42,187 nucleotides of DNA, taken from contig CALCYP010000036.1 in the NCBI GenBank assembly GCA_937906635.1, forward strand, positions 1 through 42,187. Direction: 5' to 3'. Position numbers and translations under genes: made by a program. The notes below the pieces were generated by a model that saw nothing but the letters and a program-made list of their open reading frames with translations, searched no databases and had not been told where the DNA came from. This document shows, piece by piece, positions 1 through 42,187 of the stretch (the stretch's first letter is position 1; every line of letters begins with the position of its first letter). This stretch comes from an uncultured bacterium. Its GTDB lineage: Bacteria; Patescibacteriota; Gracilibacteria; Absconditabacterales; Absconditicoccaceae.

Positions 1-678
1 TTTGTCTGAGCCTTGGATTGAATAAAAAACGAACTTACAATAACTGATTTAGCAACCAGATTTGATGAAAATAAAGACTTAATACTGTCTTTCTATGTAG
101 AGAATACTTGAAATATGGAAAACACTTTTGAAATACAGTGAACTGTGAAATGACTATTTTGATACAATAAAAAATTTGAAATAGTTAGTTGACAAGTAGC
201 ACCTAATAGGTCTCAGTATGTAGAAGCAAATTTATGATCGCTTCCAAGTTATGGTTGAAAATATAATATTGATTTTACGATTAATGGGACACCTTATTTT
301 TCTTATGATATAAGTAATGCGAATGTAGATCCAGCTCGATTAGAGCCAAAGAGTTGGGAATTTAGCACAAGTGTATTCAAGATGCCTTGGTTGATCTTGG
401 CAGTCGTAGTTATATTCATATTACTATTGATTGTCCTATTCAAAAAGCCAAAACAAAAAATAGTATATGTACAACAACAACCTACACAACCTGTTCAGCC
501 ACAACAACCTGTGCAACAACAGCAAGTTCAACCTCAACAGACTATGCAACAACCTACACAACAATATTCACAACCTATACAGCCAAGTCAACCAGTTCAG
601 CAACCTGTACAGCAGCCGGTACAACCAGTACAAAATCCTGTTCAACCTCAAAATCCAAATTATCCAAATCAACAGTAA
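1..678 (+). CDS. Surface/envelope protein, C-terminal fragment (5' end outside the window) with one C-terminal TM helix and a Pro/Gln-rich tail
   Basis: Frame 1 has no TAA/TAG from base 1 to TAA 676-678 when nine in-frame TGAs are read as Gly. The TM segment WLILAVVVIFILLLIVLF is followed by KKPKQK and a (QPxQ)n tail. Confidence 0.7.
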
Positions 679-727
679 AATTTGCTGTTTTATAAACACA
701 CCTCCATCATTATCGAAGTTTTTCCTT

Positions 728-787
728 CCTGCCGTAGGCTAGTGTGGGTTTCCCGTACCTGCCGTAGGCTAGTGTGGGTTTCCCGTA
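728..787. repeat. Perfect 30-bp tandem duplication (cctgccgtaggctagtgtgggtttcccgta x2)
   Basis: Copies at 728-757 and 758-787 are identical by direct reading. Confidence 0.9.
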
Positions 788-880
788 ATAGGTCGAAGAT
801 CCTCGATCTATCTGAAGGGAGATTTTCCTTTCTTAGGTTTTTCAACCCGGGTGAACCGTTGTTGAAAATGATACATTTTC

Positions 881-976
881 GTCATTCTGAAGGAGTGAAA
901 CGACTGAAGAATCTAAATTCACATTTATAGATTCTTCTCTGCTGAAGCCGAGCTCGGCGCTATCGCACAGAATGAC
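881..976. repeat. Nested inverted-repeat (MITE-like) element, variant family member
   Basis: The outer inverted repeat is gtcattctg ... cagaatgac. It encloses an inner 9-bp hairpin (gaagaatct/agattcttc) and the palindrome gccgagctcggc. The architecture matches the elements at 13747 and 28630. Confidence 0.6.
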
Positions 977-1178
977 ACCCTTTCGTCGTTTCGAACCTGA
1001 TTCCCTTTCTGACCCTGGGGTTAGTTTCCGCTTCGCTGAAACCCCAGGGTCTACTCAATGGGAAAAAATCAACCTCCCCTGCCTAACCTAACCATGGATA
1101 CTAAAAAAAACCGAAAAAAAAATGGGAAAGTCGCAAAGCGACGATTCTTTATTATATTTATACTTGTATAATAGAGTC

Positions 1179-1262
1179 GTCCCTTCGGGACTTCTTTTAA
1201 TTCTCCACTATATCGCTGAGGACTAAAGTCCTCAGCTAATTGAAATCTCGTCCCTTCGGGAC
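1179..1262 (+). repeat. Three-hairpin GC-rich element (copy 1 of 2 in the window)
   Basis: Hairpins are gtccc-ttc-gggac (1179-1191), gctgaggac-taaa-gtcctcagc (1215-1236) and gtccc-ttc-gggac (1250-1262). Order and spacing match 31131-31212. Confidence 0.7.
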
Positions 1263-1428
1263 TATCCGGAATCAGCATAGTTGCAAAGCGACGACTCCTC
1301 AAATATATCTTTATCTAACCAACGACTTTAGTCGTTGGTATATAGAGACAAATGATCATAAAGTCGCTAAGCGACGATTCTTTTTATAAACAAAAATCAA
1401 AGCTTTTTTTTCAAATTTACTATAATTT

Positions 1429-4350
1429 TTAATTCTTAATTATTTTTCCATCATCTAATCTAATCACATCATCAGCAAATTGAAGAATATTTTTATCATG
1501 TTCAATCATCAAAATTGTATCTCCTCATTCCAAAAATTTCTCCAAAACTTTGAGAAGTTTTTCAATATCAGATGGATGAAGTCATACAGTTGGCTCATCT
1601 AAGAAATAGACTGTATGTCATCTAAACTCTTTCAACAAATGTTTTACTAGTTTCAATCTCTGACTTTCTCATCCAGACAATGTATGTGCTGGCTGTCACA
1701 TCTTCAAATATCCCAAACCTATATCACACATCAGCTGTAATTCATCACGGATTGCATCCATTTCAACGAAAAATTCCAAAGCATCAGACACATACATATC
1801 CAACACTTCTGCAATATTTTTTCATTTCCACTTTATATCCAAAACTTCTGATTTATATCTCGTTCCTCTACACAGATCACAAGGCACATAAGTATCAGGC
1901 AAAAATTGTAATTCTACTTTTTTGTATCCATATCCATTACAAGCAGGGCAAGCTCCTTTTCATGAATTGAAACTAAAAGCTGATGCAAAAAATCCTAAAT
2001 ACTTTGCTTGTGTCGTATTTGCATACAAATTTCTAATTTTATCAAAAGTTCAAACAAATGTAGATGGACAAGACCTCGGAGTCTTTCAGATACTACTTTG
2101 ATCCACATAAATTGTATTTTTTACTTCTTCATATCACTGAATAGTCTCTACCGCCAGATCCTTGTAAAATTCTTGTAATGCTAAATTTTCATAATGTTCG
2201 TATAAATCTTTTTGAATTATCGGAGCAGATATGATTTCATCCCGACTCATTCATTTTTTGAGCAATTGAAGTCTGATAAAACTCTGAATAAATTTCTGTT
2301 TATCATTCAAAAATCTAAACAAAGTCGTGTACATGAGTGTTGTCTTTCCTGCTCCACTTGGTCATGTAATGATAGTAAATCATCCAAGTCTAATATCTAC
2401 ATCAATATTTTTCAAATTGTATTTACTAGCTTTTCTGATTTTCAAAAAGTTCTTTCATTTTGCATGATTAAATTCTGCTTGAACTTTCTTTTTTCATGTA
2501 ATATATTGAGCTGTCAAAGTGTCTGATTTGAGGAAATCTTCATACGATCAATTAAACATCAAATTTCAACCAAAATCCCCTGCTCCAGGTCAAATTTCTA
2601 CTACTCGATCAGCAGATTTTATAAATTCTTCATTGTGCTCTACGACTACAACTGTATTTCCCATCTGCTGCAAATTTCTGATAGCGACAATTGCCTTCTG
2701 GATTTCTCTATCACTAAGTCAAATTGTTGGCTCATCGAGGACGTAGGTAATACCCGTTAATTTATTTCCGAGCTGTTTCGCCAATCTCAACCTCTGAATT
2801 TCTCATCCAGAAAGTGTATCCATAGTCCTACTCAAATCCAAGTATCAAAGTCACAAATCTTGAATCGTTTGCAATCTATCCAAAAGTGGCTTTGTAATTC
2901 TTTCAACGAGTATATTATTTTTTTTTGTATTTTTTTGGTAATCCAAGAAAAAAGTGACTAAATCATCCAATTTAAATTTTTGCAAATCTGAAATATTATA
3001 TTTCTTTTTTCATGAAGAAACAAACACATTTAGACTCTCAATTCTCAACCTCCTTCCATCACAAGTTGGACAAGCTTTCATGTCCAGCATTGCTTGAAAA
3101 TCCACAGTAAGGAGTCATTTCACATATTGATCTTTCAAAATTTCGGAAATTCATTGATATTTCATACTAGTATACTTTCATCACTGTTGGACGCGAATTA
3201 ATTCATCGTCTCCATAAAGTACCACATGCTGAAACCATTCTGGCAAATCTTTCCAAAGTTTATCTGTATCCATAGAATATTTCTCAGCCAATTTATGCAA
3301 TACTATCTGTCCAAATGTACTATCTCTTCGCGGCAATATACATTGCATATATGGACTATAAGGATCCACGACTTTATTGAAATCTACTTGTAAAACCTCC
3401 CCTATCCCATGACACTCCATACAAGCTCATTCAGGCCTATTTGGAGAAAAGTGCTGTGCAGTAAATTCAGGATAAGTGACATTACAGTCTGGACAGTACA
3501 TCTTATCTGTAAACCACAATACATCATTTGATTCAATTTCTGCAGTATCCAATTTATCATTTTCATTTGCATCCACAAAAATTCCAAATTTTTCGGTCTC
3601 AGACAAAATTTTGATAATATCTTCTTTCAGCCTGTCTAATTTGTTTTTTTCTACTGTCACACGATCATAAATTCCAAATACTCTGAGGGGAAAATACTCT
3701 TTTGGTACATTTGGATCCTCCAAATAAAAGTATTCAACTGGCTCTTTTTGCGGTCATAACAACAAATATCTGGTGAATCCACCTCACTTTTCTACTTTAT
3801 TTCTATTCTTTTTCACAAATTTCGACAATAAATCATATTCTGAGATTTCTCACACATCTTTCAAAAGAAATATTTTTTTATCAATATAATTTTTTTTCAA
3901 TTCATCCATGATTTGATCCACAGATGTCGGTTTGATTTGTTTTCCACATTTATAGCAATAGCTATCTCCTAATTTTGCAAAAAGCAATCTCATATAATCA
4001 TCAATCTCTGTCAAAGTTCATACAGTACTCCTACTATTTCATCATTTTTTGTTTTGTTCAATAGCAATTGCCGGAGAAAGTCCTGTACAATGATCAATTT
4101 CAGGTCTCGTTCACAGATTGAAAAACTGTCTCAAAAAACTAGACAGCGACTCAATATAACGGAATTGTCATTCTTTGTAAATAGTATCAAAAGCAAAAGA
4201 AGACTTTCCACTACCAGAAACTCCAGTCACAGCAATGACTTTATTTTTTGGCAAAGTTACATCGATATTTTTGAGATTATTTGTATTTACTCATTCAAAT
4301 ACAATTTCATTTTGAAAATTCTCTAAATTAACTTTTATTTCTTTCTTCAT
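1429..4350 (-). CDS. uvrA: Excinuclease ABC subunit A (UvrA), 973 aa
   Basis: Open from ATG (4350) to TAA (1429-1431) with TGA = Gly. Motifs seen: [31 protein letters not shown]...[11 protein letters not shown], and a C-terminal LSGGESQRLKL...LDEPTVGLH. The second Gly of LSGGE is TGA (1669-1671). Confidence 0.94.
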
Positions 4351-4381
4351 AAACTTTTATTAGAAATCTAAACATTTCGTT

Positions 4382-4431
4382 TAGCTATTAGCTATTGGCT
4401 ATCAGCTAAAAATTTTGCTTTGCAAAATTTT
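4382..4431. repeat. Heptamer array (gctatta gctattg gctatca) plus AT palindrome aaaattttgc-ttt-gcaaaatttt
   Basis: Direct reading shows a period of 7 bp. The 10-bp-arm palindrome at 4409-4431 abuts the stop of the upstream (minus-strand) gene. Confidence 0.8.
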
Positions 4432-5279
4432 TAATATTCATTCTCCAATTCCCACTCCAATACTTTTAACATCTGAGGGAATATTCCATATTTCTTTGCA
4501 CCAGAATATCCTTCTCCATACCCATCTAATACATAATTTGAATTATTTGGGATTATCACATTCCCAGATCTCACACCACCATTATATAATGCGGCGAAAT
4601 TCAAAACTCAAGTTAAATCAAAGCTATTGTAGCTCAACTCTCCAGATAATAATCCATCATAACGAGCTAATTTATTCTTTGAAAACTCCAAAAAATCTAC
4701 CACAGTCTGTATAAATTGTTTTTGTGTGATTTCTCCCGTTCAATAATCTTTACTCAAAATCTGAAATGGTCAATCTCAATTATTTGGCAAATAATATGCA
4801 CAGGTACTTTCTCTATACCAAATTGCCATAGTCAATGATGTAGGAAAATCGTACGCAAAACTTATATCATCCAATGTCTTGTATCGACCAGTACAATTGT
4901 TGAGTGAATCAGCTATATCAATAGAATATCAAGTATTATATTCTTCCAAAAATTTTAATTTAGAATCTTTTGAAGTAGCTTTTGCATCACTTTTTTGTTT
5001 TGATAAAGCATTTTTATTATTTTTTGTATCACTATACAGATAATATTTCAGATCTTCAAACATATAATTTAATCTCGCATTATTTGAATAATCGGTCTGC
5101 AAATTCACAATCTGATTATAGAAATTCCACAAATCTATATTATTTTCTATCGAAGAATCCAATTGAGTTTTCAAATTCGCCAAATCCTGTGTATCTTTTT
5201 CACTTGGTGTATATGCCGCAAAAGAGATTGCAGACATTGCCAATCAGACAATTAATCAAGTTAAGAAAATTTTTTTCAT
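4431..5279 (-). CDS. Secreted protein, possibly SLT-like lytic transglycosylase, 282 aa
   Basis: Signal peptide MKKIFLTGLIVGLAMSAISFAA. The segment AIWYRESTCAYYLPNNGDGPFQI resembles the SLT E-S...G-x-x-Q core. The function call is weak. Confidence 0.55.
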
Positions 5280-5394
5280 TTTTTATTTGATTACCAATAA
5301 AAACTGGTTTGAAAAATAAACCAATAAATACTTATATAAAGAATAAATCAATATTCAAGATAATTTTAAATAAAGGAAAACAAAATTTTCTTTT

Positions 5395-5443
5395 GCTATC
5401 TGCTATTAGCTATCGGCTATTCGCTATCAGCTATTAGCTAAAC
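5395..5443. repeat. Heptamer array (gctatct gctatta gctatcg gctattc gctatca gctatta gctaaac)
   Basis: Seven consecutive 7-bp units lie immediately downstream of the tex stop codon. Confidence 0.85.
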
Positions 5444-5445
5444 AC

Positions 5446-7821
5446 TATATTTCATCAAATTGAATAATCATCATCTTCTTGTCCTCCTTTTTCAAAGGAG
5501 GTGTCACGAAGTGACGAAGGATTTTTAAAAATCCCTCTGGCTTCGCCATCTCCCTTCCCTGCTGAGCCCGGGCACGGTAAAAAGGGAGACACTTTTTTTA
5601 CTACTCATGAATTATCACAGTCTTTCATTGAAAGACCTACTTTTTCTCTATCTAAATCTATACTAACTACTTTCACTTTTACTTGCTGTCATACTGAAAC
5701 TACATCAATTGGGTTTTTCACAAAAAAGTCTGCCATTTGTGACTTGTGAACTAATCAATCATTGTGTAATCAGATATCTACAAACGCTCCGAAATCTGTC
5801 ACATTTCTCACGATTCACTCTAACTCCATTCACTCTTGTAAATCTTTGATTTCCAAAACATCTGATTTAAATACTGGAGCCTGAATTTCGTCACGAGGAT
5901 CCAATCCTGGTCTCTCCAATTCTGCTAATACATCTTTCATTGTCTCAATTCATATTCAATATTTCTCAGAAAGGGATTCAATTCCTTGTAAATTAAAATC
6001 CTCCCTTCCCCCCTTAATAAGGGGGGCAAACTTTGACAAGTCCATTGGTAATTTCAAATCTTTTTCCTTGATTCAAAACTCTTTTTCTATCATTTCATAA
6101 ACTTGTTTGTGGATTTCTGGATGAATTCATGTCTGATCCAATACTTCTTTTCATCATTTAATCCTCATAAATCAAATCGCTTGTTCATATGCTTTTGGTC
6201 CAAGTCATTTCACCTTTTTTATTTGAGATTTGCTTGTAAATTCTCCATTTTCATCTCTATATGCTACCAAATTTTTGGCTACACTTTCAGTCATTCAGGC
6301 CAAATATTGGAGTAATGTATAGTTGGCCGTATTTACATCTACTCAAACTGAATTTACTACATCTTCTACTTTTTCATCCAATTTTTCTTTCAAAAGTTTT
6401 TGATCTACATCATGCTGATACTGTCATACTCAAATTGATTTTGGATCAATTTTTGTAAATTCAGCCAATGGATCTTGAACTCTATGTGCTATAGAAATTG
6501 CTCATCTGACTGTCACATCAAGCTGTGGATATTCACTCTGAGCCAATTTTGATGCTGAATATACTGATGCTCAAGCTTCTGATGTCACCATATATTTGAT
6601 ATCCAATTTATATTTTTTGATGAAATCAGATACAAATTTCTCTGATTCTCTACTTGCCGTTCCATTTCATATGGAAATCAAATCTATATCGTACTGATTT
6701 ACTATTTTCAAAAGTTTTTCTTCTGATTCCTCTATCTTGTTTTGTGGTGCGGTAGGATAAATTACATCATTATAAAGGAATTTCCCAGTCTTATCCACCA
6801 CTGCCAATTTACATCATGTCCTAAATGCAGGATCAAATCCTAATACTGTAAGTCATTTGATTGGTGGAGTAAGCAATAGATTTTTCAAGTTCTCACCAAA
6901 AACTTTGATTGCTGCTTCATCTGCTCGTCTCTTTTTGTCTGCTCTAATTTCTCTCTCAATTGATGGCAAAAGTAGTCTATCTAATCAATCTTCTATCGCT
7001 TCGATGAGATAGCAAGATGAAGTATTCGCATTATTTGGCAAAAAATAATTGTTTGCAAAAGATCTGATTTTTTCATCAGACATTTTTAATTTTACATTTA
7101 GTTGTTTTTCATTTTCAGCTCTATCAATGGCCAAATATGCATACGATGGCACATAGGTGATTTGTTTCGAATATTCTTTGTAAATTTTATATGTTCAATT
7201 TTCTTCAAAAGTCTTGGTTGGCTTCGTCGTGACGATAGAATTAATTTCTTCATGAGATTTAATTTTCTCTCTCAAATTAGCATGATCAGAGACATCTTCA
7301 GCGATAATATCTTTGGCTCACTGAATAGCTTCTGCTACATTTTTCACTGAAGTTTTTACATCTCATGTATCTTTTACAAATTCTTTTGCTTTCGCTTCAA
7401 ACTCCTCTTTGGTCAATGTAGCTTTTGCCAAAATTTCAGCAAGTGGCTGTAATCATTTTGCTTTTGCTATAGTCGCTTTTGTGTTTTTCTTTTCTTTGAA
7501 TGGCCTATATAAATCTTCTACCCTCGCCAAAGTATCAGCATCCAAAATTTCTTGTTTTAATTCTGGAGTCAGGAGTCATTTTTCATCAATCAGGCGGACT
7601 ACAACTTCTTTCCTTGCTTCCAAATTTTTGGTATATGTATACAAATCATTGAAATCACGAAGTTGCTCATCTGTAGCTCATTTTGTCAGCTCTTTACGAT
7701 AACGAGCGATAAAAGGGACTGTATTTCATTCATCCAAAAGCTGGATAATATTTGAAATCACTCAAGTCTCCATTCATGTCTTGATTTGAATTTTCTGAAT
7801 TAAATTTGTCATAATTTTCAT
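5446..7821 (-). CDS. tex: Tex-like transcription accessory protein (YqgF/HHH/S1 domains), 791 aa
   Basis: Motifs seen: NTVPFIARYRKE, VLGFDPAFRTGCKLAVVD, IGNGTASRESE, GVGQYQHDV. The S1 domain reads [27 protein letters not shown]. The last ~55 aa run through GC-rich hairpin repeats before TAG at 5446-5448. Confidence 0.9.
5483..5589. repeat. Composite GC-rich multi-hairpin element, lying inside the tex 3' coding tail
   Basis: Hairpins include cctccttt-ttc-aaaggagg, gtcac-gaa-gtgac, ggattttt/aaaaatcc and tctccctt...aagggaga. It is related to 26600-26707. Confidence 0.7.
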
Positions 7822-7913
7822 AAAATTTTAAAACAGATATACTTATAATATTTTAATATCATTTTTCAAATAGGAAAAAATATTTAAAAAAATATTATTT
7901 TTTTCATTTTTGC

Positions 7914-7942
7914 TTGACTTTTTACTGTAAAATTATTAATAT
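7914..7942 (+). promoter_or_regulatory. Sigma70-like promoter of cassette 1
   Basis: TTGACT (7914-7919), 17-nt spacer, TAATAT (7937-7942). An A-rich leader ...aaaaaacaaaaaATG follows. Confidence 0.5.
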
Positions 7943-7986
7943 TAATAACACAGTCAACTGAGTACTAATATAATAAAAAACAAAAA

Positions 7987-8268
7987 ATGACTATAAGTGA
8001 TTTAATGAAAAAGGGTGACTCCTTCGAATTTCTCCCAGGGATTCACAGTAGAGTTCTGCATGTAAAAAAAGGCGCCGACACAGTATCACATCAAATCAAT
8101 GAAGTCGGTGAGTTATTTGCTCATCGATTTAAATTGTATTACGATGCAAACAAAGAAAGATTTGTCGCTTCAATCGCAACCAATTCAAAGCCAAAAAAAT
8201 TTTTTGGTTCGAACATTGACTTGGTATTGTCCACTGTCAGAACTTGGGAAAAACGACAAGGAAATTAA
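7987..8268 (+). CDS. Hypothetical protein, 93 aa (UGA-free cassette 1)
   Basis: Runs ATG to TAA. All 6 Gly codons are GGN with no in-frame TGA. It has its own promoter and terminator. I recognise no family. Confidence 0.65.
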   Translation: MTISDLMKKGDSFEFLPGIHSRVLHVKKGADTVSHQINEVGELFAHRFKLYYDANKERFVASIATNSKPKKFFGSNIDLVLSTVRTWEKRQGN

Positions 8269-8284
8269 CTCATAAAGCTTATAA

Positions 8285-8312
8285 AGAGTCCGTAATTTAC
8301 GGCTCTTTTTTT
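8285..8312 (+). terminator. Intrinsic terminator
   Basis: agag(t)ccgta-att-tacggctct followed by a T7 run. Confidence 0.7.
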
Positions 8313-8326
8313 AATTACAAAAAAAA

Positions 8327-8390
8327 TTGCCCCGACGCGGAGTCGAATTTACCCCGTTATTCGGGGCCGCGATTTCTATCCTACAACTTT
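8327..8390 (-). pseudogene. Decayed tandem copy of tRNA-Arg
   Basis: 29 bp (8319-8347) are identical to the tRNA 3' end and its flank (8407-8435). D-loop-like ggatag and aatcgcgg are retained and the anticodon arm is missing. A ccccg-aataa-cgggg hairpin is inserted in the T arm. Confidence 0.5.
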
Positions 8391-8415
8391 ATAGACTTTC
8401 AAATTTAAAAAAAAT

Positions 8416-8487
8416 TGCCCCGACGCGGAGTCGAACCGCGATTGCAGTCTTCGCAGGACTACGTCCTATCCATTGAACGACCGGGAC
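8416..8487 (-). tRNA. tRNA-Arg (anticodon GCG), 72 nt, CCA not encoded
   Basis: Hand-folded cloverleaf: acceptor GUCCCGG/UCGGGGC; D arm guuc-aauggaua-ggac; anticodon arm uaguc-CU GCG AA-gacug; 4-nt variable loop; T arm cgcgg-uucgacu-ccgcg; discriminator A. Confidence 0.8.
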
Positions 8488-8568
8488 AAATTTCATGATA
8501 ACAATGACATATCATAATAAAATATTTTAAAATCGCAAGTAATATTTTGATAAAAAACTCAAAAAAAA

Positions 8569-8597
8569 TTTGCATTATTCTTTTTTCTGATTATAAT
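8569..8597 (+). promoter_or_regulatory. Sigma70-like promoter
   Basis: TTGCAT (8569-8574), 17-nt spacer, TATAAT (8592-8597). Confidence 0.55.
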
Positions 8598-8610
8598 AAT
8601 ATCTAGTCAA

Positions 8611-8661
8611 CAGTCAGTAGTCGGCAGACGACTGCAGACAGACGACCGACGACTGACGACC
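8611..8661 (+). repeat. Heptamer array (CNGACGA family) forming a long hairpin in the 5' UTR of the 8687 gene
   Basis: Units read cagtcag tagtcgg cagacga ctgcaga cagacga ccgacga ctgacga. Arm 8613-8624 pairs with 8646-8657 at 11 of 12 positions. The stretch is GC-rich and T-poor in an AT-rich context. Confidence 0.7.
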
Positions 8662-8686
8662 TTTATCTATTAATAAAAAACAAAAA

Positions 8687-9286
8687 ATGACAGAAACAAC
8701 AAACACAAGCAACGAAAATGTTGTACAAAAACACAATCAAATGGTTCAATTCGTAAAAAACACAATTTCTACAATTGAGACAGATTTGAAAAGAATGAAA
8801 TTAGTTTTGAATAAATTATCAAATTTTGATCCAAATGATCCAGCTTCTTTAGATGACAAAGAAGTTTCAGAAGCTATTGGTACACAAGAACTCAAAACTT
8901 ATACAGAAGAAAATGTACAAGTGGTTGAATGAAAATTCGATTGATATTTCATGGTCGGAGCTGATCAAAAGAAATATCCAGTCCCATTGAATTATTCAAG
9001 TAAGACAAAATTAGTTCCATGAGATATCTTGAAATTAAAAATCTTGGATAATGGACAATTCGTATATAAATTGATTAACCCAGTAGAAAGGAAGCATATC
9101 AGAGCCACATTGAGCAAAACTGATGATAATAAATTCACAGCTGTGACAGACGATGGACAGACATTCTTTTTGAATCAGGCTGCTGTCACATTCTTCAAAT
9201 GAAGACCTGGAGATGAATTATATATTTTAACAAATGAAAAAGACAATTGAGGTTTTGCAGCTATCGAAGCAGTAATTAAGAAATAA
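8687..9286 (+). CDS. Conserved hypothetical protein, 199 aa
   Basis: The standard-code ORF (81 aa) continues through 5 TGAs: ...VVEGKFDGYFMVGADQKKYPVPLNYSSKTKLVPGDILKL...FFKGRPGDELYIL...NGGFAAIEAVIKK, ending at TAA. The TGAs fall in PGD/DG-type turns. Confidence 0.8.
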
Positions 9287-9307
9287 GGATTTTATTTCAG
9301 ATAGAGA

Positions 9308-9346
9308 AAAAGCACTCATCCATTAAATAAATTGAGTGCTTTTTTA
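9308..9346. terminator. Hairpin terminator between convergent genes
   Basis: aaagcactca-N15-tgagtgcttt followed by a T run. Confidence 0.65.
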
Positions 9347-9362
9347 TTTTCCGAGATTTATA

Positions 9363-10895
9363 CTACTCTGCTACTTTTCTTATATCATCTATACAAAGCT
9401 GAATCTCTTTTATCTTTACAAGTGTTTTTGCATTATCCAACATCGGTTTTAATTCCCTAAGAAAGTCCAATCTTTTATCCTTGTATATATCTTCATAACC
9501 CTTTTTATTCCGCATTTTATTCAAGACTTCTTGTAAAAAATTTCTATCAATGGATCAATCATCACTTCAAAACAAATTAATTCGAGACTTTTCTCATAAT
9601 TTTAAATATCGGATATTTTTTATTTTGTCCAGTATCTGCTTTTCTCTATTTGGAATGGATGATTCCAGTAATAAATCAGCATTTTCTTTCGTCATTGAGA
9701 AAAGCGAAATAATAAAATCACTATCATCCACATCCAAAAAAGAATCTATCGTATGTTCCCATTTTTCCTCGTTCAACACTTGCTTTTTTAATTGTTCAAA
9801 TCCTCAAAAGTATTTTTTGACCATATTTTTTATTTTTTTAGATTTTATTTTATCAAAATCAATTGTTTCAACTATCATACTACCTTTTCTCAGTTCTTTG
9901 GCTCTCTCCTTTGCTTCATTAGAAAAAATTTCATTTTCTTCATCCTGTTTTTCTTTTGTAAGTCATTTTATCTGCCGAACTACATCTTCATCTTCCGAAT
10001 ATGCTCAAATCATCTCTCATATTTGTTCTTCATAGATATTTTTTTTTGAAAGTTTTCATTTCTTTGGATTGATAAATATAGATTTTCAAAAATCAATTAC
10101 ATAAAGCTTTCCATCATCTCAAAAAATTATATTTTTTTCATGTAAATCTCTATGATAAAATCAATTTTCATGTATTTTTTTAATAAATTTTCGTAATGCT
10201 AATCTATACTTTTCTCATTCTTTACTTCAAAATATTTTGATTTTACCTCTTTCTTTATAAAAAGCTTCATCGGCTTTTTTGCTATCATATTCATACCATT
10301 CCAAAAATATATGATCTACATCAGAATCAGATTTGGCAGATTTTATCCTATTCCTCAAATTATTTGCCTGTTGCTGTGCTACATTTTTTTCCATTTCACT
10401 TTTTCATGTCGCACTTGCTTCAATTTGCTTAGCTTTTGCTTCGATAATTCATTCAGCAATCTTATGATAAAGTGTTTTTCATTTTATGAAATCCATGATA
10501 ATGTAATTATCTCATTTATGAGAAAACATTCACCATAATCTTGGAATTTGAACAGGCTCTCATTCTTGTACTAATTTTCAAATTCTTTCATGTAACGAAT
10601 ATTCGTTATCAGGATTATTATCAAATCTCTTCTTTGCTACCAAAAGTTCCTTTTGCTCTCAATTATCATCCAAAACAGTAATTACAAAAATTTCTCATTC
10701 AGATCAAGAAGCATATATTTCATTTTTGTCTGATGTGTTAATTTTGTCTATAAGCACTTTCATTTGGTCTTCAAAAATTTTAGGATCCTTCAGTCTCATA
10801 TTAAAGTTCACATAAATTGCATTTTGTACATTCTGATTCAATTCTTGTCTTGAATTATTACTTTCAGACTCTATTTTTCTTTTATCTCATTCCAT
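9363..10895 (-). CDS. Eukaryotic-like (Hanks/RIO-type fold) protein kinase with an uncharacterised ~220-aa C-terminal region, 510 aa
   Basis: Gly-rich loop ASGSEGEIFVI, LLVAKKRF lysine, catalytic loop FYHRDLHEKNIIF, and DFG (YVIDFGKS). 21 in-frame TGAs were counted by hand. Confidence 0.8.
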
Positions 10896-10984
10896 ATTAT
10901 ATACTATAACAAATTAAATATTATAATTATACTCAAAAAACAATAAACAAGCTAAATTTTATACAGCTTTTTTAAAAAAATGAC

Positions 10985-11012
10985 TTGACTTATAATACAA
11001 AATACATATAAT
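10985..11012 (+). promoter_or_regulatory. Sigma70-like promoter of cassette 2
   Basis: TTGACT (10985-10990), 16-nt spacer, TATAAT (11007-11012). Confidence 0.55.
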
Positions 11013-11034
11013 TAAAATTCAAAAAACAAAAAAA

Positions 11035-11304
11035 ATGTTGAATTTTGAGATTTCAAAAATCGCTGTTGGCAATCCGAACTCAGCAGAGTTCAACTTTGCG
11101 ATTAAAAATCAGCAGCAAACAATAGCTCTTGCCAAGTACCTAAAAAGTATTGGCATCAAAGGACATGATTATGAAGGGCTTGAGGATGAAGTTATTTCTG
11201 CAAACATATGTATTTGGGCAGACGACATATTCATCGAGCAACTCATAAAAGAGTTAAGCAAGTGAAATTCACTTGCTTTATTTTTATTTGAAAAATTTTT
11301 GTAA
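11035..11304 (+). CDS. Hypothetical protein (UGA-free cassette 2): 76 aa to the first TGA (11263-11265), 89 aa to TAA under code 25
   Basis: All 4 Gly are GGN. The only in-frame TGA lies in the terminator stem. I recognise no family. Confidence 0.6.
11256..11289 (+). terminator. Intrinsic terminator overlapping the 3' end of cassette 2
   Basis: aagcaagtg-aaatt-cacttgctt followed by tatttttattt. Confidence 0.7.
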
Positions 11305-11344
11305 AACAATATTAAAGTATCTGTTTATATCAAAAAATATTTTC

Positions 11345-12244
11345 ATGAACAAAGCAAATGAGCATAGCAAAGAACTATTGGAAAAATATTTGAGAGAATC
11401 TACCACAAATCCCGAAAAAAATAGATTTTTCATATTAGTATGACCTCACGGAATTTGAAAATCCGATATCGCAATACAATTATCAAAAATCATTTTATGA
11501 GATTTTTTTTATAATGATTTTTTGCATATCAGAGATTTTTCAGGACAATTATGAAAGGAACATGAACTAAAGGTCGAATATAAAGAGGATAATAAAACCA
11601 GTAAAGAATTATTTGATACATATTGATACAAAGACTTATGAACCAGAGAAATCAACGAATGGCTATCGCTATCTCCTGCCGGTACAAAAAAAATATTATT
11701 GCTGGAAAATATAGAAAGGATGAACAAAGCCGCCATAAATGCTTTTTTGAAAACATGTGAAGAGTTGCTACCAAATTGTATCATTTTAGCCACAAGTAGC
11801 AATAAATCCAGAATTTTGGATACAATCCTCTCCAGATCTATAATAATTCCATTTTTTGAATATACAGAAGATGAGCTTTTGAAATATTGTGATGAAAAAT
11901 GATATTTTGCTTGAGATAATAATTTAAAAGAATTAGTTTGTTTGATGAGCCAATGAAAAATGTGAACATTAGATTTATTTCACGAAAAGTTATCTGACAA
12001 CGAAGAATTAAAAGATAAGTTCACAAGCATAATTCAGACATTACAAAATTCTACCATTTGAGTAAAATACCAAGCACTGCTTGATATAAACACTGCATGA
12101 TTTACTGAACAATTTTTGGATTGATTAATTGCATATTACATCCAAAAAAATCAATTCGATTTGGCACAAAATTGGTTGAATGTTAGGAAAATCATTTGAA
12201 CAAACGTAAGGAACGAAAACTTGCTATTTTCTGGATTAATCTAA
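11345..12244 (+). CDS. holB: DNA polymerase III delta' subunit, 299 aa
   Basis: Motifs seen: ILVGPHGIGKS and KILLLENIERMNKAAINAFLKTCEELLPNCIILATSSNKSRILDTILSRS. Confidence 0.85.
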
Positions 12245-12302
12245 TCTTGACTTACAACAAATAATGTTTAACATTATGATTCATAAACAAAAATAATCAA
12301 TT

Positions 12303-12623
12303 ATGGTCAAATTTGTTGTTATATTTTTAGTCGTGATAACATTAGCTGTAATTTATTGCTCATTGTATGCTTTAATATATGGGAAACACAAATGGATTTT
12401 AGCTATTGTTAGTACAACATGTACTGTCGTTTTAGTCCTATTCATTCTACACCTATTGGGAATTACTAACTATATAACTATATATTTAGGAAAACCCAAA
12501 TGGGTAATGCTAAGTATGATAATATGGATATTTACCATAGCTATTATTCTAGACAAAGTGGAAGAAAGACAAGAAGATGAAAGACAAAAAAAGGCTTGAT
12601 TATCAAGCCTTTTTCATATTTAA
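12303..12623 (+). CDS. Small 3-TM membrane protein (UGA-free cassette 3): 98 aa to the first TGA (12597-12599), 106 aa to TAA under code 25
   Basis: Three hydrophobic helices and a charged tail EERQEDERQKKA. All 3 Gly are GGN. A TTGACT box lies at 12247-12252. The TGA lies in the terminator stem. Confidence 0.6.
12591..12614 (+). terminator. Intrinsic terminator overlapping the 3' end of cassette 3
   Basis: aaggcttga-tta-tcaagcctt (9-bp stem) followed by a T-rich tract. Confidence 0.7.
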
Positions 12624-12692
12624 AGAAATATCTCATTTTGAAAAAAAGGACCTCGAGGTTTCAATTGAAACAAAATACCAGGGTGTAATTCC

Positions 12693-13670
<978 letters not shown>

Positions 13671-13746
13671 TTTTTATTTTTTTGATATAAACTATTTTGC
13701 TTATACTGATTTTCAAGGCTTTTTGCAAGATTAATTGAAAAAATAA

Positions 13747-13817
13747 GTCATTTCGAATCAAAGATGAGAAATCCATAAATGTTAAATGGATTTCTCCTCG
13801 TTCCTCGTCGAAATGAC
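13747..13817. repeat. Nested inverted-repeat (MITE-like) element
   Basis: Outer inverted repeat gtcatttcga ... tcgaaatgac and inner hairpin gagaaatcca...tggatttctc. I estimate about 80% similarity to 28630-28702 by eye. Confidence 0.75.
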
Positions 13818-13833
13818 ATATTTTAATTATTCA

Positions 13834-15456
13834 TTAATTCAATCATGCTTTCACAAGTCCAAGAAACAATGGATGTGGTCTATTTAGTCTTGATTTAAAT
13901 TCTGGATGGGCTTGTGTAGCTACAAAATATTTGTGTTCTGGCAACTCAATAAATTCAACCAGACTTCCATCTGGAGATTTTCCAGAAAATACAAGTCAAT
14001 TTTCGGATAATATTTCATGGAAATTTGGATTTACTTCAAATCTATGTCTATGTCTCTCTTTCACTAAATTTTTGGCTAAATCAATTTGGTTGAATTCTTT
14101 ATATAGATGCCAAACTTTGGTATCAGGAGTCAAAATAGCATCATAGGAACCCAAACGCATCGTTCATCATTTATTTGTAATTTGCTTTTGGCTTTCCATA
14201 ATATCTACTACATTAAATTCATTGTCTGGAGTAAATTCTCCACTATTTGCTTTTGGAAGTTGGCATACAGATCTAGCAAAAGCGATAGTAGCGACTTGCA
14301 ATCACAAGCACAATCATAAATATGGAATATTTTTTTCTCTACAGAAATTCGCTAAATTTATCATTCATTCGACTCCTCTATCTCAAAATCATCATGGAAC
14401 AACGATTCAAACGATATTTTTCTGGTTACATAAATTTCTCAAATCATCTTCTCGTCATTCTGATTCATAATTTTCAGTATCAATTCGTTCAAGATTTATC
14501 TTTGTATCATAATATGCTCAAGCATGCTTCAAAGCCTCAACGACACTGATGTATGAGTCGTCCAAATGTGTATATTTTCATGCCAATCCTATTGTAAGTT
14601 CTCTATTCGGATTCTGAAGTTTGTAAAGTAAGTTTTTTCGCTCTGTGAGGTCTGATTTTTTGTCTTCATTAAATAATCTTTTTATGATTAAACCATCCAA
14701 TCATTGATTTTGAAATGAAATTGGAAGTTCATAAATATTTTGATCCAAATTTTCGATTATTGAATCTTCTGACATATCACAAAACATTGATAACTTTTTC
14801 TTTAATCAATCTTGTAATGGACGATTTGTCCTACAAATCAATATATCAGCTTGAATTCCGAGTTCTCTAAGTTTTATGATAGAATGCTGGATTGCTTTTG
14901 TTTTCATCTCTCCAGAAGTCGTGACTGTGACAATCGGTGCTACATGGACAAAAAGCACGTTTTCTTTCCCAAGTTCATATCTGAGTTGCCTCATACTCTC
15001 TATGAAATGTGGTCATTCAATATCTCAGACTGTACCACCAATTTCAATGATTGCCACATCACTTCAATTTGCTATTTTTTGAATTCTACGCTTTACTTCG
15101 TTTGTGACATGAAGAATTACTTGGACAGTTTTTCATAGGTAGTCTCACCTTCTCTCTCTTTTCATGACAGATAGGTAAATTTGCCCCGTTGTAGTACTGG
15201 AAAATCTCGTCAATTCCTCATCAATAAATCTCTCATAATGTCCTAAATCCAGATCTGTCTCAAATCAATCATTTGTGACAAAAGTCTCTCCATGTTCGTA
15301 TGGAGACATCGTCCCTGCATCGATTTGCAGATAAGGATCCATTTTTCCCATTGTCACTTTGTATCAAGCAGACTTTAACAATCTTCCAATTGAAGCCGCT
15401 GTAATTCATTTACCTAAACCAGAAATTACTCATCAAGTCACGAAGATTAGTTTCAT
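13834..15456 (-). CDS. pyrG: CTP synthase, 540 aa
   Basis: N-terminus [61 protein letters not shown]. The internal segment reads [28 protein letters not shown]. Confidence 0.93.
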
Positions 15457-15535
15457 TGATATTTTTTAGGTGGTAAAATAATTATATACTCATGATTAAT
15501 GAATTTTCAACACAAAATTTTATTAAATTTTTCTA

Positions 15536-15563
15536 TTGACTTATATTATTTGATAGATATATT
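15536..15563 (+). promoter_or_regulatory. Sigma70-like promoter of cassette 4
   Basis: TTGACT (15536-15541), 16-nt spacer, TATATT (15558-15563). Confidence 0.5.
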
Positions 15564-15597
15564 CTCATAGTAAAAGCAAACAAAAAACATCAGCCAT

Positions 15598-16218
15598 ATG
15601 AGAGAAAAACACATCAGGAAATGCCCCTGCAAAGAGAAAAGACAGAATTCTCTTTCTGAAAAAATGAACGAATTAATGTACCGTTTCGGCAAAGATCCAA
15701 ATGGCACTTTAATTGGATTAGAAATTAGCGATATAATACTACTACTGGGCCAAAAAGGAAAGATTTCGGAAAAAGACTACGAACTCGTATTCGATACTTT
15801 TCTTAGCCGAGCTAGTGTTCGCACCCTTATCAAATTTGCTGAGAAATACGGCAATGAAGATAAAAGAGACAAAGTCCTGAATACTATTTTTTCTAGGAAA
15901 AGCTATGAAGACGGAAGACTTGTCTATCTAAACGCAAAGAAGAGGGAAAACAAGCTCAGAGGGATTAAGATGATGAAAGATGCATCGTACAATTCATTCA
16001 TCTACATCCTGCACAAAGCCATCCAACATCACGACCTTTTGATGCAAGGAGAATTGGATGGAACAGTGAAAAATGAAGTCATAGATTGCCGCAAAAAATG
16101 GCAGACAATATACGGCTTCGAAAGGGAAATCGGTTCTGATTACCAGGATTCAAAGTATAGAGTTGAAATACTCAAGAAGCTTTTGGATCCTGATATAAAA
16201 AGTATCCAACTGAACTAA
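15598..16218 (+). CDS. Hypothetical protein, 206 aa (UGA-free cassette 4)
   Basis: Intact in the standard-code track, ATG to TAA. All 12 Gly are GGN. CGN Arg codons are frequent. A hand count of the first ~120 nt gives about 37% G+C, against about 32% for the start of ruvB. I recognise no family. Confidence 0.7.
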   Translation: MREKHIRKCPCKEKRQNSLSEKMNELMYRFGKDPNGTLIGLEISDIILLLGQKGKISEKDYELVFDTFLSRASVRTLIKFAEKYGNEDKRDKVLNTIFSRKSYEDGRLVYLNAKKRENKLRGIKMMKDASYNSFIYILHKAIQHHDLLMQGELDGTVKNEVIDCRKKWQTIYGFEREIGSDYQDSKYRVEILKKLLDPDIKSIQLN

Positions 16219-16222
16219 CTCA

Positions 16223-16248
16223 AGGAGCTAAAATGCTCCTTTTTTTTT
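16223..16248 (+). terminator. Intrinsic terminator
   Basis: aggagc-taaaat-gctcct followed by a T9 run. Confidence 0.75.
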
Positions 16249-16339
16249 AATCAAATTTCATATTGAAATATCTCTCACCTTGATTATATAGGTATATTAT
16301 GTATAAAAATTTATATATTTACTTATATTCTACAAAAAA

Positions 16340-18169
16340 ATGAAAAGAAAAAATCTTGTTCTAATCTTTGCTTTATTTGCATTAAGCTCAATAGTTCCAA
16401 ACTATATTTTTGCCGATAGTGGCGATAATGAATCTACTTGAACCATATTGACGGTATCAACAAATAACAATACCTGAGATACTATTCAAGAGCCTCAAAT
16501 TTTGATTGATACAGGGACAAAAACTATTTATGTATCTGGATATGTAGATACTTGAACTTCAAGCACATGAGCAAATAATACTTGAGATACTGCTACTTGA
16601 AGCATAAATACATGAAGCACAGAAACTTGAACACTGACTCCTCTGACTTGAAGCAATCTGACTTTTGAAGAAGAGTTTGCTTTGGCTCTGTCATGGATGT
16701 ATAATAATTGACTGACAATGTACAATAATTCTGGTGATTATAGAATGTATGATTTGTTGACTCGTGAAGAGGCTGCAAAAATTATATGACAAGCATATAA
16801 TGTATTTGGTTTAGATACTGGAGTAGTAAAAAATAATTCTTGTACTTTTGATGATGCAAATTTATTTAATCCTACTCTATCAGTGCATATTGCTAATGTG
16901 TGTCAATGGTGATTATTCCAAGGTTCAAATTGAAAATATTTGCCAAGAGAAAATCTCACAAAAGCTCAAGCGATGGCTGTATTAATTAGGATGATTGAAT
17001 GAAAAATGTCTTATGAATTGCAAACTCCTTGGCGAGAACAATATTATAACAAATGAAAAATGATTGGGTTGACCAATATAGAAAATATAAATGAATTTGA
17101 TCACGATTTGGCGAGATATGAAATTGCTCTTATGGTTTATAGGATGAGGACAATCATGGAAAATAATCAAATGAAGACATTAGCATTAAATGCTATGGCA
17201 TGAATTGAAAATAGCAAAACTTGAGTTATCGATTCACAGACTGTAATTGACAATCTATGAACATTAGTTTGATGAATAGATCCTTCTACCGATCCTGAAT
17301 TAGCTGAAGCTATTTACTGGATGTACGATAATTGATTAACTATATACAAGACAGTTGCTGACTTCAAACCATTTGATGTATTTACCAGAGAATGATGAGC
17401 AAAAATATTTGATAAATTCTCTGATATGTTAGGATTGTGAACGAGCAATGATTATCTACCAAATGAATGTAATTTCTCAGACATATCACAATTATCTGAA
17501 GAATCACAAAATCATATAGTAAATGTTTGTAAAAAATGATTAATCAAATGATCAAATTGAAAATTCAATCCATATGAAAATATGAATAAATCAACATTCA
17601 TTGTGGCTTTGATTAGGATGTTTGAATGAAAAACATTGGATGAAACTACTACTCCACGATGGAAAAATTATTTTGAAAAAGCAGAAGAATTGTGACTTGT
17701 GACAGCAGCTGATACTACTACATTTGATACACCGATTAGCAGATATGAAGTCGCCTTATTTTTGTACAAGTTTAATATAAGATACAAAATGTTAAATAAT
17801 TTGAATAATAATAGGATTTCAGATCAAGTAATTAGTACAGTCTCTGGATCCGTATTAGAAAATTGAAAAGTAGCTAATATTTATATTAATACCTCTCTTT
17901 TGAAACAATGAGCATTGGATTTGTGATATATAGAGATAATGTGAAATAGATACAAAATCGTAAAATCAAAAGAAACATCTTATTATTCAAATGGATTTGT
18001 ACGATACTGAGATATGTTTGATATAGCAACGGACGAAAAAATTGGAACAATAAACTTCATGGTAATGAACAATTATGTAATAGAATGAAAATTAAGATTT
18101 ACAGACAAGACATATGAAATTTCATGAGTTGAATGAACAAGTGCATATTATAAAATAACACAAATTTAA
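16340..18169 (+). CDS. Secreted SLH (S-layer homology)-repeat surface protein, 609 aa
   Basis: Signal peptide MKRKNLVLIFALFALSSIVPNYIFA, then a Thr/Gly linker. Repeated SLH-like modules follow, e.g. CTFDDANLF...VCQWGLFQGSNGKYLPRENLTKAQAMAVLIRM and CNFSDISQL...VCKKGLIKGSNGKFNPYENMNKSTFIVALIRM. Confidence 0.8.
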
Positions 18170-18171
18170 AA

Positions 18172-18270
18172 ATAGCTAATAGCCAATAGCTAATGGCTGA
18201 TAGCATTCATATTCGCTATTAGCTATATGCTATGTGCTATCAGCTGAAAATTTTACAATGTAAAATTTTC
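18172..18270. repeat. Inverted heptamer arms plus AT palindrome (composite intergenic module)
   Basis: One arm reads agctaat agccaat agctaat ggctgat agc and the other gctatta gctatat gctatgt gctatca gct. The palindrome gaaaattttac-aat-gtaaaattttc (18246-18270) ends 2 nt before the ruvB ATG. Confidence 0.85.
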
Positions 18271-18272
18271 CT

Positions 18273-19241
18273 ATGGAGATTAAGAAGATTAATATAGATA
18301 CTATACAGCTTGAGGACGAAAGTTTTAGACCTGATACTTTTGAAAATTTTATTGGTCAAGAGCATATCAAATCTGTTTTGCACACTGCTATGGAAAGTGC
18401 TGAGACAAGGAATAGTACAATGTGACATATTTTATTTTCTGGTCCAAGTGGATTTTGAAAAACTACTATGGCACACATTATTTCCAAACATAATCATGTT
18501 TCTATGAAAGCTGTGACTGGTTATGCAATCACAAAACCTGCTGAGATAGTTAGTATTTTGAATAATTTGGATGAATGAGATATTTTGTTTATCGATGAAA
18601 TTCATAGGCTCAGACCAAATGTGGAAGAAGTTTTATACATAGCTATGGAAGATTTTGTGATTGATATGGTAATGCCAGAATGATGAAATGTCAGAATACC
18701 TATCAATAAGTTTACTTTAATTGGAGCAACAACTAAACCAGAAGCCTTGAGTAAGCCTATGAAAAATAGATTTGTTTACGATTTCCATTTCATGGATTAC
18801 AATATTGATGAAAAAAAGCAAATTTTGAAAAAATATTTAGAAAAATATTGAGTGCCTGTAAAAGATGAACTATTAGATGAAATACAGAAAAAAGTAGATT
18901 CGGTACCAAGAGAAATTCATAATTTGTGCATCAAAATCAGAGATTTCTTTGTCACAAAGTATAATGGTAAAAAAGAATTTACACAAGAGATGCGGAAAGA
19001 CTTTTTGAGACACAGCAAAATTTCTGATGGATGAATGACTCCTCTTCACGAAAAATATTTGAATATATTGAGGGAAGCTAATAGACCATTAGGTTTGAAA
19101 TCTATTGCAATACAGCTCTGAATGACTGAAAAATGAGTAGAAGAAGATATAGAGCCATTGCTTTTGAAAATGTGAAAAATAGACAAAACAACTCAAGGTA
19201 GAATTTTGACAGATTGATATTGATACTGACTTTTTAGTTAA
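18273..19241 (+). CDS. ruvB: Holliday junction branch migration helicase RuvB, 322 aa
   Basis: Motifs seen: [65 protein letters not shown]. Confidence 0.93.
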
Positions 19242-19263
19242 TTTTTAAATTATAATAGCAAAC

Positions 19264-19680
19264 ATGCTTTTAATACCAAAATTTATTATATTAAAAACCG
19301 TATTTCCATTTCTTGCTTTTCTCGTTGCTTGGGAAGTAGTATGGAAAATAATAGCGATGTACAAAGCCGGACAACAAAAGGAGCTTTGATGGTTTATTTG
19401 CATATTTATATTTAATACATTTGGACTATTACCTATCATATACTTGTTGGTTGATAGCATGAAAAAAGATAATATTGAAAAAAATAATATTGAAAAAGAT
19501 AATATTGAATTATCAAAAGAAAATAATAATGTCTCTACTGAGACAACACAACCAAAAAAGGCATTGAAAGGAGGTGTAAAAAAATGAGAAAATGTAATGT
19601 CAGAAAAAAAGCAGAAAGGAATGCTAAGCGCTTCCTCAAAAACAAAACAAAAAAGCACACAAAAAGAGGTAAAAAAGTAA
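19264..19680 (+). CDS. DUF5652-like small membrane protein with a Lys-rich tail, 138 aa
   Basis: The segment VAWEVVWKIIAMYKAGQQKELGWFICIFIFNTFGLLPIIYLLV matches my recollection of the DUF5652 motif (WK..A.WKAA...WF....NT.GILPIIYL). It has 2 in-frame TGAs. Confidence 0.65.
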
Positions 19681-19716
19681 AAAAAACATGAAAAAAGTAG
19701 TCGGGTATCTATGACC

Positions 19717-19752
19717 AAGCCATCTAATGAATTTCAAAAGATGGCTTTTTTT
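19717..19752 (+). terminator. Intrinsic terminator
   Basis: aagccatct-N13-agatggctt followed by a T run. Confidence 0.7.
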
Positions 19753-19868
19753 GAATATTGTTTTATAAATATTTCTAAATACACTTGATTTTTTGTGTGC
19801 CTTTTGTAAATATTACCGTTGTATTGTCCGACATGGTGTTGGACATAGTAATAACTAAATCTATTTAT

Positions 19869-20165
19869 ATGCAAAAATTAAGTATTGTAGGGGCTGTACG
19901 AGTCCCTGAAGACATTCCAAATCTGGTTCAAAATCAAGGAGATGCCGAGTTAATTATGACTCCAAACTATGAATTTCATAGAAATGAAAAAGGTTACACC
20001 ACTAGAGCACTACTGAATGTAGATGGTACGAAGTATTTTATTACCCAAAACACGAAAGACCAATCTCTATCAATAGGCTATCTTGAAAAAGAACCAGACA
20101 AAAAAACTCGCAGAAAAATTAAAAAAATCGTTGATGCTAAGTTTTTTTGAGACAATAGACCATAG
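19869..20165 (+). CDS. Hypothetical protein (UGA-free cassette 5): 93 aa to the first TGA (20148-20150), 98 aa to TAG under code 25
   Basis: ATG at 19869, with an alternative ATG at 19833. Promoter-like TTGATT (19785-19790) and TAAATA (19807-19812). All 5 Gly are GGN. The terminator follows directly. Confidence 0.6.
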
Positions 20166-20186
20166 GCTTCCTATGGTCATTTTTTT
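20158..20186 (+). terminator. Intrinsic terminator
   Basis: gaccatagg-ctt-cctatggtc followed by aT7. Confidence 0.75.
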
Positions 20187-20300
20187 ATTTTTAACGCATA
20201 ACTACTGAGAAAACTCAATTTACTTGCTTTTGCTGTTTATTTGTATAAAATGAAAGTTAGTTAATTTTTTTGTAATTTTGATTTATTACATAATTTATAA

Positions 20301-21269
20301 ATGGATATAGGAAGTTTTTTGTATCAAAAAAAAGAGAAAAAAGCAAAAAATATTCGGTTAATAGTAACCACGATCATAATACTATCCTTTTTGATTGGGA
20401 TTATCCTATTGAATAGGACAGATACTAGACAAAACTTTGACTATTTTATTTGAGAAAAAATTTCTACTGAGTGAAAGATTTTTTATGATAATAATTACCC
20501 TACCAACACACACAAACTAGTAAATGAAAAGGAATCTTTCTGATTAAAAGATAATAAAATCAATTTGAATAATTTTTTGGATACAGATGTAATAATTGAT
20601 GGTAATATAAATGAAATTACACAAAAATATCCAATACTTACCATATCAAAGCTAAAAATTCCTTCTTATAAATTATCTATATCAGATAACAAATATTTTT
20701 ACACAAAAGATTTAATTTCGTTTGATTTTGAAAAAGATATTGATGTTTATTCGAATAAAATTGGTGGACAAATAATAATATATTATAAAGAAGAACCTAT
20801 GTTGTATGTAGATACATTTATTTGTAGCAATGTGACAGAAATACAAAATTGTGAAAAAATGAAAATGAATTATATCTTAGATTTATCAGAGACATTTGTA
20901 TCTACACTATGATATACTTTTTACAAAAACAATGAAAATTCTTGGGTCGCATTTAACGATGATAATATTTGATACATTTTTAAGGCAAATAGTGATGATG
21001 ATTTATTAAATTTATCTCATTTTATATATATCGTAGATTCCAAGTTTTTATCTGTAAATAAAGATGATTTGATATTATCTGGATGCTCCAATGAGAATAT
21101 AAAAATGGAAAAAATTTCGGAAATAACGAAATGAATATTAGATGATAATTTAATTAAGGTCTCTGTTTATTGAACCGATGTACAAAAAAATAAAATAATA
21201 TGTAAATTAAATATCGATATATTTGATGATTGGAATATAATAAATTCTTCTATTTCGCTCTCTGATTAA
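20301..21269 (+). CDS. Hypothetical N-terminally membrane-anchored protein, 322 aa
   Basis: TM segment LIVTTIIILSFLIGIILL, with the rest Asn/Asp/Lys-rich. It has 7 in-frame TGAs. I recognise no family. Confidence 0.7.
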
Positions 21270-21298
21270 AAAAAATGTGAATCGAATATTGATTCACA
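21268..21298 (-). terminator. Hairpin terminator, with the T run on the minus strand (serves greA)
   Basis: tgtgaatc-gaatatt-gattcaca is preceded on the plus strand by A8. Confidence 0.6.
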
Positions 21299-21326
21299 CT
21301 TCTCGTATTATTTTGCTTTGTAATAA

Positions 21327-21821
21327 TTAGCTTACTTCTATTATTTTTATATTTTTCCTATCATTTCAGAGTCTCATTTTTACCTCGTCTCCAGCCTTGT
21401 GTCACTTAATTGCTAATCATACTGGTGAATCTAAAGATATCAAAAGATCATCTTTTGTCCCATCATTTATTTTTACCTCTCAAGTACCTACTATAGTACA
21501 TGTATACAAATCTTTGTCTCACTGTATTTCCAAAAGGACTTTTGATCCGTATCATATTGTACCTTTTCATGAAGTTTTTTCTTCTTCGATAATTTCAGCA
21601 TTTGCAAGTAATTTTTCTAATTCTGCAATCTTTGAATTAACAAAATCCTTGTCTTCCATGGCTGACTTATACTCAAAGTTTTCTGACAAGTCTCATTGAG
21701 CTTTAGCTTCTGCTAATTTCTCCAAAATGTCTGGAAGTTTTTCTTCACGAAGTTCTTTTAGTTCCGCTACTAGCTTATCATATCACTCTCTGGTTATATA
21801 ATTTTTTTTAGAATCTTTCAT
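21327..21821 (-). CDS. greA: Transcription elongation factor GreA, 164 aa
   Basis: Reads ITREGYDKLVAELKELREEKLPDILEKLAEAKAQGDLSENFEYKSAMEDKDFVNSKIAELEKLL, with a C-terminal SPVGLAIKGHKAGDEV. Confidence 0.92.
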
Positions 21822-21849
21822 TTTGTAATAAATAAATTATTGTATAAAA

Positions 21850-22161
21850 TTATTTAGATAATGCTCTCGATTTGAAATTATCAAAAGCATGATTTACCAA
21901 ATCTGACAATATTTCAAAACCTTTACGAGAATAATCTAATGCATTTCCATCATATTCAAATTTAAAATCTCAATCGTATCAATTTGATACTTTCGATACT
22001 GAAATTCTGATTGTGACATCTACATTTTCTCATTTTGCATAAATCTTTTTTAGTGTAGAAGACATCTTCTGATTTAAGTTTTTTTCCACAATTGATTTCA
22101 AATCTTCTGTCATAACTTCAGTCAAACCATTTAGATTGTAGATTACATTTGGTTTTTGCAT
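21850..22161 (-). CDS. Putative ribosome hibernation factor (HPF/RaiA-like), 103 aa
   Basis: Size and pattern are suggestive: an N-terminal beta strand, LTEVMTEDLKSIVEKNL, and a C-terminal helix FEILSDLVNHAFDNFKSRA. The sequence similarity is weak. Confidence 0.5.
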
Positions 22162-22242
22162 ATTGAAATATTTATGTTATAAAAAGTGTAATACACTCAC
22201 TTTTAGGATAAAGAAAATGATAGAAAAATCAATACGAATAAT

Positions 22243-22737
22243 TTACAATAAATCCATAAAATCTTTTTTTACATCATTTTTTTTCTTTTTCTCATGTAAT
22301 GTATTATATCACTTCCTATATACTTCTCTTAGATCTGTATAATATATCAAATTTAATATTTCAGAAATAGTAGCCCATTTATAGACTCACAAATATCATT
22401 CAACTGGCTTAATATCAACTAAATCTTGTGCTCAATCATATTTCATAAGGAAATATGTAATTTCTTTATCAAATTTTCAATTTTTGTCCTCCAATCACAA
22501 AATTTTAGCTGTTCAAAGATTTTGAACAACGCTCAAAAGATTGATAGGAATTCATGTTTCTTCTGACACTTCTCTCAAAGCTGCCCTTTCATAATTTTCT
22601 CAATCTTGTAACTTTCATTTTGGAGCTACTCGTTCTACTTTTCAAGACACTGCATGCCTTTTTATTACTAGAAATCTTGGCTCTCAAGCTTCATCATAGT
22701 AATAAATAATTCATCAAGCACTCTTTACCAATTTCAT
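22243..22737 (-). CDS. NUDIX hydrolase, 164 aa
   Basis: Nudix box PKGKLQDGENYERAALREVSEETGI. Confidence 0.85.
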
Positions 22738-22739
22738 GG

Positions 22740-22840
22740 AAAATTTTTATAGAATAAAAATTTTTTAGCGGATAGCTTATAGCTCATAGCCAATAGCATA
22801 TGGATTTTCCGCTATCTGCTATCAGTCATTAGCTATTATC
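22740..22840. repeat. Inverted heptamer arms plus AT palindrome (composite intergenic module)
   Basis: Palindrome aaaatttttat-aga-ataaaaatttt (22740-22764) sits flush with the NUDIX start. The arms read agcggat agcttat agctcat agccaat agcatat and gctatct gctatca gtcatta gctatta. The array overlaps the stop codon of the upstream minus-strand gene. Confidence 0.85.
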
Positions 22841-23356
22841 CTTTTCAGTTCACATAATCCAATTTACAATTTTTAACAACGATCTTGCCACAGAATTCTC
22901 TTCTTGTTTCCAATTTTTTATCTCGTTTTCTATCTTTGTCGCTGATTTTGCTACTTCTCTAACAATATCTGGTGAACGTTTTCCAAATCTTTCACTATTA
23001 AACAATCTCTCTCTAAGCTCTGCTTCTCATGGCTGTTCTATATCATTTTTTAGCTCTTGTTTTCATATTTCAAAAAATTTATTTAATTCTTCTTTTGTCT
23101 TATCATCTGAATCTTGTAACTCCAATCATTCTTGCATATCTAAATTCAAATTATCAAGTGTTGAATCAATTGCCGAATCTTTTAAGTCTTCAGCCTTTCT
23201 CCTTATTTCTTCTTTTACTTGTATTTCATCAACATGTTTTTTTCATTCAAGAAAATTTTTAATTGATTCCCATTTCTCTTTAAACCAATTGGTATTCTTT
23301 TTTTCAATATTATTTCACTGATTTTCTTTATTTTGATTATTCTCGAAATTATTCAT
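22829..23356 (-). CDS. Hypothetical coiled-coil protein, 175 aa
   Basis: Open with TGA = Gly and rich in Glu/Lys/Asn. It does not look like GrpE. Confidence 0.65.
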
Positions 23357-23379
23357 TATTAATTATTAATTCTTAATTA

Positions 23380-24048
23380 TTAATTCCCTATCATTTCGAC
23401 TACTTTATTTAATATTGCTACGTTTCTCTTGTAGTCTACTCTAGTATGTCATACTATACAAACTAATCATTCGTATTCTTCAACAACAATTTTTGCATAA
23501 AGACATGAAACTACGACATTTTTGTCTTCGATGAATGTGTAATAAACTTTATTTTTTTTCAACATCTTTGCATCCAAATGTTTTACTATATTTTTTGATT
23601 CGATGAGGTCGACAATGTATCTTGTGGTATCATATTCAGATACTAAATCTGCTCTCAGGACATTATTCATACCAAGGTAATAATATTCATCATTTCTCAA
23701 AAATCATACTACAACTCCATCTGCTACTGCTCATAGATTCTCAACAAGATATTTCAATCATTTCCTGGCATTTTCCAAATCAATATCTTGTTCTTCTAAT
23801 TCCGATTCCATATAATTTTCTATGTATGCAGAGAGTCCTGAAACTGTAGGTACCCTACCAGAGCTATTGTACGGCTGATAAACAAATCATGATTTTTCCA
23901 GCAAATTCAAATATTTTCTCAGTGTAGAAGGTGCATATTCTACATTTTCCAGAGAATTTAATGATTTGGATCACACAGGATCTCAACTGGAAATATATTG
24001 ATCTACTACTAGATCCAAAAGTGCCAATAATTTATCGTCTTTTTTCAT
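23380..24048 (-). CDS. hrcA: Heat-inducible transcription repressor HrcA (short form), 222 aa
   Basis: N-terminal wHTH reads LLALLDLVVDQYISSGDPVGSKSL...STLRKYLNLLEKSGFVYQPYNSSGRVPTVSG. Confidence 0.85.
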
Positions 24049-24135
24049 TTAATTTCGCTGAAAAATAAATGAGACACAGTATCATTGCTTTTAATATATT
24101 GATTATTTCAAAAAAAACAAGAAAATTTAAAAAAA

Positions 24136-24160
24136 GTTATTAGCAAAGAAATCTAATAAC
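24136..24160. promoter_or_regulatory. Perfect inverted repeat GTTATTAG-N9-CTAATAAC upstream of hrcA (candidate operator)
   Basis: Direct reading. It has CIRCE-like geometry (9-nt spacer) but not the CIRCE sequence, and lies 88-112 bp upstream of the hrcA ATG. Confidence 0.3.
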
Positions 24161-24183
24161 CAATATATCATATATTTCACTTT

Positions 24184-24645
24184 TTATTTATCTATTCCAA
24201 CAAGTTCTTTATTCCACATAATTTGATCAATTGAAAGTCTGACTGGTGTCGCATTACAAAATTCGTCTATTGTAAGCAAAAGAAATCATTTTATTCATTG
24301 CATAATACTCATGAAAGTATAGTTATTTTCTACTATTGTATGCTTTAGTCTCTGCTCTCATACTATATCTAATCATTTATTTGATAAATAATATCTCAAA
24401 TCATGTGCTCAAATATCAATATCTTCAATTGATTCACAGTATAAGTCATCAATTTGCTTTGTATTTTTTTGATCCAAAAAAGATAAATAATCATCCAAAA
24501 CTTCTATATTTTTCAAAATATTATTTAATTTGTAGTAATGAAAATACTGCAAAGATTTTTCGATCTCTTCTTTTAGATATCAGGCAATATCTAGAGAATG
24601 AATATTTTCAAGTATTTGGGATTTAATTATTTCTTTTTTTCACAT
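24184..24645 (-). CDS. Hypothetical protein, 153 aa
   Basis: Open with TGA = Gly. It starts 13 nt after the ftsE stop and has no TM segments, so it is not FtsX-like. Confidence 0.65.
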
Positions 24646-24657
24646 GATGTATTGCAA

Positions 24658-25329
24658 TTAAAGTTTAAATAAATTGATTTCTGTATTTTTTTTGAGGTAG
24701 TTCAAAAGATGTATATCGTGTGTAAATAACAGTACTGTCTTTCATTCCTTATTTAATCTCATCAATACATCAGCAACCTTTTGTGTATTATCTCGGTCCA
24801 AATTTCCAGTAGGCTCATCAGCTATAATCAATTCTGGATCATGAATTATTGCTCTGGCAATATTTACAAATTGTTTTTCTCCACCACTCAATTTCTTTAC
24901 TGGTCTATCCTCGAATGGGATTAAATTCAATTCTTTTCTAATCCTATTGTATTTGGCCTCTATAGTAGCTTCTCACATTCAATAAATTTTCAATGGATAT
25001 ATGATATTTTCTTTTACTGTCATATAATCGATTAATTTATAATCTTGGAAAACTAATCATAATTTCCTCCTATATAACTGAACTTCATCATCTGTATAAG
25101 TTGAAATATCTTTCATCTTGTAATAAATAGTATCCTTTGCAGACTTGATTTTACGAGTCAAAAATTTTGAAAAAACCGTTTTTCCAGATCCTGATTTTCA
25201 CATCAAAATCGTAAAATCTCATTTGTACAAAGCAAATGAAAATTTATTGAAAAGCAATTCGGGAGAGTCTCCAAATCACCAAGTCAATTCATCTACATTT
25301 ATCAATAAATTGTGTTCTTTTTTTGCCAT
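24658..25329 (-). CDS. ftsE: Cell-division ABC ATPase FtsE-like, 223 aa
   Basis: P-loop LMGKSGSGKT with the first Gly encoded by TGA. Other motifs: [35 protein letters not shown]. Confidence 0.88.
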
Positions 25330-25577
25330 TGGTAAACAATTTACAAAATAAATCATAAAATAATATTACACAAAAAGAAAAAATAAAGCAAAAAAATATA
25401 GATATTGAAATGATTTTTATTTGACAAAATTAAATTTTTTTGATGAAATATTGATTATTTTGTTATTTTATACCCAAACACTAAACTTATTTCCCTATTG
25501 AAAAAGATGAGAAAAAAGATATTTATAAAATAGTGGTTTTTGCATCACATGTATTTTTATTGAGTTAAAATAACATC

Positions 25578-26594
<1,017 letters not shown>

Positions 26595-26599
26595 TTTTG

Positions 26600-26707
26600 T
26601 TCCCCTTTAAGAAAGTAGGGGATACCGGCAAAGCCGGAGGGGATTTTTATATTATATATTTTGAAAAAATCCTCCGCCCTTTGGGCACCTCCTTTGAGTA
26701 AAGGAGG
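26600..26707. repeat. Composite GC-rich multi-hairpin element
   Basis: Five hairpins: cccc...gggg, ccggc-aaa-gccgg, ggaggggattttt...aaaaaatcctcc, gccc-ttt-gggc and cctccttt-gagt-aaaggagg. It shares hairpin types with 5483-5589. Confidence 0.75.
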
Positions 26708-26733
26708 ACATTTATTCTTAATTAATTATTACT

Positions 26734-27624
26734 ATGCACGAACATCATCACCATCATCACGAAAGTACAAAATGAATCTGAACTGCTTTTTTTCTAAATT
26801 TATGCTTCGCTATCATTGAATGAATTGGTGGAGTTTGGACAAATAGTATTGCTATAGTTTCAGATGCAATACATGACTTGGGAGATAGCTTGGCTATAGG
26901 TCTGGCCTATATTTTTGAAAAAATATCAAAGAAAAAAGCAAATGAAAAGTACACATATTGATATGCTAGATTTTCTATATTAGGAGCACTGATTACTGTT
27001 TTGATTTTAATTATCGGAAGTTTTTTCATTTTAAAAAATGCAATAGCAAGGTTTAACAATCCAAGCGAAATAAATTCTGTTTGAATGCTGATTTTAGCTG
27101 TGATAGGACTTTTGATAAACTGATTTGCTGCACGAAAAACTGCAAAGTGAGAATGATTGAACGAAAAAGCGATAACATTACACTTATTGGAAGATGTACT
27201 TGGACGAGCTGCTGTGTTAGTTTGATCTGTCTTAATCTATTTCTTTCATCGAAATTTCGTTGACCCTCTACTCTCTATATGAATCTGTATATTTATTTTA
27301 ATCAATGCTTGTAAACTCATGAAATGAGTCGTTGATATATTTTTGGAAAAGACCCCAGAATGAATCACTCATGATGAAGTACTGAAAGAGATTAAAGAAT
27401 TGGACGGAATTTTGGATATCCATCATATCCATTTGTGGACTTTGGATGGAAATAGAAATTATATCACAATTCATGCTCTAATCGACAAAAAACTATCTGT
27501 ACCAAAAATAATTGCTTTGAAAAAGGCTATAAAAGATGCTTTGAAAAAGCAAAATATTTCTCACTGTGTGATTGAATTTGAATGGGAAGATGAAAAATGT
27601 GAAGAAGGAGATTTCTGTGAATAA
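26734..27624 (+). CDS. Cation diffusion facilitator (CzcD/ZitB-type metal exporter), 296 aa
   Basis: N-terminal His run MHEHHHHHHE. Motifs seen: AIVSDAIHDLGDSLA, HLLEDVLG, IHHIHLWTLDG. Confidence 0.88.
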
Positions 27625-27650
27625 AAAAACCTGTCAAATGACAGGCTTTA
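27624..27650. terminator. Bidirectional hairpin between convergent genes
   Basis: A7-cctgtc-aaat-gacagg. The T run reads on the minus strand. Confidence 0.55.
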
Positions 27651-27666
27651 ATGATATATGTATATT

Positions 27667-28464
27667 TTATTTTTCTTTTTTCACTAATGAATCTACGTAT
27701 TCTTTTGTGTATGTTTCATCATCAGTAACTTTTCTAATGAAAGCATAAACTGATTCAGGATAGTCTCCACTTAAGAAACGGTCATCATAATACGATCTTG
27801 AGAATTCACTACGCATCATATTGGCAATTACTGAAGCTCCACATCACAAATGTCCATTTTTCATACCAGGGAATAATTTAACTTTTTCTGGGAATTGTTT
27901 ATCAATATCGTCAAAAGAAAAATTACATCCAAGTTTTATAAGCTCATCAACCAATTGATCGTGTTCCATATCTGGATGTTCTGCAATAAATTTAAGACCA
28001 GCTACTACGTTTTCTTTTGTAATTTTAACTTCTTCTAGTCATTCTCTACTCTCATCAATTTTTTTCACATATCATTCTTCCCTTTTTCTCCTTTGTTCTT
28101 CAGATATTCTATATGCTTCTGCTTGTTTTCTTGATCTTTCTTCATCTTCTGCTTTTGTCATTCACCAGCATTTTATATATGCATCATCCATAGAATTAAT
28201 ATCAACTGAATAAAGCTTTTTTCAATTAAAGTTTATAAAGCAGTTTAAGCCTTCAGCTTTTTTCTTCAATAAAATATTAACCGCATCATCAAATCTAGTT
28301 CATGCGCTTAAATTAATTTCTTCAGTATCGGCTTTCATTGTATCAACATCTTGTAAATTTTTCGAGATTTCTGCCTTTTTTGGTCAAGTAATTGAATCAA
28401 TAATTTCTTCTGTTCTGTTAATTTTCCCCTCATTTGGTCAAGTTGGTAAGTTTTCTTCTGCCAT
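27667..28464 (-). CDS. Hypothetical protein, 265 aa
   Basis: Open with TGA = Gly and acidic or coiled in the middle. I recognise no family. Confidence 0.65.
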
Positions 28465-28507
28465 TTTTATTAAATTATAATATAAAATTTGTTATAATAA
28501 CAACATA

Positions 28508-28536
28508 ATTATATCCAAAAAAAAAAAACTTGTCAA
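28508..28536 (-). promoter_or_regulatory. Consensus sigma70 promoter for the 28464 gene
   Basis: On the minus strand: TTGACA (28536-28531), 17-nt spacer, TATAAT (28513-28508). Confidence 0.6.
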
Positions 28537-28560
28537 ATTTTTGGCCACTTTTTTATCGCG

Positions 28561-28587
28561 GTCAGAACTGGTGTTTCAGACTTTTTT
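28561..28587 (+). terminator. Terminator-like hairpin T0
   Basis: gtcagaa-ctggtgt-ttcagac (one mismatch) followed by T6. Confidence 0.35.
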
Positions 28588-28629
28588 GAAAAAAGTGCAT
28601 TTTTTTGAAAAATTTTTTTTGAAAATTTT

Positions 28630-28702
28630 GTCATTTCGAACGCAGTGAGAAATCCACATAAATGTATACTGGATTTCTCGTCGTTTTACTCCTCGAAATG
28701 AC
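28630..28702. repeat. Nested inverted-repeat (MITE-like) element
   Basis: Outer inverted repeat gtcatttcga ... tcgaaatgac and inner hairpin gagaaatcca...tggatttctc. A solo left end (gtcatttcgaacg) follows at 28713. Confidence 0.75.
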
Positions 28703-28979
28703 ACCTTTCTCAGTCATTTCGAACGCTTTCTGTCCCCCTTACGAAGACGAAAGATTCCGATTTATCGGAAGGGGATAAAGGGGGTTTAAATCAACCTCCC
28801 CAACCACTCTTCGCGAAGGAGTGGATTTTTCTTTCTTCATATATTTAATTTTATTAAAAAAAACAAATAAAACAAATTTTATTATATTTTATCTCGAATT
28901 TGTCTTGACTTTTAATATCAAATTCATACAGTATATGCTGTATACATACCAAATATATTCTTTGCCATTTTATTTTTTT

Positions 28980-29013
28980 AGAGCCGGCTGAATTTCTTGC
29001 CGGCTCTTTTTTT
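28980..29013 (+). terminator. Intrinsic terminator A of the array
   Basis: agagccggc-tgaatttctt-gccggctct followed by T6. TTGACT lies at 28904-28909 upstream. Confidence 0.7.
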
Positions 29014-29108
29014 GTTTGATTTTTGTAAACTTTTCATTAAGATTTAGATTGAGATAAGTTATCTGCTTTTCTCTTTATTTTTGTTGGTATAAATAGTTAA
29101 TTGTAGAA

Positions 29109-29138
29109 AGGAGTCTTCGTATTTGTGGACTCCTTTTT
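29109..29138 (+). terminator. Intrinsic terminator B of the array
   Basis: aggagtc-N12-gactcct followed by a T run. Confidence 0.65.
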
Positions 29139-29227
29139 ATCGCTTGATTTTTTAGAATATATAGTTATACTCTTGTTAGACAACAAAATTAATTTTTTCA
29201 TTTTTATTTAGATTTTTGTTTTTTAAT

Positions 29228-29255
29228 GGGGCTATTATTATAGCTCCATTTTTTT
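29228..29255 (+). terminator. Intrinsic terminator C of the array
   Basis: ggggcta-ttatta-tagctcc followed by aT7. It is preceded by TTGATT-16-TATACT (29144-29171). Confidence 0.6.
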
Positions 29256-29365
29256 ATAAAAATATTTTCAAAAAAAGTATTGCAATTAAAAGAAAATTCC
29301 ACATATTGTATTTTGTTAAGGAGACTTTCTTCATAATTGTTTTGGTTAGTAATTTATTAGTGGAG

Positions 29366-29397
29366 GAGCCATTGCATGTCTTTGGCTCTTTTTTTTA
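29366..29397 (+). terminator. Intrinsic terminator D of the array
   Basis: gagcca-N11-tggctc followed by T9. It is preceded by a TTGCAA box (29280-29285). Confidence 0.65.
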
Positions 29398-29490
29398 TTT
29401 GTGTCAAATTTTTCAAAAAATCTTGAAATATGTTTTCTAATTTGTAGAAGTGAAGTGAAAGAATTTCTTTCTTCATAATGAGGTTTGAGT

Positions 29491-29520
29491 GGAGCCACAA
29501 TTTAGTGGCTCCTTTTTTTT
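29491..29520 (+). terminator. Intrinsic terminator E of the array
   Basis: ggagccac-aattta-gtggctcc followed by T8. The comEC stop codon (29502-29504, minus strand) lies in its loop. Confidence 0.7.
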
Positions 29521-31103
29521 GAAATTTCTTTTAATATGACTCGTAAAATAAACAAAATCAATAACACATACACAATCCAAGCTCAATTTGCATGTAGATA
29601 AATTCCAAATTTTGCTGTTGTTCATGAAATTCGATAGATATAGTCAATTAGCCATTTTTCTGGCAATATGAAAATATTTCGTGGTAAGATATTAAACAAA
29701 ATCGTACTGATAAACCCATAAATCATCACTATTGCTATGATTGGACTCACGAAAAAATTTGCCACAATTCACAAAAGATTTGTTCATCACATGAAAAATA
29801 GCATGATTGGTAGTACTCACAATGTCGCTCAGAGTGTTGGTTCAATATAATCTTTTGCACAATTTCTGATAAATTTTTGAAACTTTTCTTTGAAAGATTT
29901 TTTTTCTTTTTTCAAAGATTTTTTTATGACTCCTTTTTCAGAGTCTTTTTCGGCTCTCTTTTCTGCAAATTCCTTATTCAATTTATCCACGAAAGCTGAA
30001 AAATATACAATTCAAATTATTGCTGAGAAACTGAGCAAAAATCACACATCATATGCCAAAAAATATGGATTCACCAACAACATAATCACAAAAGCGGTTC
30101 ACATGGCTCTCCGTATATCGATTTCCCTTCATCGAAACAATGCCAAAAGCGACAAGCTTCACATTATCGCCGCTCTAAATACTGAGCTATCAAGCCCACA
30201 AATCAAAGAATATACAATTACAGTCAAAAGTATGATAGCATTCCTGGGATAAAATGGAATGAAAAATAATATTGCAGACAGAAAAACCACAATCATCACG
30301 ATATTTCATCCACTGACTGCAATTATGTGCACCAGTCACGAATCGATGAAAGTTTGATAATCATCACTTGGAATTTGTGATCTATCTCATACGAGCATTC
30401 CCAATACCAATCAAGCTTGTGGAGTCTCTCAGTATGCTGAAATTATCATGTCTTGTAAATTTTTTCTGATTTTTTGGATGAACGAAATTTTTGTTTCAGT
30501 ATCGTCATTTTTCACAGAATTTTGTTCATAAATAGTTCAATAATATCATTTCATCATTTCCCGTTTGGGATAGTTGAATTCATATTGAAAAATTGACTGA
30601 AAATCTGGTTTTGTTTTGAAAACTTCAAGCTGTTTCCTCAAATTAAAAATATCTTTTGCTCAAGTATAACCAAACGAGACATATCAGTTTAATCGAATTT
30701 CATCTCAGATTTTGTATGATTTTTCAGATTTCAAAAAATATTCACGACCTCATCCATCTTGGAAAATATATTTTTGATAAGAGTAAATATCCGAAATAAT
30801 TCATGTTCATATGAAATACGATCATTGCGGTCATTCCATATTTTCTGTAATCAATCATGTCGATGTGGAAATAGTCTGGACTTTTTTATCATACCTATAA
30901 ACTTTGACAAAAATTGAAGACAATGACAGTACAAAAGCGAGAGAAATTATTCATATTTTTTGCCAAATTTTTCATTTTTTCGTAAAAAAAGTCACAATTA
31001 CCGTTCAAATCAAAAGCAAAAATAAAGCTATCATCGCCAAAAAAAGATTTTCAGTGATAGTGAGTATTATCGTAAATATTGCTAATGAGACAATGAATAG
31101 CAT
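29502..31103 (-). CDS. comEC: DNA internalisation channel ComEC/Rec2 (no metallo-beta-lactamase domain), 533 aa
   Basis: N-terminal TMs and an OB-like segment GDEIRLNGYVSFGY. The competence-domain core reads GLVLGMLVGDRSQIPSDDYQTFIDSGLVHIIAVSGGNI. A Lys/Glu-rich insert occurs before the last TMs. Confidence 0.85.
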
Positions 31104-31130
31104 ATATTTAAATTAGGTAAATAATATGTC

Positions 31131-31212
31131 GTCCCTTCGGGACTAAATTTTTAAATTTTTATCATCGCTGAGGGTTTCACCCTCAGCTAAAGATATTTAG
31201 TCCCTACGGGAC
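31131..31212 (+). repeat. Three-hairpin GC-rich element (copy 2)
   Basis: Hairpins are gtccc-ttc-gggac (31131-31143), gctgagggt-ttc-accctcagc (31167-31187) and gtccc-tac-gggac (31200-31212). The 23-nt and 12-13-nt spacings match copy 1. Confidence 0.7.
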
Positions 31213-31468
31213 TTATTTTTTTCCAATCAAGCCCTGAAAGGGTGTCATCTCATATAGCTAAAGATATTCAGTTCCTCTGGGACTTATTTTATTCCAATCA
31301 AGCCCTGAAATGGTGTCATCTCACATAGCTAAAGATATTCGGTTCCTCTGGGACTTATTTTATTCCAATCAAGCCCTGAAAGGGCGTCATCTCACATAGC
31401 TAAAGATATTCAGTTCCTCCGGGAGTTATTTTTTTCCAATCAAGCCCTGAAAGGGCGTCATCTCATAT
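31185..31468 (+). repeat. 71-bp tandem repeat, 4 copies
   Basis: Unit starts at 31185, 31256, 31327 and 31398, with a diverged fifth start at 31469. Each unit carries the hairpins g(t)tcc..ggga(c) and gccctgaaagggc. Confidence 0.9.
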
Positions 31469-31572
31469 AGCTCAGGGCAAGGCCCTGAGCGTTAATAAAT
31501 AAATTAAATTCAAGCCCCAACGGGGCGACATATCTCATCACTTCAGAATCTTGTTAATTTATATCGCAAATT

Positions 31573-31608
31573 TTAGCTATCAGCTATCAGCCACCAGCTA
31601 TCAGCTAA
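31573..31608. repeat. Heptamer array (gctatca gctatca gccacca gctatca gctaact)
   Basis: Direct reading. It abuts the pyk stop codon. Confidence 0.8.
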
Positions 31609-33018
31609 CTATATATTTTTGAATTTATACAATTCTACTCCGTTAATCATATCATTCTTTTCATCTTTTTGTCGCTCATTTGATTGGACAATCACCACTT
31701 TGTCATCGAGTGAAATATTTCATTTGAATATGATTCTAATCATCTCTTTTCATATTCTTTTTAGATTTTCATAGTCAAAAGATTCTGAAATTTTATATCA
31801 TTTTACTCACCAAATCATGTTTAAATATCTATATGTTTCATCAGATTTTGTGAATGTAATCACAGGCACTCTCGGAGCCAAGGAAGATAATCTCGCTGAA
31901 GTATATCCATTGTCTGTGAAGCAAACAATTGCTTTTATATCCAATTCTTTTGTGATCCTATATGCATTGTAAATTATATAATCTCTGACTATGAAATCAT
32001 CATCTTGATCAAATCTTTCTTTTGTCGTTTCAGGACATTTTGACTCACACTTTGATAGTAATTCATACACTTGTGTGATGATATCCAATGTATCGTCTTC
32101 TTTGATTATTCGTTCAATCACAAAAGAATCTATAGCACAGTCGCAGAATTCTTGGACTGATTTTTCATCTCTAAATGGATATTTGTTTGATTCCAAGCCA
32201 GAAATGAATGTGACAGAGACAGGTTTTCATGTAGATTTAATTCTCGTAATTAGCTGTTGCATTGTGAGATTTCTCTCTTCCATATCTTTTGTCAATTTAT
32301 CAAATACAAATATTATTCCATCAGCTACAGTATTTATAGCATCCAAATTTCTCAATCCTTCTGATGTCTCAATCTTTGCTATGATTTTCATATTTCATTT
32401 ATTATTTTCATTCAAAAATGATTTTAAAGACAAAACATCATCTGGTGTTTTTACTCCTGAAAGAGCTATCATGTGTATTCAGTGTTCAATTCATCGTAAT
32501 ATATCTTTTTGATCTCTCTCGGTCAAAACTCCAAAATCTATATCATTTTCAGAAAATCTCACTCTATCAAATTGAAAAAGAGTTCATCATTCTATCACTT
32601 TACAGTCTACATTATCCTCTGCTTTTATTTCCACGACCTCCAGCAAAATATTACTTTGTTCAAACTTTATCTTTGCTCACACACCCAAATCTGCTAACTT
32701 TTCATAGTCTATGAAAATTATTTTATCGTTTTCTTGAGCATACTCAGAATAGTCTACATTTACAATATCTCATTTTTTCAAATTCATATCGAGCAAATTT
32801 TTTACTCTGACATCACATCATTTTGTCTCCATCATGATTGTCTTACTATTGTCCAATTTCATGATAGTTTCGATGTATTTTTTATTATTATCATCAAAAC
32901 CTCCAGACAAACTAATCCTAAAAACATCGACCATATTAATCACCTTTGACAATACTGTCTCTTTTGCCAATGTTGGTCAAACTCAAGCGACGATCTTTGC
33001 AAAATTGAAATTTCACAT
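31609..33018 (-). CDS. pyk: Pyruvate kinase (divergent), 469 aa
   Basis: Motifs seen: KIVAGVGPT, MVDVFRISLSGG, IMMETKGCDVRV, IIAKIETSEGLRNLD. The C-terminal domain reads AIVCFTDNGYTSARLSSLAPRVPVITFT. Confidence 0.85.
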
Positions 33019-33020
33019 AT

Positions 33021-33133
33021 GAAAATTTTTATGGAATAAATTATTTTAGCTGATAGCCTATAGCCGATAGCTAATAGCTCAATGAAATATAAAACACCTT
33101 TGCTATCAGCTATTAGCAATTAGCTATTAGCTA
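33021..33133. repeat. Inverted heptamer arms plus degenerate AT palindrome (composite intergenic module)
   Basis: aaaatttttat-gga-ataaattatttt sits flush with the pyk start. The arms read agctgat agcctat agccgat agctaat agctcaa and gctatca gctatta gcaatta gctatta gctaaat. Confidence 0.8.
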
Positions 33134-34552
33134 AATCTTATCATAATCAATTAACGTAAATCCTTTTGATATAATACTTTTTACTATATTTTTGTTTTTT
33201 ACGACTACTTGTGCGTGGCTATTTGTCTGTGTGTGGAGTAATTCTTTTCCAATCATCACATACACATTTCTATCTACATAATGTCTTGGGAAGTAAATTA
33301 CTACTGAATTACCATTTTTTTCTGTCTGTACATCTATATCCAGTATTGGTAAATCTTCGAATGTCTGTACGTTTATTCTAAGTCCCAATTGATCTTCTAT
33401 TGATTGGATATTTTGTCATCATTTTCATACAATAGCTCACTTTTCTGATTTCGGTACAAAAAGTTGTACAGTATCTCATGAAACTTTGGAAATAAAACTA
33501 CATGGCAATATTTCTTTCAAAATATTATCGATGGACAATTTGGCATAATGGTTTAATTTTCATCATTTTTCTTTTGCCTGATTTTGAATTTCTTCTCCAA
33601 GTGGCATCACAACAATTTGCTCTCCAAACGAATATATTTCGTATACTATTTGCTTATCAAAAAACGATGAAACTTGGATTACGGGCCTCGCTAAATCATC
33701 GGACTCCATTCATTCTGGTACTTTTACAGTCAAATTCAATTGCAAAATTTCTTTGATCTTTCATTTATCTATGAAAATTACTGTATCAATTACCTGTGGT
33801 ACGATTCACATTTCAATAGTTCCCAAAAATCTCTGGATACTGTCTACAGGTCTGGTGGCATGTATCACTCAAATCAATCAAATTCAAGTCAATCTCATAT
33901 CCTTGTAAAGCTCGAAATCGCTTGTATTTCTGACCTCATCATATACTGTATAGTCAGGTCTGGAAAGCAAAAGTATATCTCTCACTTCATCATGAGATCC
34001 GTATGTGAAACTATATTGTACTACATTTTCTGGTACCATCAAATCACGAGGAGATTCGATAGTTTTTATTATTTTATTTTGATTTTCATACAATTCTACT
34101 AATGCTTGTGCAAAAGTCGTTTTTCAGCTTCCAGGAGCTCATGAAACGAGTATTCATTTAGCAGAATTTTTAAACAAATCTAGTACATCCTGTCACAAAT
34201 CATAATCATCTAATGATAGCTTCTTTATTGGCTTTACTGCCGTAATTTCCAACCCATCTGACAATGGAGGATAGACAATTACAATCCTGTATGGTCATAA
34301 TTGGATTACCTTGGACATTTGTCTATCTATCTCAAGTATTGCATCGTCTCTTGTCTCTATTTCTTTGAAAATTTCATCAATCAAATTATTTACCATATCT
34401 TTTGTCATCACTTCTTTGCTAATCACAGGATTCCATCCATCTGGTCATCAATTCTTTTTCAAAAAAGGATTTCATTCTTTGATGTGAATAGACATCGTGT
34501 TGTCATCAAAATATTGGTCCAAAATACTTCAGCATCATTTAATTTCTTGCAT
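33131..34552 (-). CDS. PilT-family ATPase with a C-terminal KH domain (COG1855-like), 473 aa
   Basis: Motifs seen: [25 protein letters not shown], Walker [30 protein letters not shown], and KH GxxG (AIVGKGGQNIQSIE). Confidence 0.78.
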
Positions 34553-34696
34553 TTTGTGTTATTTTGTATGTAAAAATTTGCTTTTTTTTATTTTTTGAAT
34601 AAAATTAAACAACCTTATATATTGATTTTTAAAAAAAATTCAATAAAAAATCAATATTTGGGAATTTTTAGATTTTTAAGAAAACATAAACAAAAT

Positions 34697-35836
34697 ATGA
34701 TATTTCATGTAGTAGCAATTAGAGAACTATTTGGCAAAAATTATAGTATTGATGTTCTGTTTTTCTGATTGTCTGAAGAAAGAGTTAGAGATGTTTTACG
34801 TGAATACAAACTGGTTGCTTTACAACTATACGAATATAAAGAAGAAAAAGTAAAAAATTATTGAAAAATAAAAATATTGATAAACTTTGAGTGACAAGAA
34901 ATTAGATTACTGTCAAATACTACAGAGATTGAAGGAACAGTATATTGATTAAGTGTCATATGATTTGATATACAAAATATAAATTTCGTTGAAAATTGAT
35001 TAGAGCAAACAAAGATTGATGAAATACTAAAAACAGCCAAAGCAGATGCTACACAGTGGTTAAACGAAAAAAAAGAAGCTGATGCTCAAAAAAAGAAAAA
35101 GGAGGCTGAGCTTTTTGATGAAAAAAAATGGGAAAAGTATCAAATAGAAATTAATAAATTATTGAATAATATACAAAAATTAACAAACGATGCAAAAGAT
35201 TTTGTAGATAAAGATAAACTTAAAAATCTTTTCAAACAATGACAAGAGCTTTCAAAACTCAAAATGTGAAGAAATTTTGAAAAAATTGCAATAACATTGG
35301 AAAAAACTTATAATTTATATGGTGATTTAGAACAAGAATATCTACTTAAGCAAAAAGCTTCTCGCATCCAGGTATCATGATCAAATGTGTCTGATACATA
35401 TGTTGTTTCAGAAATTCAAAAATTAGAAAAAGCAAAGTGATTGACAAACCTATGATCAACAAATGTAAATGATGTGTTAAATGCCAATTTTTGATGAGTT
35501 CTCATGTATCTGAAATTCTTGAAAAAAGATTTAGTTGAGAAATTAAAATCATTTCCAGACAAATTTCCAAAAATATTTGATGATATTCTCTTGTGAATGA
35601 TCTTACTTGAAACTTTTGCATGATTATATTTTTCACTTTCAAAAGTATTGTATTACAGTGATATGAATGACTATGTCTATGTCATGCTTGTAAATTTTGG
35701 AGTATTTTGACTTGTAATATATTGAGCAAATTTTATAAAAAAGAAATCATTAGTATATAATATTGTATTATTGGTTTTGTGGGTGTTTATTTCAATTCTA
35801 TTGGTTTGGATACTAAAACAAAATTTTATTTTTTAG
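34697..35836 (+). CDS. Hypothetical membrane protein (soluble and coiled-coil N-terminal part, about 3 C-terminal TMs), 379 aa
   Basis: Open with TGA = Gly and ends at TAG 35834-35836. I recognise no family. Confidence 0.7.
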
Positions 35837-35878
35837 CTATGTAAGGTGGTATTATTCGTAGCAATATTGTGTATAAGT

Positions 35879-37168
35879 ATGTTTATAGCATATTTCTTTG
35901 CTATATGATTGTGGTATTTATGATTAATCCCATTAATTTTGCTGGTATGAATTTTGGTATATAGTGTATGAGATATTTCATTAAAATGAAAAGTAAATAG
36001 TTTGGTTACATCTTACTGATTATTTTTGGCATGGATACTAATTATGATATGATTCTTTTTGTCCGCAAAATTTTTTGATGTATCTACCACAAACTCATTA
36101 TTATTTCTAATAGCATTAAATATTTTATTTTTCATATGATCGTATTTGTTTAAATACGAAGATGGTAAACATGTGTCTCATGTGGGATTTTTGGTTTCGG
36201 CAATATCTTTATTGATATATACTTGGATTGTCTTTTGAGCAAAAACAACATTTCAAATATTTTCAAGCATTTGGATATTATATTTTGCACTTATTTGATT
36301 TACAATCTTTATATTGTGAATAAAATATGAAATAACTGAAAATTTGAAATATCTGTTTTTTGTACTATCGTGAGGTACTCTTGTGTTGTTTTTATACAAA
36401 ATTATTCCAAATTTATACGTATTTTTGATAGTATTAGTTGTTTTACTGCAAGTATGATATTCTACCATTTACTATATTTTACAGCATAAACCACCTACAT
36501 TACAAGAGCAAAAGGAAATTTCAGTTAGGCGTATATTAGCAGGAGAGAGAATTTTAAAAAAGCAAAATGATTGAAAATTCAAGATTTCAGAAAACGTTTA
36601 CAATTTTGTTTTAAATATACCACAAATTGTCAAATATTGTTTGGAGTGAATAAACACGTTTATTATATTATTGCTGATTTATTTATATTTCAAAAACACA
36701 TTATCACTAAATTGATCAGTAGAACAAGTCTTTTATTGGGTAATAATGCTTGGATTTATAGTAAATGTTTATACTTTGAAAAAGATTGATTATACTTCAA
36801 TAGGTCAGAGATTGATTACATTTTTAGTGATAAATTTCGCCATATACATCAGTTTATTCTCTGCATTCAAGTGAGATATAGAGCGTGTCGTATTGCTCGC
36901 AATAGTACGAAATCTTTTGTCATCATTCCTCGTGTTTTCGATACACAAAACAAAAGTTTGAACTTATTTGAAAAAAATTGATTATTCCTTTCGGATTTTC
37001 ACGACATTATTAGCGATGATAGTAAATATAGTTTTGCTATTTAGTACACAGATACCGAGAACTTTCTTGTTCCCTATGATGTTGCTATATGTGTGAATTC
37101 AATGATTTTTGATTTATTATGGCATAAAATACATCAAAAAAATACAAGAAGTAAATATCGAAGCATAA
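35879..37168 (+). CDS. Polytopic membrane protein (10 or more TMs), possibly VirB6/TrbL-like, 429 aa
   Basis: It is in the same frame as the preceding gene. ATG at 35879, with an alternative GTG at 35846. Hydrophobic helices run throughout. The function is inferred from context only. Confidence 0.65.
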
Positions 37169-37184
37169 AAATATATCAAAAAAT

Positions 37185-37213
37185 TTGCAAATTTTTTACT
37201 TTTTGAATATAAT
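37185..37213 (+). promoter_or_regulatory. Sigma70-like promoter
   Basis: TTGCAA (37185-37190), 17-nt spacer, TATAAT (37208-37213). Confidence 0.6.
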
Positions 37214-37245
37214 TAATGTGTAATTTTACATGTTAATGATTTTGT

Positions 37246-37731
37246 ATGAAAAAATTTACAAAAATATTGCTATCGTTATTGGTATTTACTACTGTATTTT
37301 CATTTTCATATGCACAAGAATGAAAATGGACAAATCGATGATCCACACCAATGCAAGTCTTTGAGACTTTTGTAGACAAAACAAATGATGAATGACGCTA
37401 TAATGTACAAGATACAGCTCTTGATTGAGTGACAGATTTACAATGAATATATCCAAGACAATACAAAATTTCCAATACATTAGATTACATTAGACAAGAA
37501 ATTGATCCGTATTTACAGCGAGCCGCATATATTGGTCTGGTAGCATCCACAACATGATTAATTATTTGTTGATTTTTGCTTGTTACATGATGAATTTCAA
37601 AGTCATCTTGATTTGAGAAAGTAAAATGAAAAATATTTAATGCATTAATTTGAGTATTCTTATTGAGTGGTTTTTATTTAGTTGTCAAACTATTTATCTC
37701 AATCATAAATATGTTTTTTTGAGGACAATAA
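37246..37731 (+). CDS. T4SS-pilin-like (TrbC/VirB2-type) secreted protein, 161 aa
   Basis: Signal peptide MKKFTKILLSLLVFTTVFSFSYA. The C-terminal TM-loop-TM module reads AAYIGLVASTTGLIICGFLLVTGGISKSSGFEKVKGKIFNALIGVFLLSGFYLVV. Confidence 0.6.
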
Positions 37732-37752
37732 TTTAATTTATAACTTAAAACT

Positions 37753-38721
37753 ATGAAAAACATTATAAAAAAAATATTGTTGTTATGTTTGGCTTTTCTA
37801 CCGATATTTCTGTGATATACAAATGCACAAAGTAGGGTTGCACCGACATTTGAGAAAAATTTTTCAAGTTATTTTACACAATGAAAAACTAATGCTAATT
37901 GAGAAGTAGTGGATGTCTATGTGTTTTCTGGCGTATCTGCTGATAAATCTTTAAAAGACAATATAAGGTGTCTTTTTTATCCAAATAGCAATAATGTGCC
38001 ATGATGTGGTTCCAGTGTGCGTGGTGGAGCATTACGATGAGTTTTGAGATATGTATGATATGTATTAGTAGTTTTGTTTATCATATTATCTGGACTACAA
38101 CTATTATTATCTAGATGAAACTCCGAAAAAGTGAAACCAGCAATGATGTCATTACTTTATATTGTAATGTGATCGGTATTGTTTTTTGGGTGCGTGCGAA
38201 TTTTATGATCAGTACTAAAGTTTGAGACAGTTAATTGAACTGAATGATTAGCAGAGAATTTACACTGAAATCAAAATTCACTTTTGTTCTTTATCCTATC
38301 GTTTTTGAAAGCGTTGGCTTTTGTCGCTGCTATTTTGATGATGGTCATCCATTGATTTAAGATGATGTCCAATGCAGACAAAGCAGACAAAGCAAAGTCA
38401 TGAATCAAATGACTATTAAATGTAATTGTTGCCTTAATTATAATTAAATTAATTGATTATGTATATTATATTGCACAATTGCCAGACATTGTGACAAAGA
38501 CAACCGAGCTGATAATTGAAATAGCAAAAATTATATGATTTATTATATGAGCTTTGATGGTAATTATGCTATTATATGCAGGATTTTTGGCTATTACAGA
38601 TCAATGAAATAGTGAAAATATGAAAAAAGTGAAAAATATCATTGTATGAATTTTGGTTTCAGCTGTGGTAATATTTGCATTGTTGTTGATTGTTTATGAA
38701 ATATTTAACGAGTTCGCTTAA
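37753..38721 (+). CDS. Protein with three tandem T4SS-pilin-like TM-loop-TM modules, 322 aa
   Basis: Signal peptide, then three modules: ...LVVLFIILSGLQLLLSRGNSEKVKPAMMSLLYIVMG...; ...AFVAAILMMVIHGFKMMSNADKADKAKSGIKGLLNVIVAL...; ...GALMVIMLLYAGFLAITDQGNSENMKKVKNIIVGILVSAV... Confidence 0.6.
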
Positions 38722-41700
38722 TTATTTATTCTTCAAAATTTCTAAATATTCCGACTTCAAACTTTCATATTTTTCCAATATTTCACTTGGAATTATGGAT
38801 TTTAGTGCGTCTGAAAAAGATTGGCTTGGTGTCTTTTTGTATTTAGCATTGTACATATTCTCAAAATCAGATATATCATACTGAGTTCATTCAATTGAAA
38901 TATTTGTTCATCATGCGGAAATTACATCTTCAATATCATCCAGAAGTTCGAAATAATTCTTTATCTCGGAATCATAATACATTATTTTTCGATTATCTTT
39001 CATATAATCTTCAAAACTATCAAAAAAACTTTTGTACATCCTGTTTTGATTTATTCTCTTTGTCGAGAGCTTGGAATATGGCATATTCTTACAACTGAAA
39101 ACTTGTCCAGCATATGTCAGACAGACCTTACTTCATATGTTCTGTAATTTTGAATTTTTCAAAATACTTAAATCCAAAGTGCTAATGCTCTCTATCACTC
39201 AATTTGATACATAAAATTTCTGTCATTCATCAGGTTGTGTGTAGCAAAATTTATCAAAAATAAATCATTTATAACCAAGTTCGACACATCATCATTTATT
39301 TGGAAAAGAAAAAGCTCATTTCAAATTTACACTTTCATTGGTTGAAATTTCTCATTTTAGATATTTTTTGGTTGTTCAGATTTGTAGGTAAAATCATGAT
39401 GATAAATTTAGATTTGGCAGTTCTGATTTACACAATAATTCGATTTCTTCATTTGATCAGTCTGCTCAAAAGGGATTTGGCAATATAGACAGAATCTGGA
39501 ATTGGCTTATTTGAGCCAATAACTCATCTCAAGTAGACAAAGTAGACCCAGTATCGACAAGTTTATCTAATTCTGGGTTATAGACATATGTATCTAAGAC
39601 TTCTCAGTTGTAAACAAGGGAAACTGTAGTTAATTTTGTGTTTGGAAATCAAAAAGTTCATACCAATTTTTTCGTCTCTCATGGAGAAATTGAGCCATAT
39701 TTTTTCAGACTCTTTTTCGTATCATTTACAAGTAAATAAAAATCTGTCCCAAAATCCACAGAAATTCATTCAATCATTTTGATCCAAATTTCTTCATTTC
39801 AATTGTCTGCTCATTCTGGATCATAGATAATATTTTCGATATTCATTACAAAATTGTATTCATTTTGTGTCTCTTCTACCGGGCACAATCTCTCTCATTT
39901 ACACTGATTTCATCGCAATCACAGTCAATTATTTTGAGCATAATTTTGTGCAGATTTAAATGCAGACTGATATTTGTATGTCTGGTTCTTGTATGAATAT
40001 TCTCGAGCATATCCATCTTTTACCATTTTTTCATTGATATTTTCTCAGTTTAAGAATACATATCATACAAATCTATCATATGAATCTGTAGATTCTGGCT
40101 CAAAATATATAGTCTGTCATTCAATTAAAGATTGTAAGTATTGTTTTGCTTCAGGTCCAAAGCACTCCACCTTTCCACATCTTAGTGCAGAAGATTCTGG
40201 AGCATCAATTCCAGCAAATCTGATACTAATTTCCTGTCATTCATATTCTATTTTTGCAGTATCTCCATCAATCACTGAAATTATTTCATAATTACCAGCT
40301 GGAATCTCTGTGATTTTATTCGGATTGTAAATATATGTGTCGACTACTTTCCCATCAGGTGAAAATAAGTTAACAGTAACTGCTTTTTTGTCTGTGGTGC
40401 TATTTGGAAAAGCAAATGCTCATTTGAAAGTTTGTCTATTTCCATATGATAAAATTCATTGAATCTTATCTTTTGCTTTTTGTGTTTTTCAGTCTTTTGT
40501 GTAGTAAAAAGTATATCACGATAGATTGACTTGATCTCCACTCAACAACAATAGTGTCACACTTTCATTATCTCAATCAGCTCATGCAGGATCATAATCA
40601 ATATCAATAATTTTTATCAAATTTGTCTGAAATAGATTTTCATTATTTCATGTATTATTTGGATTTTCTATTTCTTCGCCTAATTCATCTTCTCATTCTT
40701 CATTATTAATTATTCATTCTTCATTATCCAATTCTTCTCGGAAAGTTAGTTGATTCAAAATGTTTTGCTCATCTTGTGCCGTAGCTTTTGTGAGTGAATT
40801 TCTACAATATCTATCAATCACAGTCCCTTCTTTCATTAAATTTACACAAAAATCTTGGTTTGTTGGCAATCAGTAATTTCACACAAAAGACATCGTAGAT
40901 TTGGCAAAAATAGTATTTCATTGTATATTTTTAGTTGATCAGTCCAAAAATTGTAAGTAATATTCACGTAAGTTTATGTCTGAATTTGTTTTGTTTTTTA
41001 GCTTTAAAATCTGCTTATTTCCATAATATTTGATAGCTGAAATTTGAATTTCAGATGATGAAAATGCTGAATTGTCAAAAGTCTGTTTTTCTTGACTCGA
41101 ACAAGATCAACCTCATCATCAGACTTGGATATATTGGATTATTGGATCTGGAGTGATTTGGATAAACTGACTTTGTCACATAGTCAATCAAGGTGAAAAT
41201 TTATCTATATAATCAAACACTCCTGCACATTCCAAACTTTTACTTCACATGTAAACAGAGTTTCATTGTGATTTTTTGCTTACATAGACAATATCTAAAA
41301 CTTCTAATTCTGAATATCAATCATCACCGTAAATTATGAGGAAACCACTATCATTTAAAGCAAAATTTTGATTGTATTTTGATTCCCATCACTCATCATA
41401 CCAAGTAGAGTTTGAAGTTACTAGTAAAAATGTATTTGCTTTCATTTGCTTTGCACGGATAGAAATCGGAGACTGTAATGCAGTTCAAGACAGGACAATA
41501 TTGTTATAATAACTAGATATTTTATCATTAATTTTTAACTCAACATATGATGGATAGATTTCGTTTCAATAATAAATTTCGGAAATATCAATTAGATAAT
41601 CTGTCACAAAATCATCACAATCAATTGGTAAAGTATAATTTTCGCCTGTATAAACTTCAGTTCAATTTCTATCTTTTGTCACGTCTTTCATATTTTCTCA

Positions 41701-42186
41701 AACTGTGAAATATTTGGTAGGATTGGCTGCAATTCATCGATTAGTGTTGTAAATTCTGTCTAAATTTAATCAAACATAAGTCGTGGTCCAATTAGTTCAA
41801 TTTCAGACCTTTTCAAATGAAGTTTTAGCTTCTTGCAAATAATCTACTCGTGACTCGTGAGCAAAAAATGTATCCAAAATTTCTCAGGATCGAATCAAAT
41901 CTATGTTTATTTGTTCATTATTGAACGATATATTATTCGAAATAATTTCAATATTTTCTCAAGTCTGAAACATTGCTAAATTATTTGCAAAGACTTTGGA
42001 AACTCAAGCAGGAATTTGTGCGGAAATAGTGAAGTTTAGATTTCAATTCAAAGTCAACTCTCACAAGAAATCTTCAGTTCAAATATTACTTATTTCAAAC
42101 CAATTATCATCTCAATCAAAATAAATTTCAGTAATTTTCAATTTGGGAGTCTCGACAATGTCTCAAGTTAATTCTGGTTCTTCTGG
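38722..42186 (-). CDS. Large extracellular nuclease with a thermonuclease (SNase) domain flanked by six lamin-tail-domain-like (LTD-like) repeats; at least 1154 aa, N-terminus outside the window
   Basis: Open to the window edge with TGA = Gly. SNase core: VIDGDTAKIEY...IRFAGIDAPES...ECFGPEAKQYLQSLIEGQTIYFEPES..DSYDRFVGYVFLNGENINEKMVKDGYAREY. LTD-like segments: IIDIDYDPAGADGDNESVTLL, IENIIYDPEGADNGNEEIWIK, ILSILPNPFGADGSNEEIELL. Confidence 0.82.
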
Positions 42187-42187
42187 A

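Follow-up and report, generated by a model that had tools for sequence, protein, structure and literature searches.

The locus analysed here raises the question of why five small genes avoid UGA completely in a chromosome that reads this codon as glycine. The window, that is the whole analysed stretch of 42,187 nt, is part of an Absconditabacterales chromosome (contig CALCYP010000036.1, assembly GCA_937906635.1). In its ordinary genes TGA stands for Gly: among the 31 other called genes, 515 of 784 glycines (66 %) are encoded by TGA and 269 by GGN. In alignments of ordinary genes of the lineage, CGA is paired with CGA (80 times), TGG (60) and CGG (9), but never with an Arg codon, and pyrG CGA 273/324 corresponds to W in the aligned code-11 bacterial homologues. 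CGA and CGG thus behave as Trp codons in these genes, which matches a published prediction (PMC8629427).

Codon signals and layout of the five cassettes

All five ORFs described in the initial annotation (c1 to c5) are present on the plus strand at the positions listed in Table 1, and its count of 30 glycines (6 + 4 + 3 + 12 + 5), all encoded by GGN, was confirmed. Up to the standard-code stop not a single TGA is in frame, while the other two frames contain 13 and 24 of these trinucleotides. Compared with the ordinary genes, the difference (0/30 vs 515/784) is highly significant (Fisher p = 3.4e-14). The expectation for the window is only 0.06 (binomial) to 0.14 (beta-binomial) TGA-free genes; five were observed, a number that drops to two if strict code-25 ORFs are used; c3 and c2, with three and four Gly codons, are each weak evidence of TGA avoidance when taken alone. 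Across 235 genes, the TGA fraction has a single mode at about 0.6-0.7 and a detached spike at 0. The zero-TGA genes are a class apart, with no continuum to the ordinary genes.

Table 1. Positions of the cassettes and associated features in the window.
Feature	Position	Strand	Details
c1 promoter-like site	7914..7942	+	TTGACT, 17 nt, TAATAT; consensus scan; 73 nt 5' of ATG
c1 ORF	7987..8268	+	93 aa; TGA 0, GGN 6, CGA 2, TGG 1; stop TAA
c1 slot			between Tex and tRNA-Arg(GCG)
c1 intrinsic terminator	8290..8311	+	CCGTAATTTACGG then T run; scan
Partial tRNA-Arg 3' end and downstream flank copy	8309..8347	-	39 nt, 90% identical to 8397-8435
Full-length tRNA-Arg(GCG)	8415-8488		
199-aa gene	8687..9286	+	own promoter and terminator; leader matches c1 leader over 21 nt
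c2 promoter-like site	10985..11012	+	TTGACT, 16 nt, TATAAT; 11/12 matches; scan
c2 ORF	11035..11265	+	76 codons then TGA 11263-11265; TGA 0, GGN 4 before it
c2 terminator	11256..11291	+	10-bp hairpin (11256-11278) and T run
c3 promoter-like site	12247..12274	+	TTGACT, 16 nt, TAACAT; scan
c3 ORF	12303..12599	+	98 codons then TGA 12597-12599; GGN 3, TGG 3
c3 terminator	12587..12615	+	13-bp hairpin, TGA 12597-12599 within; scan
c4 promoter-like site	15536..15563	+	TTGACT, 16 nt, TATATT; kept in all alleles
c4 ORF	15598..16218	+	206 aa; TGA 0, GGN 12; stop TAA; GC3 0.42
c4 slot			between pyrG and 609-aa gene
c4 terminator	16222..16250	+	AAGGAGC...GCTCCTT then T9; scan
c5 promoter-like region	19785..19815	+	TTGATT -35
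c5 ORF	19869..20150	+	93 codons then TGA 20148-20150; GGN 5
c5 terminator	20158..20186	+	9-bp hairpin (20158-20178) and T run; scan

The codon usage of the cassettes is broadly foreign to the host. GGC accounts for 30 % of Gly codons compared with 1 % in ordinary genes, GAC and AAC are used at 41 % and 43 % (14 % each in ordinary genes), and all Trp residues are encoded by TGG. The raised G+C content that had been suspected was found, together with a higher GC3, for c4 (0.37 and 0.42), c1 and c2, but not for c3 and c5.

The position of the first in-frame TGA inside or beside the terminator was verified for c2, c3 and c5; c1 and c4 end in TAA. For c2, this TGA lies in the 5' arm of the hairpin and the code-25 reading continues past the T run to TAA 11302-11304. 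In code 25, c3 extends to 12623 and c5, with its TGA 8 nt 5' of the hairpin, ends at TAG 20163-20165.

As previously described, the -35 box is TTGACT in c1-c4 and TTGATT in c5. The former motif precedes four of the five cassettes and only two other genes of the window, and ttgacttataatacaaaata of the c2 promoter also occurs in the promoter of a c4-like cassette in the related locus L045. The terminator scan recovered all five cassette terminators among 19 terminator-like sites in the window (3.4 expected). Nevertheless, the idea of a distinct promoter/terminator architecture was overstated: apart from the stronger -35 box, the arrangement is ordinary for monocistronic genes here. The combination of promoter, A-rich leader and terminator is also present at the 199-aa gene, whose orthologues use TGA for one to seven of about 11 Gly. 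This gene is possibly a sixth cassette which was naturalised to the host code.

Homologues, slots and divergence in place

The initial annotation had named code-25 orthologues with internal TGA glycines as evidence to the contrary, and none of the homologues of c1-c5 in related code-25 genomes contains an internal TGA. Homologues of c1 were detected in L040 (88 %), L027 (39-43 %) and L028 (35 %), and the family has 25 GGN and no TGA. For c2, two distant TGA-free homologues were detected, one in L040 (5539-5829) and one in L030 (3879-4103), each again in the c2 slot. Three homologues of c3, predicted from sequence to be a membrane protein with three hydrophobic segments and a charged tail, are located downstream of holB in L029, L027 and L028; their first TGA is at the matching terminal position, in or at the terminator hairpin, and the family totals are 11 GGN, 10 TGG and no CGR. 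Within the c5 family, the window and L008 carry TGA at the site where other alleles have F or I followed by TAA. The terminal UGA of c5 is thus homologous to the UAA stop of these other alleles.

The richest family is c4 with ten alleles in one shared slot, 118 GGN and no TGA. Its 18 CGA/CGG codons are found exclusively in Arg/Lys columns (for example CGT CGT CGC CGT CGT CGA CGA, or CGC five times aligned with CGA and AGA) and never in Trp columns, which are all TGG. In the cassette families overall, CGA/CGG align with Arg/Lys codons only, and the partners differ strongly from those in ordinary genes (Fisher p = 2e-16). These alignments indicate exchange of CGA/CGG with Arg/Lys codons for the c4 family and, less clearly, for c1, c5 and an unrelated 116-aa family. 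Read in the standard code, the cassette proteins are under purifying selection, with dN/dS values of 0.04-0.4 (0.04-0.11 for c4 and 0.10 for c1 of the window vs L040).

Each cassette occupies an intergenic slot of constant position, with core genes on both sides. In relatives, this slot is empty or contains either strongly divergent alleles or unrelated standard-code genes. The unrelated TGA-free genes include a DUF6440 lipoprotein, a GNAT protein, a 192-aa protein and the 116-aa family. Directly at the cassette edges or close to them, nucleotide identity falls from about 90 % to 60-70 % (c4) or 40-55 % (c5); between L023 and L025, pyrG is 99 % identical with a pS of 0.27, whereas c4 is 63 % identical with a pS of 0.77. 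No integrase, att-like or attC-like repeats were found flanking the cassettes, except for the partial tRNA-Arg copy beside c1, possibly a scar of integration or excision. The c1 slot adjoins the same tRNA-Arg(GCG) in L027 and L040.

For three pairs, dS of the cassette equals that of the flanks, namely c1 (window vs L040, dS 0.59), c5 (window vs L008) and c3 (window vs L029). These genes therefore diverged in place with no re-import, and nonetheless kept the standard-code pattern. None of their 11 conserved Gly codons changed to TGA, while 41 % (window vs L040) and 51 % (window vs L008) of comparable flanking Gly sites switched (P ~1e-3). In the same c1 pair, codon 90 shows a CGA<->CGC change.

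Searches for outside relatives gave little. None of the five proteins matched a protein family. With c4 and c5 as queries, tblastn gave no match among 50,697 phage records, and the c4, c5 and c1 families were likewise not found in a scan covering 2.9 million IMG/VR contigs. When 1.84 billion representative proteins were searched exhaustively with HMMs, only c4 relatives were returned, and every one with readable context occupies the pyrG slot in a member of this clade. No homologue of the c1, c4 or c5 family was detected outside the clade, and phages and standard-code organisms yielded no cassette homologue. The AlphaFold models of c4 (all-helical, pLDDT 81) and c5 (pLDDT 85) are confident, which like the dN/dS values speaks for real proteins, but had no fold match, and PADLOC, Pfam and fold comparisons revealed no similarity to defence proteins or toxins.

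Weighing the alternatives

Chance, or a post hoc choice of short genes, might be suspected as the five genes were selected for the absence of TGA and two have just three and four Gly codons. This reading is effectively refuted by the expected counts, the c4 alleles and a census of short genes: contrary to the possibility that such genes generally lack TGA, which the initial annotation had raised against itself, 105 of 123 with at least four Gly in 17 related loci use it. Independent homologues show the same pattern, and so does a second codon reassignment. Translational selection, in which very highly expressed genes avoid slow or error-prone reassigned codons, would agree with the near-consensus -35 boxes, the strong terminators, the sole use of TGG for Trp and a codon shift towards NNC, which many bacteria show in their highly expressed genes. 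It is nevertheless very unlikely: NNC and TGA fractions are uncorrelated over the 235 genes (rho -0.09, or -0.02 minus the zero class), the zero-TGA spike stands separate, and high-NNC genes such as GreA are TGA-rich. Moreover, Leu in the cassettes is spread over more codons instead of being focused on one, and codon efficiency cannot account for CGA/CGG at Arg positions.

A simple recent acquisition from standard-code donors, with too little time for TGA to appear and no selection for neutrality, is better founded, but we still consider it unlikely. Same-slot TGA-free genes do come from standard-code bacterial families (DUF6440, E = 2e-12; GNAT Acetyltransf_5), the DUF6440 cassette of L025 is missing from the window despite 96 % identity of pyrG, codon usage and GC3 deviate from the host norm, c1 adjoins a tRNA with a partial duplicate, and the 199-aa gene has gained TGA to a graded extent, as amelioration predicts. 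However, the c1, c4 and c5 families lack detectable outside homologues and c1, c3 and c5 diverged together with their flanks. The families keep their slots across lineages with synonymous sites near or at saturation and zero internal TGA (0 vs 118 in c4), although flanking Gly codons flip quickly between GGN and TGA. Of the two origins initially proposed, the data favour maintained code-neutrality over recent acquisition because the families are confined to the clade, their slots are unchanged and the in-place diverged pairs gained no TGA. Taken together, the data are poorly explained by simple recent transfer, by expression bias or by chance.

The cassettes could also be long-term residents that give the right product only under standard-code decoding, in their own or another cell. 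In one version, a phage RF2 and/or tRNA-Arg(UCG) would gate a response in which host genes are made correctly only then; in the other, the genes would be expressed within a standard-code cell that serves the epibiont as host or prey. The pairs diverged in place, the c1 CGA<->CGC change at flank-like dS, a CGA share of about 13 % in c4 Arg columns, as expected under free synonymous use, and the clade-limited families in fixed slots all agree with this. The deep split into allele classes, whose phylogeny is discordant, points to balancing or arms-race selection, and standard-code-compatible phages have been reported for these bacteria. Under host decoding, c2, c3 and the c5 of L008 would lack a stop before the terminator, so ribosome rescue would silence them if UGA did not act as a stop. 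Both a phage bearing RF2 or tRNA-Arg(UCG) and a nucleic-acid delivery system are hypothetical, though, and the lack of similarity to defence proteins or toxins does not help. The window cassettes contain only 0-2 CGA each, so that host decoding might be tolerated, and the adjacent 199-aa gene gained TGA in some lineages. We therefore regard this scenario as improbable as well.

A candidate pool of standard-code-compatible genes

Based on sequence analysis, the five ORFs appear to be real, monocistronic, protein-coding accessory genes of the Absconditabacterales chromosome. Their sequences conform to the standard code, with UGA never used for Gly and CGA/CGG never for Trp. This supports the earlier view of genes written for the standard code and adds a further signal, CGA/CGG paired with Arg/Lys and Trp always TGG.

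Our preferred, still tentative reading is that the cassettes are small accessory genes from a flexible pool that is kept standard-code-compatible. The slots would exchange small genes among strains through recombination in the conserved flanks, and the pool would stay code-neutral since repeated selection of its members would take place under standard-code decoding, most plausibly in traffic with the reported standard-code-compatible phages or mobile elements of these bacteria. At a terminal UGA, the resident ribosome would insert Gly and continue across the terminator as far as the following UAA/UAG, which would lengthen the protein by 5 to 13 residues; with c2 and c3 it might instead reach the transcript end without a stop. 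The 0-2 CGA codons that each gene contains would likewise be translated as Trp in the resident cell. The negative searches in phages and standard-code organisms, the divergence of some cassettes in place and the lack of flanking integrase or repeats, apart from the tRNA scar at c1, count against this reading.

These findings from a recoded bacterium suggest a hidden gene pool that is selected under standard-code translation. A precedent is provided by code-11-compatible phages of Gracilibacteria and Absconditabacteria, which lack in-frame TGA and whose TGA stops have backup stops nearby (PMC10746230).

Codon usage of the cassettes and of their host genome

The window belongs to the chromosome of an uncultured Absconditabacterales bacterium. 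Its long ORFs are present only when TGA is taken as sense, and gene calling under code 25 resulted in 38 genes. In the alignment of pyrG with code-11 homologues, TGA stands opposite Gly 111 times. Identical copies of window genes were found on contigs of the bioreactor metagenomes ERZ842383, ERZ842392 and ERR1278074/104. For Absconditabacteria, a second reassignment of CGA/CGG to Trp has been predicted, with tRNA-Arg(GCG) alone kept for CGU/CGC (Shulgina and Eddy 2021, PMC8629427). The ordinary genes of the window agree with this prediction, and tRNA-Arg(GCG) is present. Between relatives, CGA codons of ordinary genes are paired with CGA (80), TGG (60) or CGG (9), with no Arg codon among their partners. 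TGG is found opposite CGA/CGG 80 times, and CGA codons 273 and 324 of pyrG stand opposite W in Bacteroidales and Saccharibacteria. About half of the Trp-type codons in the window's ordinary genes are CGA/CGG (49 versus 55 TGG). Table 25 thus mistranslates these codons, and public protein sequences show R for an intended W.

Five stand-alone ORFs (cassettes c1 to c5) obey a different code. Based on codon comparisons, we could show that they represent a discrete class of small, monocistronic accessory genes with fast turnover, written in the standard code inside a genome with UGA = Gly and CGA/CGG = Trp. Their neighbours are Tex, tRNA-Arg(GCG), a holB-like DNA polymerase III delta', a trpS-like class Ib aminoacyl-tRNA synthetase, pyrG, ruvB, a DUF5652 protein and greA, and consensus scans predicted an own promoter and an own terminator around each single gene. 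The initial annotation had reported that the five ORFs avoid TGA completely, and this was borne out by the count: all 30 glycines (6 + 4 + 3 + 12 + 5) are encoded by the standard codons GGN, while 515 of 784 glycines in the other window genes are TGA (Fisher p = 3.4e-14). The off-frames of c1-c5 contain 13 and 24 TGA and the reading frame none, and the depletion thus acts at the codon level. Codon usage also differs between cassettes and host genes for GGC (30% vs 1%), GAC (41% vs 14%), AAC (43% vs 14%) and TGC (67% vs 20%). Trp is always TGG in the cassettes, and their CGA/CGG codons are aligned with CGT, CGC, AGA, AGG or AAA, but never with TGG; the contrast in partners to ordinary genes is highly significant (Fisher p = 2e-16).

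The stop positions were likewise as first described. In c2, c3 and c5 the first in-frame TGA is located within or just 5' of a strong hairpin followed by a T run, and c1 and c4 end in TAA ahead of their own terminator. From the TGA to the next stop there are 13 codons in c2, 8 in c3 and 5 in c5. The proposed promoter signature held in part: TTGACT is the -35 box of four cassettes and of only two other window genes, but the layout is not unique, since the 199-aa gene next to c1 has the same one.

Positions of cassettes and further features in the window and in two related loci
Feature	Locus	Positions	Description
c1	window	7987-8268	cassette, plus strand
c2	window	11035-11265	cassette, plus strand
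c3	window	12303-12599	cassette, plus strand
c4	window	15598-16218	cassette, plus strand
c5	window	19869-20150	cassette, plus strand
pyrG	window	13834-15456	minus strand
tRNA-Arg(GCG)	window	8415-8488	adjoins the c1 slot
39-nt direct repeat	window	8309-8347 and 8397-8435	90% identical; tRNA-Arg(GCG) 3' end and A-rich downstream flank
199-aa gene	window	8687-9286	neighbour of c1
G/C/A-rich run	window	8598-8656	odd run with short GAC/GTC-type repeats (agtcaacagtcagtagtcggcagacgactgcagacagacgaccgacgactgacgacc), between a promoter-like site and the start of the 199-aa gene
c5 leader hairpin	window	19824-19846	9 bp, 3-nt loop
15-nt repeats	window	19454-19509	three tandem copies in the DUF5652 gene, encoding KDNIEKNNIEKDNIE
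71-nt repeats	window	31185-31468	tandem array with a minimum of three units (about four), picked up as three 142-nt copies that overlap at a spacing of 71 nt; hairpins of the form GTCCC..GGGAC at and just 5' of the array; weak Acido-Lenti-1 RNA matches just 5'
Acido-Lenti-1 match	window	1216-1263	35.2 bits (gathering threshold 37)
G+C-rich ORFs	window	1051-1278 and 31329-31538	overlap the repeat/RNA regions; probably not genes
AT-rich stretch	window	28465-29500	about 1 kb; no ORF of at least 60 aa on either strand, no Rfam match
23S-rRNA-IVP gene	L005	5906-6262	118 aa, Avd-like, between uvrA and a 282-aa gene in a near-identical strain; 6 TGA; missing from the window
Departing segment	L001	17668-20621	ERZ842383 NODE_330, 3' of the NUDIX gene

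Cassette families and slots in related genomes

A comparison with code-25 homologues, suggested in the initial annotation, revealed no internal TGA in any of the five families. Ten alleles of the c4 family sum up to 0 TGA versus 118 GGN, with 15 CGA and 3 CGG. All c4 alleles with readable flanks are located beside pyrG within the same conserved flanking sequences; on the short contig L044 the downstream gene alone is visible. One Arg column, in the LMYRFGK motif, reads CGT CGT CGC CGT CGT CGA CGA, and a second example consists of five CGC together with CGA and AGA. Eight alleles share a conserved Trp column, and each of them has TGG there. CGA/CGG make up about 13% of the codons in the c4 Arg columns, which would be roughly the share under free synonymous use. 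The dN/dS of 0.04-0.11 together with a confident, all-helical AlphaFold model (pLDDT 81) indicates that c4 is a real protein, selected as its standard-code reading.

Four c1 alleles contain 0 TGA versus 25 GGN, and distant c2 homologues without TGA occupy the same slot, a fixed intergenic site between core genes, in the related loci L040 and L030 (family total 0 versus 14 GGN). The c3 family comprises four membrane-protein alleles 3' of holB (0 internal TGA, 11 GGN), in each of which the first TGA closes the conserved region, within or at a terminator; the hairpin of L028 has a different sequence. For c5, nine clusters without internal TGA were found (19 GGN, and four more in each of L047 and L048). 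L047 (JGI Ga0401708_2196274, Absconditabacterales) is apparently annotated in code 11, with core genes in fragments of 30-110 aa and the c5 and c4-like genes whole. In an alignment of eight c5 sequences, the remaining alleles have a terminal F or I and then TAA exactly at the TGA of the window and L008, which identifies this TGA as the stop position of the family. A three-sequence alignment had placed it opposite a GGT of L025, as if it were a conserved Gly; the larger alignment overrules this reading. Under code 25, c5 of L008 continues for 60 more codons through the terminator, an exception to the close backup stop. The c5 leaders of the window, L008 and L025 contain a 9-bp hairpin (3-nt loop in each) that ends about 20-30 nt 5' of the ATG, with fold z-scores of -1.6 to -3.2 and a sequence in the window unlike those of L008 and L025.

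Allele turnover in the slots is fast. Between the window and L025, the flanking genes have a dS of 0.5-0.8 and a nucleotide identity of about 90%, which falls at or near the cassette edges to 60-70% in c4 and 40-55% in c5. L023 and L025 share 99% identity in pyrG (pS 0.27) versus 63% in their c4 alleles (pS 0.77), and c4 similarity does not track pyrG similarity. Unrelated TGA-free genes are present in the same slots, including a DUF6440 lipoprotein that ends in TGA (L025), a GNAT protein (L013) and a 192-aa protein (L012, L016). A TGA-free 116-aa family is located 3' of DUF5652 in four genomes, where it fills the c5 slot of more distant relatives; that it might be a distant c5 homologue was ruled out by hhalign (probability 0.4%). 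The slots may instead carry host-coded genes (L015) or be empty.

The generalisation that every strain-variable gene is standard-coded is false, as the 23S-rRNA-IVP gene of L005 and two genes in the pyrG slot of L015 are TGA-rich. A diversity-generating retroelement was rejected as the source of hypervariation, because the 23S-rRNA-IVP gene is absent from the window and host-coded, and because the divergence covers whole cassettes. The departing segment of L001 carries TGA-free genes with a GC3 of 0.54-0.78 (PDDEXK_3; DUF5689 with a TGA stop). These genes appear Bacteroidota-like, judged from domains and high GC3, and the segment would be a chimera of the assembly or else standard-code DNA that was recently inserted as a large piece.

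Searches for mobility, function and a reservoir

The c1 slot adjoins tRNA-Arg(GCG), which also neighbours this slot in L027 and L040. A partial duplicate of this tRNA was the sole exception in a direct-repeat search that found no shared att or boundary repeat around the cassettes. With starts separated by 88 nt, the copies lie just 3' of the c1 terminator, and the repeat looks like an integration or excision scar at tRNA-Arg. The combination of a tRNA with a repeat of its 3' end, typical of tRNA-linked islets, was found for c1 only. No recombinase gene accompanies the cassettes, and no integrase or recombinase ORF is present between Tex and tRNA-Arg. Integron cassettes are promoterless, end in an attC-like imperfect inverted repeat and are arrayed next to intI; c1-c5 are dispersed, have predicted promoters of their own and share no direct repeat at their flanks. 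In contrast to toxin-antitoxin systems, in which two genes for small proteins form an operon, each cassette is a single gene enclosed by a predicted promoter and a predicted terminator.

Searches of c1-c5 against Pfam and PHROGs resulted in no significant match, and PADLOC detected none at E <= 0.1 for c1-c5 and three other TGA-free cassette proteins. The AlphaFold models of c4 and c5 (pLDDT 85 for c5) were compared with PDB, that of c4 also with BFVD, with no hit at E < 0.04 and TM-scores mostly of 0.2-0.4. Holins, small proteins that cross the membrane with 2-4 segments and carry a charged tail at the C-terminus, were considered for c3. In the c3 sequence, three hydrophobic runs and the tail EERQEDERQKKA can be seen, and the only profile hits are insignificant ones to membrane-protein PHROGs (E about 0.04); the neighbourhood consists of holB and trpS, with no adjoining endolysin or lysis cassette. 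An exhaustive HMM search of 1.84 billion proteins with c4 recovered its own clade only, plus one spurious repeat protein. A reservoir was found neither among phage records (tblastn with c4 and c5) nor in IMG/VR, which was scanned for members of the c4, c5 and c1 families.

Possible origins of the standard-code genes and relation to known systems

We analyzed 17 loci, the window and 16 related Absconditabacterales loci obtained via pyrG, holB and homologues. The 235 genes that contain 8 or more Gly show a single mode of the TGA fraction at about 0.6-0.7 and, set apart from it, a spike at zero. Chance is a negligible explanation: given the number of Gly in each gene, a binomial model predicts 0.06 and a beta-binomial model 0.14 genes without TGA for the window. 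Short genes do not avoid TGA in general, a possibility raised in the initial annotation, as 105 of 123 genes with 60-220 aa and at least 4 Gly use it and the remaining 18 mostly belong to the cassette families. Codon bias linked to expression is very improbable as well. The fraction of codons ending in C and the TGA fraction are uncorrelated across genes (rho -0.09), which rules out an expression-bias continuum, and greA-type genes combine a high fraction of such codons with many TGA codons. Plain recent transfer of foreign genes would explain the cassettes without any selection on their code, but we consider it unlikely in the light of pairs that, with dS values like those of their flanks, diverged in place. 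For c1 (window vs L040), dS is 0.59 with a dN/dS of 0.10, compared to 0.56-0.59 in Tex and two other flanks and 1.13 in holB. For c5 (window vs L008), dS is 1.0, compared to about 1.0-1.3 in pyrG, trpS, ruvB and a 609-aa gene and up to 1.8 in other flanks, and for c3 (window vs L029) it is 0.9 versus 1.2 in holB. None of the 11 conserved Gly codons in these pairs switched to TGA, while 16 of 39 (window vs L040) and 47 of 92 (window vs L008) flank sites with at least one GGN did, which gives P of about 1e-3 by our own arithmetic. The c1 pair has in addition a change between CGA and CGC. The 199-aa gene behaves differently. Its orthologues, which are 87-95% identical, contain 1 to 7 TGA among about 11 Gly, some are rich in codons ending in C, and the gene has a predicted promoter and terminator of its own and a leader that matches that of c1 over 21 nt. 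It may be a former standard-code cassette under naturalisation, and its spread of TGA illustrates unconstrained drift. The lack of TGA gain in the in-place pairs next to the gain in this gene argues that TGA is counterselected in cassettes during residence, rather than merely reflecting recent arrival.

Transferred genes are subject to amelioration, in which codon usage drifts towards that of the host (Lawrence and Ochman). The odd codon usage and GC3 of the cassettes, the position of c1 beside a tRNA and the graded TGA gain of the 199-aa gene fit this process; in contrast, ten c4 alleles near or at synonymous saturation still have 0 TGA at 118 Gly codons and use CGA freely as Arg. We infer that the cassettes belong to a recombining pool of flexible genes, which selection under standard-code decoding keeps code-neutral. 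As the most likely reason for such a pool we tentatively favour traffic with code-11-compatible phages or elements. Liu et al. (2023, mBio, PMC10746230) have predicted phages of this kind for Gracilibacteria and Absconditabacteria; in-frame TGA is absent from them, and their TGA stops are backed nearby. We rank element traffic first because of this parallel, although the searches above revealed no reservoir. Alternatively, standard-code decoding could be required in place, through a code switch imposed by a phage or through expression in the host of the epibiont; we regard this as improbable. Somewhat more doubtful still is that the cassettes are long-term residents with correct products only under standard-code decoding by one of these two routes. 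In the gated route, a standard-code phage would impose its decoding (RF2 and/or a tRNA-Arg for CGA) and turn mis-decoded or non-stop products into correct ones; in the other, the genes would be expressed inside the standard-code host cell, like T-DNA genes written for their recipient. Decoding by the bacterium itself would add terminator-encoded read-through tails of 5-13 residues, could lead to non-stop transcripts for c2 and c3, and would place Trp at 0-2 CGA codons per cassette gene.

A reassigned code is usually taken to hold for an entire genome and to act as a barrier against gene flow. With respect to two independent reassignments, the cassettes follow the standard code, and they keep to it while their neighbours freely switch codons, which provides a concrete and testable way to study how genes pass or bridge the boundary between codes. 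It also matters for the question whether phages or host-epibiont contact subject part of a CPR genome to standard-code selection. In practical terms, a single translation table per genome mistranslates the cassettes by adding read-through tails, and the combination of TGA-free genes, TGG as the only Trp codon and CGA as Arg can serve as a simple genomic signature of the flexible gene pool when code-25 genomes are screened.

In literature searches, we found chromosomal standard-code genes in code-25 bacteria described nowhere. Phage 'morons' (Hendrix and colleagues) are extra genes with an own promoter and terminator that are inserted between resident genes within prophage genomes. The cassettes resemble them as promoter-gene-terminator units of atypical composition that are inserted between unrelated genes and that some close relatives have and others lack, but they are located in the core chromosome (pyrG, holB, trpS, Tex, ruvB) with no prophage, and several are syntenic across species. 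The code-11-compatible phages are the closest published parallel: the cassettes also lack in-frame TGA, have a close backup stop where they end in TGA and give the same ORFs in codes 11 and 25. However, whole phage genomes were described there, and integrated prophages are reported to be dense in TGA (PMC10746230), whereas here single genes lie between core genes (Tex, tRNA-Arg, holB, trpS, pyrG, ruvB, greA) with no phage hallmarks nearby, and for the families searched no homology to phage records or IMG/VR was found; the CGA/CGG signal is no part of that work. crAss-like and Lak phages carry blocks in two codes, recoding a stop in late genes with suppressor tRNAs or release factors, and code use has been proposed to gate the timing of translation (Borges et al., 10.1101/2021.08.26.457843; Mgcod, 10.1101/2022.06.29.495998). 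Common to both is that genes within one genome obey different codes, but the cassettes are standard-code genes scattered over a recoded cellular chromosome with no known switching machinery. Finally, one code per genome was inferred by Shulgina and Eddy (PMC8629427), whereas here one class of genes breaks the code of its genome.

Follow-up and report, generated by a model that had tools for sequence, protein, structure and literature searches.

Several described systems resemble parts of the locus reported here. Ribosomes stranded at the 3′ end of a nonstop mRNA are freed by tmRNA-SmpB and by ArfB. In Condylostoma and Blastocrithidia, the same codons act as stop or sense codons depending on their position, via eRF1 and proximity to the poly(A) tail. 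Stop codons in Bacillus subtilis reportedly abut or overlap intrinsic terminators, in connection with the uncoupled transcription and translation that Johnson, Lalanne, and Li are said to have described in 2020, and in bacterial SECIS elements, as here, a UGA is joined to a hairpin. The closest published parallel is the group of code-11-compatible phages predicted for Gracilibacteria and Absconditabacteria, which are TGA-free and in some cases have TGA stops, while the prophages in these hosts are reported as code 25 (Liu et al. 2023, mBio, PMC10746230). Those phages and the gene described below (cassette 2) have in common a body with no in-frame TGA and a nearly identical reading in both codes. 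They differ in that the cassettes are single chromosomal genes, placed among genes for a kinase, HolB, TrpS, and CTP synthase, i.e., in a core-gene rather than a phage context, with no viral relative found, and in that near back-up stops are not the rule for the cassettes. Neither the small-protein alignment nor a TGA-free CHAP protein had a relative in viral contigs, by a search that detects close relatives only, and our literature search turned up nothing published on chromosomal genes of this type, TGA-free and ending in TGA, in bacteria that use code 25.

The window, i.e., the whole stretch of 42,187 nt that was analyzed, is contig C36 of a 1.57-Mb host genome (135 contigs, 92% complete) that decodes TGA as glycine (code 25). 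In 577 host ORFs of at least 300 codons, TGA makes up 5.0% of all codons and 69% of the Gly-type codons, and TGG makes up 0.7%; with TGA translated as G, strong Pfam matches are obtained for CTP synthase, TrpRS, Tex, and HolB. The single tRNA with anticodon UCA (C57:5561-5634) is an ordinary 74-nt cloverleaf, and its acceptor stem (GCGGGT/ACCCGC) and discriminator T are the same as those of tRNA-Gly(UCC), elements that we take to confer glycine identity. The one release factor with a PCRF domain scores 449 to 452 bits on RF1 models, above their cut-off, and 268 bits on prfB, for which the cut-off is 370. No RF2 was found among the contigs of this 92% complete genome, which is short of proof of its absence, and the sole other protein with an RF-1 domain is ArfB-like. 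The frequency of in-frame TGA, the Gly-type tRNA(UCA), and the failure to find RF2 all identify code 25, in agreement with the literature on these bacteria (PMC6851277). The genome also encodes tmRNA (57.2 bits versus a gathering score of 47), SmpB (E = 1e-33), and a GGQ protein with a basic tail that scores 64 bits, under the 100-bit cut-off, and is therefore called only ArfB-like. Gene counts are from a home-made caller (1,328 genes, 82% coding) and terminators from a home-made scan, neither of which is equivalent to curated annotation.

Cassette 2 appears to be a real, self-contained small gene consisting of a promoter, a leader, a compact alpha/beta domain of 76 codons, and an intrinsic terminator (Table 1). 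Its promoter-like site is kept in two related loci considered below (TTGACT...TATAAT in G059 and TTGACA...TATAAT in L045), and its leader of ~16 nt is A-rich, with no Shine-Dalgarno site. In code 25, the ORF has 89 sense codons, ...KELSK-TGA-NSLALFLFEKFL-TAA, with no second in-frame TGA, and the next stop follows the TGA at a distance of 13 codons, which equals the chance expectation in such A+T-rich DNA, as estimated from base composition. All four of its Gly codons are GGN; two are GGC, which accounts for 4% of native GGN codons. The GC content of the ORF is 0.373 and its GC3 is 0.389, compared to 0.283 and 0.227 (SD 0.064) in small native genes, and its score on non-Gly codons lies under the 5th percentile of those genes. 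An independent 9.4-kb contig from run X2 covers positions 10700 to 12800, with the TGA and the hairpin unchanged and one synonymous change in the ORF.

Table 1. Features at and around cassette 2 in the window
Feature	Position	Strand	Basis
Protein-kinase-like gene, 24 TGA, divergent from cassette 2	9363..10895	-	Pfam
Promoter-like site of cassette 2, TTGACT-16-TATAAT	10985..11012	+	11/12 consensus matches
76-codon TGA-free ORF, core protein MLNF...KELSK	11035..11262	+	Translation
Terminator hairpin AAGCAAGTGA-AAT-TCACTTGCTT, 10-bp stem with 4 G-C pairs, 3-nt AAT loop	11256..11278	+	
Sole in-frame TGA: stop in the standard code, Gly77 in code 25	11263..11265	+	Sequence, translation
Code-25 extension NSLALFLFEKFL plus TAA (11302-11304)	11266..11304	+	Translation
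T-tract TATTTTTATTT, opening the block conserved upstream of holB	11279..11289	+	
Conserved block upstream of holB, TTGAAAA ... AAAACAATATTAAAGTATCTGTTTATAT, 55-61 nt before the holB ATG	11290..11344	+	Locus comparison
holB (DNA polymerase III delta'), native, 14 TGA	11345..12244	+	PF13177, E 2e-16
Cassette 3, 98-codon TGA-free membrane protein, other side of holB	12303..12623	+	ORF 12303-12599

An AlphaFold2 model of the protein, built from an alignment of three sequences (mean pLDDT 83.6, pTM 0.71), predicts a beta-beta-alpha-alpha-beta-alpha fold, with pLDDT > 90 over most of residues 11 to 70. The predicted fold closes at K76, with the last helix at residues 64 to 75, and the 13-residue code-25 extension is modeled with low confidence (mean pLDDT 52 over block 81 to 89). 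Among 5.8 billion proteins, the 89-aa protein matched only itself, in a database entry that carries W at the TGA, and against 101 sampled family genomes it gave only chance-level matches (best E 0.007). The protein matched no Pfam family at E ≤ 0.01, a fold search of the model against the PDB returned none at E ≤ 0.001 (best E 1.5), and PADLOC gave no match for the small proteins. Membership in the BspA-type LRR_5 group, raised by weak, repeat-summed HMMER matches to giant LRR_5 proteins, was rejected: the predicted domain is beta-alpha and not a solenoid.

The sequence-only reading of this locus had placed the only in-frame UGA in the terminator stem and the code-25 stop beyond the U-tract, and both placements hold. 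The TGA forms the last three bases of the 5′ arm, paired to TCA at positions 11269 to 11271, and is the sole TGA among the 89 sense codons. The first code-25 stop begins 24 nt 3′ of the stem, and to reach it the frame crosses the 3′ arm and the whole T-tract. The stem-loop proposed in that reading is also present, but its geometry needs a trivial correction, from 9 bp and a 5-nt loop to the 10 pairs and 3-nt loop called by our scan, which reports TATTTTTATT as the sequence right after the hairpin. A 71-nt segment folds at −17.6 kcal/mol (z = −4.43), a value equaled by none of 200 shuffles, and between positions 8000 and 16000 there are 15 terminator-like sites versus 2.9 ± 1.6 in shuffles. The genome has no second copy of the hairpin sequence, the other match being the same palindromic site on the opposite strand, and a repeat or mobile element was therefore rejected. 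A hairpin just before the T-tract (−11 to −21 kcal/mol) recurs in each of the eight related loci with the TTGAAAA block, on stems whose sequences are unrelated and cannot be aligned. The locus thus presents what is expected of an intrinsic terminator, namely, a stable, G-C-bearing stem-loop, a directly adjoining T-tract, and a structure that is kept while its sequence changes, and finding hairpin and T-tract in eight of eight loci, at a fixed spacing relative to holB, gives good comparative support to the view that the terminator works. The conserved block that follows could contain the holB promoter.

Comparison with relatives indicates what the TGA once was. G059, the nearest genome of the genus (HolB 73% identical), has the same promoter followed by a 73-codon TGA-free ORF that ends AGA-TGA directly ahead of a hairpin of another sequence, which the same T-tract follows; the next TAA or TAG of this ORF is 74 codons on, within holB. 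The metagenome locus L045 has a 74-codon TGA-free ORF, 43% identical to that of G059 (E = 3e-14), which ends GGC-AAG-TAA, with the TAA inside the hairpin loop. The window ORF is collinear with both and faintly similar to them (global alignment z 4.1 versus L045 and 3.3 versus G059), and by BLASTP alone its similarity to these relatives is not significant. The AGC-AAG-TGA of the window aligns with the GGC-AAG-TAA of L045, and the TGA of G059 is found at the same place; the window TGA therefore sits at the stop position of the family. The TAA of L045 looks like a repaired state. A large protein search with the L045 protein returned only itself, and among 141 family genomes (G000 included) it returned only G059, with the window ORF above E 0.001.

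Among the compared loci, which are few and related to each other, the kinase-like gene and the small ORF are together present in three and together absent in four. In these four (L038, L040, L041, and L044), the terminator of an upstream 199-aa gene abuts the same T-tract. The kinase-like gene itself has only short catalytic-loop matches, to the PD-T4-6 models of PADLOC. The 12 Gly codons across the three members of the cassette 2 family are all GGN, with no TGA, while in the native neighbors 55 of 193 conserved Gly sites vary between GGN and TGA. The TGA-free state of this family, and likewise of the three loci of cassette 3 described below, has the look of maintained avoidance more than of a passive relic. 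Nor are the cassettes simply a fresh import, since strongly diverged relatives at the same loci share the TGA-free state.

A sister case lies across holB. Cassette 3 ends AAG-GCT-TGA, with the TGA (12597 to 12599) within a hairpin at 12587 to 12615, and the TAA at 12621 to 12623 is 8 codons on. The same AAGGCT-TGA is found in a hairpin in L040 (51% identical) and in the positional analogue in L038, where the next stops are 21 and 11 codons on, respectively, and the gene is TGA-free in all three loci. The cassette 3 protein had no match in the 140 other family genomes.

Across the genome, TGA-free genes form a discrete class that makes up ~2% of genes. Among the 1,021 called genes with at least eight Gly-type codons, the TGA share of Gly codons peaks at 0.6 to 0.9, and 17 genes have no TGA at all, versus 0.006 expected; five further genes have a lone TGA, located either upstream of the true start or at the extreme end. 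The TGA-free genes are placed singly among TGA-rich genes and not in islands. They have a GC content of 0.34, versus 0.29 for native genes, and GGC makes up 12.9% of their GGN codons, versus 4.1% (chi-square P = 1e-20). Shine-Dalgarno sites do not mark the class (1 of 25 TGA-free genes versus 15 of 1,079 native genes; P = 0.31). Pfam matches were obtained for 9 of 20 scanned TGA-free genes and include CHAP (three), Amidase_6 (two), Gln_deamidase_2, a type-IX secretion sorting domain, and an acyltransferase; further TGA-free genes encode a PIN-PhoH ATPase and NDK. Larger members of the class include the PhoH-like gene at C65:16635-18023, NDK at C129:10661-11074, and a CHAP gene at C35:29470-30516. 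A standard-code-compatible gene pool as the source of the class is suggested by the foreign codon usage, by patchy occurrence, and by a sorting domain characteristic of another phylum. The CHAP family, for example, occurs in 4 of the 141 family genomes, counting G000, but not in the eight other genomes of the genus. The TGA-free NDK lineage, on the other hand, is found in several genera, alongside an NDK lineage that contains TGA, which again speaks against simple fresh import.

Stop codons were compared in the 54 TGA-free ORFs that have at least 70 codons, at least three GGN codons, and a predicted terminator. These end in TAA (31), TGA (16), or TAG (7), a usage that looks like that of the standard code; about 3 of the 16 TGA-ending ORFs are expected, by our estimate, to be chance segments of native genes, as with C60:7490-7768 and C60:7895-8170, which both lie within one native gene. 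For 13 of those 16, the next TAA or TAG lies past the hairpin, by up to 406 nt. Terminator hairpins that contain an in-frame TGA with the frame open beyond it number 49, and in 10 of them the TGA is the first after at least 70 TGA-free codons; the background for such first TGAs is 657 of 28,786 in-frame TGAs (2.3%), and the arrangement thus exceeds chance (binomial P = 1.4e-7). Among the 154 native genes with a predicted terminator, the TAA or TAG is upstream of the hairpin in 142, in its 5′ arm or loop in 10, and beyond it in 2, and the gap from stop to hairpin is 0 to 10 nt in 20 genes. That cassette 2 was designed around TGA as its stop is independently supported by the native stops (152 of 154 no later than the loop), by the TAA of L045 at the same place, and by the end of the predicted domain at K76. 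The concrete code conflict at a defined site that had been proposed is likewise real; it is not peculiar to this site and is instead a property of the class.

The explanation that we favor, with a probability of roughly 0.6, is that cassette 2 is a standard-code-style cassette, a member of the scattered, TGA-free foreign class, whose TGA is now read as Gly. The position of the TGA at the family's stop indicates that the gene was written as for the standard code. Its UGA would now be decoded as Gly by tRNA(UCA), which is the most likely outcome because no RF2 was found, and since the host reads TGA as Gly, translation should continue through the cassette's own terminator. Ribosomes would unwind the hairpin and continue translation across its 3′ arm and the T-tract. 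At intrinsic terminators, RNA is usually released 7 to 9 nt past the stem, and RNA polymerase would be expected to free most transcripts within the T-tract, at about 11285 to 11289, some 15 nt before the TAA. With most transcripts released before the TAA, ribosomes would run to the 3′ end and need rescue. On these transcripts, which would end in the T-tract with no stop codon, the ribosome would stall and yield run-off forms (...KELSKGNSLALF...), and it would be released either by tmRNA-SmpB, with tagging and degradation of the product, or by the ArfB-like factor. Read-through transcripts would be translated to the TAA at 11302 and give an 89-aa protein ending EKFL, whose hydrophobic, Phe/Leu-rich tail GNSLALFLFEKFL would be a mere translation of the hairpin arm and T-tract. 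In this account, the layout of the gene, the code of the host, the homology of the stop position, and the presence of a class are observed, and the Gly decoding at 11263 to 11265, the site where the transcript ends, and what becomes of the product are predictions from sequence.

The likeness to known nonstop rescue is that a message ending before an in-frame stop would strand the ribosome, in a host that encodes the rescue genes. The difference is that the nonstop state would here be built in by a mismatch between the code of the gene and that of the host, rather than arise from mRNA damage or premature termination. The stop position inside a terminator stem is shared with Bacillus subtilis, as it is by the 10 native genes whose stops enter their hairpins; in Bacillus subtilis, however, the codon is a true stop, whereas this host has no factor known to read UGA as one. 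Judging from native stops that lie against or within hairpins, host terminators seem to act regardless of the ribosome, as reported for Bacillus, and such indifference favors the nonstop outcome.

Several points stand against this explanation. The strong promoter, the confident fold, and the retention in three genomes argue for a gene in use, which is hard to reconcile with tagging and degradation of most of its product. The apparent maintained avoidance of TGA in cassettes 2 and 3 and the lack of a relative among the viral contigs searched also count against it. In addition, if transcription and translation are coupled, a ribosome passing the UGA could suppress the hairpin. In the most probable rival, the terminator is leaky or is suppressed by the UGA-reading ribosome, so that the normal product would be the 89-aa protein and the conflict would exist on paper only. 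holB lies only 57 nt downstream and must be transcribed, and the TAA is only 13 codons on, an arrangement reminiscent of the phages of Liu et al. in which TGA stops are backed by near stops (PMC10746230). The 13 codons are nevertheless the chance distance in A+T-rich DNA, the next stop in G059 is 74 codons on, and most members of the class have theirs past the hairpin; these chance-level and distant next stops give no sign of selection for near back-up stops. The tail that such a product would carry is low-confidence in the model, and hairpin and T-tract recur in all eight loci, followed by a block that may hold a promoter for holB itself. We consider a leaky terminator unlikely as the explanation.

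A broader proposal, which we regard as quite doubtful, is that code-25 bacteria keep, by selection, dispersed code-neutral accessory cassettes whose C terminus is set by the terminator and ribosome rescue, through the ArfB-like factor or tmRNA, and not by a release factor. If true, termination that is independent of a stop codon would be a routine part of the expression of intact genes, UGA would mark the end in about a third of the terminator-bearing cassettes, and a depletion of TGA ahead of native stops would reflect this same effect of position. Such a depletion is observed. Across 923 native genes, TGA makes up 0.72 of the Gly codons, a share that drops to 0.56 over the last six codons (OR 0.5; P = 8e-8), and near the 3′ end Gly alone falls among 18 amino acids while the Leu codon TTA rises. 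The depletion remains when only free 3′ ends are considered, does not occur at 5′ ends, and is not stronger where a terminator is predicted (TGA share of 0.65 versus 0.57). It may reflect tails recruited from 3′ untranslated regions or a mild position effect on UGA.

The same depletion keeps alive, at low odds, the idea that UGA is a genuine, context-dependent stop at a hairpin or mRNA 3′ end and Gly internally. The TGA stands exactly where a relative has TAA, cassette bodies are TGA-free across diverged relatives, and the class is all or none, with no continuum. The likeness to the ciliate and trypanosomatid systems is that one triplet has a sense meaning inside genes and signals the end when placed at the 3′ terminus, with TGA depleted before native stops; the differences are that those systems are eukaryotic, that nothing here shows UGA termination, and that the depletion is not tied to terminators. 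Moreover, the release factors found are an RF1-scoring factor and an ArfB-like protein only, a Gly-type tRNA(UCA) is present, and the foreign codon signature is a simpler account of the TGA-free bodies. We know of no mechanism for context-dependent UGA termination in bacteria, and this reading is very unlikely.

Still less probable is that the ORF is no gene and that promoter, hairpin, and T-tract form a leader, an attenuator, or a small RNA before holB, with a frame that is open by chance. The element is directly upstream of an essential gene, its codon score is below the 5th percentile of native genes, and the protein has no Pfam family and no homologue beyond itself in two large protein searches. 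Against this, 76 stop-free codons in DNA of 27 to 37% GC are improbable (~1e-3 per frame, by our estimate), a stop-free ORF occupies the same place in two other genomes, and the fold is confident from only three sequences. Furthermore, four loci have holB and its upstream block without the element, so holB does not need it. A selenoprotein was rejected: unlike at a bacterial SECIS, a T-tract follows the hairpin and the fold ends, at K76, before the UGA, and the tRNA(UCA) is an ordinary 74-nt, Gly-type cloverleaf, no SelB wing domain was found, and the tail is not shared by relatives.

For annotation, the preferred reading of cassette 2 as a standard-code-style gene in a TGA = Gly host means that code-25 gene callers add false C-terminal extensions to such genes, of up to 89 codons in the case of NDK and 74 codons in the G059 relative. 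Stop-codon reassignment is commonly portrayed as a firewall to the exchange of genes. At these loci the firewall becomes examinable at single sites, where intact, promoter-driven genes of standard-code style stand amid natives in which TGA is Gly, and ~16 such genes end in a stop that the host has no known way to read. The sites are natural test cases for what befalls such a gene in a recoded cell, whether extension of its tail, rescue and degradation, or release. They also bear on the "repair" of imported genes, with TAA in one relative versus TGA in two others, and on whether selection maintains the avoidance of TGA in these families.

The family contains two lineages of NDK genes, one with 1-8 TGA codons in frame, the other with none (family-wide table; loci L032-L037). 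The TGA-free lineage is present in several genera, where its stop is TAA; the member encoded by the host genome (G000), which reads TGA as Gly, ends in TGA, and the next stop lies 89 codons on.

Among 923 native genes of the host genome, the TGA share of Gly codons falls from 0.72 to 0.56 (p = 8e-8) in the six codons that directly precede the stop. In this same set, none of the main codons of the other amino acids decreases toward the stop, and the drop in TGA share is not seen at the 5' end.

Many members of the TGA-free class in the host genome encode secreted-enzyme-like proteins, ~280-470 aa long, whose C-terminal domain is CHAP, Amidase_6, or Gln_deamidase_2. A type-IX secretion sorting tail is present in two proteins of the class: one was found by Pfam; the second, on a C104 protein, is our own assignment. 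An ArfB-like gene adjoins the C104 gene with the sorting tail.

Two additional units of standard-code style are found in the window. The 206-codon ORF has its own promoter-like site (15536-15563), and its TAA stop is followed by a terminator 3 nt downstream. Five codons past the terminal TGA of the 105-codon ORF there is a TAG, which is still upstream of the hairpin.

Features of the window and of other host contigs
Feature	Location	Strand	Properties
TGA-free ORF, 93 codons	window 7987-8268		6 GGN; GC 0.369
tRNA-Arg(GCG) gene	window 8415-8488
Kinase-like gene	window 9363-10895	(-)
TGA-free ORF, 206 codons	window 15598-16218		12 GGN, of which 5 GGC
TGA-free ORF, 105 codons	window 19833-20165		stop position TGA
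ArfB-like protein gene	G000:C104:24740-25297 (= L053 1339-1896)		GGQ motif; Lys/Arg-rich tail; 4 TGA
Secreted-enzyme-like TGA-free genes	G000 contigs C82, C35, C100, C77, C90, C85, C104, C111

Compared with the window, the strain represented by an independent contig from sequencing run X2 has five base differences and one deletion at 10964-10998, in and just upstream of the promoter of the cassette (the small TGA-free ORF upstream of holB). The cassette ORF of that strain has a single, synonymous change, and its hairpin is unchanged. The kinase-like gene and the small ORF are both present in three loci and both missing in four; when compared with PD-T4-6 defence kinases, the kinase-like protein has only short matches, at the catalytic loop.

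The sequence TTCGACTCCGCGTCGGGGCAATTTTTT, the 3' end of the tRNA-Arg(GCG) gene, has a second copy ~88 nt off (8330-8347 and 8418-8435), and this repeat looks like an integration scar. It adjoins the 93-codon TGA-free ORF.

In G090 (locus L029), short tandem repeats (AACACGATAAAACGAT-like) form a long array ~250 nt upstream of holB; after it come a large inverted repeat and a T-tract. In G059, the nearest genome in the genus, short hairpin-rich elements, such as AAAACGGCTCGAAT.GAGCC, are found 3' of holB (L025 2420-2700) in place of cassette 3, the sister of the cassette. Similar sequence lies 3' of a TGA-free ORF on host contig C65, near 15076, and the elements of the two genomes may constitute a small repeat family.

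What the first reader, a model, noticed from the sequence alone, without database searches (positions are those of the whole stretch)
28561..29520. A ~1-kb gene-free region with six same-strand intrinsic terminators and TTGACT-type promoter boxes between the last five
**What is there.** Two minus-strand genes (comEC and the 265-aa ORF) flank a region with no convincing CDS. It contains plus-strand terminators T0 and A-E, with GC-rich stems of GGAGCC/GGCTCC type followed by T6-T9 runs. Terminators A-E are spaced about 100-140 bp apart (28980, 29109, 29228, 29366, 29491), with T0 about 420 bp upstream at 28561. Most of A-E are preceded by a -35/-10-like pair: TTGACT at 28904, TTGATT at 29018 and 29144, TTGCAA at 29280, TTGAAA at 29422. 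Predicted transcripts are only about 70-90 nt. A motif tttctttcttcat recurs at 28838, 29330 and 29470.

**Possible readings.**
- A tandem array of small RNAs antisense to the flanking operon direction.
- Decayed copies of the UGA-free cassettes, meaning an insertion hot-spot. The terminator stems resemble those of cassettes 1, 4 and 5.
- Minus-strand micro-ORFs. Five start with ATGAA(G/A)AA, for example MKKEILSLHFYKLENIFQDFLKNLTQIKKRAKDMQWLLH, and would read the A-runs as Lys.

I cannot decide between these from sequence alone.
Basis: partly seen in the sequence, partly recalled or inferred. Interest (0 to 1): 0.7.

Follow-up and report, generated by a model that had tools for sequence, protein, structure and literature searches.

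The report
Cluster of small RNA genes beside comEC
The 1-kb "empty" stretch next to the DNA-uptake gene comEC in this uncultured Absconditabacterales (SR1) bacterium most likely holds five tiny, separately transcribed non-coding RNA genes that related species also carry in varying numbers; this is an ordinary kind of bacterial regulator, but I found none reported for this group.

Summary
Five plus-strand hairpin+T-run terminators (A-E, 28980-29513) exist, with none on the minus strand. "T0" at 28561 is not a terminator.

The window uses UGA=Gly and belongs to Candidatus Absconditabacterales.

In at least eight related contigs (ComEC 74-81% identical), the space after the comEC stop holds 1-8 terminators, all convergent with comEC. 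The unit order A-B-D-E is conserved, and whole units are gained or lost.

Within units, the -35 box (identity 0.79-0.92), a CU-rich core (D/E: AAGAAUUUCUUUCUUCAUAAUGA) and the terminator stems are conserved. Spacers and linkers are not. The D/E terminator helix keeps pairing through two-sided changes.

Minus-strand micro-ORFs are not conserved beyond MKK(E). There are no Rfam, Pfam, phage or plasmid matches.

Best reading (0.6): an island of orphan promoter-to-terminator sRNA genes of 64-89 nt. D and E are siblings whose unpaired core contains an anti-start-codon CAU, in a genome where 0 of 30 genes has a Shine-Dalgarno motif. Transcription and targets are inferred, not shown.

The 28630-28832 part is a different thing: a structured repeat whose copy number varies between near-identical strains.

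The parts
29502..31103 (-). comEC (533 aa, ComEC/Rec2 competence channel). Its last codons (..KKRSH*) are encoded by the T run and 3' arm of hairpin E, and the TAA stop sits in the hairpin loop.
   Evidence: ORF with UGA read as sense; 231 homologues, PF03772, named ComEC/Rec2 of Candidatus Absconditabacterales; sequence.
29423..29520 (+). Unit E: TTGAAA(29423)-16-TAGAAG, predicted TSS about 29457, unpaired core GAAAGAAUUUCUUUCUUCAUAAUGAGG, terminator hairpin 29491-29513 plus U8. Predicted RNA about 64 nt. Its 3' end is antisense to the end of comEC.
   Evidence: Orthologues with the same promoter, core and terminator occur in L008 and L004. A CM built from D-type units, without E, hits E at E about 6e-4 to 9e-4.
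29280..29396 (+). Unit D: TTGCAA(29280)-18-TATTGT, core CUUUCUUCAUAAU (29325-29337), UUUUGGUUAGUA, terminator 29363-29392 plus U8. Predicted RNA about 81 nt. It is a sibling of E.
   Evidence: Alignment A3 of 9 orthologues. Segment identities: -35 0.79, core 0.78, 3' stem 0.90, linker 0.29. Helix covariation.
29144..29257 (+). Unit C: TTGATT(29144)-16-TATACT, terminator 29225-29250 plus U7. Predicted RNA about 80 nt. It is lineage-specific, with no orthologue in any relative except the near-identical L003.
   Evidence: No BLAST hit for 29140-29260 outside L003.
29016..29138 (+). Unit B: TTGATT(29016, overlapping A's T run)-16-TAAGAT, 5' hairpin, conserved UUUGUU(A/G)(A/G)UA..GUUAAUU stretch, terminator 29110-29133 (extended stem from 29103). 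Predicted RNA about 89 nt.
   Evidence: Alignment A2 of 8 orthologues, mean column identity 68%, 34 invariant columns. Terminator helix with two-sided changes.
28905..29014 (+). Unit A: TTGACT(28905)-16-TACAGT, terminator 28980-29008 plus U7. Predicted RNA about 76 nt. Relatives carry the core CAUCUUCUUGAA, and the window copy has diverged to UAUAUUCUUUGCC.
   Evidence: In alignment A4, CTTGAC is invariant in 8 of 8 sequences, and -35 identity is 0.92 against 0.41 overall.
28630..28832 (.). Structured repeat block, separate from units A-E. 28630-28726 is one shortened unit (GTCATTTCGAACGC..TCGAAATGAC) of a repeat of about 117 nt that is tandemly amplified in the near-identical contig L003. 28727-28832 holds further hairpins (TTCCGATTTATCGGAA, GGGGG../..CCCC) and ends in a hairpin+T run at 28804-28825. 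It may be a sixth plus-strand transcript.
   Evidence: Fold z -5.2 (+) and -4.5 (-). Direct repeat D11. Copy-number difference against L003. A related copy with compensatory changes lies upstream of comEC in L008:4829-4905. Related 129-bp tandem repeat in L001:8764-9110.
28561..28590 (+). It is not a terminator: an AT-rich weak hairpin inside a T/A-rich tract.
   Evidence: -4.7 kcal/mol, z +0.30, and 124 of 200 shuffles fold as well.
28508..28536 (-). Consensus sigma-70-type promoter (TTGACA-17-TATAAT) for the 265-aa ORF. It shows that the downstream gene has its own promoter.
   Evidence: 12 of 12 matches.
27667..28464 (-). 265-aa ORF of unknown function. In relatives this position is usually occupied by a Na/Pi cotransporter gene.
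   Evidence: no Pfam family; neighbours in relatives.
4336..4350 (-). Start of uvrA (AUGAAGAAAGAAAUA). It is the only other place in the window with perfect complementarity (about 15 nt) to the D/E core. This is a candidate target and a lead only.
   Evidence: motif hit at 4341, antisense to the gene start. (best duplex among the start regions of the 34 ORFs scored for both D and E: -21.0 and -22.3 kcal/mol).

Best explanation
The region is an island of small, independently transcribed non-coding RNA genes on the plus strand, convergent with comEC.

**Anatomy.** Each unit (A, B, C, D, E) runs from its own sigma-70-type promoter to its own intrinsic terminator and should give an RNA of about 64-89 nt. 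Each RNA has an unpaired 5' part followed by the terminator hairpin. A, B and D/E are three different RNA families. D and E are siblings.

**Proposed mechanism.** The D/E unpaired core (AAGAAUUUCUUUCUUCAUAAUGA) contains an anti-start-codon CAU flanked by a CU-rich tract. It is proposed to pair with mRNA start regions of the form UUAUGAAGAAAG and to block initiation. This organism appears not to use Shine-Dalgarno sequences, so the start codon region is the natural place to block. Unit E also overlaps the last codons of comEC in antisense.

**Evolution.** The array evolves by gain and loss of whole units.

**Shown.** Hairpins plus T runs on one strand only. Conserved order. Conserved -35 boxes, cores and stems. 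Maintained helix. No coding conservation.

**Inferred.** That the units are transcribed, that they act in trans by base pairing, and which genes they target.

**Separate element.** The 28630-28832 segment is a structured variable-number repeat of unknown role.
For: - **Strand bias.** Six hairpin+T-run sites lie on the plus strand and none on the minus strand in 28400-29700, against 1.1 +/- 1.3 expected in 3 kb. No plus-strand ORF lies upstream that they could serve.
- **Relatives.** In relatives with ComEC 74-81% identical, the same position holds 1-8 terminators, all on the strand opposite to comEC and none on the comEC strand. Counts are L008 8, L004 4 (+1), L006 3, L021 3, L027 3, L029 2, and L018, L007 and L002 1 each.
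- **Order.** The unit order A-B-D-E(-F) is conserved.
- **Conservation pattern fits a gene for an RNA.** -35 boxes show 0.79-0.92 identity against 0.41-0.57 overall. The D core is 0.78 and 3' stems are 0.84-0.90, while linkers are 0.29-0.46.
- **Maintained helix.** In the D/E terminator helix, 96.7% of cells are paired and 6 of 9 pairs show two-sided changes. None of 500 shuffles reached this, and slid controls give 42-59% paired.
- **Model search.** A covariance model trained on D-type units finds window E and other untrained units. Every hit with E below 0.1 lies in the array just after comEC; all but one weak hit (E 0.08) are on the strand opposite to comEC. Nothing credible appears elsewhere in 216 kb.
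- **No Shine-Dalgarno.** None of 30 genes in the window has an SD-like 4-mer at -20..-4. The D/E core is a perfect 15-nt complement of the uvrA start.
- **Precedent.** Streptococcal csRNAs were predicted from exactly this signature: an orphan promoter plus terminator and an unpaired anti-TIR with CAU. They were then verified (PMC3091779).
Against: - There is no expression data of any kind.
- Counted alone, promoter-like sites are not enriched over shuffles. E's -10 (TAGAAG/TAAAAG) is poor.
- No Rfam family matches.
- Unit C has no orthologue, and the window's A has lost the core seen in relatives.
- In L006, L021, L027 and L029 the D hairpin has no T run, so D may be part of a longer D-E transcript there.
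- The alignment used for the covariation count was fitted to the model. Covariation in a terminator stem shows only that the hairpin is kept.
- The core is also the reverse complement of a very common gene start (MKK..), so complementarity to uvrA could be coincidence.
- Only DNA around comEC was available for the relatives, so 'found only at this locus' is not a genome-wide statement.
Confidence: 0.6

Rival explanations
1. Cis-acting antisense or insulator array. The units are transcribed, but their job is local. Convergent transcription and RNA duplexes with read-through comEC mRNA stop or process that mRNA and insulate the next gene. The RNAs have no trans targets.
For: - No comEC-strand intrinsic terminator exists between the comEC stop and the next gene, in the window or in the relatives scanned.
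- In every lineage the last convergent terminator overlaps the comEC stop codon. This holds for E in the window, L029 and L023, for a B-type unit in L018, and for F in L004, L006, L008, L009 and L021.
- The downstream gene has its own promoter.
Against: - Insulation would need only promoters and terminators. It does not explain a conserved unpaired core (0.78 identity) shared by D, E and their orthologues, or three distinct conserved RNA bodies.
- One convergent unit would be enough, yet arrays reach 8 units.
Confidence: 0.2
2. Non-functional debris of a recombination hot spot. The promoter-like and terminator-like pieces are left over from repeated insertion and loss of small cassettes, which is the reader's 'decayed cassette' idea.
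For: - Unit number varies from 1 to 8.
- Unit C is lineage-specific.
- The gene next to the array differs between lineages: 265-aa ORF, Na/Pi cotransporter or patatin.
- A variable-number structured repeat sits at the junction.
Against: - The orthologous units A, B, D and E are kept in order across lineages with ComEC 74-81% identical.
- Conservation peaks at the -35 box, the core and the stems, not spread evenly.
- The helix is maintained by two-sided changes.
- No ORF remnants are present, and there is no similarity to other parts of the window, to phages or to plasmids.
Confidence: 0.1
3. Type I toxin-antitoxin-like modules or other minus-strand micro-ORFs (MKKE...), each overlapped by a plus-strand antisense RNA, as in Ibs/Sib arrays.
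For: - Four minus-strand micro-ORFs start with ATGAA(G/A)AA, and a fifth with ATGAAAAG (MKS).
- One of them (29334-29254, MKKVSLTKYNMWNFLLIAILFLKIFL) has a hydrophobic tail.
- The plus-strand RNAs would cover their start codons.
- Tandem arrangement is typical of Sib/Ibs (own knowledge).
Against: - Peptides starting at the conserved core range from 16 to 101 aa and share nothing beyond MKK(E). L004 has a frameshift, L006 has ATA for ATG, and most have negative GRAVY values.
- No minus-strand terminators are present, and minus-strand promoter-like sites are no more frequent than chance.
- No Pfam hit.
Confidence: 0.04
4. A dispersed repetitive element (REP- or MITE-like) that happens to contain hairpins followed by T runs.
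For: The neighbouring 28630-28832 block does belong to a dispersed or tandem structured repeat family. The genome also has other intergenic tandem hairpin repeats.
Against: - Units A-E differ from one another, apart from D and E.
- They have no terminal inverted repeats.
- They give no further credible copy in the window or in 216 kb of related DNA outside this locus.
Confidence: 0.03

Closest known systems
csRNAs (CiaR-dependent small RNAs) of Streptococcus
   Same: - Short RNAs (51-202 nt) encoded in intergenic regions by an orphan promoter followed by an intrinsic terminator.
- 2-6 related copies per genome, some in tandem.
- A conserved unpaired stretch complementary to translation initiation regions, including CAU as anti-AUG.
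- They were predicted from this signature and then verified (PMC3091779; PMC4211561).
- They control competence through comC (PMC4507080 abstract). The array here sits next to a competence gene, which may be coincidence.
   Different: - No sequence or Rfam similarity.
- No CiaR box (TTTAAG-N5-TTTAAG) in the region.
- No anti-Shine-Dalgarno part: the core here is anti-AUG plus anti-codons 2-4, in a genome without SD motifs.
- The organism is a candidate-phylum bacterium with UGA=Gly.
- Expression is untested.
Tandem sibling sRNAs in general (OmrA/OmrB, PrrF1/PrrF2, AbcR1/2; LhrC1-4 of Listeria)
   Same: - Adjacent paralogous sRNA genes, each with its own promoter and terminator.
- Shared seed and divergent remainder.
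- Copy number and arrangement vary between related species.
- Read-through of a first terminator can give a longer RNA (PrrH). Compare the D units that lack a T run in L006, L027 and L029 (PMC4211561). The LhrC arrangement is from my own knowledge.
   Different: - Here at least three unrelated families (A, B, D/E, plus C and F) are packed into one array of up to 8 units.
- No homology to any of these sRNAs.
- The regulator and any chaperone are unknown.
Sib/Ibs and other tandem type I toxin-antitoxin repeats
   Same: Tandem intergenic repeats in which a small RNA with its own promoter and terminator is antisense to a micro-ORF start (own knowledge).
   Different: The defining conserved hydrophobic toxin ORF is absent. 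There is no transcription signal for a toxin mRNA on the minus strand.

Membership tests
Intrinsic (Rho-independent) terminator | Stable G+C-rich hairpin directly followed by a U/T run on the transcribed strand | tested here: met
   A-E and the 28804 site fold at -10.4 to -17.6 kcal/mol and have at least 6 T in the next 8 nt. T0 fails (-4.7 kcal/mol, z +0.3).
Intrinsic (Rho-independent) terminator | Actually ends transcripts in vivo | not testable with these tools
   No transcriptome data. Needs Term-seq or a reporter assay.
Trans-acting sRNA gene (csRNA-like or sibling sRNA kind) | Orphan promoter and terminator in an intergenic region, not serving any ORF | tested here: met
   Boxes and spacings. 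No plus-strand ORF upstream. -35 boxes are conserved in orthologues. Promoter count alone is not above chance.
Trans-acting sRNA gene (csRNA-like or sibling sRNA kind) | Conserved unpaired seed complementary to mRNA targets | tested here: inconclusive
   The core is conserved (0.78) and predicted unpaired or only weakly paired. It contains CAU and matches the uvrA start perfectly over 15 nt. No target has been validated, and the match could reflect the common MKK gene start.
Trans-acting sRNA gene (csRNA-like or sibling sRNA kind) | A discrete small transcript is detected | not testable with these tools
   No RNA data are available.
csRNA family proper (Streptococcus) | CiaR-binding repeat TTTAAG-N5-TTTAAG upstream of the -10 box, and csRNA sequence homology | tested here: not met
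   No such box on either strand with up to 1 mismatch per half. No Rfam hit at gathering, and the E-value-mode hits are chance-level.
Type I toxin-antitoxin (Ibs/Sib-like) | Conserved small hydrophobic toxin ORF opposite the antisense RNA | tested here: not met
   ORFs range from 16 to 101 aa, share only MKK(E), and include a frameshift and a lost ATG in relatives.
Any described RNA family (Rfam 15) | Score at or above the family gathering threshold | tested here: not met
   Only tRNA-Arg elsewhere in the window. The best hit in 28400-29650 is 25 bits against a threshold of 56.
REP/MITE-type dispersed repeat | Many dispersed copies; terminal inverted repeats | tested here: not met
   Applies to units A-E. 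There are no credible extra copies in the window or in 216 kb of related loci and no terminal inverted repeats. This is not a whole-genome test. The 28630-28832 block does behave like a dispersed or tandem repeat.

The most novel reading that the evidence does not exclude
This would be the first sRNA regulon described in a Candidate Phyla Radiation bacterium. It would be an expandable island of up to eight sRNA genes next to comEC. The sibling members would silence mRNAs by pairing to the start codon and the first codons (an anti-AUG seed), a mode suited to a Shine-Dalgarno-less, UGA-recoded, reduced genome. Whole-unit gain and loss would rewire the regulon between species.
Probability: 0.3. 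Interest if true: 0.65.

Novelty: new member of a known kind. Interest (0 to 1): 0.5.

Why it matters
Absconditabacterales (SR1) and other Candidate Phyla Radiation bacteria have small genomes and few recognisable regulators. I found no paper describing sRNAs in them.

A conserved, copy-number-variable cluster of sRNA genes would show that post-transcriptional RNA regulation exists in this group. It would give concrete, short sequences to look for in metatranscriptomes. It would also offer a testable idea for how translation is repressed in organisms that lack Shine-Dalgarno motifs.

It matters for annotation as well. Such "empty" kilobases in these genomes are not junk, and micro-ORF calls there are probably false.

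Tried and rejected
- **Rfam.** Gathering thresholds on the window and 8 loci, and E-value mode on 28400-29650, gave nothing for the region.
- **Protein families.** Pfam on the 265-aa protein and four micro-ORF peptides gave nothing.
- **Mobile DNA.** blastn of 28540-29530 against phage and plasmid collections gave no match. A core+hairpin pattern scan of viral contigs gave 3 hits, all chance: they are the antisense of ordinary gene starts preceded by a terminator on the other strand, with no T run after the hairpin.
- **Plus-strand micro-ORFs.** The ATG in CATAATGA is missing in D-type units, and in L008 it is followed by a stop after 2 codons. Rejected.
- **The longer unit F in relatives as 6S-like or SRP-like.** Its size varies from 134 to 162 nt with a variable apical insert, and it has no Rfam hit. 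Not pursued.
- **RNAalifold on the first mixed D/E MAFFT alignment (A1).** It gave no structure because the hairpins were misaligned. The question was resolved with the D-only alignment and the model-based alignment.
- **Duplex scan.** The mean and z values are corrupted by one edge gene, so only the rank order is used.
- **The distant relatives L001 and L013-L015 (ComEC about 60% identical).** They have no such array. They carry other structured repeats instead.
Full report
**Setting.** The window is 30% G+C. With the standard code its genes fall apart. With UGA as a sense codon, long ORFs appear. The PyrG N-terminus needs Gly at its UGA positions (FVTGGV..), so the code is table 25. ComEC homologues are named Candidatus Absconditabacterales / SR1.

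The finding sits in the 1037-bp gap between a 265-aa ORF (27667-28464, minus strand, no Pfam hit) and comEC (29502-31103, minus strand).

**Check of the observation.** Five of the six reported terminators are real:

| Unit | Hairpin | Energy (kcal/mol) |
|---|---|---|
| A | 28980-29008 | -17.6 |
| B | 29110-29133 | -10.6 (stem extends from 29103) |
| C | 29225-29250 | -13.7 |
| D | 29363-29392 | -11.6 |
| E | 29491-29513 | -16.1 |

- Each hairpin is followed by a T run.
- T0 at 28561 is not a terminator: -4.7 kcal/mol, z +0.3.
- A further hairpin+T run at 28804-28825 was overlooked.
- In 28400-29700 all six sites are on the plus strand and none is on the minus strand. The generic scan finds 7 sites in 3 kb against 1.1 +/- 1.3 in shuffles.
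- Across the whole window, comparable compact terminators sit at gene ends. This 700-bp stretch holds about a third of them.
The predicted RNAs are 64-89 nt.
- Counted by themselves, promoter-like sites are no more frequent than in shuffles: 14 against 16.2.
- The motif TTTCTTTCTTCAT is at 28828 and 29464, and CTTTCTTCATAAT is at 29325 and 29467.
- The comEC stop codon lies in the loop of hairpin E. The A run on the comEC strand encodes its last lysines.

**Relatives.** Scans with ComEC returned 17 loci. Look-ups of ComEC homologues gave 13 more.
- L003 is identical to the window over 28687-29520, apart from one base in the loop of E. It confirms the sequence but carries no evolutionary information.
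- Lineages with ComEC 74-81% identical are informative. Between the comEC stop and the next gene they carry 1-8 terminators, every one on the strand opposite to comEC and none on the comEC strand. The next gene is usually a Na/Pi cotransporter on the comEC strand.
- Counts are L008 8, L004 4 plus one my scanner missed, L006 3, L021 3, L027 3, L029 2, and L018, L007 and L002 1 each.
- Reading these arrays side by side shows orthologous units in the same order, A-B-D-E. Many lineages have an extra longer unit, F, next to comEC. The window has unit C and L008 has further units that have no counterpart elsewhere.
- More distant relatives (ComEC about 60% identical: L001, L013-L015) have no such array.

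**What is conserved inside a unit.** Alignments of orthologues of B (A2), D (A3) and A (A4) show conservation concentrated in particular segments.

| Segment | Identity |
|---|---|
| -35 box | 0.79-0.92 (CTTGAC invariant in 8 of 8 A units) |
| Overall | 0.41-0.57 |
| D core CTTTCTTCATAAT | 0.78 |
| 3' terminator arm | 0.84-0.90 |
| Linkers | 0.29-0.46 |

- The short cores are CTTTCTTCATAAY in D, CATCTTCTTGAA in A of relatives, and TTTGTTAATA..GTTAATT in B.
- A covariance model built from D-type units only (R1) recovers window E (E about 6e-4 to 9e-4) and other untrained units. Every hit with E below 0.1 lies in the array just after comEC; all but one weak hit (E 0.08) are on the strand opposite to comEC. 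It finds nothing credible elsewhere in the window or in 216 kb of loci.
- On the model-based alignment of 17 units, the terminator helix is 96.7% paired and 6 of 9 pairs show two-sided changes. No shuffle out of 500 reached this, and slid controls give 42-59% paired. Two caveats apply: the alignment was fitted to the model, and a maintained terminator stem shows only that the hairpin matters.

**Coding alternatives.**
- On the comEC strand, the conserved core reads ATGAAGAAAG (MKK..). ORFs starting there are 16-101 aa long and share nothing after MKK(E).
- L004 is frameshifted relative to the window. One L006 unit has ATA for ATG.
- The limited similarity between the window and L008 peptides (MKKEILS.FYKL) coincides with the plus-strand promoter of E.
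- Plus-strand micro-ORFs are not conserved either.
- There are no Pfam hits, no minus-strand terminators, and minus-strand promoter-like sites no more frequent than chance.
- I therefore reject micro-ORFs and type I toxin-antitoxin modules as the main explanation.

**Best explanation and mechanism.** The pattern is orphan promoter, short body, intrinsic terminator, conserved unpaired core, and conserved order with unit-wise turnover. This is the signature of sRNA genes.
- D and E are siblings. A and B are separate families. C is lineage-specific.
- The D/E core contains CAU flanked by a CU-rich tract. It is complementary to UUAUGAAGAAAG, that is, a start codon plus codons 2-4.
- None of 30 genes in the window has a Shine-Dalgarno-like 4-mer upstream. 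Pairing at the start codon itself would be the obvious way to block initiation here.
- The only other perfect match to the core in the window is the start of uvrA (15 nt). It gives the best predicted duplex for both D and E. This is a lead, not evidence, because MKK starts are common.
- E is also antisense to the last codons of comEC.
- Transcription, trans action and targets are all inferences. I put 0.6 on 'independent sRNA genes' and about half of that on the anti-start-codon mechanism.

**Main rival.** The array could act only in cis. There is no comEC-strand terminator after comEC in any lineage, and the last convergent terminator always overlaps the comEC stop. Convergent transcription or RNA duplex formation could therefore define the comEC 3' end and insulate the next gene. 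That would not explain the conserved cores or the need for up to eight units. I give it 0.2. Debris of a recombination hot spot (0.1), micro-ORFs (0.04) and a dispersed repeat (0.03) are weaker.

**The distal part (28540-28832) is something else.**
- It folds far better than shuffles on both strands, z about -5.
- 28630-28726 is one shortened copy of a unit of about 117 nt (GTCATTTCGAACGC...TCGAAATGAC). This unit is tandemly amplified, with at least 3 copies, in the otherwise identical L003.
- A related copy with compensatory changes lies upstream of comEC in L008.
- The CCGAT(A/T)(A/T)ATCGG hairpin recurs in a 129-bp tandem repeat after comEC in L001 and in unit F of relatives.
- The block ends in the 28804 hairpin+T run, so it may be a sixth plus-strand transcript. 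I could not establish a promoter for it.

**Comparison with known systems.** The closest known kind is the streptococcal csRNAs and tandem sibling sRNAs in general. They share the orphan promoter plus terminator, the unpaired anti-TIR stretch with CAU, 2-6 copies with some in tandem, and variable arrangement between species (PMC3091779; PMC4211561). The region is not a member of the csRNA family: it has no CiaR box and no Rfam match. I found no report of sRNAs in Absconditabacteria, and no similarity to phage or plasmid DNA.

**Verdict.** This is a real and non-random feature. It is best read as new sRNA gene families of a known kind in a poorly known lineage, with moderate interest pending expression data.

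Noticed in passing
window 31185-31472: A 71-bp unit repeated 4.1 times in tandem (93% matches). Each copy carries two small hairpins (GTTCCTCYGGGAC and AGCCCTGAAAGGGYG). The array lies in the G+C-richer (41-43%) gap between the comEC start and the pyruvate kinase gene.
   Followed up: partly
window 4381-4408, 5395-5448, 18171-18204, 31575-31607, 33047-33133: Short tandem runs of the heptamer GCTATCA / AGCTATT recur in several intergenic gaps next to gene ends.
   Followed up: no
window 8320-8348 and 8413-8441 (minus strand): The 3' end of tRNA-Arg(GCG) (TTCGACTCCGCGTCGGGGCAATTTTTTTT) is repeated about 93 nt downstream of the tRNA, like an att-site duplication. It lies next to the UGA-free ORF 7987-8268.
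   Followed up: partly
window 7987-8268 and 15598-16218: These are the only two ORFs without any UGA codon in a genome where UGA=Gly is frequent. Both are G+C-richer (0.37), and each is followed by a plus-strand terminator (8283, 16222).
   Followed up: partly
window 11256-11279 (+): Another orphan plus-strand hairpin+T run with no plus-strand ORF upstream, just before the gene starting at 11345. It could be a further sRNA or a leader.
   Followed up: no
L008:9660-10362: Seven tandem hits to the Rfam motif Acido-Lenti-1 (RF01687, 39.6-48.3 bits against a gathering score of 37), spaced about 106-113 nt apart, downstream of the Na/Pi cotransporter gene.
   Followed up: no
L004:6561-6770, L006:6552-6695, L008:6558-6765, L009:6552-6713, L021:4555-4698, L027:4009-4142 (strand opposite to comEC): A longer conserved unit 'F' (134-162 nt where measured). 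It has a good promoter, a 5' hairpin GCACGGTTG..CAACTGTRGTGTGC with a variable insert, a CCCCGATAAATCGGGG hairpin, UUUUUUCAUAAC, and a long terminator overlapping the comEC stop. It is absent from the window and has no Rfam match.
   Followed up: partly
L001:8170-8420 and L002:9560-9800: A conserved non-coding block with a promoter-like start and the hairpin ATCGGTCTTATCGTATGGAGATACGATGAGTAGATCGGT followed by a T-rich tail. It is absent from the window and has no Rfam match.
   Followed up: partly
window, upstream of 30 genes: No Shine-Dalgarno-like 4-mer lies at -20..-4 of any of 30 genes. Leaders are A/T-rich, and -10-like boxes often sit very close to the start codon, so short or absent leaders seem likely.
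   Followed up: partly
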